A DNA stretch of 63,118 nucleotides, counting the filler, from Circinaria calcarea (lineage: Eukaryota), in the NCBI GenBank assembly GCA_051942165.1. It is 7 parts of 7 records of this genome, joined end to end, with 100 filler letters (N's around TTAATTAATTAA, not from the genome) between each part and the next. Parts side by side here need not be neighbours in the genome. Positions count along the whole stretch, not along the records: positions 9,055 to 18,002 come from JAVECS010001017.1; 6 more parts are not named here. One strand, 5' to 3'. Position numbers and translations under genes: made by a program. Below the pieces are notes generated by a model. The model was not told where the DNA came from. It searched no databases and saw nothing but the letters and a program-made list of their open reading frames with translations. Positions 1-63,118 of the stretch are shown here, piece after piece; the stretch's first letter is position 1; each line of letters opens with the position of its first letter.

Positions 1-537
1 TTCACCCGCGGCAGCCTCAACATCCTGCCGCAGATCCTTTGCGACTGCCAGGGCGAGGATCACAAAAGGGAAATCGACCACACCAGGCCGGCCAACGTCA
101 TGGCACATTGGATCCATCATCTTCCGGCGGAAGTCACCCTGCCTCACAACGCTCAGACGATCATGGACCGCGACAGTCGCTTTCTCGATACCGTCAACGG
201 CAGGTTCAGGGATAGGGCAACAGACACACTCAACCGGATCAGGCACGGAATGGATCCAATTGATCCGGCGACCAATGTCCCCGAGCTAGACGACGATCCG
301 GATAGCCCGCCTGCACTCAGCGGGCCTAGTAGCCCCGACTCGGATTGGGACGAGACGCGAGGCCCGCCTGCACTTACATCCCACCCACCTAACGCTCGTC
401 GTCCGCGCATGGGGAGAAGGGAGCGCATGCCCATCGATAACGAGCCGATTTACGCCGAGGGGGAGATAATGGACGACAACTATGACCTTACCGAATGGGC
501 GCTGGGCAGTCTTGCTTTTCCAGGACAGCCGGAGTAA
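1..537 (+). CDS. 3' end of an unknown protein (frame open from the window start)
   Basis: Open GC-rich frame from base 1 to TAA at 535-537, followed by T-rich 3' sequence; no recognisable domain. Confidence 0.3.
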   Translation, partial: FTRGSLNILPQILCDCQGEDHKREIDHTRPANVMAHWIHHLPAEVTLPHNAQTIMDRDSRFLDTVNGRFRDRATDTLNRIRHGMDPIDPATNVPELDDDPDSPPALSGPSSPDSDWDETRGPPALTSHPPNARRPRMGRRERMPIDNEPIYAEGEIMDDNYDLTEWALGSLAFPGQPE

Positions 538-1068
538 ACTGCTTTTTTTTGGGTGTTGCGGTGTGTTCGTGGCGTTTTGCCATGTATAATATAGAATTGA
601 AATATGATGCGTATAAGGAAAGTCCCACCCATGTAGACTACAAAGAAATTGATGCCCTGGCATAGGTACCTTCACCTCCTATGTTTGTGCATAGTGCAAT
701 GAGCTTACCGATTCCACCCTAGTCGTTTTCCTCCAGTTCCCCTATCCCTAAAGCTGCGCAGGAGACATTATCGGATGGGTTTTTGTTTTCAGTCTTCTAG
801 AATAACCAAGTATCAATAGCGCCCTCTTCCCTCCCTGCAGCACACCCATGAGAGAAGTATGATAAGTCAAGAGAAGGCAAAAACACTTGTGACGTCCTGA
901 AGAAGTCCAATATAAATGCTTTGGTAATCATGGCAGTAAGAAGACGGAGTGCCAAGCTAACAGGCATTATTGCTATGGTTATGGTAAAAAGCTTCGAGGT
1001 AACCTATTTTACGAAGTTCATATAGAGGTTCGTGAGTGAATAGTCAATACTGTAATTCTTGGGCCAGA

Positions 1069-2012
1069 TCAAAACCGTTTTTCCAACGGATTATCTCCAT
1101 CAACCGGATCTGGTTTCCAGAAAATGGATACGTGCAGCGCTGATACATGCAAATCAAACTCGGGCATTTCGATCCAAGTTCGGCCTTTTAGGAAAGGCAC
1201 AAGAATATCATCGTATCGCGCTTGTGAATGACTGGTGTATCTAAGGTAGGAGTTAAAAGAATTACTTGCCGTTGAGATCTCTTGAAAGCATGTTAACTTA
1301 CGGAATACAGTACGATGGGTAATCTGGGAGATCGTTGCCAATAAATAGAGCGGGATAAGCCATATCAATCGCAGACTCAACAACGCTCCATTCATTACAG
1401 GGGGCGAACATGAAGGTAGTTTCAGTCATGAGGTTGAAGACTTCTGGATCCAGGACCACCGTATAGCCTTTCGACTGTAGCAATTCTTCGTCCAGAGCAT
1501 TGAAGACCGGTTCTTGAAAGTAAACAGTATCAATCTGATGCTTTCGCCCTGCAAGCGTTAAGACCATGTCAGTCTGAGTGGTCAGAGTTGATCTTACGGA
1601 GTATCTCCAGCATAGACTCGAAGGCGGCAAGCTGATAGAACGAAGCCGCCTCGAGCGTTGGACAGCCCGGTTTAGGGTGAGCAGTAAAGCTACCGAATCC
1701 GGTGCATACACAGGACTTTATTTCGAGGCTTTCGACCTTGAGTATAGTCTCCTCCAAGAACTTCTCTAGCTCTGCCCAACACGTTGACCTTTGGAAGCGT
1801 TGCCGGAAAATGTGGTACTTGTCTACTGCGTCTTGCAGTGTCATACCTTCGGGGACTTTGGCCGGACCTCGTCCGCCAACTATGTATTTCAGCTCATTGA
1901 TTGTTTGACCGGTCGGTCTTGTACCCTTCGTAACGTGTGTCCAGCCTTTGTCGTCTACCCAATGACGACGCTTCTCCTGCTGCTTGGGTATCTTGCGAGA
2001 GGGGTGGAGCAT
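1069..2012 (-). CDS. SRR1-like domain protein, 3 exons
   Basis: MLHPSRK..DDKGWTHV N-terminus; CVCTGFGSF, YQLAAF, VYFQEPVFNALDEELL, TTFMFAP and PALFIGNDL motifs across three ORFs joined by GT-AG introns (~1602-1550 and ~1302-1241). Confidence 0.8.
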
Positions 2013-3237
2013 CTTGCGCAACCAAGGGTTTGGTGCTGAAAAGTGAGATTGATCGGTCGAGCAGGAGGCAGCAAGTTATTCACTATTCAGGATTGTTGTG
2101 GTTTTCAGAATTTGCCTGTGATTTTCGGTTGGTGGCGGTCCTTCTATGTGGAAGAGGGGAGACGGCAGTTTCTGCTTTATTACACAAGACGCGATAACTG
2201 AAAGGCAATGGTGCTAAGATGCCAGAATTGCGGTCAGCCATGGTTAAGATTAGATTGGAATCTCTGAACGGAATGAATGGCATGAACACGAGATGCTCCC
2301 TGACAGGAAGCCGTACACAGTCAGGGTGCGGAGTATAGGTAGATGTTGAATTTGATATGGGATTTCCATACCTTTTGTTATTTTCGTTATTCGGACTGTA
2401 GAACAAAAGCTGCGCCCTTCTTCCGTACCCCGTATCCCGTACTCATTGGCCAACAACCGAGTACTCTAAATCCATAGCTCCGGGCTCGGCACGCTTATGC
2501 TGCTTGAAACGGTGGTCCGTGCAGATGAGCTAGAGCGGCCGCTAGCGCCAGGGCCGACTTCCCACTCCATCGTCGGCGGATGTTTGGATGCCACGATGCA
2601 GAAAACCCACCCCCAAATTCCGAGTGGCCCTGGACTTGCATTGATGCTGCGACACGGGAGTATATGTCCCGAAACCGTTGACTTAGGTACCGAGTACTGT
2701 TCTTTCGTTATCACGTCGCGCTTATACCCTCCGCACAGCCAAGCTTCGGGGCCGGTAATGTTGGAAGATGATTGGCCTAAACATCAAGCATTTAATAGGC
2801 TCGATCCCTCGAAGCGCCCGGCATTCTCCCCGCTTGACCACATCGTGTCTAGCCTCACTGTCCAATATCCCCATCGCGAGGCTGTCCTCGTCAATGAGTG
2901 GTCGACGGACCTTGTCGTCTGCAATGCACGGCGCTGCCAACCCCTCGAGTCCATCCAGCTGCTTCGGTCCATACAGCGTCCAGAGCGCCTCTAACGGGAC
3001 GGGCAGAGGTGGTGCTCTCTTCCAGCTACCCATTGAGGAGAGAGGAACACGCTGCTTGATCCGTGTGGGGGCACTCGGCGCCTTGTCGCTGGCGGTTACG
3101 GCGATGGACAAAAGAAGGCTCTCCCGTCGCTTTTGCCTGCCTCTTTTCTTGTCGTCGCTACAACTCATCATTGGCATTGTTGCTATAGAGTCGAATCTAA
3201 CATACTCGACTACCAAGAAGCAACGACCTTGCCCACA

Positions 3238-4071
3238 ATGTTTTCATCTAGGCCCAACCCACTTTCGATCGCCTTGTGCCTCCTCACCTTCTTCTCCCTC
3301 GTCTCTGCACACACGGTCATTACATACCCTGGGTGGCGAGGCAATAATCTACACACGACCGGAACGATTGCAGAATCGGATGGGAAGGGTGTAGGTCCGA
3401 ATGAGACATTTCCGTATGGGATGCAATGGATATATCCATGTACGCGACGCTGCCAACTGACAATGTCCTTCGCTCGCTGACATTCGACGGAACAGGTGGA
3501 GGAATGCCCTTGACCCAAAACCGAACAAAGTGGCCGGTCCGGGGCGGCGCGGTTGCGCTTCAGCCGGGCTGGTTTCCAGGTCATCCCACTGCCTTCTTCT
3601 ACATCAATCTGGGCGAAGGCAACGTTCCACCCAACATGTCCTTGCCTATGGTCCCGGTCTTCCAGATCGTGGGTCCGACGAAAGATCAGTACGAGGGTGA
3701 ATTTTGCTTGCCGCAAGTCCCTTTGCCTGCAGGCTACAATGCAAAGGTTGGCGACAATGCCACCATCCAAGTGGTAGAAACTGCTCTTCATGGTGCAGCG
3801 CTGTACAGCGTGAGTAGTCTAGCGACTCTGCCGATCTGAGTTGCTTCGCCAACTGACTTGGAAAACTCAGTGCGTTGACATTACATTTGCCGAGCCGGAA
3901 GACGTTGAGCAGGTCGGTCCAAACAACTGCTACAATACATCAAACATCGGCTTCCAGCTGGTATTCGCCACGACCAGTCTCTCGGGGGCATTTTCATCGC
4001 TATCGACACCGACCTCGCTCCTCGCGTCCTTGCCTCTCATGGCTGCAGTATTTTGGGGATTACTCTCGTGA
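3238..4071 (+). CDS. Secreted GPI-anchored BIM1/X325-like (LPMO-like) copper-binding protein, 3 exons
   Basis: Signal peptide ending VSA followed directly by His (HTVITYPGWRGNN); YPCGG, NRTKWP, PGH, FCLPQV, NATIQVV and LYSCVDITF motifs; Ser/Thr tract and hydrophobic C-terminal tail. Confidence 0.8.
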
Positions 4072-5226
4072 TCACTTAGCGCAAATTGCGACAAATGTTT
4101 CTTAAAGGCAACCAAGTTCCACTGTCTTGATACGATGTATGGGTAGGCCAGGCGTCTTATTACGGTTGCACCTGGAGATCGGTTTGGGGGGGCTATCGGG
4201 CACAACTTGGTGAGGGGATATTCAGGCGCACGGATGGGGTTGGATCTCTTGATATACCACTTTCTCATCAAACTTTACTACAGCAGGAAAAGCAGCTTTG
4301 TACATAGATACCCATTCTGCTAAACCGGCGTGCCTAAAGCCGCCTGGATCAAGACGATATCTCATAATCGCATCGGCGCCTCATTCTAATCCAAGAACTC
4401 GGTTTGATTGTCTTCTTATTGAATATTTAACTCCGGTTGGCTGTCTTGACTCTGAGCTGCTTCCTTTCCTCATGCCAGGATATTGGAAATGCATGATTCC
4501 AGGGTGCGGCGTAGACAGACAGAAGAGGTTCTAGGGAAGCAGATGTGTAGATAACGCTGTAGCGCAAAGGCACTTTGGCATTTCTAAACTCCAACTCAGG
4601 ATGATCAGAGGCACGGTTTACGCCCGGCCAATACTCCGTACGAAGATATGCATGGTGCCGTGGTTTTCCAAGGTAATGCTGCCCGTATTTCGAGGCTAAG
4701 CATTTTTCTATCATCAACCTTTTGTTGATCATAACTCATCTCGGAATCCTGAATCCGGCGGCGATTCTTCTGGATGAGCCAAAACTCTCAAGAGGTGATA
4801 TCATCTAAGGGCTTTGCCTCACATCCATTTAACAGGATCATGGTTGCCCAACACCCACAGCCTTGTAACTCCAGTCCGTTTCAGCTATACGGTTCCTTCC
4901 CTCAAATATACGCTTTAGGTTCGATAGGTATGCTACCTTAGGGGGGGCTTAGCAGGATCGTCCGGCTGTGTGTGGCAGAGTGTTCTTTGGACATAGGATA
5001 TTTACGTCCATCGCTATGCATATGGGGTGGGGTGCTGATCTTTGATCAAGGGCGTATAAACTGAATATATAATTGAAGCCTGATTCAGCTGTCTTCTTGT
5101 CTTTACACACGTTATATCGATATTTCTAGCCGGCTGCAGAGAGGTTTATCAATTTTCTTCCTACGACCACTTCTTACAATACCCGTTAGGATTAGTGCCT
5201 TGGTCGAGTTTAAACGTCTCAAGAGT

Positions 5227-6830
5227 ATGGAGCACGTTATCACTAACACCATCGACATTACACAAAGACCTTTGATTCATGAAACTCCCTTTGACGATAT
5301 CACGCCTACTGATGTTAGTGAGCATGGCAAGCCAGCGGCCGAAGAAAAGGAAGAAGACCAGTAAGCACAGCTTATAATCCCTGGTCTCAGCATAAAATCT
5401 GATCTTCCTCTATGAGTAACAGCAGACACCTTACCCCCAAAACTTTCCCAAAATCAGGGAGCTCAAGAGGGAAAAGAGAATGCAGAAACGGACTTGCCTT
5501 TGTTGCGCTCTTCTTCGTTTCCATTCTGCTGTACCCGCTTTTAAGTGCCCATCGTGATTGGGTATTTGCACCCAGTCAGCGTGCCGTATCCACATGCAAT
5601 AGCCTTATTCAGAATGAATACTCCGGGAGCTCTTGGAGTGTCTTCACTCTTGACTTGGTATACGGCACTATGTCTTTCCGTTGCGCTAAGTTCGTGGACG
5701 TTTTATGGGATGTCGGTTTCGGACGTGGGACTCAAATGCTGTTGGCATGGAGTACCTATAAAGTTCTTGCTGCGTCACTGATTTGGATCATGGAAAGCCA
5801 TCCGGTTCCCTATCAGTTATTTGTCACCCTTACGATGTCGCCATTGGAAATCGCATCTCTTATTCCTCTAGGTGCTTTTGCATTGTCCAAAACCACTGCC
5901 CAACAGAAAGCTTTGACAATCTGGATGACCCTTGCTATTATGTGGGTTATCATATATCCCACTATTGCAAGTGCCATGACTGGATACATCAACATGGTGG
6001 ATCCTGAGAAGGAGGCCCTTGTGAAGTTACATCAGCCAGAAAGCACCATGGGCCTCGTTCAATTCTTGTCCATCGCCAACATTGCCTTCCAGTATGCGAC
6101 CCCTCAGCAAAGTCAGGGATACCATATTGCTTTAGCCTCCCATTTTGGAATTGATAACGCAAGCATCATAACCAAGGATGGGCCTAGCCCTTCATTATGG
6201 GAATCTCTCAATACCAAATTCTCTAAATTACACTACGTCCCAAAAGATAATGAGACCATCTTTCTTTCAATTTATGACAATCACGCTGGACCAAAACTTG
6301 ATGGTGGCAAGTTAAATGGAGATAGATCCCACCCTGGAGATACGCTAGAGAGAAATTACCAGGGAGCTCACTTCAAATATTTTCGTCGTGTAAACAACGA
6401 AAGCTATTTATGGGATTATACTAACGCGCTTGATAATGTTCACTGTATACAAGGTCTTAGGTATCAATGGGGGTTTTCAAGTGTACTGACCATTACGTTT
6501 CTCATATGTAATACTATTTGGCTTGTCGGTATCTGGATTACATGGGTATCACTACAGAACAGAAGCCAGTTTGCGAAAAAACGTCGTGAAATGGGCAAGT
6601 ATAGAGCTGCTGTCGACGTGGCAGAAGCTATTGGGTACGAGCTTGGTCCGAACCTCTCTGCATTATCAGACTCGGCGCTTGAAGCGGCGTTGAAAAAACG
6701 ATCACCTATCCGTTACCAATTGATGGAAAGGCCAGAGGTTGGAAATGAGAAATATCCCCGGATCGCGCTATCTTCACAGAACCCAGGTGGCGAGCGCGTC
6801 AAACTGGAATTCGATAGAGAATACGTCTGA
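5227..6830 (+). CDS. Fungal multi-pass membrane protein of unknown function
   Basis: 472-aa ORF with several hydrophobic segments (AKFVDVLWDVGFGRGTQ, YQWGFS). An upstream exon from ATG 5227 joins in frame through intron 5361-5422 (GTAAGC..CTGAT..CAG). Confidence 0.7.
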
Positions 6831-8105
6831 GACGTATCTCCCTACCACAAATGGCAACTTTTACGGCAAGTAGGAGAAACATGAAAGATTATTAAGAAAA
6901 CATGCTGATAACAGCCTAGCTCGCATTTCTAGTACCCACTGTTACAGAAAACAACAAAAGTTGGAAGCTTTATTGCATATGTTTTAGAATCACTCCACAT
7001 ATCCCAGCCAGCTTGAAATTTGTGGGATCAGAGATATATGCTCATTAAGTACAGTTTCTTTGGACTTATAATACCACTTCCTAAGACCTCAGTCTACCAT
7101 ATACTGGATCTCACTCCGATAATCCATATAAGCTGTCCCATTGAAAACAACCATATCCAGCGAAACAAAAATGTGTGAGAGTGCTGCTCCTTTCGCGATA
7201 GTATCTTTAGCAGTAGGAGTACTCGGAGAATCTTGCCCATCCTCCTATTCAGTCTCCTACAGAACCCTGCCAGGATCGCGCCCCACTTACCGGCATCATT
7301 CGAGCTTGGACATTGGATATAGCTAGCGCCCGAGGTCCCACTGTGGTTGTAGGTCCACGTACGATGCGCGAGCATGTCGCTATAATAATCTTGATACAAC
7401 GCGTCATCGTCGTTGGCAGATAGCCCCTCAGAACCCCAGCGATGGCACTGGCCGGGAGGTCTACGAACTTGCCAGTCACTACAAAGGGGCGGACACGTCT
7501 GCAGCAGAATTTTGGACTTCGAATGGCTCGTTGAATAAGGCGATGTCGATGTTTTTGGGATCGCGGTGGTTGTAATCATTGCGTAAGGGGGGATGCCAAC
7601 GGGGTTCATATCGAGTGGTTACAAAGCAAGTAGAGAGCATATTGCGTTTGAAAATAAGCTTGCTCAAAGAAATTGTGTACCACCTTTAAACCTTACCTCA
7701 GGACCACAACTTAATGCTCTTCAATACGAGATTTATCACTTCACCATTTGTTCCCAGAGCATACTCGGTTGATGAAAGATGTCTCGTAACTATCAAATAG
7801 GCGGTTCAAGAGCGTGCCGCGCGCCTATATTATACAATAAATAGAAGCTACTGAATGCGCGTGTACGCGTAATCAAATCATGGAGGGAATATCACCAGAA
7901 TTGGGTTTAAATCTCAACAGCGCTACTTTTGGTGGTCTGGTGGTTCCCCCTCCTATTTCTACTACCTCTGAGTATGGAACGATCATCTGGGCGCTAGTCA
8001 ATATTATACAGTGCTGCATTCAGCCAATAGATAGTCCCAAATATCCACGAAGAAGGTCAGATGTCTGGAGTTGGTGATGACCCAAATTAGTTTCTTCTAG
8101 GAAGT

Positions 8106-8269
8106 TGTCACGTAGTGAAAGGCGTGCTCTCAAGTGCATAGTATGTGTATTCAGTGTAAGATGGAAGTGTGTAGCTAGAATGGCTACACGAAGCTAAATA
8201 CATGGCCCGTAGGGCTGCGCGGGCCGACGTGCACCCGTCAGGGGGTGGCCTAGGGCTGACCCCATGACA
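8106..8269. mobile_element. Solo LTR (164 bp) with 5-bp target-site duplication
   Basis: TGTCACG...CATGACA termini flanked by GAAGT on both sides (8101-8105, 8270-8274); related copy at 16755-16905. Confidence 0.85.
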
Positions 8270-8328
8270 GAAGTAATCCAGGCGACCCGGCTCAAGCGTT
8301 TAAACCATTACTCCTGCGCGCCGAATGA

Positions 8329-8954
8329 ATGGTCCCCTCAACAGAAGAGCTCCAATTGGATGGGAACAAGAGCGCGCCGAAGGGCAAGGATGACGCTAAG
8401 AAGAGAAGAAGGAGAGGTGCTCCAAAGGTAAGGAGCGGATGTTCGACTTGCAAGTAAGTTCTCTCAGCATTAATCTGAGCCTTCCCGTGTATGAGCTGCC
8501 AGCCAATATCCATCGACATGGCAGGAAGAGACACGTCAAATGCGGCGAGGAAAGACCAGTCTGTCAGCAGTGCAAAAGTCAAGGCTGGACCTGCGATGGA
8601 TATGCTTCAGATCAACAGCTGGGAGTCGCCAAGTACACTCGTCCACCATCGACTACGTCTCGGACCAAGGTAACTCAGCTTGCCAAAGCTCTATCTACAA
8701 TCCCTATCGGATTTGACCAAGACAGAGAGTACTTCCATCACTTTTACACCCAAGCTGCACCGGATTTCGCCTGCTACTTTAGCTCGACCTTCTGGACCGC
8801 GTATATCCCACAGAGCTGCAGCACCAGGCCTGCCGTCTTTCTAGCGGTTGTGGCTGTTGGAGCCCTTCATCATGCTTATCTCCAATCCGAAAGTGTTCAA
8901 GCAAGCTGTGACGGGCAAATGTACTCCCCCGTATTGCATACGAAGAAGTACAAT
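8329..8954 (+). CDS. Zn(II)2Cys6 transcription factor, 5' part truncated at the contig end
   Basis: KVRSGCSTCK/intron/KRHVKCGEERPVCQQCKSQGWTCDGY binuclear cluster, then a YFHHF..FW..AVVAVGALH middle region. Confidence 0.85.
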
Positions 8955-9054
8955 NNNNNNNNNNNNNNNNNNNNNNNNNNNNNNNNNNNNNNNNNNNNTT
9001 AATTAATTAANNNNNNNNNNNNNNNNNNNNNNNNNNNNNNNNNNNNNNNNNNNN
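8955..9054. other. Artificial contig linker N44-TTAATTAATTAA-N44
   Basis: All-frame-stop spacer embedded in Ns; identical at six places. Confidence 0.97.
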
Positions 9055-9480
9055 GAATCTACTACGGTATTTAACCGGATATAGTATAATTTAGGGATAT
9101 TTAATACGCGACGTTTCGCTGCACACTTTCTCCACACGCGATTTAATCACAATATTAACCTATTTTTACTGCTTTGCAAGGCTTGTTCTTATATAATCGC
9201 AAAACCTAAGCTGAGTTCATAACATGCTCCGCATTACCTCATAATTTAAAACCACGTTCGAAGTCATCGCAGCTCCTCTCCACGCTATTATCCGATGGAA
9301 GGGGGTTTCCATTGGGCTTGTTGTTGGCGCAACTGGTAAAGAGCTTTAAATTTCAGAGGGTTAGAAGGGTTCTGGGGGCGTTGAAGGGTTAAAAGAATTA
9401 TAACGGATTAATTGGCGAAGGAAGAGGGACTTTATAATTAATATAACCAGTAACTAAGACAGCTCCAGTGTTCTTATATC
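9055..9480. mobile_element. AT/TpA-rich degraded repeat relic (RIP-like)
   Basis: Visible TpA excess and no ORFs at the contig edge; family not identifiable. Confidence 0.45.
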
Positions 9481-10476
9481 GTATGTATATTTCGGTTTTA
9501 TTTTGCCGCACAATAAGCTCCTATATCGCTTACGCCAGATTGCTGAGATTGGGATCTCTTGGCAATACAGTTTTCCTTGCACCTGCCAATTTAGATGGCC
9601 TTCATTACGGAGTAGTCTTGCAGACCACCAGAATCCGCCATATACTCCCTCTTAAAAGGATCTTCCCTGCGTCTCCGAAGCCTGTGGATGTGCCTGGGTT
9701 ATATATTCATCGCATTCCCTGAGATTGATCTTTTCTATTCGTCCGCTCAGCATAGCAACAACTTATGTTTGTCGGGGACACACCTATTAGGGAACCTAAT
9801 GGTCAATGACCTACGGGACCCCGGACCTGCACTTTGTCGGCACAGGGCATTTTATATCATACAAAAGAGGCTTACCGGGGATGTCGTAATGAGGAAAACA
9901 ATGTCCGTTCTCGCAGATCAATCAGGTGGTTACAGTGCACTTAATTTGACAGCCTTGCCCTGAGTGTTCCTGCATGTTTGGCGGCCATTACATGTAATTG
10001 TTGGCATGCTTCTATCCTGCTATCAATCCACTTGACAACTGCTCCGAGTCTTCTTTTTTCAACAGGGTAAGCCTCCTCTGCCAATCATCTGGAATACACC
10101 CAATTTATATATGTGCATCTCGACAAATGTAGCTCCATAATTAGTTCTAGCCACCGGTCTAACCGGGCTCTGAGGTTCTACAAGCATTGCCCGGCCTGGG
10201 AGCTAGTAGTATGTCTTGCAGTAGAAACCAAGACGGGAGAGAGCCACCAGACCACAAAAAGTAGCGCTATTAAGATCTGAACCCAATTCTGGTTATATTC
10301 CCGCCGTGAAGCCTTCTGCGCACACTCTGCTTCCAATATGTTTTCAATAGTAATCTCCGCTGTGCCGGTATCACCGGAGTGCGCCCAAATCTGGCAAAGT
10401 CTATTCAGCAGATATAGCAGTTGGTATAATCGCCGATATTAAGCGATGGTATGACTCACTGGTCCCCGCCAAGCCC

Positions 10477-13114
10477 TCAGTCTCCCTCTACCCGATTATG
10501 GACGTCCTTTCCATGAGTATCTATGTCATTAGTATCATCGTTCCAGTGAAGGTACGGAGCTGTATTATTGCTGTTCGGCGAGACCACATCTTTTGATTCG
10601 TTATTTGGATTAATATCCGTTACGCTAGAATTCCTGGGTATCAAACGGAAAGCTTCATCGTCGGAATCATAATCGAATTCGCTTCGCTCAGCGAATTGAT
10701 TTGCTGATAAGAGCATATCCGAATTCGCCTTTTTCTTTTCCATCCTCTCATCGGTATCTGACATGGACCTTGAGCCTTGACTAAGAGTGTCTTGGCTGGG
10801 CAGGATGGAGAGCTCCGCGTCGTCCTCGCTACTATCCCCTTGATCGAGTGCTTTTATGCGAGGCAGACCCTCATCACCGTCTTCGCTAGAATATTCAACA
10901 TAGTCAACAAGGTATTTCGTACAGTGACTCTCATCAAACAAATTGTAGTCCCAGTCATATTCACCGTCTTCAGACTTTTCAAAGTTGGAGCCATTGTCGT
11001 GACTGCAGACGTCTTCATCGCTATCGTAGTCAGACGTCAGTAACAACGCAGGGTCCCCCTCCCTCGCATCCCTTGTAGGCTGAAGTAGGGGAAGCCGGTA
11101 CTGCCGTTTCATTCGGCCAAATATCTTTGCGTCTCGATGGGCGCTTTTCGGTAGCTGAACGATTTTGTGGCACGAGGGATCAATGACCTTGTTGAATGGG
11201 GTTGCCAAATATCGGTGAACACCAGGTGTTTGAGAGGTGATAACTATCTTACATATTATCGACTCGACCATGGTGAGATCTTTGACGAAATCCAGCAGGC
11301 TCTCGAACCTCTCAACCTCTTCGCCGTTGCGGCTTATTCTCGCATATAATGTGTCAATTCTGTCTATCACAACATATAGACACGGCGGTTTGACAATATA
11401 TAGGCACTGCTGAAAAAGCTTCCGTAACTCCGGAAGATCGTTTGCAGCTTCCTCAAATCGCCGTTGAGTAAGATGTTGCTGGCGGCAGACTTCATATGAA
11501 AACGCACGACTATGTACCAATATCAACTGACTTAAAATTGATTGGAGCAACATTCCAGGGCTGCTGCAATGTAGAGGCTGCTCTCCTGAGAAATGTCGCA
11601 GAACAGTTATTTGATCAAGGCTCTGTGTAGCTCCGATGATTTCTAGGCAAAAATTCGTGGACCAATCCGACTTTCCGCGGTCCATACTACCCTCAACCCA
11701 AATCAGCCGCGATTGTTTGCTCTCTATCCACGAAAAGATCTCAGGATTGGATTGTAGAATTCGGGTGTAAATGGTCGAATCCTCGATAGGGTAACGTTGC
11801 AAGCAATTGTTCAGATCTTGATCCGTTACACCTATTGCTGGAAAAACACGATCAAAAAACTTCCGCGCGTTATTCGTTGGTCGTACAAATTCAGCGAGGA
11901 AAACCTCCGGGGTATTTGCTATTACCGTAGGTTGGAAGGCAGCTAGAAGCGTTGCAGTATCTGATAGAATCAGCATAGTAAATGATCAATGGCGGGACAA
12001 ATACCATGTTTCAAGCTCGAATAATCTAGTCCGATTTGCTGCACGAAAGCCTTCATTCCCTGTTGGAAGCTAATTGTATTGTCTGCCTTTTCTGCGATCG
12101 TTCGAAGGAAGGCCATTTGTGTTTCTCCATAGCCTATCTGGCATTGCAATATCGCCGATTGCCGCCTCTGGATGGACTTCTGTCCTAGACCCAAATTGAC
12201 CGTGTTATCAAGGATTCGTTCCACAGCAATATTCTGGCCTAAAGCTGCGATTCCATTTACCCGTGCAACATTTGCTTCAATATTCTTCACGAAGTGCTGA
12301 AACCTAGTTTCCCATGGGCTTATAACGGCTTTAAAGGCTGCGACTGTGTCCTTATCAGCCCAGTCAGAATCATGATTATAATTTGTGGCCCAATACCTGC
12401 TCTGTTTTCATTATAATACCGAATTGCTTCTAATAAGAATGCCTCACAACCCACGTAAACCTGCGTCACCGCTTTCACCATATCCGCAGATGGCTGCAAC
12501 TCTACAATCACTTTCATTAAAGAAAGGTGGGACCCAACTTCGTCCAAGGTTTGTATGACACCATCCTTAAGTTTTGCATTGTTAACGCTTGCCAGCAAGA
12601 GAAGCTTCACAGCTCCCCAAACAGCCGTGGTATATTCAGGTGCTTGATTATTAAGCACATCAAAAAGACTCTGATAATAATGAGCAATATCGCAAAATTT
12701 GGCATATCTTGAGCTTAGACTCCTCTTCCAAGGTGTTCTGCTTGCTCTGGCTTCCCGCTTGATTTGTGCCTCTTTTGCCTCTTTAATGGCTTTTTCGAAA
12801 TCCTGTTTCACTGCGTAGTATCGTTTTTGATCTTCCTTGGTCATAGTTCGTTCGAAGTTGAGAACTTCCTGTGCTAACGCTGCGCGGGACTTGTGCATGT
12901 CTGGACTAATAAGGCTTATTAGTACAACATGTAGGCAGGGTATACAATCTCCATGCGAAGCTTACTCCTTAGTAATGGCACTAGCCCATCCATTCGCAGA
13001 CCATAGGGCCATGCCGTTACTCGGATTTGCTGAGCTCTGAGATGTCTCATCCCGAGGAATCAGCGATCGTTTTTGCTCGCCCTGTGTTTGCTGCCGGAAA
13101 TCAAGAGAGGCCAT
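10477..13114 (-). CDS. NACHT-like STAND P-loop NTPase with helical N-terminal domain (DUF7708-like) and acidic disordered C-terminus, 4 exons
   Basis: QAPEYTTAVWGAVKLLL N-domain; LIWVEGSMDRGKS (GxxxxGKS); LLQSILSQL; Walker B LYVVIDRID; KIVITS. ATG 13114 with GT-AG introns linking the three track ORFs. Confidence 0.8.
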
Positions 13115-13920
13115 CACAATAGCAAAGTTGGCTGAACGGCTGCTGCGTTCTAGTAGGTAAGTCGGTTTTCCTCGATAACCTTAGACGTCCAGGGCAATAA
13201 ATTCACTCTTGGACCTTAAAGCTCTCGTAAAGTAGCTTTTCAATTCAAAGCTTATTTTTATTTATTCCCTATGCATAAAAATTTTCTCGGTTGATCAAAA
13301 TTAGATCCACGAATGTCCCTCAATAATATGCAAGCCACAAAATATTAGTGAATGCTACATAGGCAAGGCTGTCGCAAGGACTCCAAGGCTCTGAATGGCA
13401 CCACATAATACTGCGGCAGCAGGCAAAAACAATTCGTAGCCTCTTGGCACGCTTGGCAACGCTGCTTTTATATAGCCAATAAATTTTACTGTTAAGTATT
13501 TACGCTCGCATAGTAATTGATATGGGGGGCCTTATAAATTGGCAAGAGATCAGCCCCCGGAGATCTGCAGCGCTACGAATTGCCTTGCCTGCTACCGTAG
13601 TATGTTGCATACGCCACATCTAATTACCCTTCAGTAGCCATGTCGATCGACCACCCACACCAACGCATACATTCAGCTAGAGGAGGCTGAGGCCCAAGGC
13701 TGCGATGGACCGGTAACTTTCTTCGTGGATTTCATTTCCAGCATCTTTGTGCTTACTTTCCTTGCCGATAATTTCAGATGACACACATACTTTCATAGGC
13801 CTTGCCACGGACTATTTAACACCGATTACGTCGTTCTCCTACCACTACCTACTGTCGCCCTTTGAGTATCCAGCCAAGACGAGCTCGCCAAATGGATTAA
13901 GCGTTGATTCTGTTTTTACA

Positions 13921-16683
13921 ATGCGGCCAGACGAAGACTTCGAAAGCTCGAATACAACATCTATAAGCCAGAGCAAGGGCCAAGAAGATTCGAGTACTTC
14001 GGCCAACATGCCAGGCATGGACGACCAAAGCGTAGAGGCCCCTGCCGGGGCAGGCTGTGCAAGTCCACAGCTGAGCTCAGAGTTAGGCAAAGATGAAGAA
14101 CTAACTGATATACTCTTCGACGTAGAAGGCATGCAGAGGCAAATAGTAGAAAGAATGAGAAATACGAAGGCGAAAGACGTTTTCTACAATTTCCAGGAAA
14201 CCACTATTCTAAATCATATTGTTCGACGATCTAATGAGGCTAACTGGATAACTGCTTACGTCGAAAATTTGCAAAAGACTATCAAACGGCTCGTAAGCGT
14301 TGTTGAACATCAGACGCCTGTAAGTTTCAGAATCTCCTTATCCTTAAAGAATCCAATATCGGCTTGCTCTCAACACAATCGAAGCGTGTCTAACAAGGTG
14401 TCGCAGTCGTCAGAACGAGAGAAGGTACTCCAGGAACATGTGAAGTTGCTGAAACGAGAAAACCGCCGTACCAAAAGGGACCTTGCACAATACAAGAGAT
14501 TCGGTCCTCCGAGCTCCGATGATGAGACGTCAAGTGAAGACGAGAAACAACAGGATCCCCCCCCGGAACCAGCACTGATACCTGAGGTAAAGCGTTGGAA
14601 AACAATAGAAGATAGGTTCAAAGAAAGAGAGTTTTATGACGACGACGTAGCTTTCAATAATGCAGGAGGCAGAAAAACTGGATCGGCCAAGCATGTTGTG
14701 GAATGCTTTCGACATTACACAAAAGATAAAATATACCAAGGAACCTCTATAACCATTCATTCAAGACCACTTATAGATTTGGTTAAGCGTACAGTTGGAT
14801 ATTACCCAGGAAACGATTTCAAATCGCTTTCCTCAGATCATGTCTCCATTGACGAACCATATATGATTCTGTTTCACAACAGGGTCAAGTTACAATGTGC
14901 TCTATTAGAGTCTGCAGGAGAAGCGCAGGCACACCTGCAGCTGCTTCTGGAATTTCTTCGTAATGAGCTGCCTAGAGTGGCTGAAAAGCTTGACGAGATC
15001 GAACAATCTCGGTGCAGTGAGATCAGCTATGATGAGGTTTGGCTTCTATACACGCCCAGAACAATAGTTTATTCTCAAGAAGACGACGAATGGCGGGCGT
15101 ACAAGGTTGAGAGACTAAGCGGCTATGAAATCACCAGCAGCGGTCACAGAGCACCTTTGCGAGTCGATATCTCCTCTGCGGGATTCAACGACTCGGGGGA
15201 TGACCTGATATGGTATTTCGAGACTGCAACAGTCTATCCATATAATGGAAACGACGTTATAACCACCTTCAAGTTGATTCCTGAAAATTTTGTACCGAAC
15301 CGAAGTAGCCTACAGTCAGAGCTCCCAACGAGAGGCAAAGAATATTGGAACTATAGAGGGAGAAGCCACTATCGTGAATACTTAGGTGCTGCTTGGCATA
15401 GGAATGATGCTACGGTAAGGCAATTTCTCAAATCGATAGGGCTTTCGTAACTAATACTTAATAAAGGAGGCTGTGAGGGTTATAGTAGATTACGTAACCA
15501 CGAGTAGTCCGCATGGAGATATGGACGCTAGAGGACTCCGGAAGCAGCTAGAGTTAGAAGAGGATGCGTCTATGGCGCCTCAGCGTCACAGACCTCGCCA
15601 TGGCCTAGAACAGCGACTATCACGATCGCCATCGCATTCGCCAACTCGAACTTCTCCACTTGAATCTATGACTGTTCGGAAAAGGTCGCGGTCAACTGAT
15701 AAAGAAGATGAGGAATATATTAGGAACATGCTCCTGTTCTGTCCTGCCCATGTCTTTGCGTTCTCATTAAGGAATAAGGATTGGCGCGACGTCAAAACCA
15801 AGGAACTTAAAGACGTAACGTTCAATGAAAAGGCGTTCAGAAAACTTGTCATTGAAAGGCGGTATAAAGCCATCGTTACAGCTATGGTCAGATCATATTT
15901 AAAGAAGACCACCGACTTCAAAGATTTGATTCAGGGAAAAGGCCGAGGCCTTGTAGTTTTACTGCACGGCTCGCCAGGGACAGGGAAAACACTTACAGCA
16001 GGTATTTCCATTCCACCCTAATCTCCGCTCTATCCTCATCTAACGATAAAATAGAATGTGTCGCAGAAAGTGAGGAGAGACCAATGTACATAGTAACATG
16101 TGGAAACCTTGGCACAAACCCCACAGATCTCGAGAACAACCTCCGCGAGACTTTTGAATATGCAGTGAACTGGAAGGCTGTGCTTCTACTCGACGAGGCC
16201 GACGTCTTCCTCCAAGAGCGCGATATCCACGACCTGAAACGAAACGCACTTGTCTCGGTTTTCCTTCGAGAGTTGGAATATTTTGACGGGATCATGTTTC
16301 TTACCACCAACCGCCCAGGAGCCTTGGACGAAGCTTTTCAATCCCGGATTCACATTACCCTCCGACTTCCAGATCTAGACCCGGACTCGCGGTTAAAGAT
16401 ATGGGCTATTTTTGTGCAGGAGCTCGAAATCAGCCACGGCGACAAGGAAAGCCTGATGAGGAACATCCAGAAAGAGGTCGGTAACGAAAACCTCAACGGG
16501 AGGCAGATTCGGAACTGCATCCGTGCCGCCCTGGCAATGGCAGCGCAAGATAACGTTCAGATTTCCGGTAGACATATCAAGGACATAGTTGAGATCGGGA
16601 AGAAATTTACGAGCTACATGAACGATGTCAATGCAATGGATGTGCGGCAACGCCAAGCTGCTATGGGGATGAGGTTGGCATAA
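13921..16683 (+). CDS. Fungal AAA+ ATPase with long N-terminal region (DUF7025-like)
   Basis: Walker A GSPGTGKT, Walker B LLLDEAD, SRH TTNRPGALDEAFQSRIH, NLNGRQIRN; N-terminal EPYMILFH..HLQLLLEFL..ISYDEVWLLY; introns near 15415-15466 and 16002-16053. Confidence 0.9.
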
Positions 16684-16754
16684 TGAGATTCTTGGGTTGA
16701 GAAATGATATAGATACGTCGGGCTTCCTATAGAAGTAAAGCTGTTCTTCCTCCT

Positions 16755-16905
16755 TATCACGTAATGATGGTATAGTCCTAAGTGCAAAGTATGTGTACTC
16801 AGTATTAATATGAATGGTGTGTAGCCACAATGGCTGCATAAAGCTAAATACATGGCCTATAGAACTGCGCCGGCAGTCAGAGTGGCTCTGGGCTGACCCA
16901 TAACA
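16755..16905. mobile_element. Second, more degraded solo LTR of the 8106-8269 family
   Basis: Shares GTATGTGTA.TCAGT, GTGTGTAGC, AAGCTAAATACATGGCC and GGGCTGACCC blocks; termini TATCACG...CATAACA; TSD not preserved. Confidence 0.75.
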
Positions 16906-17016
16906 GTCCCTTAGATACTCCGTACTTACTCCGGAAAACAAGCAGCCACTTTTTATCATGAGGAAAAAATCTACCCGCTCGGCCGGATCTGATACCTCTG
17001 GGAACGCCTTATTATC

Positions 17017-17109
17017 TGTTATGAGCCGATGCTCATAGGTACCATACTGCGGCTACAAGGCTGATTTCCCCACTTGGGCCTGAGTGTAGAGTCACACAGA
17101 AACATAACA
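17017..17109. mobile_element. Possible short or deleted solo LTR
   Basis: TGTTATG...CATAACA 7-bp inverted termini; no TSD; single copy in the window. Confidence 0.3.
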
Positions 17110-17334
17110 CGACATTATACTAGGATACGGTGGGTGACGAAATCGAGCTGCAACCAAGATATCTACCCTGAAAGGAGGCGGGAGAGTAACGGCTTCTGGC
17201 TTCGAAAAGAATAACCCGGTCCGATCCAAGCAAAATTTTGCTCAATTGCTGCTCAAAGTCCAAAGGCCGTAAAGGGTTTCAATTTTCTGCAACATTGAGC
17301 GCGAATTCCATATTCTTTACGCTGCTATAGCAGC

Positions 17335-18002
17335 TTATGTTCTTTCCATGCTGCATGCCATTTTCATACTGCATGCTATTTCCATGCTATGCTGCGTGCT
17401 CTCCCTATGCTATCCTGTGTGATATTATAGCTCTATGCTCTGCGCTCTATTAGGTTTATGCTATCAGCTCCATGCTCTGCTGCAGCTTTATACCCTATGC
17501 CGTGCTTTATGCAACTCTCCATCCCGGGCTCCATGCAATAGTTTATAGAATGGCCGATATCTAATTAGCTATACTTAACAATTTATATGATACGAACCTC
17601 CGGCTATAGCAAGCAATAATCGCCTGCATATAAGCCGTTTCATGGCCTTGGGTGCTTGCGCGCATTACTATTATAAAAATACTAGATTATTCTTGTTCCG
17701 CAGTCAGGAGTAAAAGTTTGAGTGAGTATAACACGCATCCTAATCTCAATTATTTGGAGAAAAGGCTAATTGGAAAGCTTAAATACCAAATCACCCCCGG
17801 AGCAGTTGGGAAATTAAATTATTACCTAAGCTATTTAACTCTCTATTATCGTGTAGTTAAGATATTAAAACGTATTAAATATCGGGTAATAATATAAATT
17901 ATTAAAACTCTTTTAATAAAAACGAAATTATCCGAGAATATTATAATCGGAATTTCCAGATCACGTTTCTATAATATTAAATATTTTTAAATTAATTATA
18001 TT
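17335..18002. mobile_element. Degenerate CCATGCT-type minisatellite followed by a strongly TpA-rich RIP-like TE relic
   Basis: Many (C/T)ATGCT variants at 17335-17540, then rising AT content with TpA excess up to the contig end. Confidence 0.6.
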
Positions 18003-18102
18003 NNNNNNNNNNNNNNNNNNNNNNNNNNNNNNNNNNNNNNNNNNNNTTAATTAATTAANNNNNNNNNNNNNNNNNNNNNNNNNNNNNNNNNNNNNNNNNN
18101 NN
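18003..18102. other. Artificial contig linker
   Basis: N44-TTAATTAATTAA-N44. Confidence 0.97.
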
Positions 18103-18353
18103 GAAGAAGGGGGTGGAGGTGGAGGTAAAGGCACGGGGATAACCGATAGTATATCTAGTTAGGTTATTCTACACAAATAGCAGACAGAGACCTGGGGGTG
18201 CGGGCAAATCAGGAGGGTTGATCGGATCAACGTGGATGTGTCACCAGAACCCAAATCACACACAAAAAAAAGAAGAAGAAAGAGAGACGTTATCTGTATC
18301 ATTAATAGACGGAATGGGATAATGACATAGAATAGCGGTATACAGAGAAAATT

Positions 18354-20183
18354 TTACAGCTCTCCCCCTTCTTCGACCTCGAACGGACTCGTCAACACGC
18401 TGAGATCCGGATCGTGCGCATCCGCATCCACGTCAGCATCTGCGTGGATAACGACGCCGTTGCCCACACTGTCGTCTTTGATGACTCCTCCTCCTCCTCC
18501 TCCTCCTCCTCCATCTGTGTCCTGGTCCTGATCTCGGCCCTTCTTTCCCAGCCGCAGACTCGGCGTCTGCACCCCCGGTTTCTCCTTGTGCGCTGCCACC
18601 TCCAGCACACTGAGCGAACTTTCCCCCGCCTTCGCGTTCCCGCCAATGGCCCCTTTCTTCTTCGGCCTCTTCTCGGCCGTCAGCCGATCCCCTGCCTCGC
18701 CGTCTCCCGGTCCCTCTGTCTCTCTCAACCAAGCCACGCGCAAACACCGCTCCACCAGCCTTGTCGTCGTTTCGTCCACCGCGCCAAAATGCAACATCCC
18801 GACCCCGCCGTTACTCGCCATGACGGCCAGCAGCCGCAGCAGCTCCTCGCGCTTGTAGTGACATTCCGGGAGACGGAGCTGCGTGTGTGCGAGGAGGGGG
18901 TAGAGGACACGGAGGTAAGTGTGGCGGAGGGCGGTGGCCGTGAGGGGCAGGTCGAGCAGGTTGCGGATCATGACGTCGACGAGGACGCGCAGGTCGTTGG
19001 TATAAAAGTATTCGTATGTCGGGGGCGTGGTGAAGAGGAGGTAGAGGAGTTTGAGGATGAGGAGCTGGAGGGAGGTCTCGTCTAGAGTGAGGGACGGGGG
19101 TTCAGAAGGGGGTTTTGATGAATCGTGGATAAAGGAGAGGGGGTTCTTACTTTCGCGATTGAGGAGGAGGATAATGTTTTCGCCAAAGGTCTTGTAGATG
19201 GGTCCGTCGTGAGAGAGGATTTGGATGATTTTGTTTGGTAGAGGGGCTTTGCGGAATTGGTCTGGCCCCGGGTCGTGGGCAGAGACCATGTATTGTTCAT
19301 TCAGGACGAGCTGGTTGGCCCCTCCTGATCAGTCTGCGTTCCGGCGTTTAATTACAAGGACGACCCACCAAAACTCGTATTACGTGGTAATGGTAAGGAT
19401 CGTTGACGTCGTAGGACAAACCCTCGATTATCTGTAATAAGTGTATTATAAACTCATCCTCAATCTGTACTGATGCGCCCGTCAGTACGGACGGGTAGAT
19501 GATTCCTCCTAAGAGAATTCTCCTTACTTAAGTCTCCGGTTCGTATCCGTTGTATTCGTGACATTTCGTAAAGTAGTTCCAACAGCATCCTGTGTAGGCC
19601 TATATCGCCATCCTTCATGCCCTGTATCAATTCGAGTAACCTCGGGAACGCACCCTCCTCATTCATCATCTCAAATGTAGCCTCATGCTGTCGACCGTCG
19701 GCGAGGAGGAAAGAGGTGATGAGGAGAAGGGTATCGGGAGTGTCTTCCTAATACCCGTCAAGGCCTTGCCCTAACCCCCGCCAATATAGAGTTACGGTAC
19801 CTGGAGAAGCCCATAGATGATCTGCCGACGGACATAGTCCTTGTGCGCCGAGAAGAGGCTAGACTCGAGCAGTTTATAGGAGCAGCGGGCGACATCATAT
19901 TCGCTTTGGAGGTACTCCCCTGAGGTCCCATCAGCATACCTCATCGGAGTTCTTTTCGCGCAAAAGTAACAGACCCCTGTAGTTTGTCGTGAAGCTCAAA
20001 TACGACCGCAAGGCGTTGTCGATCAATTCATGGGACTGACAGTGCGCCGAGACGATTTCGTCGAGTTCTGCGATGAGAGGTCAATTCATTGCGTGCCTGT
20101 CAACTTTCGTTGGGGGGTTTGGCTTACAGACCATCCCAGAATTGCTGCTCGTTGTCCAAGGAATATGAGACCTCGAATTCCAT
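18354..20183 (-). CDS. LDB17: SPIN90/Ldb17 family endocytosis protein, multi-exon
   Basis: [17 protein letters not shown] start; [70 protein letters not shown]. Confidence 0.85.
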
Positions 20184-22885
20184 TACCCGTTGTTCATCGA
20201 CAAATGCATGCGGCAGTGGTCGATTCTACCTCAGAGGCATATTTGGGTACTGACTGGGCTTTGCTCTTCAATCACGGTCATTCACTCGGGTGCACTACCC
20301 AACCTGGTGTAGTCGGAATGTCAATTCTTTTTGGTTTATTGCATCTACCTTACCTACCGAGCAGGACAGAGGATGGTAAAGGTGATGGCTTGATTTGACT
20401 AATGTCCTGTGTCTATCTGTCTAATAGAGCCATCTGAATCCGCGGTGCTGATTTAAGTATTCGGTATGTTCCTCGATGGCTCTTCGAACCTCTCTTCACT
20501 TCCCTATTCGGTACAAAGTAACAATACTGGCCCCGTTCGGATGGTAGATCCAATTAAAATCTATCATACGCCATCTCACCATCTCCTCTTCCCCGCCTTT
20601 ACTAAACACCAGGGCTTGAAGGCGCACTGGCTTAAGCATCAATCAAACAGTACGTGGTAAGTCTTTGATTATGGCCATGGAGACAGGTCCATGGTTCGCT
20701 ACGGTAGGATTGCTATCATCGGTACGGCAGGTCGCCCCCACAGCTTCGTTTCTCCCCAGTGGCGCTTTTGATCGGCCTTGCCACGCACCACAAACTTAAG
20801 GCCGGAGAGCACAGTGTCCTCACTCAGCGGGTAAGAGAGAAATGCGTGTGAGGACCGAGGAAGCCCTCGGACTCGTTTGTACAGATTAAGGTTCTTGAAA
20901 CGGAACAGGAACACGTCCAAGGTCTTTCACCATTCAGCCTGTGTCCGTATTCTCACATTCAGCAGCGACTTCCGCTCGCCTTTTCCGACGTGGGACTCGA
21001 TGTAGCGGACCTTTTTGTGGACGAATAACACATATGATTGTGGACGCTGGACTGTGCGAGCTGGCATTAGCCGATCCGGGAGTGGCTAATTCCGTCGTCC
21101 GGCAGGAATAATCCAAGGAATCCGATTGACTTTCCTTTCCCTTCGAGCGAAGAGCCCCGCCCCGCCTACGACACACTCCCCGGGGGAAAACAAAAACGCC
21201 ACGATCGGACGGGCACCACTCCTAAAAACGTCACACACGCCTGTACCAGGCCATGGTGAAGCTCCAAAGCTCGGGGTATCAGCTCGGTGTACGGGTAATG
21301 GAGTGGTAGTGCAAAGGTGAAGCGATGCCGGTAGGAGGTGGAGGAAGTCCCAGAACACAACTCTAACTCCATCAGAACAATTCTGCTGCACGGCGTCTTT
21401 AGTACGGGTCCTTATCTTCCGCATTTAGTCGTTCATAGGATTCCGACACAGAGAACTGTGCTCTTCCTGTGTGCCAGCGACTGGCAGGATGAAGCGGCCC
21501 TTGGAGCGGCACGGTGGTTCAATTGCATGAAAGCCCGTAACACGGCTGCTCGCTCTGCATGGGGAACACCCAGATCGAGATCTATCCGGCTGTCAATCTC
21601 GCAGCCCTTATTACTACTGTAGATGCGCATTGCCCCCCAATCAGATTCTGAACATTATCTGCAGAGCAGAGCAGAGACCCTGCTAGAGCCAGCGCTAGAA
21701 GCGCGATCGACGCTAAAGTATCTGTGCGATTTAGCCTCGGTATGTGTGGGAACCTTAAAAATCTGGATCTCTTGAGACGGAATCGTAGCCTTTTGGCTTC
21801 TCTCACGGCCAGTCGGACGGTCGGACTCCCCTGCAAGCAAGTAAAAGATGACAAGTTGGTGTCGAGACGTGTCGTTTTCGTTGTCGTCGTCTCAATGTGT
21901 TCAGTTCGAAGGCTTCCAAAGATTGCCTTCGTCGACGGGCGCAGATGTTTGGGAGTCTGTGGGTGTTTAGTGAATTCTTTGGTGAGAGGTCCTGCATCTA
22001 CGATCGGTCGCTTTCCCACCCCCGACACTACCCAGTAGCCTGCTCAGCAAAAGGTTCGCACGACTTACGGGACGGTAGGCAGCGCGAAAGTGTAAAGGTT
22101 GCTGTCTTCCCCTAGTTAGGTCATACGCCATCAAAGCTACGGAGTTTCCTCCGTAATTGCCTCCAGGTGACGATGACCAGTAGGTAAGGTGCCGTGTACG
22201 GAGTGTGCACCGAGCGGACACCCAGATAGAATCTTTAGTCGATAGCTAGTACTATCAGCGTTACGGAACGGTTGCCCTTACATCACCTTGAGAGAGAGAG
22301 AGATTGGAGAGGGAGGTCTGTCTGACGAAACAGATCCCGCTAACGACGAGTTTATCTGGAAAGTCCGATCGGTCTAGCCTGATATAGTAAGTGATAGGCA
22401 AGATCTGGCTTGGCACGGGCTTGGTACGGCTCGTGCCCGCTATTCAAATACTCGGACCTATCTCCTTTCCTTTCCTGCGATTCTTCCATCCTAATTATCC
22501 TTCAGCAGAATCCAAAGGTCTTGTTTACAACCGACCAAGGTGAATTTGTTTAAACATATTCCACTTCAGTCGCTTTATACGTTCGCGTTCTCGATTTGTG
22601 GCACGCACGGTACATCGCCCACTCGACTCGCCACCCCCGATCTTCAGTCCAAGCGATCGCCGGCAATTCGACACTCCGAATCACCGAGGATCACGGTCTT
22701 GAAATTATTCGATCGCTTCTTCAAGAATATCCATTCTACTTCTTCTGTTATTCTTGTCGGAGAGGAAGTCGGCAGCTGTTGCACTCTTTGCGACCGTTGT
22801 TCATTGAAACTTTTTCACTTTGTTCGCTCAACTACCTGGCGGATTCCCTAGAGATCTGGTGATTACTTTACGTTCTCAATATACC

Positions 22886-24287
22886 ATGCCTCCTCAGCGA
22901 ACGATCCCGCCTGCAAAGGCGATCAAAACCGAGAGAACTCACGAAGAGAATCAGGAACGGTTAGTTTATACTAGTTAGCCCGATTGATTCCATGTCACCA
23001 CTAATGTCTGGCAGTGCTTACATCGCTGCTTCTCGACGAAGTGACCGAAGTCTTGAGGCTCGAGTTGAATCCGCTCGACGGGCATCTGAGATCCACAAGA
23101 GGCGTACCGGCCGTTCTCTTCGCGTGACTGAGCAGGATGTGGTCAATGAAGAGATGTACGAAGAGGAGGACGACGATCTGCCAATGCAGTACAGGAGATT
23201 GACTGCTCACCTGCAGACCGGGTCGGCCGACTTCAACCGACGGTTAGCGGCGTACCTGACGAACCATGTGGCCATGAGAAGTGCACTCGACCAAGCCATC
23301 ACGAATTCCTATGCGCAGCAGTATCCCAACGCGCCGCAATTTGCACACAACCAGCAGACGATGTTTCCATCGCCATTGATGCCCCAAAACTTGGTGCAAC
23401 AGCCACAGCAGCAATCTCCAGTCCAACCGCATTTGCCGCAACAAAAACCCCATCAACAGGCACAGGCACAGCAATCACCACATCTTTACCGTCACGCACC
23501 ATACCCAACTCCGGGCACCCCTGGGTATAGGCAGCATCCTCATCAGCGATCCATTTCATCAACCTCAACATTTCACGAAGTACCTGGCTTCGTCCAGAAT
23601 TTCTCAAACAAAGGACTCGCCGAAGCCGGGACCGTCTCGGACGCTAGAAGTATATCGATGCCGAGCACTTCGATGAAACCTGCCGGCGTTCGGACGCCTC
23701 AGCCATCGCAGCCGTCTCACCCAAGGCACCCATCACAGTCTCCTCCCGCGAGTATTTCTAAGAAATCACCTGTCAGCAAGCAGGAAAGCCCGACTCCGCA
23801 GCCGATGCGGCCACCTCCGACGCCGCAATACAATGCCAACACACTCCAAGACTTCAGTCCCTTCAGCACCGCTCTCCCTTCCGAAACTCAGATGCTACTC
23901 GGCTCGAGTTTAGACATCAATGATCCTCTCACCTCCATGTTCATGGCCGGAAGCGAGAGCTTGCCACAGCCTTTCTATGACTTCAATTCCCAATATGGGA
24001 TGCCCAAATTCCATCCGTCGTGTGGTGGTATGAACTCTACACTCGCTCCGAGTGCGCTTGAAATTTCACCTGACTCTGCAACCTACTCGAATCCATCACC
24101 TGCTACTACGGAAGCGGCCAACACGCCGCCATACACTTACAACTTCGATGGCTGTCTGCTAGACTGCAAAGGTGTTAGCTTTGCACCTGCAAACAGTGCC
24201 CATGGCAGTGGTACTGCTACTCCCGGGAATGACGGAGGTTGGGACACCTTCATCGATGAGAATTCCTGGATCGAGAACCCTACCTAA
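22886..24287 (+). CDS. Conserved Pezizomycotina protein with basic N-terminal domain and Q/P/S-rich tail (regulator-like, function unknown)
   Basis: ATG 22886, intron 22960-23014; RTHEENQERAYIAASRRSDRSLEARVESARRASEIHKRRTGR; acidic-aromatic C-terminus WDTFIDENSW. Confidence 0.8.
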
Positions 24288-25276
24288 AGCGGCAAGCTGA
24301 GAAATCAGTTTCCCTACGAACCCAAAGGTGTTCCGGTTAGAAGAGATCAAGCACGAGAGTTGGCCGTTTGGCATAAATCATTAAGCAGATTGCTTCGCTT
24401 TGCTGAATCTGATTTGCCGTGGCAAGTTAGACCCGTGGGTCTTCAGGACGTCGTCTCACTCGTTGAAGGGGGACCATTTCCGTAGGCACCACGCGTTGTT
24501 GGTCGCCGGCTCGCGTCCGACCGGCATCTTGATATACTTTTGTGGATGTCATCCAATGTATGTTAGCTCTTCAGCCTCGGTCCTGTTGCATTGCATGGCT
24601 TCTAGGGGTGGCAGGCTAATCTCGGTTACTTGATGGCGGTAATGTCTTTTACTATATAGGCGTTCAGCTGGCGTAGTTTTATGATATGGGACACAAGTTT
24701 TCGTGTTATATCAGTTGGAAGGATTATGAGCATCCATATCTATACTTAGTTTAGCTCAGTGTTGCTGGCAGAATACTCCACTCAGAGCATAAAATTTAAA
24801 CACTGGCTGTTCATCATTATGACTTATTGCCATTTTAGCTGTGCGGATCCTGAATAATCTCTCGTGCTCTGCAGAGAGGAAATCCGAATTGCTTCGTGTG
24901 TAACAATGCTGCCGAGGGCGATCTTCTTTTATAAAGAGATGTCTCGATGACATGTCAATAATCCACACCTCGATGCAATAGTCTAGATACAGAAGAGGAA
25001 GGAAAATAGTTCGAATATCGTGAGCATTGTACGTGTGCTCTCGACCAATCTGCAGACGGTTAGTGTGACCTCTTTGCCAAGATTTTGCTGCTCCTGGGAT
25101 TCGCGCACCATTGATTGTTCCGAAAAAGAACTGAATCTCACCGCTCGGGTTCTCCACAGTCTTTGAGGCAACATATAGCTGCGTACATTATTTACATTGC
25201 CTACAGAGGATACCGTATGGTAGTTGCATAATAGATCATCTACTGCTCAATCAGCTGCGGATGGCAACGGTGCGAA

Positions 25277-27044
25277 ATGTCGGAGAGCCTAGAGGTACTT
25301 TTTCGATTATATTTCCCCCACATTATGCTCCACTCTCAACGTTCACCAGGATCGATTACGAAGCCACGCAAAGGTCTTTGACGGGCTGCTACAGCTCATC
25401 CCAGCAAAATACTACTATGGGGAAGACACAAGCGTCAGTCTCAATATTCCCCGTCCACTGCCTCGCCGAGTATTGGCTAAATATTTACCATGATAGGATC
25501 AATGGCAAAGGAAGAAGCAGACCAAAGAAGAAGCTAGGGCTGCCAAACTTGCGAAGCTCGACCCGGATAATGCCAAAAGCGCAAAGGATGTAATGGAGGA
25601 GAATGCTCGGAAAAGGAAGCGTGAGAAGGACAGAGAACTGTCCGAGGTCGACGGAATAGTTATAGAAAAACCAAAAGAAGGTCTCAGGGAGGTTAAAAGA
25701 AAGACAAAGAAGCAGAGGAGAGAGGAAAAGATCACTGGCGCGAGTAGTCTTTCGGTAACCACTGGACTTGTAGAGGAGCAACGGTCGAATACAGCCCCGG
25801 CAAAAAGGACGGATTCAAGTAAGCGAAAGGAGAAAAGAGATCGTAAAAAGGCAAAGGATGAGGTTAAAGCCAACAAATTTCAAGCAAAGAGAGGTCGAAA
25901 GGCACAGAAAACGGCGTTAGTTGAAGATGGCCCTACCGATATTGCGATGGCTGGGCAGAGTGATGGAGATGAAGGGAGTAAAGCAGGGCCCGAACGCGAT
26001 CTAGATCGGATCGATATCACCAACATAGAAGACCTAGTCCCTACACGATCGAGTGCACCATCTACCTCTACGCCTTCACCCGCCCCTCAATCACCGGTAT
26101 TCGACGCTTCAACGACACAGTCCGGTACGTCATCCATCTCCTCTATTACACAACCCACACCAACATCCAGCACCCATAAACCGGAATCCGATATCCCAGC
26201 CCAAGTCCCCCCAAATCCAAAAGCAGATCCTGAAGAACTCAAAGCCCGCCTTCAGCAACGAATCGAAGCGCTCCGTGCCGCACGGAAAGCCAACACCCTA
26301 GACGGGACCCCTGCCCGCAACCGGCAAGAACTCATGGAAGCGCGTCGCCGCAAAGAAGAGCAACGCAAAGCACACAAAAAGGAGCTTCGCCAGAGAGCCA
26401 GAGAAGAAGAAGTACGCCAGCGAGACCTCGCTCTCACCCGCGCTTCCCCGCTCGTATCGGGATCTCCCGCCACAGGCTCCAACGCCATGCCTTCTCCTTT
26501 ACGTGAGTCGACCACGGAACCCGCAACTAGTTTCTCCTTTGGCCGTGTCGCTTTCTCCGACGGAGCGCACGCGACACCCACGTTGTCATCTCTCCTCGAC
26601 CCCCAGAAGCGCAAAGGTCCCCAAGACCCGCTCACGGCCCTCCGCGCCACCGAAAGCCGCTCTTCCCGCCTCAGCACCCTCGATCCGGCCAAGCGCGCCG
26701 ACATTGAGGAAAAGGACGTCTGGTTGAACGCCAAGAAGCGAGCGCACGGCGAGCGGGTGCGGGACGACAGTTCGCTGCTGAAGAAGACGCTGAAGCGCAA
26801 GGAAAAGGCCAAGAAGAAGAGCGAGCGGGAATGGGGGGAGAGGACGGAGGGGGTGGTACGGAGCAAGGAGAACAAGCAGAAGAGGCGGGAAGAGAATCTG
26901 GCCAAGAGGAAGGAGGAGAAGGGGGTGAAGAAGGGGAAGGGTGGCGGGAAGGGGAAAGGGAAGGGAAAGGGAAACCCGAAGAAGGTTAGGGCGAGACCGG
27001 GATTCGAGGGCAGTTTTCGGGCAAAGGTTGGCGGTGGTGGCGGC
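25277..27044 (+). CDS. RRP14: Ribosome biogenesis protein Rrp14/SURF6, 3' end truncated at the gap
   Basis: DRLRSHAKVFDGLLQLIPAKYY..DQWQRKKQTKEE..AKLAKLDPD N-domain; GERVRDDSSLLKKTLKRKEK..W.ER and RPGFEG SURF6 motifs. Confidence 0.9.
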
Positions 27045-27144
27045 NNNNNNNNNNNNNNNNNNNNNNNNNNNNNNNNNNNNNNNNNNNNTTAATTAATTAA
27101 NNNNNNNNNNNNNNNNNNNNNNNNNNNNNNNNNNNNNNNNNNNN
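27045..27144. other. Artificial contig linker
   Basis: N44-TTAATTAATTAA-N44. Confidence 0.97.
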
Positions 27145-28038
27145 CCTCCCCCCCTCCCCTCTCAAGGAATTCGTCAATCAATCACAGATCGGGGAGGGAA
27201 AAAACTCCCGATTGATTTATTTCTCGTTTTCGTTCAGGGGATGGGTCAGATGTGTTTTTTGGGAATTCCCTCGATGTGGACTAGGGTGGCGAGTGCTGGG
27301 TGCTCGGACTCTTTTTTTGGGGGGAAGATTTGGGAGTAGGATAGGGGAGGAGAGGATAGGGAGGCGCGGGGTTAGGGAGTCAGTCAGTCAGGGGATAGGG
27401 ATTATGGGGGTTAGGGAGACAGGAGATGATGATCTATGGTGCACGATGCATGATGCATCACGTAGCCGTTGAAAGGGAGCAAGTACTGTAAACTTTGGAC
27501 GTGGATCGTGAGGAGTGGGTAGTTGTGGTGGTAGGTATCGATCTCACTATGTTCTTGGATTAGGAGGAGTGCTGGTGGTGGTTGTGGGTATAGATCTCCC
27601 ATGTCTTGGACACCCGCTAAATGGTTAGTATTGGAGGAATAGAGTATAGAAGCAGGCTAGGACTGTAATAATGTACGTGTTGATGACACAAAATCATGGA
27701 TATAGTAATCCGGAAGCGAAAATGTTTTCTGGAACGAGAGGTTCGAAATGTATAGAATTTCTAGAAATGTGCAACTCGGATCTTCCCACCCCCTTCAAAC
27801 TCACACTCCAAAGCGCCCTGTGCCAACCAATCCGGGCAACTCCCAATGCTTCAGCTGTATCTAACTAACCCCCCGACTCTTTTTGCAAACCAATGAAAAG
27901 GAGGGTGTGATGTCGTAGCGCTCAACATAAAAGTTCTTTTGAAAGGAAAGAAAATATATCATATACACAATAAATCTACAGTTTTATCTTTTATCCTTTA
28001 TCCTATATCCAACCACAGTCATCCGATTGTAGCGATTG

Positions 28039-30154
28039 TCAAGCCTCAGCAACTGTTCCTTCTCCCACCGCCACCTCTCTAGACTCTTCTTCTGGCTCTT
28101 TCGGTAACTTGATTGGTAAAGCGATTGCGAGGATGATGATTGCGAAGAGGATGTTGAGTGTGAAGGTGGTACGGAGAGCGGCGGAGTAAGCGGAGACGGC
28201 TTAGGCAAGTTGTTAGCATTTGTTGTATTGAATAAAGGGGGGGCACGTGGGGGAAGATAGTGAGGTTATGAACTTAGACTATAATTGAATGGAGTTCGTA
28301 CCTTGTGTTTTGTGAAGGGGGCTTAGTTCTTGGATTGCACGCACGGATTTTTGGACTTTGTGGATAATCTGTAGAGTTGCGTGATGGTTAGTTAGAATCT
28401 TTGATTATGGTAGGAAAGGACTTTGGCGTATATAGAATTGATCCTTACCTCTTCTTTGTGCGAGCCGGTAATTGTTTCCCAAAGGTGGGATGATAACCTG
28501 TTTTGCAACACTAGGGTACTGATTGCAACTCCCATTACCGAACCCAGCCTTCTCCAAAGCATCAAAGTACTCGTAACAACAGCATGCTCTTTAAGAGGAC
28601 TGACCCGGAGTATACAAAGATACGTAGCCGGAAACATGAACCCTTGACCTAAGAACGAGGGCATAAGGAAGATCAGAGCAAGCCAGCTCGGTATTCTCCG
28701 GCCCAGACGTGAAACGCAAATCGACCCAAGCAACATTGTAATCGCACCGAAAACGATGGCAGGCCTGATCCGGTATTTCGAGGTGATTATCAAACAGCTA
28801 AGGAAACCAGAAGCAGTAAGGGTCAGAAAGGGTAGAATGAGTCGCAGTCCTGCCACCGTGGGGGAATCGTGCTTGACAACTTCGAAGTAAAGAGGCGCGT
28901 TGAAAACAGTGGCTGCGATGACGACGCTGCCGAAGAAATTTGCGAAATTGATGTTTCCTCTTGGCCAGCTCAGCAGGAGCTTTGTGGGCATAACTGGGTA
29001 CTCCACTGTTTTCTCGATCTTGATGAAAATGCAAGCGCTGACAAAGGAGATGATCAGAGTAGCTATCATCGAAGGGTGAGACCACGGTAGTACAGTTCCA
29101 CCAAGGTTTAGGTAAAGGATCAGGCATGTAACCGAGAAGGCCAGGAGTAGCAGTCCAGCTAGATCAAAGGTCTTTGCCAATGCTCGTAAAGCGCCCTTGG
29201 AATGCTTTGCCAGCTGCGGCCCCAGGTTATTGGGTACCGTAAGGTAGGACACAGTACCACACAAGACGAATCCAGGAACTTGAATCCCGAAAGCCCAGCG
29301 CCATCCGACAAAGTCACATAGGAAACCTCCCATTGCAGCGCCGGAGGCTTGTCCAAGTCCAAAGGCAAGAATTAACATCGACTGCAGGGTCGCACGCATT
29401 TCGATTGGCACAAGATCATTGACGATAATTGGTCCCATCGCCATGACTCCACCCGCTCCAAAACCACAAAGCGTTCGCGCCGCTATGAAAGAAGCGATAC
29501 TAGGTGCCACAGCGCACCAGACGAGAGCAATAGCAAACACTATCGTTGTGACGAGCCAGACGGTCCTGCGGCCGATCGTATCAGACAAGGGCGCAAAAAG
29601 GGGCATGAGCGCCGTCGAAGAGATGAGGAAAGCGGTAGACAGCCATGCTGCGGAGTTTGAGGAGTTGAAATAAGATGTGATAACTGGATGGACCGATGCC
29701 ATAAGCGTTGAGTCGAAAGTAGCTATCTGTGATATATTAGTAAATGATACCGGTAGCTAATGGCTATTCACCAGTATCGAGACCAGAGTTCGAAATAAAC
29801 TGTGTTAGAGATCTTTGGCAACTCACAAATTCATTCCATAATATGCAACCGAAAATCAGCCAGAATCTCGTATTACTGACGCCGCCCAAGAATTTCCTCG
29901 TCGTCGGTCGATCGGAGTCATGCCTTGTTTGATTGTCTCCATTTTCGCTTCCAGAGGTCTCATCCTCCAAGAGACATTCAGTGACCGTGGAAATACTTCC
30001 TTTAAGAGTACCGTAACCTGACTGTACATATTGGCTGTCAATCTCTCTTTTAAAAAAATTAATTAGCAGGTGGCATAAACTCCTCTTGACAGAAAGCGTA
30101 CCCAGACCTGACCAATGACGTATTCACATCTACAGACGGTTGAGCATGGGACAT
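28039..30154 (-). CDS. MFS transporter, DHA2/Vba-like, about 5 exons
   Basis: FDSTLMASVHP..WLSTAFL, LSDTIGRR, ARTLCGFGAGG and GWRWAF motifs; spliced C-terminal exons end at TGA 28039; start inferred at ATG 30154. Confidence 0.85.
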
Positions 30155-31934
30155 GACTCCATTCAACTTCACTCACTGTAATCCAAACAGAAGAGTTAAA
30201 CGCACCAAACATCCAGATGTTTGAGGACGCGCAAGGCGATATATATCATGATATCACTCGCTGGCGAGCGGTAAGCTTTTTGCCATCCCGTGGTTGCCGT
30301 GGACATGGTCGAGGGGCGGGTATAGCAAATGGGTGGATCATGACTCGAAAGAGACTAAAATCCGATAAAGTAATTTGTATGATGTTGACACTTGCGATCT
30401 CAGTCAATGCCAGACCATCCATGCGGATTGCTTGGACCCGTCGATTTGCCGGGAGAGATTAGCGTGTAGATTAGCGAATGGTTAGCGCGCAGGTTAGCGT
30501 CAGTGGGAGAAATCGAGGGGGCGCCCTTGAAAGAGATGTCAGCCGTGCATATTGCATTAATTGATCGATGCTTGCTTGATCGTATAGTAGCGAGCCAGGG
30601 GCAAGCCCAGCCAATCGCCTTGCCGTGGATGCTTGAGGGATATATCGCCAGTCAGCCAAAGGAGATGCCAAGAAAGCTGGTGGTTGTTGCGCCATTTACC
30701 TGTTTCCCATGATTTTGCTCGAGATCTTTTCGATTTACTCTGTAACTCGCACGACTCGGCATGGACTCAAGGTAACCTCTCACCGCCTGTATGTAAGATG
30801 TACGGCTCAGCACTGATTGAAATTTGTCAACAGCACGACCTGGCGTAAAGTTGGTGTGAACAAGCTCCGAGAATGAAACGTCCAAGAACGAATTTGTAAG
30901 ATAAGCTTTTCAGCCAAGAGATTGGACAGCTCATACTACTTCTGCGGGCGAAGGACCCGTCCATTGTCAGCTCAGATCGACCCGGGATCCCGGTTCAATA
31001 CATGGCTTCCGATTGGCAGGGGGAGATTCCTGAATGGAGCAGAGATTCTTCGGTACATCGTGCAGAAAAGTACGGAAGCGACTTTTGCTGATAGGGACTC
31101 GAGGAATTGATGGAACGCGTACATTTCCGCCGCTGCAGCTACCGTCCTACCCTATTATGACAGGCCCGCCTAGCCACCCGATCCTAAGCGCAAAAGAATG
31201 GTAGATTGACGCTCTCCTTTTCCTCTCCTTTTTGCCCATCGTGTTCGCCGCCTAATGAAGCATCATCGTCAGTAATCTCCGTGCGCATATTCAGGGGCCC
31301 GATGCTGAAGGCGATAAATGCGCTACCGGCGGAAGCTAACCAATCGTATTGTTTCTGATTATGCTCCCTATGGTAGTAGTGGTAGGGTGAACATTGAGGT
31401 TACTTTGGTTGATGCTAGAGAGCTTGTGCTAACATTGCATTTACTAATCCAATACACACTGCTACTATCTGCAATACAGGTGGCGCTGTGTTCTATTCTA
31501 ATGTCCAGCATCTTCGTTTTGATGGAAAGTGTGGGTATGCTTCGTGTTTAACGGGGCCAGGCACTGAGACAATAAAGCGCCAGAGTTAATAAGAGAAAAA
31601 GGCTCGAAGCACCCTCACAATCTTTTTGCAGAATGCTCCACCAGCGTAAGAGTAAGTTGAGAATTTTCCCTCGCACTGCCTTGCATGGCGAAAATGCTAT
31701 TGACGGGCTTATCAGAGAGGGGTGCAGGATGCAGGCTGGTAGAGTACCCGCCCTCACCTTGTTAACCTACTTGACATTCAGCTTGCCACCTACATAATTT
31801 CCGTTGATTGATGCTCTTAGGGGACACTCATCCGAAAGCTCTGGTCTTGCTCAAGAGCTTGACTGTGTCTGCGATGTTGAACAGGCAGGATCCGTTACAT
31901 CCTCCAACTTCCATTGGCAGACACAGCTGTACCC

Positions 31935-32860
31935 GTGTTGTTCCAATGGAAAATACTAGTACTTGGGCTTTGCATGTATAACCTAGTCGTTTTATAGGCA
32001 TAGCTCTTACCCATGATTGACGATAACATGCGAGTCCTAGGACAGGTACCAGATCGATCTGGCCAGCCCGAAAGAGTTGGGATATGAAGATACTTACCCC
32101 ATCTACTTACCTGATCCTATAGCACTCATTTCCGCAGCTGACAGTGGAGTCGCGCTCTGCCCGCTACAATAATAACCTCCGTTGTGATTACAGGAAAGAA
32201 GCTATAGTCGCAAAGTTTGACGGCAAAAAGCGAGTTCACCAAAGCGAACTGGGATGGCTTGTTAGGTCATTGTATGGCCGTCGCCGATTGTACAAGCGCC
32301 GTATAAGCCCTTTGACACATTCGCCTTTTGTCGCTAACTTTGGTCAGGCTTTTGGCCCAGAGCTCATTCCTCCCTATCTAAATGCCAAAAGTTGATTCTG
32401 ACCAATCGGGCCGTGGACGCTTGGCATATTAGCGTTTCGGAAACCATTATAAGGGCTCAAATACGTGGTACTGGTGGGTTCAAGCATGTTCGTCTTGAAC
32501 GTTCGGCGAGATTATACGACGTTGACGATGCTGTGGGACCGTCTCTTCGAAGGGGACTTTCCGGGCAAGGGCAAAGACACTTCCAACCGGCATTATGCAT
32601 AGATTCTACAGCTTATGGCGGACAGGCCACTTGACCTGTCGGAATATCAGGTAAAGCAGGGTCGGGCTCCACTGTGTGGATTTCTAGGTGAGGAGGTTCC
32701 TGAATGGGATTTCCCTAAGGTGAACGATACTCGGAATATCAAGATGTGGCACCATGATCGAATACTCAGCGCTTATGGACGGAACAAAGAGCGTATCCTA
32801 CTACCACTTACCTATGCTATAGTATGTGGAGGGTGTTTTAAGGGCTATATAGGTTACTAA
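31935..32860 (+). pseudogene. Decayed P-loop sulfotransferase-like gene (Sulfotransfer_4-type)
   Basis: Fragments RVVPM/ILVLGL, ELGYEDTY, AKFDGK, FGPELI..NAK/VILTNRAVDAW and EYQVKQG.APLCGFLGEEVP..FPKVND in shifting frames with stops. Confidence 0.7.
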
Positions 32861-33836
32861 AGCACTATACTTGGAAACCGCTACGATGATACTGCGAGAT
32901 CGCCTGGAAAAAGTGGAATGGATTGAGCCCGTTGTTTCGAGGCAGTGATGGCATCACTCATCTATAGGAATTGCTTTCATGCTTGACTCTTTAAGCACCC
33001 CCTGGTGTTAGGCATATTCTTTCTTTGCCAAGTCTCTCGAACCAATCGAGTTATTATCTCAATCCTTCCAAAGAGTATACTGTGATGGGTCGTACAACCA
33101 TCGGTTAGTTGGCATCGCAGCAAGGGTTTGCATTTGATCTCAGGGCTGAAATCCATGTGAGGACCACGCTGGCGAGTTGTGGAAACGCGAATTGCAAACG
33201 GAAAATATGACCGTCACTATATCATCCGAGATGGTACTATCGGCCAGGACGTTTTAAAGTACACCGACTTGACAGTTGCATTTCCGTTGGCTAAATGTGT
33301 CATGCATATATCCAAGGAGTCGAAACTGTAGAGTCTAGGGGCAATGGGGGGGATACGGCTGGTGTGGAGGAATCGTTGCCGACGAGAGATGATTAGGGAC
33401 AAGGAGTGTCCCACACTCATAACCCGATACATTGAGTCTCTTGCACTACCTGAATATTAAAAACCTCGGCCACGTCATATCATCCAGGTGATGTAGTATT
33501 TCCATCGGAGAGGTTGGCTTCTTTTGGCAACACATAAAAATAGACAGTAAATGATAGACGGCAAATGTATTTGGATGCCCACACGTTTGTGTGGCCCAGG
33601 GGCGCAGTTTCGCGCTGGGCTTTTTCCATGTTTCTCGGCCTTGCACCCTTTCGACCACTTAAGGCAATCTCTAAACGCCGTCAATATTACCAGCCTTCCA
33701 TCCAGTACGAAGAAATGCGTAAATAGAGAGTTGAGCCTCATTTAATACCCATATTGTCTGACCTTATTGTCCCTTCTCACCTTTCTATCCACGAGGTGTT
33801 CTCCAAGATTCAAACCACGAAATTCCTGTCATTGCC

Positions 33837-35051
33837 ATGCCTCTCAAGTACCAACTCCTACCTTTCTCTCTGTGTTTCGCTCTTGTTTCCGCAGCGGAGA
33901 ATCCTACCAATCAAGAACCGATCCGAGGCTGGGTTGCCGCACCAGATGGACGGGGAACCGTCGACATTTTGTGGAGCTGTTTGTTCACAATCTTCATCTG
34001 CACTTGGACGGTGCTTCATCTCGATACTCCTGAACCTGATGAATCTCAATGGAGGCAACCTTTGAAAAAGGTAAAAGGGATGGTGATTGGCATTCTTGCG
34101 CCTGAAGCTGTGTTCGCTGTTGCCATATTCGAGTATCTCGATGCAAAAAAGGCAAGGGATGCATTGCAGCAACTAGGTATGAAGCAGTGTGACTCGACCC
34201 ATGGATTTTTCCTTTGTATGGGTGGCTTCAAGGTAATATCGCCGTCGGGTGAAACAATCCAGCTCAACCATAATCAAATCTCCCAAGTTGTTCGTCCCAA
34301 TCAGTACGAAACCCAAAGCTTGGGTTCGCCTAGCGATGGATCGGTGGCTAGCAGCAATCAACCAAGTTAGATGAATCAACTAAAGGGAATCACAGCAAGG
34401 GATATCGACGCGTTTACTAAATCGGACTCTCTAACAAAAGCCCTTGCCTGCATTCAATCCTTATGGCTCCTTACGCAAGTCTGTTCAAGACCCTTCCAGC
34501 ACTTGGCAATCAGCAATCTTGAGCTCATCGCTGTTGCTTACGTATTCTGTGGTTTGGCAACATATGTTGTATGGTGGCGGAAACCGTAAGGCTGTACGGG
34601 AACGATATCTTTTCAGTGCGAGACCGTAGAGGAATTCGATTACTTTAATGAATTCGGTGGAGAAGTGAAACTACTTCGGTCTATCAATCGACTAATCTGG
34701 CTAAATAGCATGCCGTTTTTGGTTGCTTTGGTATTTGGCGGCATACACTGCGTCGCATGGAACTTCCATTATCTCACCGATATTGAGCGCTTGTTGTGGA
34801 GGGTAAGCGCCTTGGTCACAATGGGTATTCCAGTCGTACTACTGCTATTCGAATTTTGGGTTGAAACCGACTGGGCAGCTAATTCCAGACTTGACAATCC
34901 AAAGTTCGCCCACTACGCCTTCTATGTTCTTCTGGGCATCTATGTTTTCGTTAGGATCTACATAATCTTCGAGGCCTTCTTCAGTTTGCGGGCTAATCCA
35001 GCTAGTCTATATGAAAGAGTCGAGTGGTCAAGCTATGTCCCTCATATATGA
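33837..35051 (+). pseudogene. Fungal membrane protein (PDGRGT..ILWSC family) interrupted by two in-frame stops
   Basis: One reading frame with TAG at 34368-34370 and TAA at 34587-34589; motifs THGFFLCMGGF, KSDSLTKALAC.Q, WWRKP and FGGIHCVAWNF. Confidence 0.7.
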
Positions 35052-36067
35052 ATTTTCTCTTCCAGCCTTCTACCGGTGTTGACCGATTCATGCCGCCCTC
35101 CAGTGTTCGCACAAAGCTCGCTTGGACCCTTCCAACCATCCTTACATACTAGCTCCCATCGGAAAAAGACAGGGCTCTCGACCGTTTGAATCAAGGATAA
35201 CCCGTTCGCGCCTATAGTGCTCAATACTCCATCAACGGAAAGATACGTCCGTTCCTAAACTGCCCCAAGTCAGAGACCATCCCGAATCACTCGAACCGGA
35301 AGGACTCAGACATGCAAGGATCGAAGTCTCCGGGTTGAATATTAAAGGAGCAATCTCTTGGAAACCCTCAATTGCCAAAGACATCACGGGTTCAAGGGGA
35401 TTGGTACATGAGAACCCCAGCGAGCCACCTGGACATGAAGAAAGCTACAAATTGACAAAAAGACCGGGTCGCCCTTCCCCCAATACCCTATCAGAACGAC
35501 GAAGCCCGAAGCTCAGACCTCGCTATCCCACAGAGATTCACTCCCGCCAGGTAGCGGATAACAGCAGGTCCAACGCCATCTTCGCCCGTTCCCATCCCTG
35601 GATTACCACCAACGGAGCACACATCCATTCATGCGGCTTCTTCAATACCAATCTCGAGCATGCAACATTTACGCGTCCACGCTGAACCGCATCAAGCTTT
35701 CCTATCATTCTAGTACGGCAAACGAAGCTGAACAACTCTTCGCTGAGCAACAAAATGGAGGGGAACAGGCACTTGACTTCTAGGCGGCGCTTTTTTCTTT
35801 TCTCTTCTACCTGTTACATAACCTTGAATGGGAGAATGGCCCTTGCAAGCAATCCAGAGCGAATCTTTTCGTCCTCTATGCTTTTCTCCTGTGAATCCCG
35901 TGGTAAATCGGTTCCTCTCTTGTGCCAGGTCCAGCTAAGGCTTCCTTAATGTAGAGAAAGTTCTGTAGGGAGATGGATTGCTACATACTGTATGCTGTAT
36001 GCATCACTTCCAATCCCAACTCGCTCTTTACTTTCCCTCCCCCCTCCCCCCCGCGGCAGCCTACCTA

Positions 36068-36167
36068 NNNNNNNNNNNNNNNNNNNNNNNNNNNNNNNNN
36101 NNNNNNNNNNNTTAATTAATTAANNNNNNNNNNNNNNNNNNNNNNNNNNNNNNNNNNNNNNNNNNNN
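36068..36167. other. Artificial contig linker
   Basis: N44-TTAATTAATTAA-N44. Confidence 0.97.
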
Positions 36168-36929
36168 AAGCAGTGAGCCACATGCATCTGACCCATATCA
36201 GGGTCATCGTCATGCGTGGGAGGCGAGGAAGTATCGTGAGTCATTGGGGAGTGGTAATATGCTTTGCGTATCATGGCCTAGTTAGGGGACGAGTTAGAGT
36301 GGTGAGAAGCGGAGAAGTTATACACACGACAGATTGAAAAGACTAAGATGTATCTTACGAGGCAATGGAGCTGGTGCATCGCGGACACTGCATAGGTGTC
36401 GATACCTTCTGGGTCGTTGTCGGGGCGGAAGCCGCGGGGAAGGCCATATTTGGCGTGATCTGGAACTTCGATGAAGCCTCGTGTACCTAACATAGCAGAT
36501 ATCAGTGATGTTCGCTCACCTCAGGCAGTGCCTGAGGACACAAGGTGGTCAGTATTTTGACTAACCATCTAGATAGATATCCCACGGCTCAGATCTTCCG
36601 TCTTCAGGTGGTGGTGCGGCGAACTCGGTAGAGCCATCGAAGGTAGTACTGACTACTGACACTGGGATGTCTTAACATCACTCTTGACGTTTAGCACTGA
36701 GCAACTCACAAGGAGGCTCAAGAGCAGACGTGTTCGTGTGCCTCGTCCATGAGTACAGAGTTCCAGCTTGTTTCGCAGATCGCAATGGTGCCAATGATAT
36801 CATGATTAAGATCAAAGCAATGACAGCAACGGCGCTTGTAAATAGCCACTTCATGGGAAGCTCTCGGTGAGATGGGTGATCCTCGGATCCTCTTCTCACG
36901 AATGAACGATGAGGCTGATACTCTTTCAT
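36168..36929 (-). CDS. UstYa-like (DUF3328) oxidase, 3' end truncated at the contig end
   Basis: N-terminal TM helix; GFIEV..YGLPRG; first HxxHC motif (MHQLHCL) and, after an intron, the second (MHVAHC) at the contig edge. Confidence 0.85.
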
Positions 36930-37291
36930 CTCGGGGAAATGGGTTTGATTAAATACGAGATGTAGGTCAGATTCATGTTAATTCAAAGCCGGATGCAGCC
37001 TCTCTACGTTTAGGGTAACTCCAAAGGCCCCATCAAGAGTTGCCATCCGCGTACATGGCGTCGTATGCATTTCAGCAAGGATACCATAATCTGCAACCGC
37101 CCATAGTCACGATGGTGGCTAACCAACCACAAGCCACCATCTTATCTTATCAGGTGAATATCCTGGGCTTTATAAACAATGGCACGAACCGTCCATGAGG
37201 ACCCAACGCCGTTGAAATCACCTAGTTGCATGAGATACACGCAGTTGAGAGGAATCAATGCCTTGTAGCTGAAGTGGGAATGTAGATTAGT

Positions 37292-38206
37292 TTACTTGTT
37301 CCCATTTACTCCGTTCACCCCCTTTCTCTTATGGTCTATATAGTCTACCAGATCCTCAATTGTACACACTTTGAGACCCCATCTCCGTCCGAATTTCAGA
37401 CATCCATCTCTCCTCATCATGCCGCCCTCCTTTCTTTCCGCCAATCCTTCTACCTCTTCCCCATCCTCGACCATTTCGCATATGACACCAGCAGGTTGCA
37501 TGCCTGCCAAACGACAGAAATCAATAGCAGCCTCCGTATGTCCTGTCCGTGTCTTGACTCCGCCATCCCGTGCTCGCAAGGGAAAGACGTGACCCGGCCT
37601 CCGGAAAGACGAGGCTTTGGACGACGGATTTGCCAATGCTCGACAGGTGAGAGCACGATCATGTGCGGAGATGCCTGTGGTGACAGACGAATGGGAAGAG
37701 TCGACGGAGACCGTGTATGCGGTACGGTGGGACTCGGTGTTGTCTTGGACCATTTGTGGAAGATTTAGTCGTTCGGTGACAGAGGAGGTGACCGGCGCAC
37801 ATATTAGCCCGCTGAGGATTATTAGCAATAGAAGGAGCTGAAGGTAGGATCCCGGCAGTTAAACCTCGTATATCGTATCATAAAGGCCATCTTCTCCGTA
37901 GTGACGGCTTCCGCCGCGATAATGAGATCGCCTTCATTCTCCCGGTTCTGCGAATCTAGCACAATTATAAACTCCCCTCTGCCTACACCATGAAAGCATT
38001 GTCAGCGTGATCATCTGGATTTGGATCCTCTGCTACAACGGCTTGTCACAGCCTGGTAAAGCCAGAAGATGGGGATGGTCCTTCTTTGGAATCTTGAAAA
38101 TTGCGCAAATGGAGGTGGAAAGGTAGGCTTCCGTGGACTTACGGAAAGCATCTATGGAATCGTCTATGGAATCGAATTGACCATCCGCATCCATCCGAGC
38201 AGGCAT
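37292..38206 (-). CDS. RIB3: 3,4-dihydroxy-2-butanone 4-phosphate synthase, 3 exons
   Basis: [55 protein letters not shown]. Confidence 0.95.
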
Positions 38207-38927
38207 GTGGGCGCTTTGCTTGCAGTCAGAGAGAATATGGGAGTCCACCGAAAATCACTGAGGTAGGAGTGAGAATCTTCGATCTCTTGCAGCGCTCTTC
38301 GAGAGATGTAGCTGTACTGGTATATTGACAATTCGCCTGTACACACTACCAGAGTGATGTGGGTTCTGCAATGTCGGATTATGCTCCGAAACTCGTTCTG
38401 TATGTAAGGGAGAAAGTTTCCGAGCCTATATCATGAGTACGAAGCAAAGACTCTATATTATAATGTACAAAAGTAAGAGTGATGACTGCTTGCTAATATT
38501 TACAAATGATGACTTTGATGGACTCGGGAAAATCCGTCATCTTACGGAATGACGCCGACTCGCAAGGATTAGGAGCCCTGTCACATGCATGCACCGGCTA
38601 GCCCTACCCTACACGGTAGCTTCAAACTTTTTCGCCTCGAGCGAACTCCGTACGACATGGCAAATTGGCTTTCACTCTCCACAGCAAATATAATTGACTG
38701 CCGGGGAACGGTTGTTATGAATATCCTCGATTATTCATTCTGTACACTGCTAAGTACAATAAGTCGACCACAAGAAAACAGAAACCAAAACGCAAAAGAA
38801 CTACCATCCCAACCCACGTTAACCGTTGATTTGCTCGAAAAACAGACAGAAAAAGGTTCACTATGCTCTTCCGCTCGCACCAAAGTAATTTACTACACCA
38901 ATCATACTTTCCAACCAGCTTCGATGC

Positions 38928-39560
38928 CTATTCAACCAATGCACCACCACGAAGTCCCAGCGCTGTTCCATGAACGCTGGTCCCGCAACCCGGGGCTGGA
39001 GTGCTCGTTTGGCTGGCTGGCATCTGGAGACCATCTTTAACCCGAAATATGAGGCGCGGGACGAATTGGGGAATGGTTATGGGCATTTGGGGAGCATCCT
39101 GTGAGAGTAGGAAATCCCTCCGGGAATTCATGTCCATTCTGGCTACGGCACCTTGGAAGGCGGCGATCTGAGGATCGGGATGTCGAGGGCTACTAAGACG
39201 TAGGCGGCGGAGTCGAGGCATGGTGAGGCGGAGGCGTCGGGGCCGAGGCATGGTAAGGCGAAGTCTTTGAGGTCGGCGGGGAGCATTCAAATGGAGGGAT
39301 ACCACCCTTCGTTCGGCTAGTACACGCTCATCTGGATTGGGCCCGTTCCTCTCGTACCAAGTCATGCCGTCGCCCTGGTGCCTGGTTGCGTCCGCGGAAG
39401 GTCTCGTTAGGTACCGCTTCGTTGTCCTGACCACGGTTTGTACATGGTTCTGGCCCCCTCTTTGGATTTCCCTCGTAAAGGGGGCCGAATCTGCTCTGGT
39501 CATGAAGAGGATGCGAGGGCGGACATGATTAGTGATGGTGGCTGCGTTGAAGCTTGCCAT
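38928..39560 (-). CDS. Orphan Arg/Pro-rich protein with RLRLTMPR repeats
   Basis: 210-aa ATG ORF with three near-identical 10-aa repeats; no known domain. Confidence 0.4.
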   Translation of the reverse strand: MASFNAATITNHVRPRILFMTRADSAPFTREIQRGGQNHVQTVVRTTKRYLTRPSADATRHQGDGMTWYERNGPNPDERVLAERRVVSLHLNAPRRPQRLRLTMPRPRRLRLTMPRLRRLRLSSPRHPDPQIAAFQGAVARMDMNSRRDFLLSQDAPQMPITIPQFVPRLIFRVKDGLQMPASQTSTPAPGCGTSVHGTALGLRGGALVE

Positions 39561-41853
39561 TTCTTCGTACTGAAAGCGTGGTGATATGCAAGGTAATGAT
39601 ATAGGCTAAGGAAGGTTGTTTGGGGTACAATCGTTGATTTTATTTAGCAAATATATACCTGAATCTTGGATGGGGTGACCGTGATGTTGAGGTAAGATAC
39701 AAATTCTACCAGCTTACCTGTCTCCTTTATAGCCAATTCCTCTGGCGATACCGAAGTCGACTACCAATCTACTACTTTCATACACGAGTAAGTCAATGCT
39801 ATCGACAAGGAGATTCTCAATTCGACTATCTTAAACAGCTAAGAGAAGGAAAAGCTTAGATCCAAGTCACTCTCGCAAGCTAGAGCACATATTTCCGAAG
39901 AAGACATTGCAAAAAGGGGAACGGCGCGGTCATAAACCGGTACCGACGTTGAAATCAGGTACGGCCCAGCTTAAGAAGCTCGATCTTAACACAAAACCGC
40001 CAGACGAAACCAAAATTGAGTCATATATAGTAGTGACTAGCTTTAACATTGCACATTATGACCATGAAATGCATTGACTGTTAGCTTAGAGGTATTGATG
40101 AGCTCCACAACCGAGTCAGTAGCGGGCTGATACCGATTAAAGTATGTCTTTCTCTCCAAAGCCATCGATATAGAACTTGTAAGCGTCAATAACAGAGGAG
40201 GGTCCCGAAAACATCAGCGGCTCTATTAAACTGTTTGTCGGATTCTGCAATCGCGCTCTTGCCTAGCGGTTTCCCTGGCTTTCCTGGGCACAGTATGTGT
40301 TTGTTGAACATAATCATGCTCATCGTATGCAACAGCTCCAACATCCAAGTTGCGGGAGGACATGATCCAGCGTCGGCGATTAAGTTTGTCCAAGGCAAAT
40401 GCTCGAGCGCTCTGTCGTACCTTGATTCACAACGGGCTATTGCGCGGGCCTACTTTTCCGACGTTTTGAAGCCGATACCTTCGACCTGAAATCTAAATAG
40501 CATCTGGATCATCATGATCAAATAATACTTGGCATATCAGTTGCGTCCTTATGTTCGTATCGAGGTCATATAGGGGTTCTTGGAAGCCAAAGGCACTCTT
40601 AGATCAACAAAGCCGATAAAGGGCTCCTACGTGACTAAGGGGAGCTATTATCCACAAGCCTATGTCCACGGACTGCAAAACATTCGAAATCTTGGACCGG
40701 TTGGAGCTTGAAGCCAATGAAACTTGCGCTGAGAGTCGCATTGGACATGATGACTATAACATCGGTACTGAGTAAAGAGTGCTAGAAAGCTCGGTTGATG
40801 ACAGCCACCTGGAGTGGCTCTTCTACTCACGACTGTTGAGATTCAAGTAACGTAGATAATCTTTTTCATCGCCAATGAACGGTCCACGAGCTACTTGGCC
40901 CACCTCTGGCTTTGGATCCTGTCACGTGATCTCCTAGCGGCCCAGTAAATCCTCGGCGCGTTCCCGGAACCGTCAGGCTCGACTTCCTTCCCACCCACAC
41001 CACTTCATCGAGATTGTATGCACCCGACAGTGGCCTCCATGGGTGCTATAACCAACGGTATGCTCAGGCTTATATCATGGGCTCCGACGCAGTGCTCCAA
41101 GTTACTCTACGGCATGCCCGGACAACTCTACTACCGTCCAAAGTCATCGGCTTACCCAGGGATCCGAGGTTAGGTCAGTCGGCTTAATCAAACGACGACC
41201 CCACGGCTTGGCTCAGAGGTCTTTCTCCATATGCTCTTAACCAGTCAATCTTGCTCTATGAGATCTCCATAGTTTGTGTATCCGCTACGGCACTCGGACA
41301 TTGATACCTATGTGGAGCGCATGCCTAAGGTAAGAATAGTCGACTGACCTTTCCCCGCATTGGCACTGGGAACCAAACACACATCCCCATCTGCCGCTAC
41401 GTTAAACGACGACGAGAAGGTGAGCTACCGGGAGAATAGGACGTGGTATGTGGACTTTCGACTCCGAAGCTATCTTCAATCCTTGACCACCCGACTCTGC
41501 CAAGTAGGTCATGCAGCAGGCTCATTCTTGGACTCTTGGATATCTCCGGTTCTTGTTTGACAACGGAAGGCGTCTACCGTTGTTTGTCTGCATTGCGTTA
41601 ATGCACTATATCACTCTCTCATTTAATTTTCAGTCAGCCGTTGAGTATAGCTTCGTTCTCTGCATGAGTCCTCATGCGGGAGGTCTTCCGACCTCTCTGT
41701 TTATTGTCCTCTTTGTTCATGAAGCGCATATATCATACTATATAAATCTAGGGAAGTCCGGTTCTCCTGCTTCATCGTCTCGACGCTTACTTCCTCGCTA
41801 CCTTTCGTGCACATACCTAAATACGAACAAGTTTTTACTCCCCCGTTCACACC

Positions 41854-44026
41854 ATGTTCAGAGACAGAATAGTATCCTTTCTTCTCTTCTCCTCGCAAAT
41901 TGCTTTGCATTTTGCGGCTGCCGCTCCCCTTTTTACCCCTATACTTCCTCCTTCATATCCGTTAGCCGTAAAGAACCCATATTTGTCAGGTATGCTAGCC
42001 TTTCCGAATCCAAAATGGTGGGCATGGAACTGATAGTATGTGTTAGCATGGATGCCAGGGAATCAAGTTGCTACCCTGCCGTCTTCAGTGCCGCAATTCT
42101 GGGCAGGCCAGAACCTTACTCTTGCTCTACTGGCGCGTGTTGATGGCACTACATATTCTCTCATGGGCGTACCATCGCCTCCTACAGAAATACAGCCGGC
42201 ATCTGTAACTAGTGCGGAGTATACATCGACACATACGGTATTCAAATTGACGGCAGGAACTGCAAGCTTAACGCTTGACTTTTTCTCTCCCGTTTCCCCG
42301 AACAATTTCCTTCGGCAGTCTTTACCCTTCAGCTATCTAACCATCCGTGCCTCAAATACTGCTTCGAGTGCTATAGAGGTTTATGCAGACATCGACGAAA
42401 GTTGGACTGGGCAAACCGGAAATACATGGTCTAGCTTTTCTACGTCGGAGGCTACCTCGGTGTTTCAGCTTTCCGTAAATGGAGCTTATCTATACTCAGA
42501 AAATGCCGACCAAGCTTTGTGGGGCAATGTAATATTTGCTTCGCGGCCTTCCACTTCGTCGAACTTGTCCACCCAATCTGGTAGCTTTGAGGATGTGAGA
42601 GGTCAGTTTGCAACAAAAGGGTCATTGGATGGCTCCGTACCAGCCTACACTGCAGGAGATGTAATAGCTATTGCACAAGACCTTGGGACTGTCACCGCAG
42701 AGACCTCTGTGACCTTCGCTTTTGGATATGTTCGGGAGGCCGCTGTCAATTATTTGGGCAATGCAAGGACTGGATTCTATCGGGCGACCTACAAGGACCC
42801 GGTCACTGCCGTGTCATATTTCCTCGATGACCTGAGTGCGGCGCAAACAGAGTCACTTTCGGTGGACTCGGACTTGATGAGTAGAAGTACAGCATCAGCA
42901 GGTTCGAACTATTCTGACATCATCACGCTGTCCGTTCGACAGCTATACGGTGCCATTGACGTTACAATATCAAACGACACATTGAACACGGATGATGTTC
43001 TTGTCTTTTTGAAAGAGATCTCAAGTAACGGCAACACAAATACTGTGGACGTTTTGTTCCCAGCTTTTCCAGCCTTCTATGTGATGGCTCCAGAGTACAT
43101 TCGCCTGTCCTTGGAACCTGTCCTCCAATACTTGGCCACTGGACGATGGAAACAGGTAGGATAAGCACGTTATCTTTGTTCCTCACTGGACTAATAGGTT
43201 ATAGCCATATCCCATCCATGACATTGGGACTCATTACCCGAATGCTACAGGCCACGATGATCAGCAAGCTGAACCTATGCCGGTCGAAGAGTCAGGAAAC
43301 CTATTGATTATGGCGTATGCTTACATGCTTGCAACTGGCAAGTCTGATTTCGCCACCAGGTACCATTCTCTGTTCCAGTCTTACGCCGATTACCTTGTGG
43401 CGAATGGTCTGAATATCTCCTTTCAGCTTTCCACCGACGACTTCGCAGGTCCTCTGGCTAATCAGACAAACCTCGCTATCAAGGCTGCCGTAGGCCTCAC
43501 TGCATTCGGTGCCATGACCGGAATGGACAACTACACCACGGTGGGGTTGAACTTTGCAGATCAGCTCTACGGCCAAGGTCTAGGAACCGATGCTGAGAAA
43601 ACGCACTTTACGCTCACATATGGTAATGACAATAGTTTTACCACGGCATTCAATCTATACCCATCCACCCTTCTCAACCTCTCAACCTTCCCTACCGAAG
43701 CATTTGAGATGGAAACTATCTATTACCCTACTATACGGGCTGAAGCAGGTATCCCACTGGATAGCCGTGTAGACCTGGGGAAGACTGACTGGATGCACTT
43801 TGCGGCTGCGTACACGACTAACACCATGACGAGGGACCTATTCATCAACGATGTTCATGCTTTTATCAGCCAGGCAAGTAATGATAATCAGGTGCCGTTT
43901 AGCGATAAGTACTTTGTCAGTGGCGACCAGGGGAATCCAGTCGGAGGGTATAGTGGGTTTAGGGCAAGGCCCGTGGTAGGAGGTCACTTTGCTACTCTGG
44001 CTTTGGATGGCGCAGGGCCAGCCTAG
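41854..44026 (+). CDS. gtaA: Secreted glutaminase A (GtaA family), 3 exons
   Basis: Signal peptide; PPSYPLAVKNPYLS.W; RQSLPFSY; FLKEISSNGNTNTVDV; HDIGTHYPNATGH; MPVEESGN; KTDW; RPVVGGHF. Confidence 0.9.
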
Positions 44027-44842
44027 AGTACGAAGACGCAAACAAAGGTCGGGAAGAGCAAGACTGCAGAGATGGTCCTGCTGGGGGACCGTCTCTCCGC
44101 AAGTTCTCATGTCAGCCTGAATGCAGTTTGACGGGCCTGGGGTCGTGTGGTCATGGCCAGGTGCAAGCTTTGTCACGTTCATTACCTCGTACTCCAGCGG
44201 ATGACTTTCTGAACACATTCTTTTGGCTTAATAATTTTGGATAGGAGGTTGGTCTCGTTGTTGGGATCGCTAGGGATTAGAAAATAGGATTACCGTTTAA
44301 TGAAATGAGTCGTTGGCTTTGGCAAGGGAATGTTTCCTGTTCCAACACCGATTCCTACCGCTATTATGGACATACCCAATTCTCCTCAATAAATACTTGG
44401 CCATATACTCGCAGTAAAGTTGCATAGCGTAATGTTGAACTACAGAAACTAAATACATTTATGCAGATGCTATTGTTATTGTCATTATCACTACTAGCCA
44501 GTTCGTGTACACTGATAAGGTTTACGCTAAACCTTTATGGTAGCGCCTAACCTACACCGCTTTTGCATACCGTAATCATTTTCGCGATGAAGGCTTCGAT
44601 GGGGAAATAAGCTTCATGAGGTTCAGTCTGATATAATTGAGATCATTTTGGAGCGTTCCGTCCGTTGTTTTATAGGCTATGGAAAAACCATCGAGATTAT
44701 TTCTAGAACAGTGTACCACTTGCGATACTAATGAAGTTACAACCCACTGACCACCTCCATTCTCCTGAACAGCTCACACTGCCCTCTTAGACAACCCTTC
44801 AGCTCTCCTCTTACCACCACCCTCCTTCAATCTCCCGCACAA

Positions 44843-45090
44843 ATGCCCGTCCGCCTCCCAACCCTCCGCACCCTCTCCCTCCTCCTCCTTCGCAAACCCC
44901 CGCCCTCCCGTCACCACTCTACAACCACTACCACCACCACACCCTCATCCTCCATCAACCCCAGCGAAATCTCCCACTTCAACGCCCTAGCCTCCACATG
45001 GTGGGACCCTTACGGCTCTTCGTGCCTTCTCCACCTCATGAACCCCCTCCGCCACGACTTCATCGCCTCCTGTCTCTCTACCTCCCCATC
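44843..45090 (+). CDS. COQ3: Ubiquinone biosynthesis O-methyltransferase, 5' fragment
   Basis: Mitochondrial-type presequence, then SSINPSEISHFNALASTWWDPYGSS.LLHLMNPLRHDFI. Confidence 0.85.
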
Positions 45091-45190
45091 NNNNNNNNNN
45101 NNNNNNNNNNNNNNNNNNNNNNNNNNNNNNNNNNTTAATTAATTAANNNNNNNNNNNNNNNNNNNNNNNNNNNNNNNNNNNNNNNNNNNN
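45091..45190. other. Artificial contig linker
   Basis: N44-TTAATTAATTAA-N44. Confidence 0.97.
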
Positions 45191-45483
45191 GTGAAATGCA
45201 GGAGACGGTCTGTTATGATCATCACCTAACAAAGAAATGTAAGGGTCCATGTACATTTAGCCACGAGCCGATTGCACCAGAGCAGGTACTGGTATTGAGG
45301 CACTGGAAGAGGAAGATCGCATGCGATCAAAGGGCCCAGTGCCGCTCCTTTGATTGTTACTACGGTCATGTGTGCCCATACCCTTTGAAGAGTTGCCATA
45401 AAGGATTGCAATGCCCGTTTGGCGCTCTACACGACGTAGACCCGACTGTTGTGAAGAAGGTAACTGAAGTGGAAGGAGGTTGA
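45191..45483 (+). CDS. Tandem CCCH zinc-finger protein, 3' fragment
   Basis: CYDHHLTKKC...CTFSH; C..RAQCRSFDCYYGHVCP; C.KG.QCPF..LH. Confidence 0.75.
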
Positions 45484-47368
45484 AGGCAGTTATGACCAAC
45501 CACTGTTTCTTCCTGAACTAATACAGAGTGGAGCATGGTAGGGATAGAGTACGCGGCAAGCCAAAGATGCACCACTTATTAGACTGACTGCTCTGATGCA
45601 TTACAGCTACATGTTCGCGCGAATTCTTATGGCGAGCGAGATTACGTGCATGATCCGATAATGCGGGGCAGGGGTGCGCTTATCATGATTCATTGATTAT
45701 CATACCCCCAATATACACACTCGGCTTGGCTGTTCTGTGGGTGGTGGTTGCAAAGCATGACACTCGACACCATTTAATGGTCTTGATCGTTGCAGATAAC
45801 GCGGTAGTCGGTATGGTGCGTAACTGGGACTGGTGGAGCAGGGGCGCTATTTCCCAATCAAGACATGGCATCCATCTCCACTTCCTCTAGCTCCGTGTTC
45901 TGACATCTTGACACCTGCACCTGCACCTTATTTAGCAGAAATGGCATCCTCTTCGAATTCTGGCATTCTTGCGCTGTCGCATTTGAAACAACATCCTTTT
46001 CTCCCCTCGTAATGCCTCCGGTCACGGTGAACAATGGCATTCCTGGAGTGCCGATTGATCGCATTATTGATGCCCCTAATAGTCTGAAAGTTATTCTCTG
46101 CGTCTTATATCTCGTCATCTTTCTGATGATTGTCATGCTTGCGACGAGGCCGGGAAGCTTTGGTCGAATCCGACTATGAAGGCCGGTGAGTTGTGCATGG
46201 TGTCAGATATCTTGTGAGGCGAATCTATTACCTTTGTGTCATCACTTTACTGACACTGTCAAGGCCGCCGTTCATGTTTCCTGGTAGTCCTCCGACTCCG
46301 GCGCGTCGCGACGTCGCCGCCAGTTCTGAGGGACGTCCAGTCGACTTGGAAAGCTGGTCTTCACTTGGTGATCTGACTGGCGTATCCCGGACCCCAATGC
46401 ATCAGATGGCGGTTGCAGTCATGGTCTTTTCCAAGGTCACGCAGAACATCAAGTGACGGATATCAAAGGGAACAACGGCGAGCTTAAGATATTTGGATAG
46501 ATGGTTTTGGAGGAGGAAGCGGTAGCATCGGCCGCAGACTGATCATGGTCCAATCTGCCTCAATCAACGTGGTCTTTTCTTGCCACTCGATGTAGACACC
46601 GGAGATGGCTTCTGAGTACTCAGCGAACATGAGAAGGGCCCTACTGTGGCGGCAGGCGTAATAAATGTTAGCACGGTTGTCGACCGACCACCGTATACTC
46701 AGTCAAGACCACATAAATCTTAAACAGAAGGGGGTGTGCTTCAGTTGCTTATTCCAGTCTTCTATATGAATACGTAGTTTCAGCCTTCTAAATACTCTCG
46801 GCAAGAGACCCAACGCTACTGTTATGCCTGCAGTAAAGCTTCACCGATGAGTCTTGGCAACGCTTTGTCCTTTAGCGTATACCAGACCCCCGTCGCTCGG
46901 AGTAACGAATCGCCGGCCGTTTGCTACCAAGCACCTGACCTTCTCCGTTTTATTGGGCGGCACATAACAAGCATGAAAGTGAGCCTTTACAGTATCTTTT
47001 TGAACTCCATTCTCCCTTTGAATATTTCTTCTTTTATACTTGTGAAAGCCTGATTCATTGCACTTATGAATTGATACCACAATCGGCCAAACCTTCTATG
47101 CATTTAATCCACCCTTGTTAAAACCCTCATTCGCCGTGGCATCCGCCTCACCTCCTAAGCCAACCGTTTTCTGTATTCACGATGCCTGGCACAGCTGGGG
47201 GTATTAGAGGGTTAATCCGATCGAGGAATCAAGGAATTTGAGTTCTGTACCGATCAAGAGATGTGTACCATCTAAACGTGCCGAGGGGCTCGGCTCCGTG
47301 CGGGATAGTTGCCGGCATTATTGGTATCCCGCCTCCACTCACTAACAACCAAGTGCTCAATCTCAATA

Positions 47369-47564
47369 CTCGTCTGCAGAGGTTATTATTGCTAGAACGG
47401 CGCTAAATTCCCTGCTGAAATTTTTGTCATAATACTAACATTTAATCTGTTTAGCCAATAGCATGCATAAAACATTATAAATATTATATACACTATGGAA
47501 ATTTAGCTGTATAAAGTAATGATTTACTAGCGCGCTTCTAGCAATAAATACCCCTACAGACGAG
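47369..47564. mobile_element. MITE (Tc1/mariner-type, TA target duplication)
   Basis: ~37-bp imperfect TIRs (CTCGTCTG.AG.GGT..TTATTGCTAGAA..GCGCTA) with TA on both sides; AT-rich non-coding interior. Confidence 0.8.
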
Positions 47565-49156
47565 TAGGGTGCTTTCCACTCCACTTCTTATCTCTTTCGC
47601 CCATACATAGCCCCCCTAGTGGAAACTGCGAATGACAGAAATAGAAGCCACAATTCCAACGTGACGGTCTCGTTGGATTGAGACTCAACATCATCATGCA
47701 TGTAATATGAACCCTCGGTCGACTGCTCAAGGATCACCATTTATGGGCTCGAGTCAGGCGTAGATGAGGTCCTGTGGATGGCTGCCCAATCGGGGCGATT
47801 CTATGCATTCAATATGGGCGATCTGACAGCTTCCGGTATCTCAAGACTCGTACTGTCTCAGTGGCAGTGCCTTAAGGTAAACTGAGAACCAAAGGCAGGC
47901 TACATAGGTAAGTATGGGGCAACAACAGCAGCAGCCTTGTACAACCCGACAACGAAATAGTTTGGAATGCGGTGCAGAGAATACTCAGACTTACTTGGGT
48001 CGCTTTACATGAAGATCCCTGGGCCTCTTCACGACGTCCGGTGTATGGTAGGGTATTATTTGGTACGCTAGTATCAGGCGTAAGGTATGCATTCTACTGG
48101 TTCTTCCCCCACTACCAATGAGATACTCTTCCATCGGTATCCCTTCAGCTGGCAGTGCATCATCTGAGGCTGTGCCAACCAGTCGCACAACTTGAACTGT
48201 ATGGGAAAGACGTCCGATTAGCTCTCTTCAAGAGAACATTGCTCAAAAGAGATCATATCCGTGGCCCTCCACCACCGAGAAGATTTCTGCGCTGGCTTTT
48301 AACCTAACCGAGAACGTTCTCGCAGGGCTTATTACCGGACATCAGTTTCCAAGATAAGTTCCGGCAAGGCTTGGCCAGATGTCACCATTACTACTTGAGA
48401 GCTGGGAACGCTTCTCATACCACATGTCGTGGTCTCTCCCTTTTTCTTATTTGCTGGATGTATAAGGCTACGATGTGGGTTTTGCAGTAATGTGAGACTG
48501 CACAGTATTCTATCCGTGAGCGTTAGCTGCGGATGAAGGTGTGGAAGGGTGTTGCATGATACCTGCAGGGCTCACATATATGTGACTGGGGTCTTTTCTG
48601 CTTTCACTGGCTGACGGATTGACGCACCGTTGCGGCCTATACATCCTTTGGACATGAATTGTACTACGGTGTTTTGATGGTAAGAACTGGTCTCATTCTA
48701 AGGCAGCCTTTAACGTTAGGCTAAAAGGCTTAGAAAGATCAGCCATAATTAGGACGGGTAACAGAATGGCCTAGCCGAATGTTGATGAGAGCACACTTCG
48801 CTCTCGGGAAAAGGTTATAAAGGAATGGGTCATATCCGAAATGGGCAATGTTATCTTTGCTCTCTTCATTCCATGTATTCCCCGCCGAAGTCTACTGGCC
48901 TACAAATTCTATTTCAGGGGGCAGCTTCTTGAAAGAGCGATCCTAAAGATGTGAAGTTAAAAGGAGCGCTGCAATAAGAAGGCAAAAGCACCTCTATGCC
49001 GCAACAGTCACTGTTCACCAAGAAGGCTTGTGCTACGTCTACGAGGCTTTACAATTTGCCAACCTTTTCTCGCAGGGAAGGCGAAGATACTTCTTTCTTG
49101 ACAACCACAATTCCCTCCTTCCTTTGCCATACTTTTTTTGCTTGTTTCACTGAGTT

Positions 49157-51926
49157 ATGGATCCCCTTTCAATTGCTGCTGGCATCATCACCATCGTCGG
49201 TGTTGGAGGACAGGCTGCTAAAGCTGTTAGAAAGCTCGCATCCCTCAAAGGCGCTCCAGACTTAGTCCTCGCCCTGAATAATGAAATATCCGATCTTCAT
49301 CTTGTGGTACTAGCCATCCAGGACGTATTTAAGAGACAGCAGACCAGTGGTTTGTCTTTCCCAGGGAATCGAGCATTGAATGCCAATGTTGATGCCAGCA
49401 TTACCAATTCTCTTCAATATGCAAAAGAAAAGGTTGTTGAGCTGGAAGCTCTGCATAATCGATTAACTACAACCGCAACCGCTTCCGGGTCTAGTGACTC
49501 AACAGCTTTTAACAAGGGTGCATGGTTGCGAGAGCAGAAAAGGGTAAAGAAAATGCAAGAGGATCTCCGTAATGTGAGGCTCAAACTGGCATCTGCTCTT
49601 AGCGTTCTCAACTCGTGAGTACAGTTCCTCATACCTCATGAACCTCCATCGACTTGTGGGTGGTCAACGCGTGCCAGCATCTTAAATAATTTGATAGCCG
49701 TGTTTGAGACCAACCCTATCGATCCATCTAATTCGTTTACTTTGCTCACGTCCTTTGCTGACTCAATAACAAAACACTAGGTCTACTCTATTACGCATTC
49801 AAGAAGGAGTGCAAGCCACTCAGAACAACACAGCGCACCTGCAGACGCTTCAACACCAATACGAGACAGCCCAGCGTCAGAGGGCAATTGGTCAGGAAAA
49901 CTCTATCCAGGTCATTCAGGATAAAACGATGGAAATGCAGACATTGCAAAAACAAAGCGAGACAGCCCAAGCGCAAAGGGCGGCTGGTCATGAGAGCTCA
50001 GTTCAAGCGATCCAGGATAAGATAAGGGACTTGCAACATACTCAGCAGGGGATCGCCAACATTCAAAGCCAGAGGTTAGCTGAATACGAGACTGCCGTAC
50101 AAAAGCCGATCTCACAAGTTCTGGTCGCTCAGCAGAGCTTGGAGCTGAAACTGGATCTCATTGAAGCCAGACGCATAGCAAACAACGCCGAGTCCGGGCT
50201 TAGAGCCGCAACGCAGTCATTTCTCAATTCAAGGAGCCCACTAGACCGTAGTTCGACGTCGAGTACGGTTGGGATTACAGCATCAATGACCCGGTGGCAA
50301 TGTCCGGACAGCTGTACGTGCAGCTGTCATCGACACCAGCGCCCTAAAAAGATGACCCCTAACATCTTAGACCGCTTTATCGGAGTTCTTTTCGTGGGTT
50401 ATCTCGGTATTCCAAAGATAACTGAGCGGTGCAATGATGGAGATTGTATTCAACAGTCAAGTTCAACTCTTTCAATTTTATATTTCTTCCCAACGTGGCT
50501 TCTAGCACGTGCCATGATACTGTTACTGAAATTGTCATCGGCACACGGGCTAGAATTGTATCTTCGGATGCCTCGGCTCGTTAGTAACTCGTCGATAATT
50601 TTTTCTTTCGCAGTACATGGGGATGTTGAAAGCTTGAAGGAGATTTTCTGCCACGGCCTCGGATCCCCAATGGATGTAGATGTGACTGATGGCAGTACCG
50701 CCTTATCTGTAAATCAGGGCCCCCAACAAGCATGTATATAGCTAACAGTGGCTTAGTATGCTATAACCTCTGGGAGAACAGAAGTTTGTCAGCTACTTCT
50801 CCACGCAGGTGCAGATCCGTATCTCGAGAACTATCAATCCATGTAAGCATACGTCTCATTATCTGTGACTCATACTTTTAACTAGTTGACAGTTATGGAT
50901 AGAACCGCTACCGATAAGGCTTGGGAAAGTATCCTAAGCAATGAACATAACGCGAGTACTCGCGAAAGCCTCAGGGTACTTTTCCCTAGCCAAGGTTTTC
51001 TAGAAAAATTGAACTTCAGTCTGCTACACAGGATTGTACTTGGGCTTAACCCAATTAGCCTTGACACAATAATCGATAGTCTTTCTAGATCCGTCATCAA
51101 CGAAAGTGATGCATTTGGTCGGACGGCGCTTTGGTGGGCCGCTAGACGGGCTGATTCTTCGAAGATTTCTCTGTTATTGAAATACGGGGCAGATGCCAAT
51201 ATACAGAGTTCAACAGGAGAGATGCCCTTGATGACGGCTATATATACCAGGAATCAGACATGCATCAGATTACTCTTGGATGCTGGCTCCGAGATTCATT
51301 ATAGAGACCCACAAGGCTGGGCATCGTTACATTTAAGCTGCTACTACGGTTCTGACATCGATATCGTGGAGGCTCTCCTTCGTGGGGTTGGTGACATTGA
51401 CGATAGATTATCATCAGGCTATAATACATCTCTTATGCTCGCCGCACAGGGAAATCACATTCATATAGTAAAGTATCTCATTTCTCGAGGCGCGAAGCTG
51501 AACGCGACCGACATCGACGGCGAAAGTTCTCTTCATGTTGCCCTGTCGGGCAATTGCCTAGAAGTGCTTCGCTTCCTTTTGCAACACAAGGCAAGTCACT
51601 GTCTTAAAACGAAAGCTGGTGAGGGTTTGCTTCATTATGCTGCCCAGTTTGGAAATGTGGAATCCTTGAAAGTTCTTAACGCGTTCTGCCTTGATGGGAT
51701 CGATCCCGAGGACAGGATTACAGGAGTCTCGCCCCAACAAATATTCAAAGTCAAAGGTCTAACAGCACTTGAGATTGCCGAACAACGAACAGACGTCACC
51801 CCGGAATGGCGGGCCATGTTTCGAAAGTTGGTGCATGGCATTCGTTTTCCAGAGAGCAAAGGTCCTGAGCTTTCAACAGTGGAGGAGACGGAAGAGTTCG
51901 AAGATGCTCTTGAGAGCCAGGACTGA
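49157..51926 (+). CDS. HeLo-like/fungal N-terminal domain, Q-rich repeats, Cys-rich segment and ankyrin repeats, 4 exons
   Basis: MDPLSIAAGIITIV..ALNNEISDL N-domain; CPDSCTCSCH..LFVGYLGIP..C...C; ANK motifs GRTALWWAA, GEMPLMTA, TSLMLAA and GESSLHVA. Confidence 0.85.
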
Positions 51927-52962
51927 GGGAATTGGCAATCATCAGCTATCCATCTGCAGGAGCTTAGGAGGAGGAATCTCGGAAGGACTTTGAGCAAGAT
52001 TGCGTGCTGTGGCAAAGCTAAGAGTGTACTGGAGAACTAGGGATACAGCCTTCGCTTATAGCATCCCGTGGTACTGCCACCGAATTGATATGGACCAGCA
52101 TTTTCTGGGGGTCCTAAGAGGAAATGATTGTGGAGAAGGACAACTGTCAGAGTGTTTTCAGCGTGGTTTGTACTACAGCGTCAGGCATAACAGGCCTTAG
52201 CGAATTTTTGACAACTTTTACAGCTTAACCAGACTGCGCTTAGACTTCTCAGATAGTAGAAGTATACTCAGGACCATGTGCCTATAACAATCCTCTGCTT
52301 TCTTGCATTCTTACATAGTTGCAATTGAGGCTCCTAGTGGTACGAAAAACACCACACTAGAGTCTGTTTTACCTAGTACCGCAGTAATAAATGCCTTCCC
52401 AATCTCTGTGAAGAGAACCTCGGAAGCTCGTGCGGATTTACATTGATCCTTTATCACACGAAGATCGGACAGGGAGTCGTGGTGTTCCATAGCATAAGCC
52501 ACGGCGTAAGCGCCGTAACATGTACCGCCAATCAGTACCTATTTCGCCCCAATCTTCAATGTAAACAGAATATGCAGTGGTTGATATTTCTCCCGTAAGG
52601 CGAAACATCTTTGCCACTGTGGCTTGAAGAGGCCGAGTGGCAAGTGGATGCGAGAGGGTTTTCACGAAGTAATAGATTCCAGATAAACCGAGTAGAAAGA
52701 TATAGTAACCGGCGCCGTCACATTGCCAAACACTATGTAAATGCGATTAGATTCCGATTATCCCGTTCTCTTCCCGTTCCCGTCTGGGCGGAGTACGCGG
52801 ACAAGCCTTACCAGCCTTGCCAGCTACCTTTACTAACTTTTAGTGCTTATCCGTATCTTTGACACTTCGTTGAGGCGTCAATAGATATGCAGGAGCAGTC
52901 GCCTGCTTTAGTCTCCTCGATCCACCTTATCTCTGCGTGATCATTTTAGCGGTGTAGGTAGG

Positions 52963-52990
52963 GTATGTATGTATGTATGTATGTATGTAT
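52963..52990. repeat. (GTAT)7 microsatellite
   Basis: Seven perfect units. Confidence 0.9.
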
Positions 52991-53354
52991 GCGGTGTGGT
53001 ACGTATGGTGGTGCGGGGATGCAACCAACCACAGATTTTGTCCAAAGGCTTTCCTCCTCAGTCTACAGGAGGAGGATGAAACACTTATGCAGCATTTCCG
53101 GTTCTTGATCATCTGCACTATCTGTTTGTTAATTACAGTACGCCAAGCTACCATGTATAACCTTTCTTCAAGAAGTTAACTCTCACGTGCGCCGTGTTGC
53201 GGGGAGAAGGCATTTCCCATTTCTTCCTCGGAACACTGCCTTCCTTTGCCTTTTACCATACCAGACTTAATAGCTACTTCCTATCTCATTTGACAGCAGA
53301 CTTAATCGCTACATTCTTGGGCTATTCGGCCAGCTTTTCTGCACTGCGTTCATT

Positions 53355-54105
53355 ATGTCCGTCGAGAAACAACTATCCTCAGGACCAACTCAAGTGGTTG
53401 ATGGGAATCGCGCTGCTTATGGCGAACTCGGCCATGAAGATTCCGTGGATGAAGTTATGGCTCCCTCCTCTAGATCCATTTATCTAACTGGTCTGAGGCT
53501 GGCCGTCATAATTTCAGTTGTAATCTTCGGTCTCTATCTCTTGGTTTACAGCGCAGCCGTGGACAATACCATTATTGCGACGGCCATACCTCGCATCACA
53601 GACGACTTCCACGCTTGGCAGGATGTTGGATGGTATAGCTCAGCGTATCTATTGACCACTTGTGCTTTTCAACTCTTCTATGGAAAGCTCTACTCGCGCT
53701 TCAATACCAACACCGTTTTGATAGCTACCTATTTCGTCTTCGATGTTGGCATCTTTACGCCTTGGCTTGCCCCAAATTCCACCGCTTTGATTGTCGGGGT
53801 ATATTACAACTAATCACCATATAGCACTTGCAAGTTTTGCTGAAGAGTAATTACAGAGAGCTATAGCCGGACTAGGAGCTGCTGGCATGTTCTCGGCAAT
53901 ATGGATACTCATCGCACGCTCATCTTCAGTCCACAACCGGCCAGCGTACACAGGCATAGCAGGGGCGATGTATGGACTTGCCTCAGTCGTAGGACCTTTG
54001 CTTGGAGGAGCATTCACCGACTACGTGACATGGCGGCTGGTACTTGCCACTTAACGGATTCTAATTACTTATGCTAATTCTTTCAAACAAACAGGTGTTT
54101 CTACA
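53355..54105 (+). CDS. DHA2-type MFS efflux pump, 5' part truncated
   Basis: [63 protein letters not shown]. Confidence 0.85.
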
Positions 54106-54205
54106 NNNNNNNNNNNNNNNNNNNNNNNNNNNNNNNNNNNNNNNNNNNNTTAATTAATTAANNNNNNNNNNNNNNNNNNNNNNNNNNNNNNNNNNNNNNN
54201 NNNNN
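54106..54205. other. Artificial contig linker
   Basis: N44-TTAATTAATTAA-N44. Confidence 0.97.
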
Positions 54206-54966
54206 CCCTTTCCGACATCCCTCCCCTCTCAACTTACATCACCACATCTCCCGATGAGAAAGTAGCAGCGCTGAAGCTGATTGCGGACTCGATTGCTCAA
54301 CAGCGTCAACTCGCCTCCCAAGCCGTGATATACCACCCGATCTCCATCGGTATCGCCATAGCCATCATCGCAATCATGGGCCAATACTTCTATACCGGCC
54401 CCTCCTCCCTCGCCTTAATCGGCACAACCTCCTTCGGGATCATCATGACCCTCTTGATCAGCGTCCGCTGGCTCGCGGGCCCGTACCTCGAGCTCGCGGA
54501 GAAGATCGGCTGGAAATGGCTGGGGGAGTCGGAGGTCTTGGTTACGAAATTCGGGGAGGGCATAATTGGGACCGTGGTGTTCGAGGTTAAGCGCGAAGGG
54601 AGGAAGAGGAAGAAAGGGGTGTTGAGGGCTTGGACGGTCCGAATGAGAGAGCGGGGGAGGGGTGTGGGCAGAGGGTTATTGGAGGAGGTGGTCAGGGTTC
54701 TGATGGCGGAAAAGGGGTGTGAGGGGGTGGTGTGGGAGGAGGGAAATCCATGTACGTTTTCTTTCCCCTTCCTTCCTTTGAGTGGTCGAATTGGGGAACT
54801 GCCGGGGGATATCTACTAATGATTGTGATTTTGCATAGACTTGGATAGAGTGCTACCGGCAATATTTAACGGGGGATTCGAAAGGAAAGAGGAAAAAGCA
54901 CAACGGCTGTTGGAGGAACTCGAGGAAGCCCAACTGTCTCGCGGGAAGAAGAGACGATCTAGCTAG
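54206..54966 (+). CDS. Membrane-associated GNAT-fold acetyltransferase, start lost in the gap
   Basis: ALKLIADSIAQQRQLAS; two hydrophobic helices; RAWTVRMRERGRGVGRGLLEE motif A; intron 54752-54838. Confidence 0.75.
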
Positions 54967-55560
54967 CTAGCTAGCTAGTTTTGACAGCCGCGATATACTG
55001 CAAAAATATGAGTTCCGTCTGGTGATTTCAATTGTCCTTGTGTCGAGTCATGCAACCGCAGAAACAACAACCTCAACCATAGATAGCCGAAATTTTGACG
55101 GAATATCGACGCCCTCTACCCCCCCCCCACCTACGGTGCCATTATGATCTAGAAAGAAATATCTTGTCCCACATTTATGGCCATTAGATATCATAAGCAC
55201 CATTTTTCCATCCCACTATGTCCATGCACATTTTCGCATCTATTCCCGACCATTGAGCCATTTTCAAAAATCGGGGCACAGGGGTATCATAAAAGTCAAG
55301 CCAATCCCCCCCTCCCAAACAGCCACCCACCGCTGAAATGCTAGCACGTAAAGAGGAAAACAACCGTGAGTCGAGACCGGAGATCGTAATTCGTGAAAAA
55401 TTACCGACTTTTCGAGGAGGATTGTCCATTTCGGTAACGGAGGAGATTGGAAAGGGGGGAGACAGAAACCGAAAATTTTGAAGTGGATGATGGGTTGGAG
55501 GAAAGAAGGGAGAAGTGGCTGCTTGCAGAGAATTGGCGAGAGGATGTTGGTGGTGGCGGG

Positions 55561-56763
55561 CTAGCGTCTTTTTGATCTTTCGATATAAGTGTCCTTATCG
55601 AATCCTGCTACTGTTAAATATTGAGGGTTAAGGTAAGGGGGAGACTTGGTCGTACCGTATATAGGTTTCCCTTGCTATGTTGGGAGAGGATGTTAGTGGA
55701 GATGCGGTGGATGAGAGGGTTGGAGTGCCGCAGATCGGAATGAGGAATGAGAGGAGGCGGGAGAACTTACGCGTTTGAGGGCGAAGATGACCTAGGAGTG
55801 TTAGAGATTTCGTTGTGGACGTCTATGAGCGGATTCACTCACATCTGTAACCGTGACAGCTGTCAACAGGAAGAATCTTATCAGTTGCTACGTCCTCGAC
55901 GAAGGGATACTTGCATGCGAATACGTACTTTTCCGATTGGTGTACTCAACGTATGTAGCGCAATCTTGGAGAATCTGGTGTTTGTCAGTATAAGCGGGAT
56001 ATAGTGATTGGAGTACAAATAATCATGGCACCTACTTCTTTTAGCCTATCCACCATCGCCTTCCTTGTCTCTTCGTATATTGGCAATGAGATACGCTTTA
56101 CTCCGCCACGGCGGGCTAGGCGACTGATTCAGATTAGTTGGAAGAATGGCATTCGTCATGGTAGAGGAAGAAAGGATGGATGAATCGGCAATGTTGACAT
56201 CTCGCAGAAGAGCGCAATGTAGTGATGGGACGGTGTATGACTTGTGATGGGGCAGTGAATTGAGATGGTTCTCAAAGTCATACTCCTCTAATGGAGTTCG
56301 TATAACCCTAACTGAGTGCCGGGTAGAACCGTAGTACTTACCGAATGTCACCTTTGGCTGTCGTGAGAAGAATTGGTTAGATTCAGACTCTGCTCCATCG
56401 AAGACGCAATGTCCACTCACTGATGCCACGGACATTATCACGAAGGATTTTTCTAGAAAAGAGTCAGTATCGTGACGAGCATTTGTAGCCATTGGAGGAC
56501 ATGTTCAAGCAGATGTAGAAATATCCTTTTCGCTAGTGACTGTAGGACTAATTGGACAACCGGGAGGCGGTTTGCAGCCACTATAACTAGTTCACTGATA
56601 CGAACCATGGCAGCAACGATAGTTGAACTGCGACGGATCTCGAAAGAACTTACCGATGACGCCTGCTGCCTCCTTTCCCCAGCCCTTTACCACCCACTCC
56701 CTCTTTGCCTTTGCCTTTTCCACCGAAAGTCACTCCCAGCCCTGGAATTCCTGGACGCGCCAT
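55561..56763 (-). CDS. Histone H4 variant (ascomycete H4v/H4E type), 9 exons, 130 aa
   Basis: Exons 56763-56654, 56452-56421, 56357-56342, 56123-56036, 55974-55929, 55859-55843, 55791-55771, 55674-55656 and 55604-55561, all with GT-AG introns. They splice to [130 protein letters not shown]. Confidence 0.9.
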
Positions 56764-57671
56764 TGTTGACAAAGAATGCTAGGCGTGTCAGGAGTTTTGA
56801 TGCAAACGAGTTCGAATCTCGGAACTCAGTGTCGTCGAGTTGCTCTAGCACACGAACCTGGATAATGATTAGGGTTGTACAATGTGCTACCTTATTTCGC
56901 GTGACCGGGTGATCGCGTCAATAAGGTCCAACTTTAGCATCTTAGGTTACGCGGGTCGCGGTTGCTCATTTCCCCGGCTTATGGTACCACTTCATTCGAA
57001 TTCTGACGACCGCTTCACCTCGACAAGGCATATTGCCCGGCTAATCCAACTATAGCCACAGATAAGTCTTGCTGGAGACCACTCCCTTAGCTCCAAATAT
57101 AGACGATCTAAGGGCAAAGATTCGATCAAACTCACCTGAACTCAGCGAGCCGCTCTCGTGGTCCCGGGGAGCTGGACCACCCGCCAAACGCCGCGGTGGT
57201 GCATGAGCTTAGCATCATGTTGGATACATCTATAGAATACCCTGATCAATCGGAAGAGTCTCTCAGAACACAGCCGTTGGTGGCGTTTGACTGATTGAGG
57301 GAACATTGCTCGAGGCATTGCCTGTACTTCGATATGTCTCAGCGGCAGTGGCTATCCGAATGTACGAGAGTATTCTGTTGCCGGTTGAATGGAGGTTTTC
57401 TTTCTCCCGAATATAGATCCCGTTTGACACACTTAGGCTGACACTGATCGGGCGGGGCGGCTTATGAAACGCAACTCACATGGGCGACCAATGGTGATCT
57501 GGAATATTTCGCTTTGTATTTGGTTTTCCTTTGTAGCTGCAGGAAGAGGGTACTCCCTGGTTTCAGATATATCCTGTAAATGGCGTACGGGTGCACAGTC
57601 ACAGACGTACTTTTTGTGGCGAAGTCGCAAGGCATTGTTCTGGGCAAAATGTGCATTGAATTTATCACTCT

Positions 57672-57801
57672 TCACTGTTTTTACATAAATATCGTGAGAT
57701 CTTACACGATTCAAATTCAATTCTTCTAACATTCAACATCGGGAGACTTACCACGACTCAACCATCACTGTTTGACCATAACTATCCAGACCTTACCACG
57801 G
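57672..57801 (+). repeat. Degenerate ~45-bp tandem repeat, 3 copies
   Basis: Recurring TCACTGTTT..CATAA.TATC..AGA(C)CTTA(C)CACG units just upstream of the GTPase ORF. Confidence 0.5.
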
Positions 57802-57823
57802 TTATTAAGCCGTTGGAGAGACT

Positions 57824-60562
57824 ATGGCCGAGCCACAAAAACAGCGGGCTAATACCTGTTCCCAACTTCGCAAGGAGCTGAGTAATTCATCACAAACGGA
57901 AAGCATAGAGTGGTCTTTTTCAAATATCTCACTCACAGCGGAACCAAACCAGGCGTCTTCCTCATATAATGTTGAACTCGAAACAATGCCCGAAGAGCCT
58001 TTCTATCACCTTGCATTCCAAGCAACTCTAAAGAGAGGCATCGCCCTTGCGCATGACATGGTTCAGGCCCTTGAGAAGTGCAAGTCAGCATCAGAACCCC
58101 AACCCGACCTAAGTAGACTGTTAGAGGATGCTAGGGATCTAAGCAGTTTCCAAGGCTCTGATACGAGGACAATTGCTATCTTGGGAGATTCTGGAGAAGG
58201 TAAGTCAAATCCAAGCTTCAACCATTAACAGAATAGCTTACTATGAATAGGAAAGAGTAGTTTGATAAATTCTCTGCTACACTGTCCAGGTATCGCTAAG
58301 ACAGTCGGTATCCTTTGGCTCTTTGATTGTATGCCTACTAATTGGCTATCAGGGGGCTATTGGAAGTGCCTGTACATCGGTCGTCACAGAATATCAACAG
58401 AAGACCTCCCACCACAAGGCCCCTATCGAGATTGAGGTGGAGTACCTCCCCAAACCTCAGATCGACGAGTTCGTAAAGGAGCTGGTATGGAGCTATCGTC
58501 AGCTTCAACTTCCAGACATACAGGACATATCCAACGCTGAGGAATACAAACGTTATCGATCCGAGTCTGAAATTGCCATATCAACCCTCGAGGCGGCTTT
58601 CGGACATAGACGAGAGTTCGACGCACTAATGAGTGACAATGGTGAGGGAGCGTCGGAAAGGATTACAAAGAAACTTCTGGATTGGACCGAAGACCTCGAG
58701 TTGCCTGAAGGAGACGGTACGGTGTGGAAGTCATCTGCAGAAACAGCGGAAGAGTGCTGTGATAAAACAGAAAAATTCATGGGGGACCGACTTTGGCCAT
58801 TCACAAAGGTTATCCGGTGAGATTGATCTGCTCTTGCGCATTCTCACTGAGGAGCAAAACTAAATGCAGCCAAAGTGTCTACCTTGATGCGCACGTACTA
58901 AAGACGGGAATTGTCCTTGCAGATTTACCGGGTATGTACTATAAGCCGAGTTATCCATTGCATAGGATTTGCTAAAAGCAATGAGCAGGATTGCACGACA
59001 CTAATCTCGCCAGAGTAAAGGCGGCCGAAGACTACCTCTTGAAGTGCGATCATATATTCATTGTTGCTAAGATCGCCCGAGCCATTACCGACCAATCCTT
59101 AAAATCATCAATCTACTCCGTAATGGAACGACATGCACCTCTTGAGTGGGAGAACTCTGCTGGCAAATATTTGAATCTGGCCGTAGTTTGCACTAGGTCA
59201 GAGGACATCAAGGTAAAAACACATCGAAAGGACTTCTGTGGACCTGGCAAGAGAATCAGTGAGGCTGTAATGAACGAGCTTGACCGTGAAATACAACAGG
59301 CGAATGGTGCCAACAACAGACACCTCAAGAAAGCCCTCAAGCGTAAACAAGAGCTTCTCCTAATAGAGGCACGGAATGCTCGTGTCAAGGAAGGTCTCCA
59401 GCGTGCATACTCGGCCAAAATTCCAGGCGGCAATTTGGAAGTCTTCTGCGTTTCTAATTCAGCATATGAGAAGTATTCAAGAAAAGGTAATACGGAATAT
59501 GTTAATGGAAGCGGCATCCCACAGCTCCGCAACTTCTGCTATACTGTCGCGGCAAATGCGCAATTCCTCGAAGCAAAACATTTCTTACAATCGAGTTTAT
59601 CAAGTCTAGTGAACTCTGTCAAGTCATGGGTAGAGAACTTTCGAGGACGGCCAGGTGCTGCAAGTTACCAGGAGATGGAGGAGCTATCGGGGGCCCTCGA
59701 TAACTTATGTGCGGGGATGGCGAGCATTATCAACGACACCAAAACCAGTTCAGCGGAAACCTTTCAAGAACAGTTATGTCTGCTGATGGATAATCGGAAC
59801 GAGCCATGGGAACAGGCTGCCAAGGTACAAAGTTCAAGCTGGACGGGGTGGCACTGGACCCAATATAATGCATGGTGTATTAACAACGGCACTCACTCTA
59901 CAAAAGGGCGTCCCCTTACCCGCTGGAATTCGCTACTCATTTGGAAGATGAGACAGGAGGAAGATTTCCCGTGGACTTTGATCGAAGAAGAGATCCCTGG
60001 ATACTTCAAAACGCTTGAAGAATCATTCCGAGAGGAAACGTCAAAAGTTAGAACAATCGCCAGTCAATACGGGAACGCCCCAACATTTAGTCAGGGGATT
60101 GCACTAAGGATTGAGGATTTGAAGTATATCCTTGCTGTTATCCAACGGAATTTTCTCAAAGAGTTTACTGTTATCCGTCGTAATGCGTCCGACGACAACC
60201 GTAACTCTTATGTTTTACGAGCAATGCTGCCATCCTACCGATCTGCCTCTCAAGAGTATGGCAGTGGCAAAATGGCGCGCCAGCACGAGACAATACGATG
60301 TCGAATCGCCAATGGAAACCTATTCCCGATCATTTCCTTTTCCATCCAACAGGACATGACCGCGTTGATCGATAAGACATTCAAAGACATACAGGAGAAA
60401 GTTCAAGGAGTGCTAAACCTTATTCGCGCAGATCTCGAGATTGTGTTCAGTCAAATGGCTGCTGTCAAAGATGAAGCAAAGGAAGAGCTAGCAAGCCGGG
60501 TTGGGTACTTCGAGGAGGAGCTCGAGAATGTGTTGGGGAGGATCCCTACGTCGTCGATCTGA
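57824..60562 (+). CDS. Dynamin-like large GTPase (SLIP-GC/NUGGC-like, DUF7605-type), multi-exon; start uncertain
   Basis: G1 GDSGEGKSSLINSLL (spliced), G2 ACTSVVTEY, WPFTKVI, G3 LADLPGLHD.N.AR, G4-like VCTRSEDI, SGIPQLR; long helical C-terminus. Confidence 0.85.
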
Positions 60563-61198
60563 GCGCGTGCAGGTTTTTGGTGTATACGGGCGTTAACCAA
60601 GGATAGTGTAGCAAATTATAGGTCAGCAGGCTGTTTAATGTACAAATCTCATTACGCATACAGGAAAACCCCAGGCATAGTTGACGGTGTTCACATGAGT
60701 ATCGAGATTCAGCATATAAAAGTGGTCTATCCGCGGGCGCTCTTACCTTGGCCAATCAAAGATTTGTTTTTTCCAAGCACTTCATCTCACTAAACCTTAA
60801 ACAGAATGCCGAGGTTCGCCGGGAGCGCGCAACCTTGAAAATTCAATGCCAGAGATTCGAGAAATACATCGAAGTTTAACGATGGTCTGTAAAAACCTCA
60901 TTTAGGCAGTTCCTAGGCCGGACCGGAGGTCGGAACTGGGAAGGCACCGAAGAAACCTTACCATAGCTTAGACGCGATAGCCCCCGATAATCGCGGTAGA
61001 CATCCTTATCTGCCTTTAGCCCTTTGGTATCATGTTCATGTCTCCGATAAGGCACCAAGCAATGTTTTATGAAGGACGCTTACTTTGGAGCTGAAAATTT
61101 GGACATTGATTGATGGCTGAGAGAAATTGAAGCGTTGCCGTCATCCCTTTCAATAAGTTCTATGATCTCTTCGCACTTGGAGAGCTCAGACTCCCAGA

Positions 61199-62725
61199 AT
61201 GGCGGCTGTTCCCCAAACCTCCACGCCGAATGTGTTAGGGATTGAGACGAACGGTTACAGGACTAGCGTTCATACCAATCCTGCTTCTACTACGATGGCA
61301 TCATATGAATTCCCAAGACATAAGCTTAAAAGAGTACTTCGAGATTCAAGCAAGGTCAGGCTGCTCTTCTGATTTTCGATTGCTTCCCGAACGCTTATTA
61401 GTAGTCCTAGATTCCTTTAGTGCTTGTTGCTTGCGTATGTGCTTCCCTTGGCTCTGAACCAAAGGCAGTGCTCAGTCTTTGCTCACAATTTGCAAGGGGA
61501 GCTTCTCACCAATCACATTGCTCCACTTACGGTATCATCCTATCTCAGCGTCTTCATCGTCCAAGCTAAGAGTCTTTTATAGCATGTTTAACATTGCTGC
61601 CGACTATGCCCGCCTAACTTCCGAGTATGAAGTGGTGGGAGGGTATGTGCCCACTTCATTACAGCTATCAACTCCATGGCATCTGACAGGGTAGGTACCT
61701 TTCACCCGTCGGCGATGCCTATAAGAAGGCCGGTGTGTTGCCGTCGTATATCCAGAAAACCTTGTATCGCTGACTGCATCTCGAAGGCCTTGCTCCCGCC
61801 AAACATCGCTTGGCAATGTGTGACCTGGCCGTTACAACGCCCTCGAATTGGCTCATGGTTGATCATTGGGAAGGTCTTCACAAGGAATACCTGGTCAGTA
61901 TTTCAACGTCCGTTACAATATATTGCGCTAAACCCGTATGAAGCCAACAGCACAGGTACTCGACCACTTTGATGAGGAATTAAATCGAGACGGCGGGATC
62001 GAATGCTCAATAGGAGGACGCAAGCCAATTACATGTGCCTTGCTTGCCGGCTCGGATCTTCTGGCTACGATGGCGGTATAGATTTGTCTTCACCTCTCAA
62101 GATTATTGTTACTTAATTTTGCCAGATACCCGGTGTCTGGTCTGATGAAGTAAGTATATCAGTACTCTAAGACCAGATGCCGAATAGCTCATTACTCTAC
62201 GAAGGATCTCGACCATATCCTCGAACATCATGGAGCTTGGATTATCGAACGTACGGGTACAGGTCAGTGTAGAGAGTTATCACCATTTCAAAGAACGTCA
62301 CTCAATCTTGGTGAATACAGATATCGACGACTCACTCGAAGCACTGAAAAAGTATCGGTCCAAAATCCGCGTAGTGGATCAGTTGGTTCAGAATGACGTT
62401 TCATCCACCAAGGTACTAATCCATTATTATGAGAGTCCTCTCTCTTCCCGAATACCCTGAGTAACCAGAATAATCAGGTCCGGATGCTAATCAAACGAGA
62501 CATGTCAATCCAATACCTAGTCCCTGATCCTGTAAGTCCAACCCCCTATCAACCCCAACGGTACTACCCATCTACCATCCCTCACATACAAGCACATTCA
62601 CTAAACAAAGTAACACTCGGCAGATTATTCCCTACATCACCGCCCACTCCCTCTACGCACAGGACGGGCCCCCTTCCCCGAGTCAGGGAAGGAGTAGGTT
62701 GGAAAGGGGGATTGATGTGCAATAG
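61199..62725 (+). CDS. NMA1: Nicotinamide/nicotinate mononucleotide adenylyltransferase (NMNAT), 12 exons
   Basis: Spliced LVLVACGSFSPITLLHLRMF, GGYLSPVGDAYKKAGL..KHRLAMC, WLMVDHWE, LLAGSDLL, PGVWS..DLDHIL and NDVSSTKVRMLIKRDMSIQYLVPD. Confidence 0.92.
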
Positions 62726-63118
62726 GCGGTGCTGTCTGCCAGATTGATATTAGTATACTTATTAGAAGGGGAAAGGGAGTAGATGAAGGTGTTTGATATA
62801 TAGAGGTACATTTATCTTTTTGGGCTAAGGTTGATTATTACTTGATACACAAGATATACAAGATATACAACGAAGTTAACCCACAGAACATCCCTCCTCT
62901 CTCCATCTTCACATTCCACAATAACCCCGCTTCCCACTTTCCAGCATCTTCCGTCACGTCCTCGAAACCCACCCTACACTTGATCCAGGTTCCATACCAT
63001 ACCCCCTTCTACCTGTTGTACCTCACCTCCAAACCTCGAGGGGTTATTCTAATTCCCTTTCGTACATCCATCTTCCCACTGTTCTCCCTCCTCTGCTAAT
63101 CCCCCCCCCTTTCCTACC

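What the first reader, a model, noticed from the sequence alone, without database searches (positions are those of the whole stretch)
10477..16683. Head-to-head sensor-less NACHT and AAA+ ATPase pair in a repeat-bounded island: candidate two-ATPase immunity/allorecognition module
Seen: these are the only intact genes on the contig. They are divergent, share ~800 bp (13115-13920) and are flanked on both sides by RIP-like relics and LTR remnants. Known: fungal NLR/STAND genes often act in adjacent gene pairs at variable TE-rich loci, and this AAA+ family has no settled function. Inference: a co-regulated module in which the AAA+ remodels, restrains or triggers the NACHT protein. This is my best candidate for an undescribed system here.
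Basis: partly seen in the sequence, partly recalled or inferred. Interest (0 to 1): 0.7.

Follow-up and report, generated by a model that had tools for sequence, protein, structure and literature searches.

The report
Co-inherited AAA+ and pseudo-NLR gene pair
Two back-to-back fungal genes, an ATP-driven AAA+ machine and a cut-down immune-receptor-like protein whose family has mostly lost its ATP-binding loop, are copied and inherited together across many fungi and are sometimes fused into one protein, so they very probably work as one unit whose job is still untested.

Summary
Both genes are intact, divergent (806 bp between start codons) and spliced in one RNA sample of a close relative. Minus strand: DUF7708 helical head, coiled coil, NACHT-like domain, acidic tail, no sensor. 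Plus strand: DUF7025-AAA+ with intact catalytic motifs. The pairing is real: head-to-head partners for 10 of 12 informative AAA paralogues in this genome and 9 of 16 in metagenome loci; consecutive locus tags in 4 of 4 testable named species; 14 of 20 tree splits shared over 23 pairs (shuffles at most 3). The partner family is mostly P-loop-less (GK[ST] in 3 of 99), so 'two-ATPase' is wrong for the family, although this copy keeps the motif. Seven relatives are single-chain fusions of both proteins, all with a degenerate AAA Walker B. The 'repeat-bounded island' is mostly a 9-kb contig: short decayed repeats flank it, LTR identity was not shown and RIP is marginal. An immune or cell-death role is inferred from NLR ancestry only; binding is untested. 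Nine paper searches found no description. This scan noted the same module before on other DNA (eight notes seen).

The parts
10477..13114 (-). Truncated NLR-like gene, 826 aa. Exons 13114-12966, 12905-12397, 12343-12005, 11960-10477. The source's own model P0001 is 809 aa and differs at intron 2.
   Evidence: Open frame with GT-AG introns; RNA contigs of run X1 skip all three introns; protein on record.
12231..12703 (-). DUF7708 (Goodbye-like) helical head, split by intron 2, followed by a long coiled coil
   Evidence: Pfam E 3e-25 and 0.002 on the two exons; Atlas neighbours DUF7708/Goodbye at 0.92; all-helical model, residues 40-323, pLDDT 50-90.
11233..11754 (-). NACHT-like nucleotide-binding domain (NPHP3_N), with no HD1/WHD or repeats behind it
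   Evidence: Pfam E 2e-9; model pLDDT ~90 over residues 335-585; best fold matches Avs3 8dgc_A Z 13.5, rmsd 3.1, 190 aligned, tied with Cdc6/ORC at Z 12.4-12.9.
11668..11691 (-). Walker A-like GSMDRGKS: intact-looking here, not conserved in the family
   Evidence: GK[ST] in 3 of 99 aligned relatives and in 1 of 22 paired partners.
10480..11106 (-). Acidic, predicted-disordered C-terminal tail (209 aa, 25% D/E)
   Evidence: pLDDT < 50 for residues 589-809; composition.
13115..13920 (.). Shared divergent intergenic region, 806 bp
   Evidence: RNA contigs reach 13202 from the left gene and start at 13776 before the right gene. Promoter sharing itself is inferred.
13921..16683 (+). DUF7025-AAA+ ATPase gene, 856 aa. 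Exons 13921-14319, 14407-15414, 15467-16001, 16055-16683.
   Evidence: Model has the length of record P0002; an RNA contig joins the end of exon 3 to exon 4.
15001..15294 (+). DUF7025 domain
   Evidence: Pfam E 1e-11.
15956..16635 (+). AAA+ core and lid; Walker A at 15968-15991, Walker B at 16180-16203, sensor-1 Asn733 and arginine finger Arg745 all present
   Evidence: fold closest to p97/CDC48 D1 (6hd3_A Z 19.0, rmsd 2.7, 230 aligned).
9108..10401 (.). Left flank: decayed dispersed repeat pieces (not part of the module)
   Evidence: 25 matches elsewhere at 69-90% identity; a ~90-bp piece at 10220-10310 recurs on about 20 contigs.
16755..18002 (.). Right flank: short dispersed repeat, low-complexity repeat and AT-rich contig end (not part of the module)
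   Evidence: 84 matches elsewhere at 68-89% identity; last 200 bp GC 0.20.

Best explanation
An obligate two-gene module derived from a fungal NLR. SHOWN: the pair is duplicated, inherited and lost as a unit. The partner has an NLR-type helical head and an NLR-type nucleotide-binding domain but no sensor and, in nearly all family members, no P-loop lysine. The free AAA+ protein keeps all catalytic motifs. In one lineage the two are fused, with the pseudo-NACHT placed 44-53 residues before DUF7025. INFERRED: the partner docks through its pseudo-NACHT domain on the AAA+ N-terminal/DUF7025 region. The AAA+ ring then stands in for the switch and wheel the partner lost: it gathers the helical heads into an active oligomer when its variable N-terminal region meets a cue, and ATP turnover resets the complex. 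INFERRED, weakest: the output is a nonself or pathogen response, probably cell death, because the heads belong to the Goodbye/HeLo/MLKL-like group.
For: Linkage: 10 of 12 informative AAA paralogues in G000; 9 of 16 in metagenome loci; 4 of 4 testable named species. Co-phylogeny: 14 of 20 splits, shuffles at most 3 in 5000, no conflict at support >=90. A prediction held: AAA C930 fell in a paired clade and its partner was found across an assembly break, with both halves sister to pair L100 at support 100. Co-decay of both genes in the duplicate C1087. Fusions: 7 of 7 relatives of 1000 aa or more among 149; their NACHT halves are sister to this protein (support 0.89) and their DUF7025 parts match this locus best in 6 of 7 cases, 1 tie, among 51 loci. 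Walker B glutamate is lost in 7 of 7 fused AAA halves, which fits a scaffold role. Heads vary among NLR effector types: DUF7708 in most, PF17111 (Helo_like_N in 10.1101/2022.03.16.484565) in L053 at E 1e-5, below the curated cut-off. Both genes are spliced in one sample.
Against: There is no functional data of any kind. No allele polymorphism or presence/absence within a species was examined. Neighbourhoods are ordinary: 1 HET gene and no NLR among 37 ORFs beside pairs, whereas 2 of the unpaired loci have ANK/TPR genes nearby. The cited preprint says cell-death activity of Goodbye-like domains is not established. The direction of control (assembly or restraint) is not decided by my data. This copy keeps a GKS motif, so it may bind nucleotide itself. 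Two partners lie downstream on the same strand (L058, L067), so head-to-head order is not required. The Mantel test on the 7 own-genome pairs alone was not significant (rho 0.29, p 0.17).
Confidence: 0.45

Rival explanations
1. Adaptor model, not immune: the pseudo-NACHT protein is a dedicated cofactor or substrate adaptor of the AAA+ (as p47/UBX proteins are for p97; recalled), and the pair does lineage-specific protein remodelling or stress work.
For: It explains linkage, co-phylogeny and fusion equally well. The AAA fold is closest to p97/CDC48, NVL and FtsH. Flanking genes are ordinary metabolic genes.
Against: Ten divergent pairs in one genome, swapped NLR-type heads, about 14-21% identity between partner domains and decayed copies look more like a conflict system than a housekeeping cofactor (inference).
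Confidence: 0.25
2. Restraint (guard or toxin-antidote) model: the partner self-assembles and is toxic, the AAA+ keeps dismantling it, and loss or inhibition of the AAA+ triggers death. It would work like Cap7/TRIP13 in CBASS (recalled).
For: No partner without an AAA+ was found in G000 where it could be seen. In C1087 the AAA+ deletion goes with a premature stop in the partner. The Trip13 complex 6p8v_A is among the fold matches (Z 15.5, well below p97).
Against: Fusions carry a Walker-B-dead AAA in 7 of 7 cases and stay open frames, which is hard to square with restraint by hydrolysis unless an active paralogue helps (not testable here). The stretch after Walker A has no conserved aromatic residue; reading it as pore loop 1 is recalled.
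Confidence: 0.2
3. Co-regulation only: the genes share a bidirectional promoter and are duplicated together, but the proteins act separately in one response.
For: Head-to-head order dominates (19 of 21 pairs whose orientation I saw), and both are transcribed in one sample.
Against: In-frame fusion of cognate halves needs a rearrangement and removes the AAA+ N-terminus. Same-strand pairs keep their cognate partner type.
Confidence: 0.08
4. Chance neighbours in a repeat-rich dump for fast-evolving genes.
For: Both families are large here (19 AAA genes or fragments, 102 NPHP3_N matches), and decayed repeats flank this copy.
Against: Chance of 10 of 12 is below 1e-20 under uniform placement, even counting 90 NACHT loci. 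Only the degenerate NACHT type lies on AAA contigs. The trees are congruent.
Confidence: 0.02

Closest known systems
Canonical fungal NLRs with DUF7708/Goodbye-like head, NACHT (NPHP3_N) and ANK/TPR/WD repeats (PMC12258605, passages; 10.1101/2022.03.16.484565, passages)
   Same: Same head and nucleotide-binding domain families. The unpaired DUF7708 loci of this genome are of this kind: P-loop seen in 6 of 12, ANK/TPR in 6 of 9 ORFs scanned.
   Different: Of 16 partners checked, 15 end 14-80 residues after the domain (1 intron-cut); this one has only an acidic tail. No WHD, no repeats, P-loop mostly lost, always tied to an AAA+ gene.
Bacterial iSTAND ternary systems: MoxR AAA+ + vWA + inactive STAND with variable N-terminal effectors (PMC7159879, passages)
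   Same: An active AAA+ ATPase is encoded with a catalytically inactive STAND domain that carries variable N-terminal domains. This is the best analogue for how it may work.
   Different: The AAA+ here is classical-clade-like (p97/FtsH fold matches), not MoxR; no vWA or other recurring third gene; no prokaryotic relative with the N-terminal region among 80 loci.
Paired sensor/helper NLRs of plants, and the rare head-to-head NLR pairs of Sordariales (13 of 225 two-NLR clusters; PMC12258605, passages)
   Same: Head-to-head order, short shared upstream region, split labour.
   Different: Only one gene is NLR-derived; the other is an AAA+ ATPase.
Coprinopsis somA/somB NACHT-kinase loci (10.64898/2026.06.24.733965, passages)
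   Same: A NACHT gene head-to-head with an enzyme gene, 1-4 loci per individual, tied to somatic incompatibility.
   Different: Kinase and LRR genes, not AAA+ (0 occurrences of 'AAA' in that text); basidiomycetes.
Neurospora doc-1/doc-2 (PMC4831770, passages)
   Same: Adjacent ~830-aa genes for kind recognition.
   Different: doc-1 and doc-2 are paralogues of each other, with no AAA+ domain reported. Sequence kinship to the partner was not tested.

Membership tests
Canonical fungal NLR (tripartite) | N-terminal effector-type domain | tested here: met
   DUF7708 E 5.5e-24; Goodbye/DUF7708 Atlas neighbours.
Canonical fungal NLR (tripartite) | NACHT or NB-ARC-type nucleotide-binding domain | tested here: met
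   NPHP3_N E 3e-9, above cut-off; STAND/Cdc6-like fold.
Canonical fungal NLR (tripartite) | Functional Walker A P-loop | tested here: inconclusive
   GxxxxGKS is present in this copy but in only 3 of 99 relatives; nucleotide binding cannot be measured here.
Canonical fungal NLR (tripartite) | C-terminal WHD and repeat (sensor) domain | tested here: not met
   No Pfam hit after residue 558 and a disordered tail; the contig holds no further exon-like ORF downstream.
DUF7025-AAA+ (AAA_lid_13) fungal ATPase family | DUF7025 + AAA + AAA_lid_13 architecture | tested here: met
   All three above cut-off.
DUF7025-AAA+ (AAA_lid_13) fungal ATPase family | Walker A, Walker B, sensor 1, arginine finger | tested here: met
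   G637-T644, D694-E695, N733, R745.
Paired sensor/helper NLRs | Both genes encode NLRs | tested here: not met
   The second gene is an AAA+ ATPase with no NACHT/NB-ARC hit above cut-off.
iSTAND MoxR-vWA ternary systems | Inactive STAND component | tested here: met
   P-loop lysine motif absent in 21 of 22 partners; met for the family, doubtful for this copy.
iSTAND MoxR-vWA ternary systems | MoxR-clade AAA+ | tested here: inconclusive
   The 50 listed fold matches are led by p97, NVL and FtsH, with no MoxR protein named; absence from a list does not exclude it.
iSTAND MoxR-vWA ternary systems | vWA third component | tested here: not met
   No third gene on this contig; no vWA hit and no recurring family among 37 ORFs of 210 aa or more beside pairs.
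het/vic allorecognition locus | Allele-specific incompatibility and balanced, trans-species alleles | not testable with these tools
   One genome and one related RNA sample only.
doc-1/doc-2 locus | Two paralogous genes | tested here: not met
   The two proteins have different domain sets; the paper calls doc-1/doc-2 paralogues.
LTR retroelement remnant (flanks) | Terminal direct repeats or gag/pol relics | tested here: inconclusive
   No left-right repeat, no Pfam hit in 3 ORFs; the repeats are too decayed to class, and no TE library was at hand.

The most novel reading that the evidence does not exclude
A widespread, undescribed class of ascomycete immune module in which an NLR has handed its nucleotide switch and oligomerisation to a separate AAA+ ring. 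The AAA+ is sensor and scaffold, the P-loop-less partner delivers an MLKL-like death head, and the fused forms with a dead AAA+ are single-chain receptors or passenger subunits of the ring. It would be a eukaryotic counterpart, arisen independently, of bacterial AAA+/inactive-STAND conflict systems.
Probability: 0.35. Interest if true: 0.88.

Novelty: new variant of a known kind. Interest (0 to 1): 0.7.

Why it matters
DUF7025-AAA+ proteins are a large fungal family (4582 of 8000 scored candidates at E <= 1e-30) for which I found no paper by domain name. The pairing gives several of its clades a specific partner and a testable job. It also shows a class of NLR-derived genes that lack repeats and a P-loop, which surveys built on those features would tend to miss (inference). 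Ten pairs in one genome with matching trees allow cognate versus non-cognate tests. I file it as a variant of NLR-type modules because the partner's NLR ancestry is shown and the mechanism is not; it fails membership of every named system I tested.

Tried and rejected
Complex prediction of AAA+ residues 184-856 with partner residues 325-610 gave no answer: score 0.00 in two runs, alignments not used, no controls folded. It counts neither way. Word-index homologue searches for the partner found only itself or 3 proteins, so locus-tag matching rested on 19 looked-up relatives. The long AAA hits P0082, P0087 and P0092 are tandem DUF7025-AAA proteins, not NACHT fusions. Prokaryotic origin: 80 loci match the core only, none has the N-terminal region, and partner profiles gave no hit below E 0.8 in 865 kb. 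L059 has a NACHT nearby, but it is a canonical ankyrin NLR, convergent and about 5 kb away; counted as unpaired. The fold of the AAA+ N-terminal region was barely tested because the core filled the lists. The tree position of the fused AAA halves is unreliable (long branches), so I used best matches instead. Of 102 RNA-contig differences only 40 were listed; these gave 25 non-synonymous and 15 synonymous changes, a biased subset from which I draw nothing. Runs X2 and X3 gave 0 and 1 contigs. A sequence look-up in earlier findings gave nothing, nor did a word search for fusions. The 'TE-rich island' and 'two active ATPases' readings were rejected as described above.
Full report
Setting. The window is seven unrelated contigs of 8913-8954 bp joined by N-spacers. 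The finding lies on G000:C1017, window 9055-18002, in a 31.5-Mb assembly of 5512 contigs. The protein search names both products as hypothetical proteins Q9187_004840 and Q9187_004841 of a Circinaria calcarea MAG. 'The only intact genes on the contig' is therefore true of a 9-kb piece and says little by itself.

The two genes. Minus strand: four exons, 826 aa with the intron-2 acceptor that RNA supports. Pfam finds DUF7708 and NPHP3_N and nothing after them. The model has a helical head and coiled coil (residues 40-323), a well-predicted alpha/beta domain (335-585) and a disordered acidic tail. The domain matches STAND and Cdc6/ORC folds: Avs3 Z 13.5, tied with ORC/Cdc6 at Z 12.4-12.9. Plus strand: four exons, 856 aa, DUF7025 + AAA + fungal lid, with Walker A, Walker B, sensor 1 and arginine finger intact; the fold is closest to p97/CDC48 D1 (Z 19.0). 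In one biocrust metatranscriptome, 19 contigs 90-99% alike cover parts of both genes, skip all three introns of the first and join exon 3 to exon 4 of the second. This is a relative, one sample, and contigs give no strand or level.

Flanks. Both sides carry short decayed repeats found elsewhere in the genome at 68-90% identity. I could not class them as LTRs: no left-right repeat, no Pfam hit in 3 of 3 ORFs. A RIP-like signature is clear only in the last 200 bp. Over 11 contigs that carry pairs, 0 of 420 windows met strict RIP thresholds (the last ~150 bp of C1017 fell outside those windows).

The pairing within this genome. Searches found AAA or DUF7025 matches on 20 contigs; C3145 continues C1600 (141-bp exact overlap), leaving 19 genes or fragments. 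Profiles built only from relatives of the window protein found a NACHT-like gene head-to-head on C1600, C997, C172, C1169, C1217, C631 and C1087. The AAA tree put C930 and C2042 in clades of paired genes. C930 turned out to overlap by 141 exact bases the end of C2624, which carries a degenerate NACHT on the opposite strand. C2042 has head- and coil-like ORFs upstream on the opposite strand that run off the contig; these are judged by eye, with no profile hit. That makes 10 pairs, 9 without C2042. C626 and C214 have 4.8 and 14 kb upstream and no partner. Seven others have under 4.2 kb upstream and were set aside, so the count is 10 of 12 informative, or 10 of 19 overall. Under uniform placement 10 of 12 has P < 1e-20 even with 90 NACHT loci. 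Of 102 NPHP3_N matches only three lie on AAA contigs, all weak, degenerate ones. The 15 other DUF7708 contigs fetched have no AAA hit and look like ordinary NLRs. C1087 is a ~94% copy of C1217 in which the AAA+ has lost 1.9 kb and the partner has a premature stop in its first exon.

The pairing elsewhere. Of 80 metagenome loci, 16 DUF7025-type genes had at least 4.1 kb upstream, one of them found incidentally on L084. Nine have a head-to-head partner, one (L058) has it downstream on the same strand, and six have none. L067, too short upstream, also has a same-strand downstream partner. All six unpaired genes, and C626 and C214, fall outside the paired clades. The taxonomy of these loci was not determined. 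Of 19 partner relatives looked up, four came from a named species that also appeared in my AAA lists. All four have consecutive tags or accessions: Bacidia gigantensis KY384_004930/31, Psora testacea Q9217_006030/31, Annulohypoxylon moriforme KAI1459642/43 and Colletotrichum paranaense CPAR01_09621/22. The last two were targeted look-ups, and orientation cannot be read from tags. A fifth pair (P0006/P0141) is inferred only from an equal contig length.

Co-evolution. Over 23 pairs the AAA tree and the partner tree share 14 of 20 splits; 5000 label shuffles gave at most 3, and no two splits with support >=90 conflict (12 of 19 for 22 pairs, Mantel rho 0.36, p 0.0004). Five of the pairs were chosen as relatives of the window proteins, so part of the agreement is built in. 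Eight shared splits involve only pairs found without regard to partner type. Paralogous pairs of this genome group with pairs of other genomes, not with each other, so the unit is older than the species. The Mantel test on the 7 own-genome pairs alone was not significant (p 0.17).

The partner is a pseudo-NTPase family. GK[ST] occurs in 3 of 99 aligned relatives and in 1 of 22 partners, this one. The Walker B region keeps two aspartates (82 and 85 of 99). Whether this copy retained or regained the lysine, and whether it binds ATP, is open. Of 16 other partners checked, 15 end 14-80 residues after the domain. Heads vary: DUF7708 in most, PF17111 in L053 below the curated cut-off, none recognised in several.

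Fusions. Among 149 relatives, all 7 of 1000 aa or more join the partner to DUF7025-AAA in one chain; two are named, from Chaenotheca gracillima and Aspergillus mulundensis. Ten shorter records also run from the partner into the AAA family's N-terminal region; 3 of these were checked and confirmed with Pfam. NPHP3_N ends 44-53 residues before DUF7025, so the AAA+ N-terminus is gone. This, and the opposite orientation of free pairs, argue against merged gene models (inference; I could not see the DNA). The fused NACHT halves form one clade sister to the window protein (0.89), and the DUF7025 parts match this locus best in 6 of 7 cases with one tie. It is therefore probably one event, between cognate partners of this clade. 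The Walker B glutamate is lost in 7 of 7 fused AAA halves and the Walker A lysine in 3 of 7.

How it most likely works. A protein with an NLR-type head but no sensor, no WHD and usually no P-loop cannot switch itself. It is kept with one specific ring ATPase and can be fused to it. I infer physical coupling, with the AAA+ ring supplying assembly and reset (0.45). A non-immune adaptor role (0.25) and restraint of a toxic partner (0.2) remain open. Dead AAA halves in the fusions favour a scaffold over a pure disassembly motor. The immune output rests on ancestry and on the conflict-like pattern of copy number, divergence and decay. Against it, neighbourhoods are ordinary (1 HET gene among 37 ORFs; 34 of 59 ORFs beside unpaired genes were scanned for comparison), and the death activity of Goodbye-like heads is stated to be unproven (10.1101/2022.03.16.484565).

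Known systems and print. The nearest analogue is the bacterial iSTAND-MoxR-vWA system (PMC7159879, passages), which differs in lacking this AAA family and needing vWA. Head-to-head NLR pairs are rare in Sordariales (PMC12258605, passages). NACHT-kinase loci (10.64898/2026.06.24.733965, passages), doc-1/doc-2 (PMC4831770, passages; PMC13557503, passages) and the Aspergillus fumigatus het loci (PMC11138114, passages, 0 occurrences of 'ATPase') use other partners. PMC13449251 mentions AAA+ once, in methods. Nine searches showed no paper on this pair; the other listed papers I saw only as listings and abstract starts. The library lacks most subscription papers, and I read no supplements, where gene tables could list such pairs. 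p97 adaptors, Cap7 function and the pore-loop position are recalled, not taken from calls. The scan itself reported this module on other DNA in eight notes; these are unchecked and are not counted as support.

Verdict. Function is inferred. Interest 0.7.

Noticed in passing
window 8955-9054 and five more places (18003, 27045, 36068, 45091, 54106): Identical 100-bp N-TTAATTAATTAA-N spacers join size-sorted unrelated contigs; any 'island' or synteny read across them is an artefact.
   Followed up: yes
P0082, P0087, P0092: Xylariales proteins with two tandem DUF7025-AAA-lid modules in one chain (1412-1550 aa); whether one module is inactive was not checked.
   Followed up: partly
L084:1-12100: Two different AAA/pseudo-NACHT pairs lie side by side, partners tail to tail; they belong to two distant clades in both trees.
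   Followed up: yes
G000:C1087 (L052:1288-2973): An intact-looking HET-domain gene lies next to the decayed pair.
   Followed up: partly
window 7878-7963 and 8132-8224 versus 10220-10309 and 16780-16874: Two ~90-bp dispersed repeat pieces lie 170 bp apart on the neighbouring contig but flank the gene pair here, one inverted; each recurs on 12-20 contigs. Possibly ends of a small non-autonomous element.
   Followed up: partly
window 17310-17540: Low-complexity repeat that recurs in arrays on dozens of contigs at 70-89% identity.
   Followed up: no
window 49154-51926: Gene with a PF17111 (HeLo-like) N-terminus and ankyrin repeats; no NACHT was evident by eye in the ORFs between them, which were not scanned.
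   Followed up: partly
window 57809-60562: DUF7605 gene with an upstream P-loop-like motif; looks like a dynamin-like GTPase (by eye).
   Followed up: no
P0178 (Gnomoniopsis N0V82_004057), P0201: Records that end after DUF7025: partner plus DUF7025 without the AAA core; true truncation or incomplete gene model is unknown.
   Followed up: partly
G000:C214 and C2854: Near-identical (95%) duplicate of an unpaired, long-branch AAA paralogue.
   Followed up: partly
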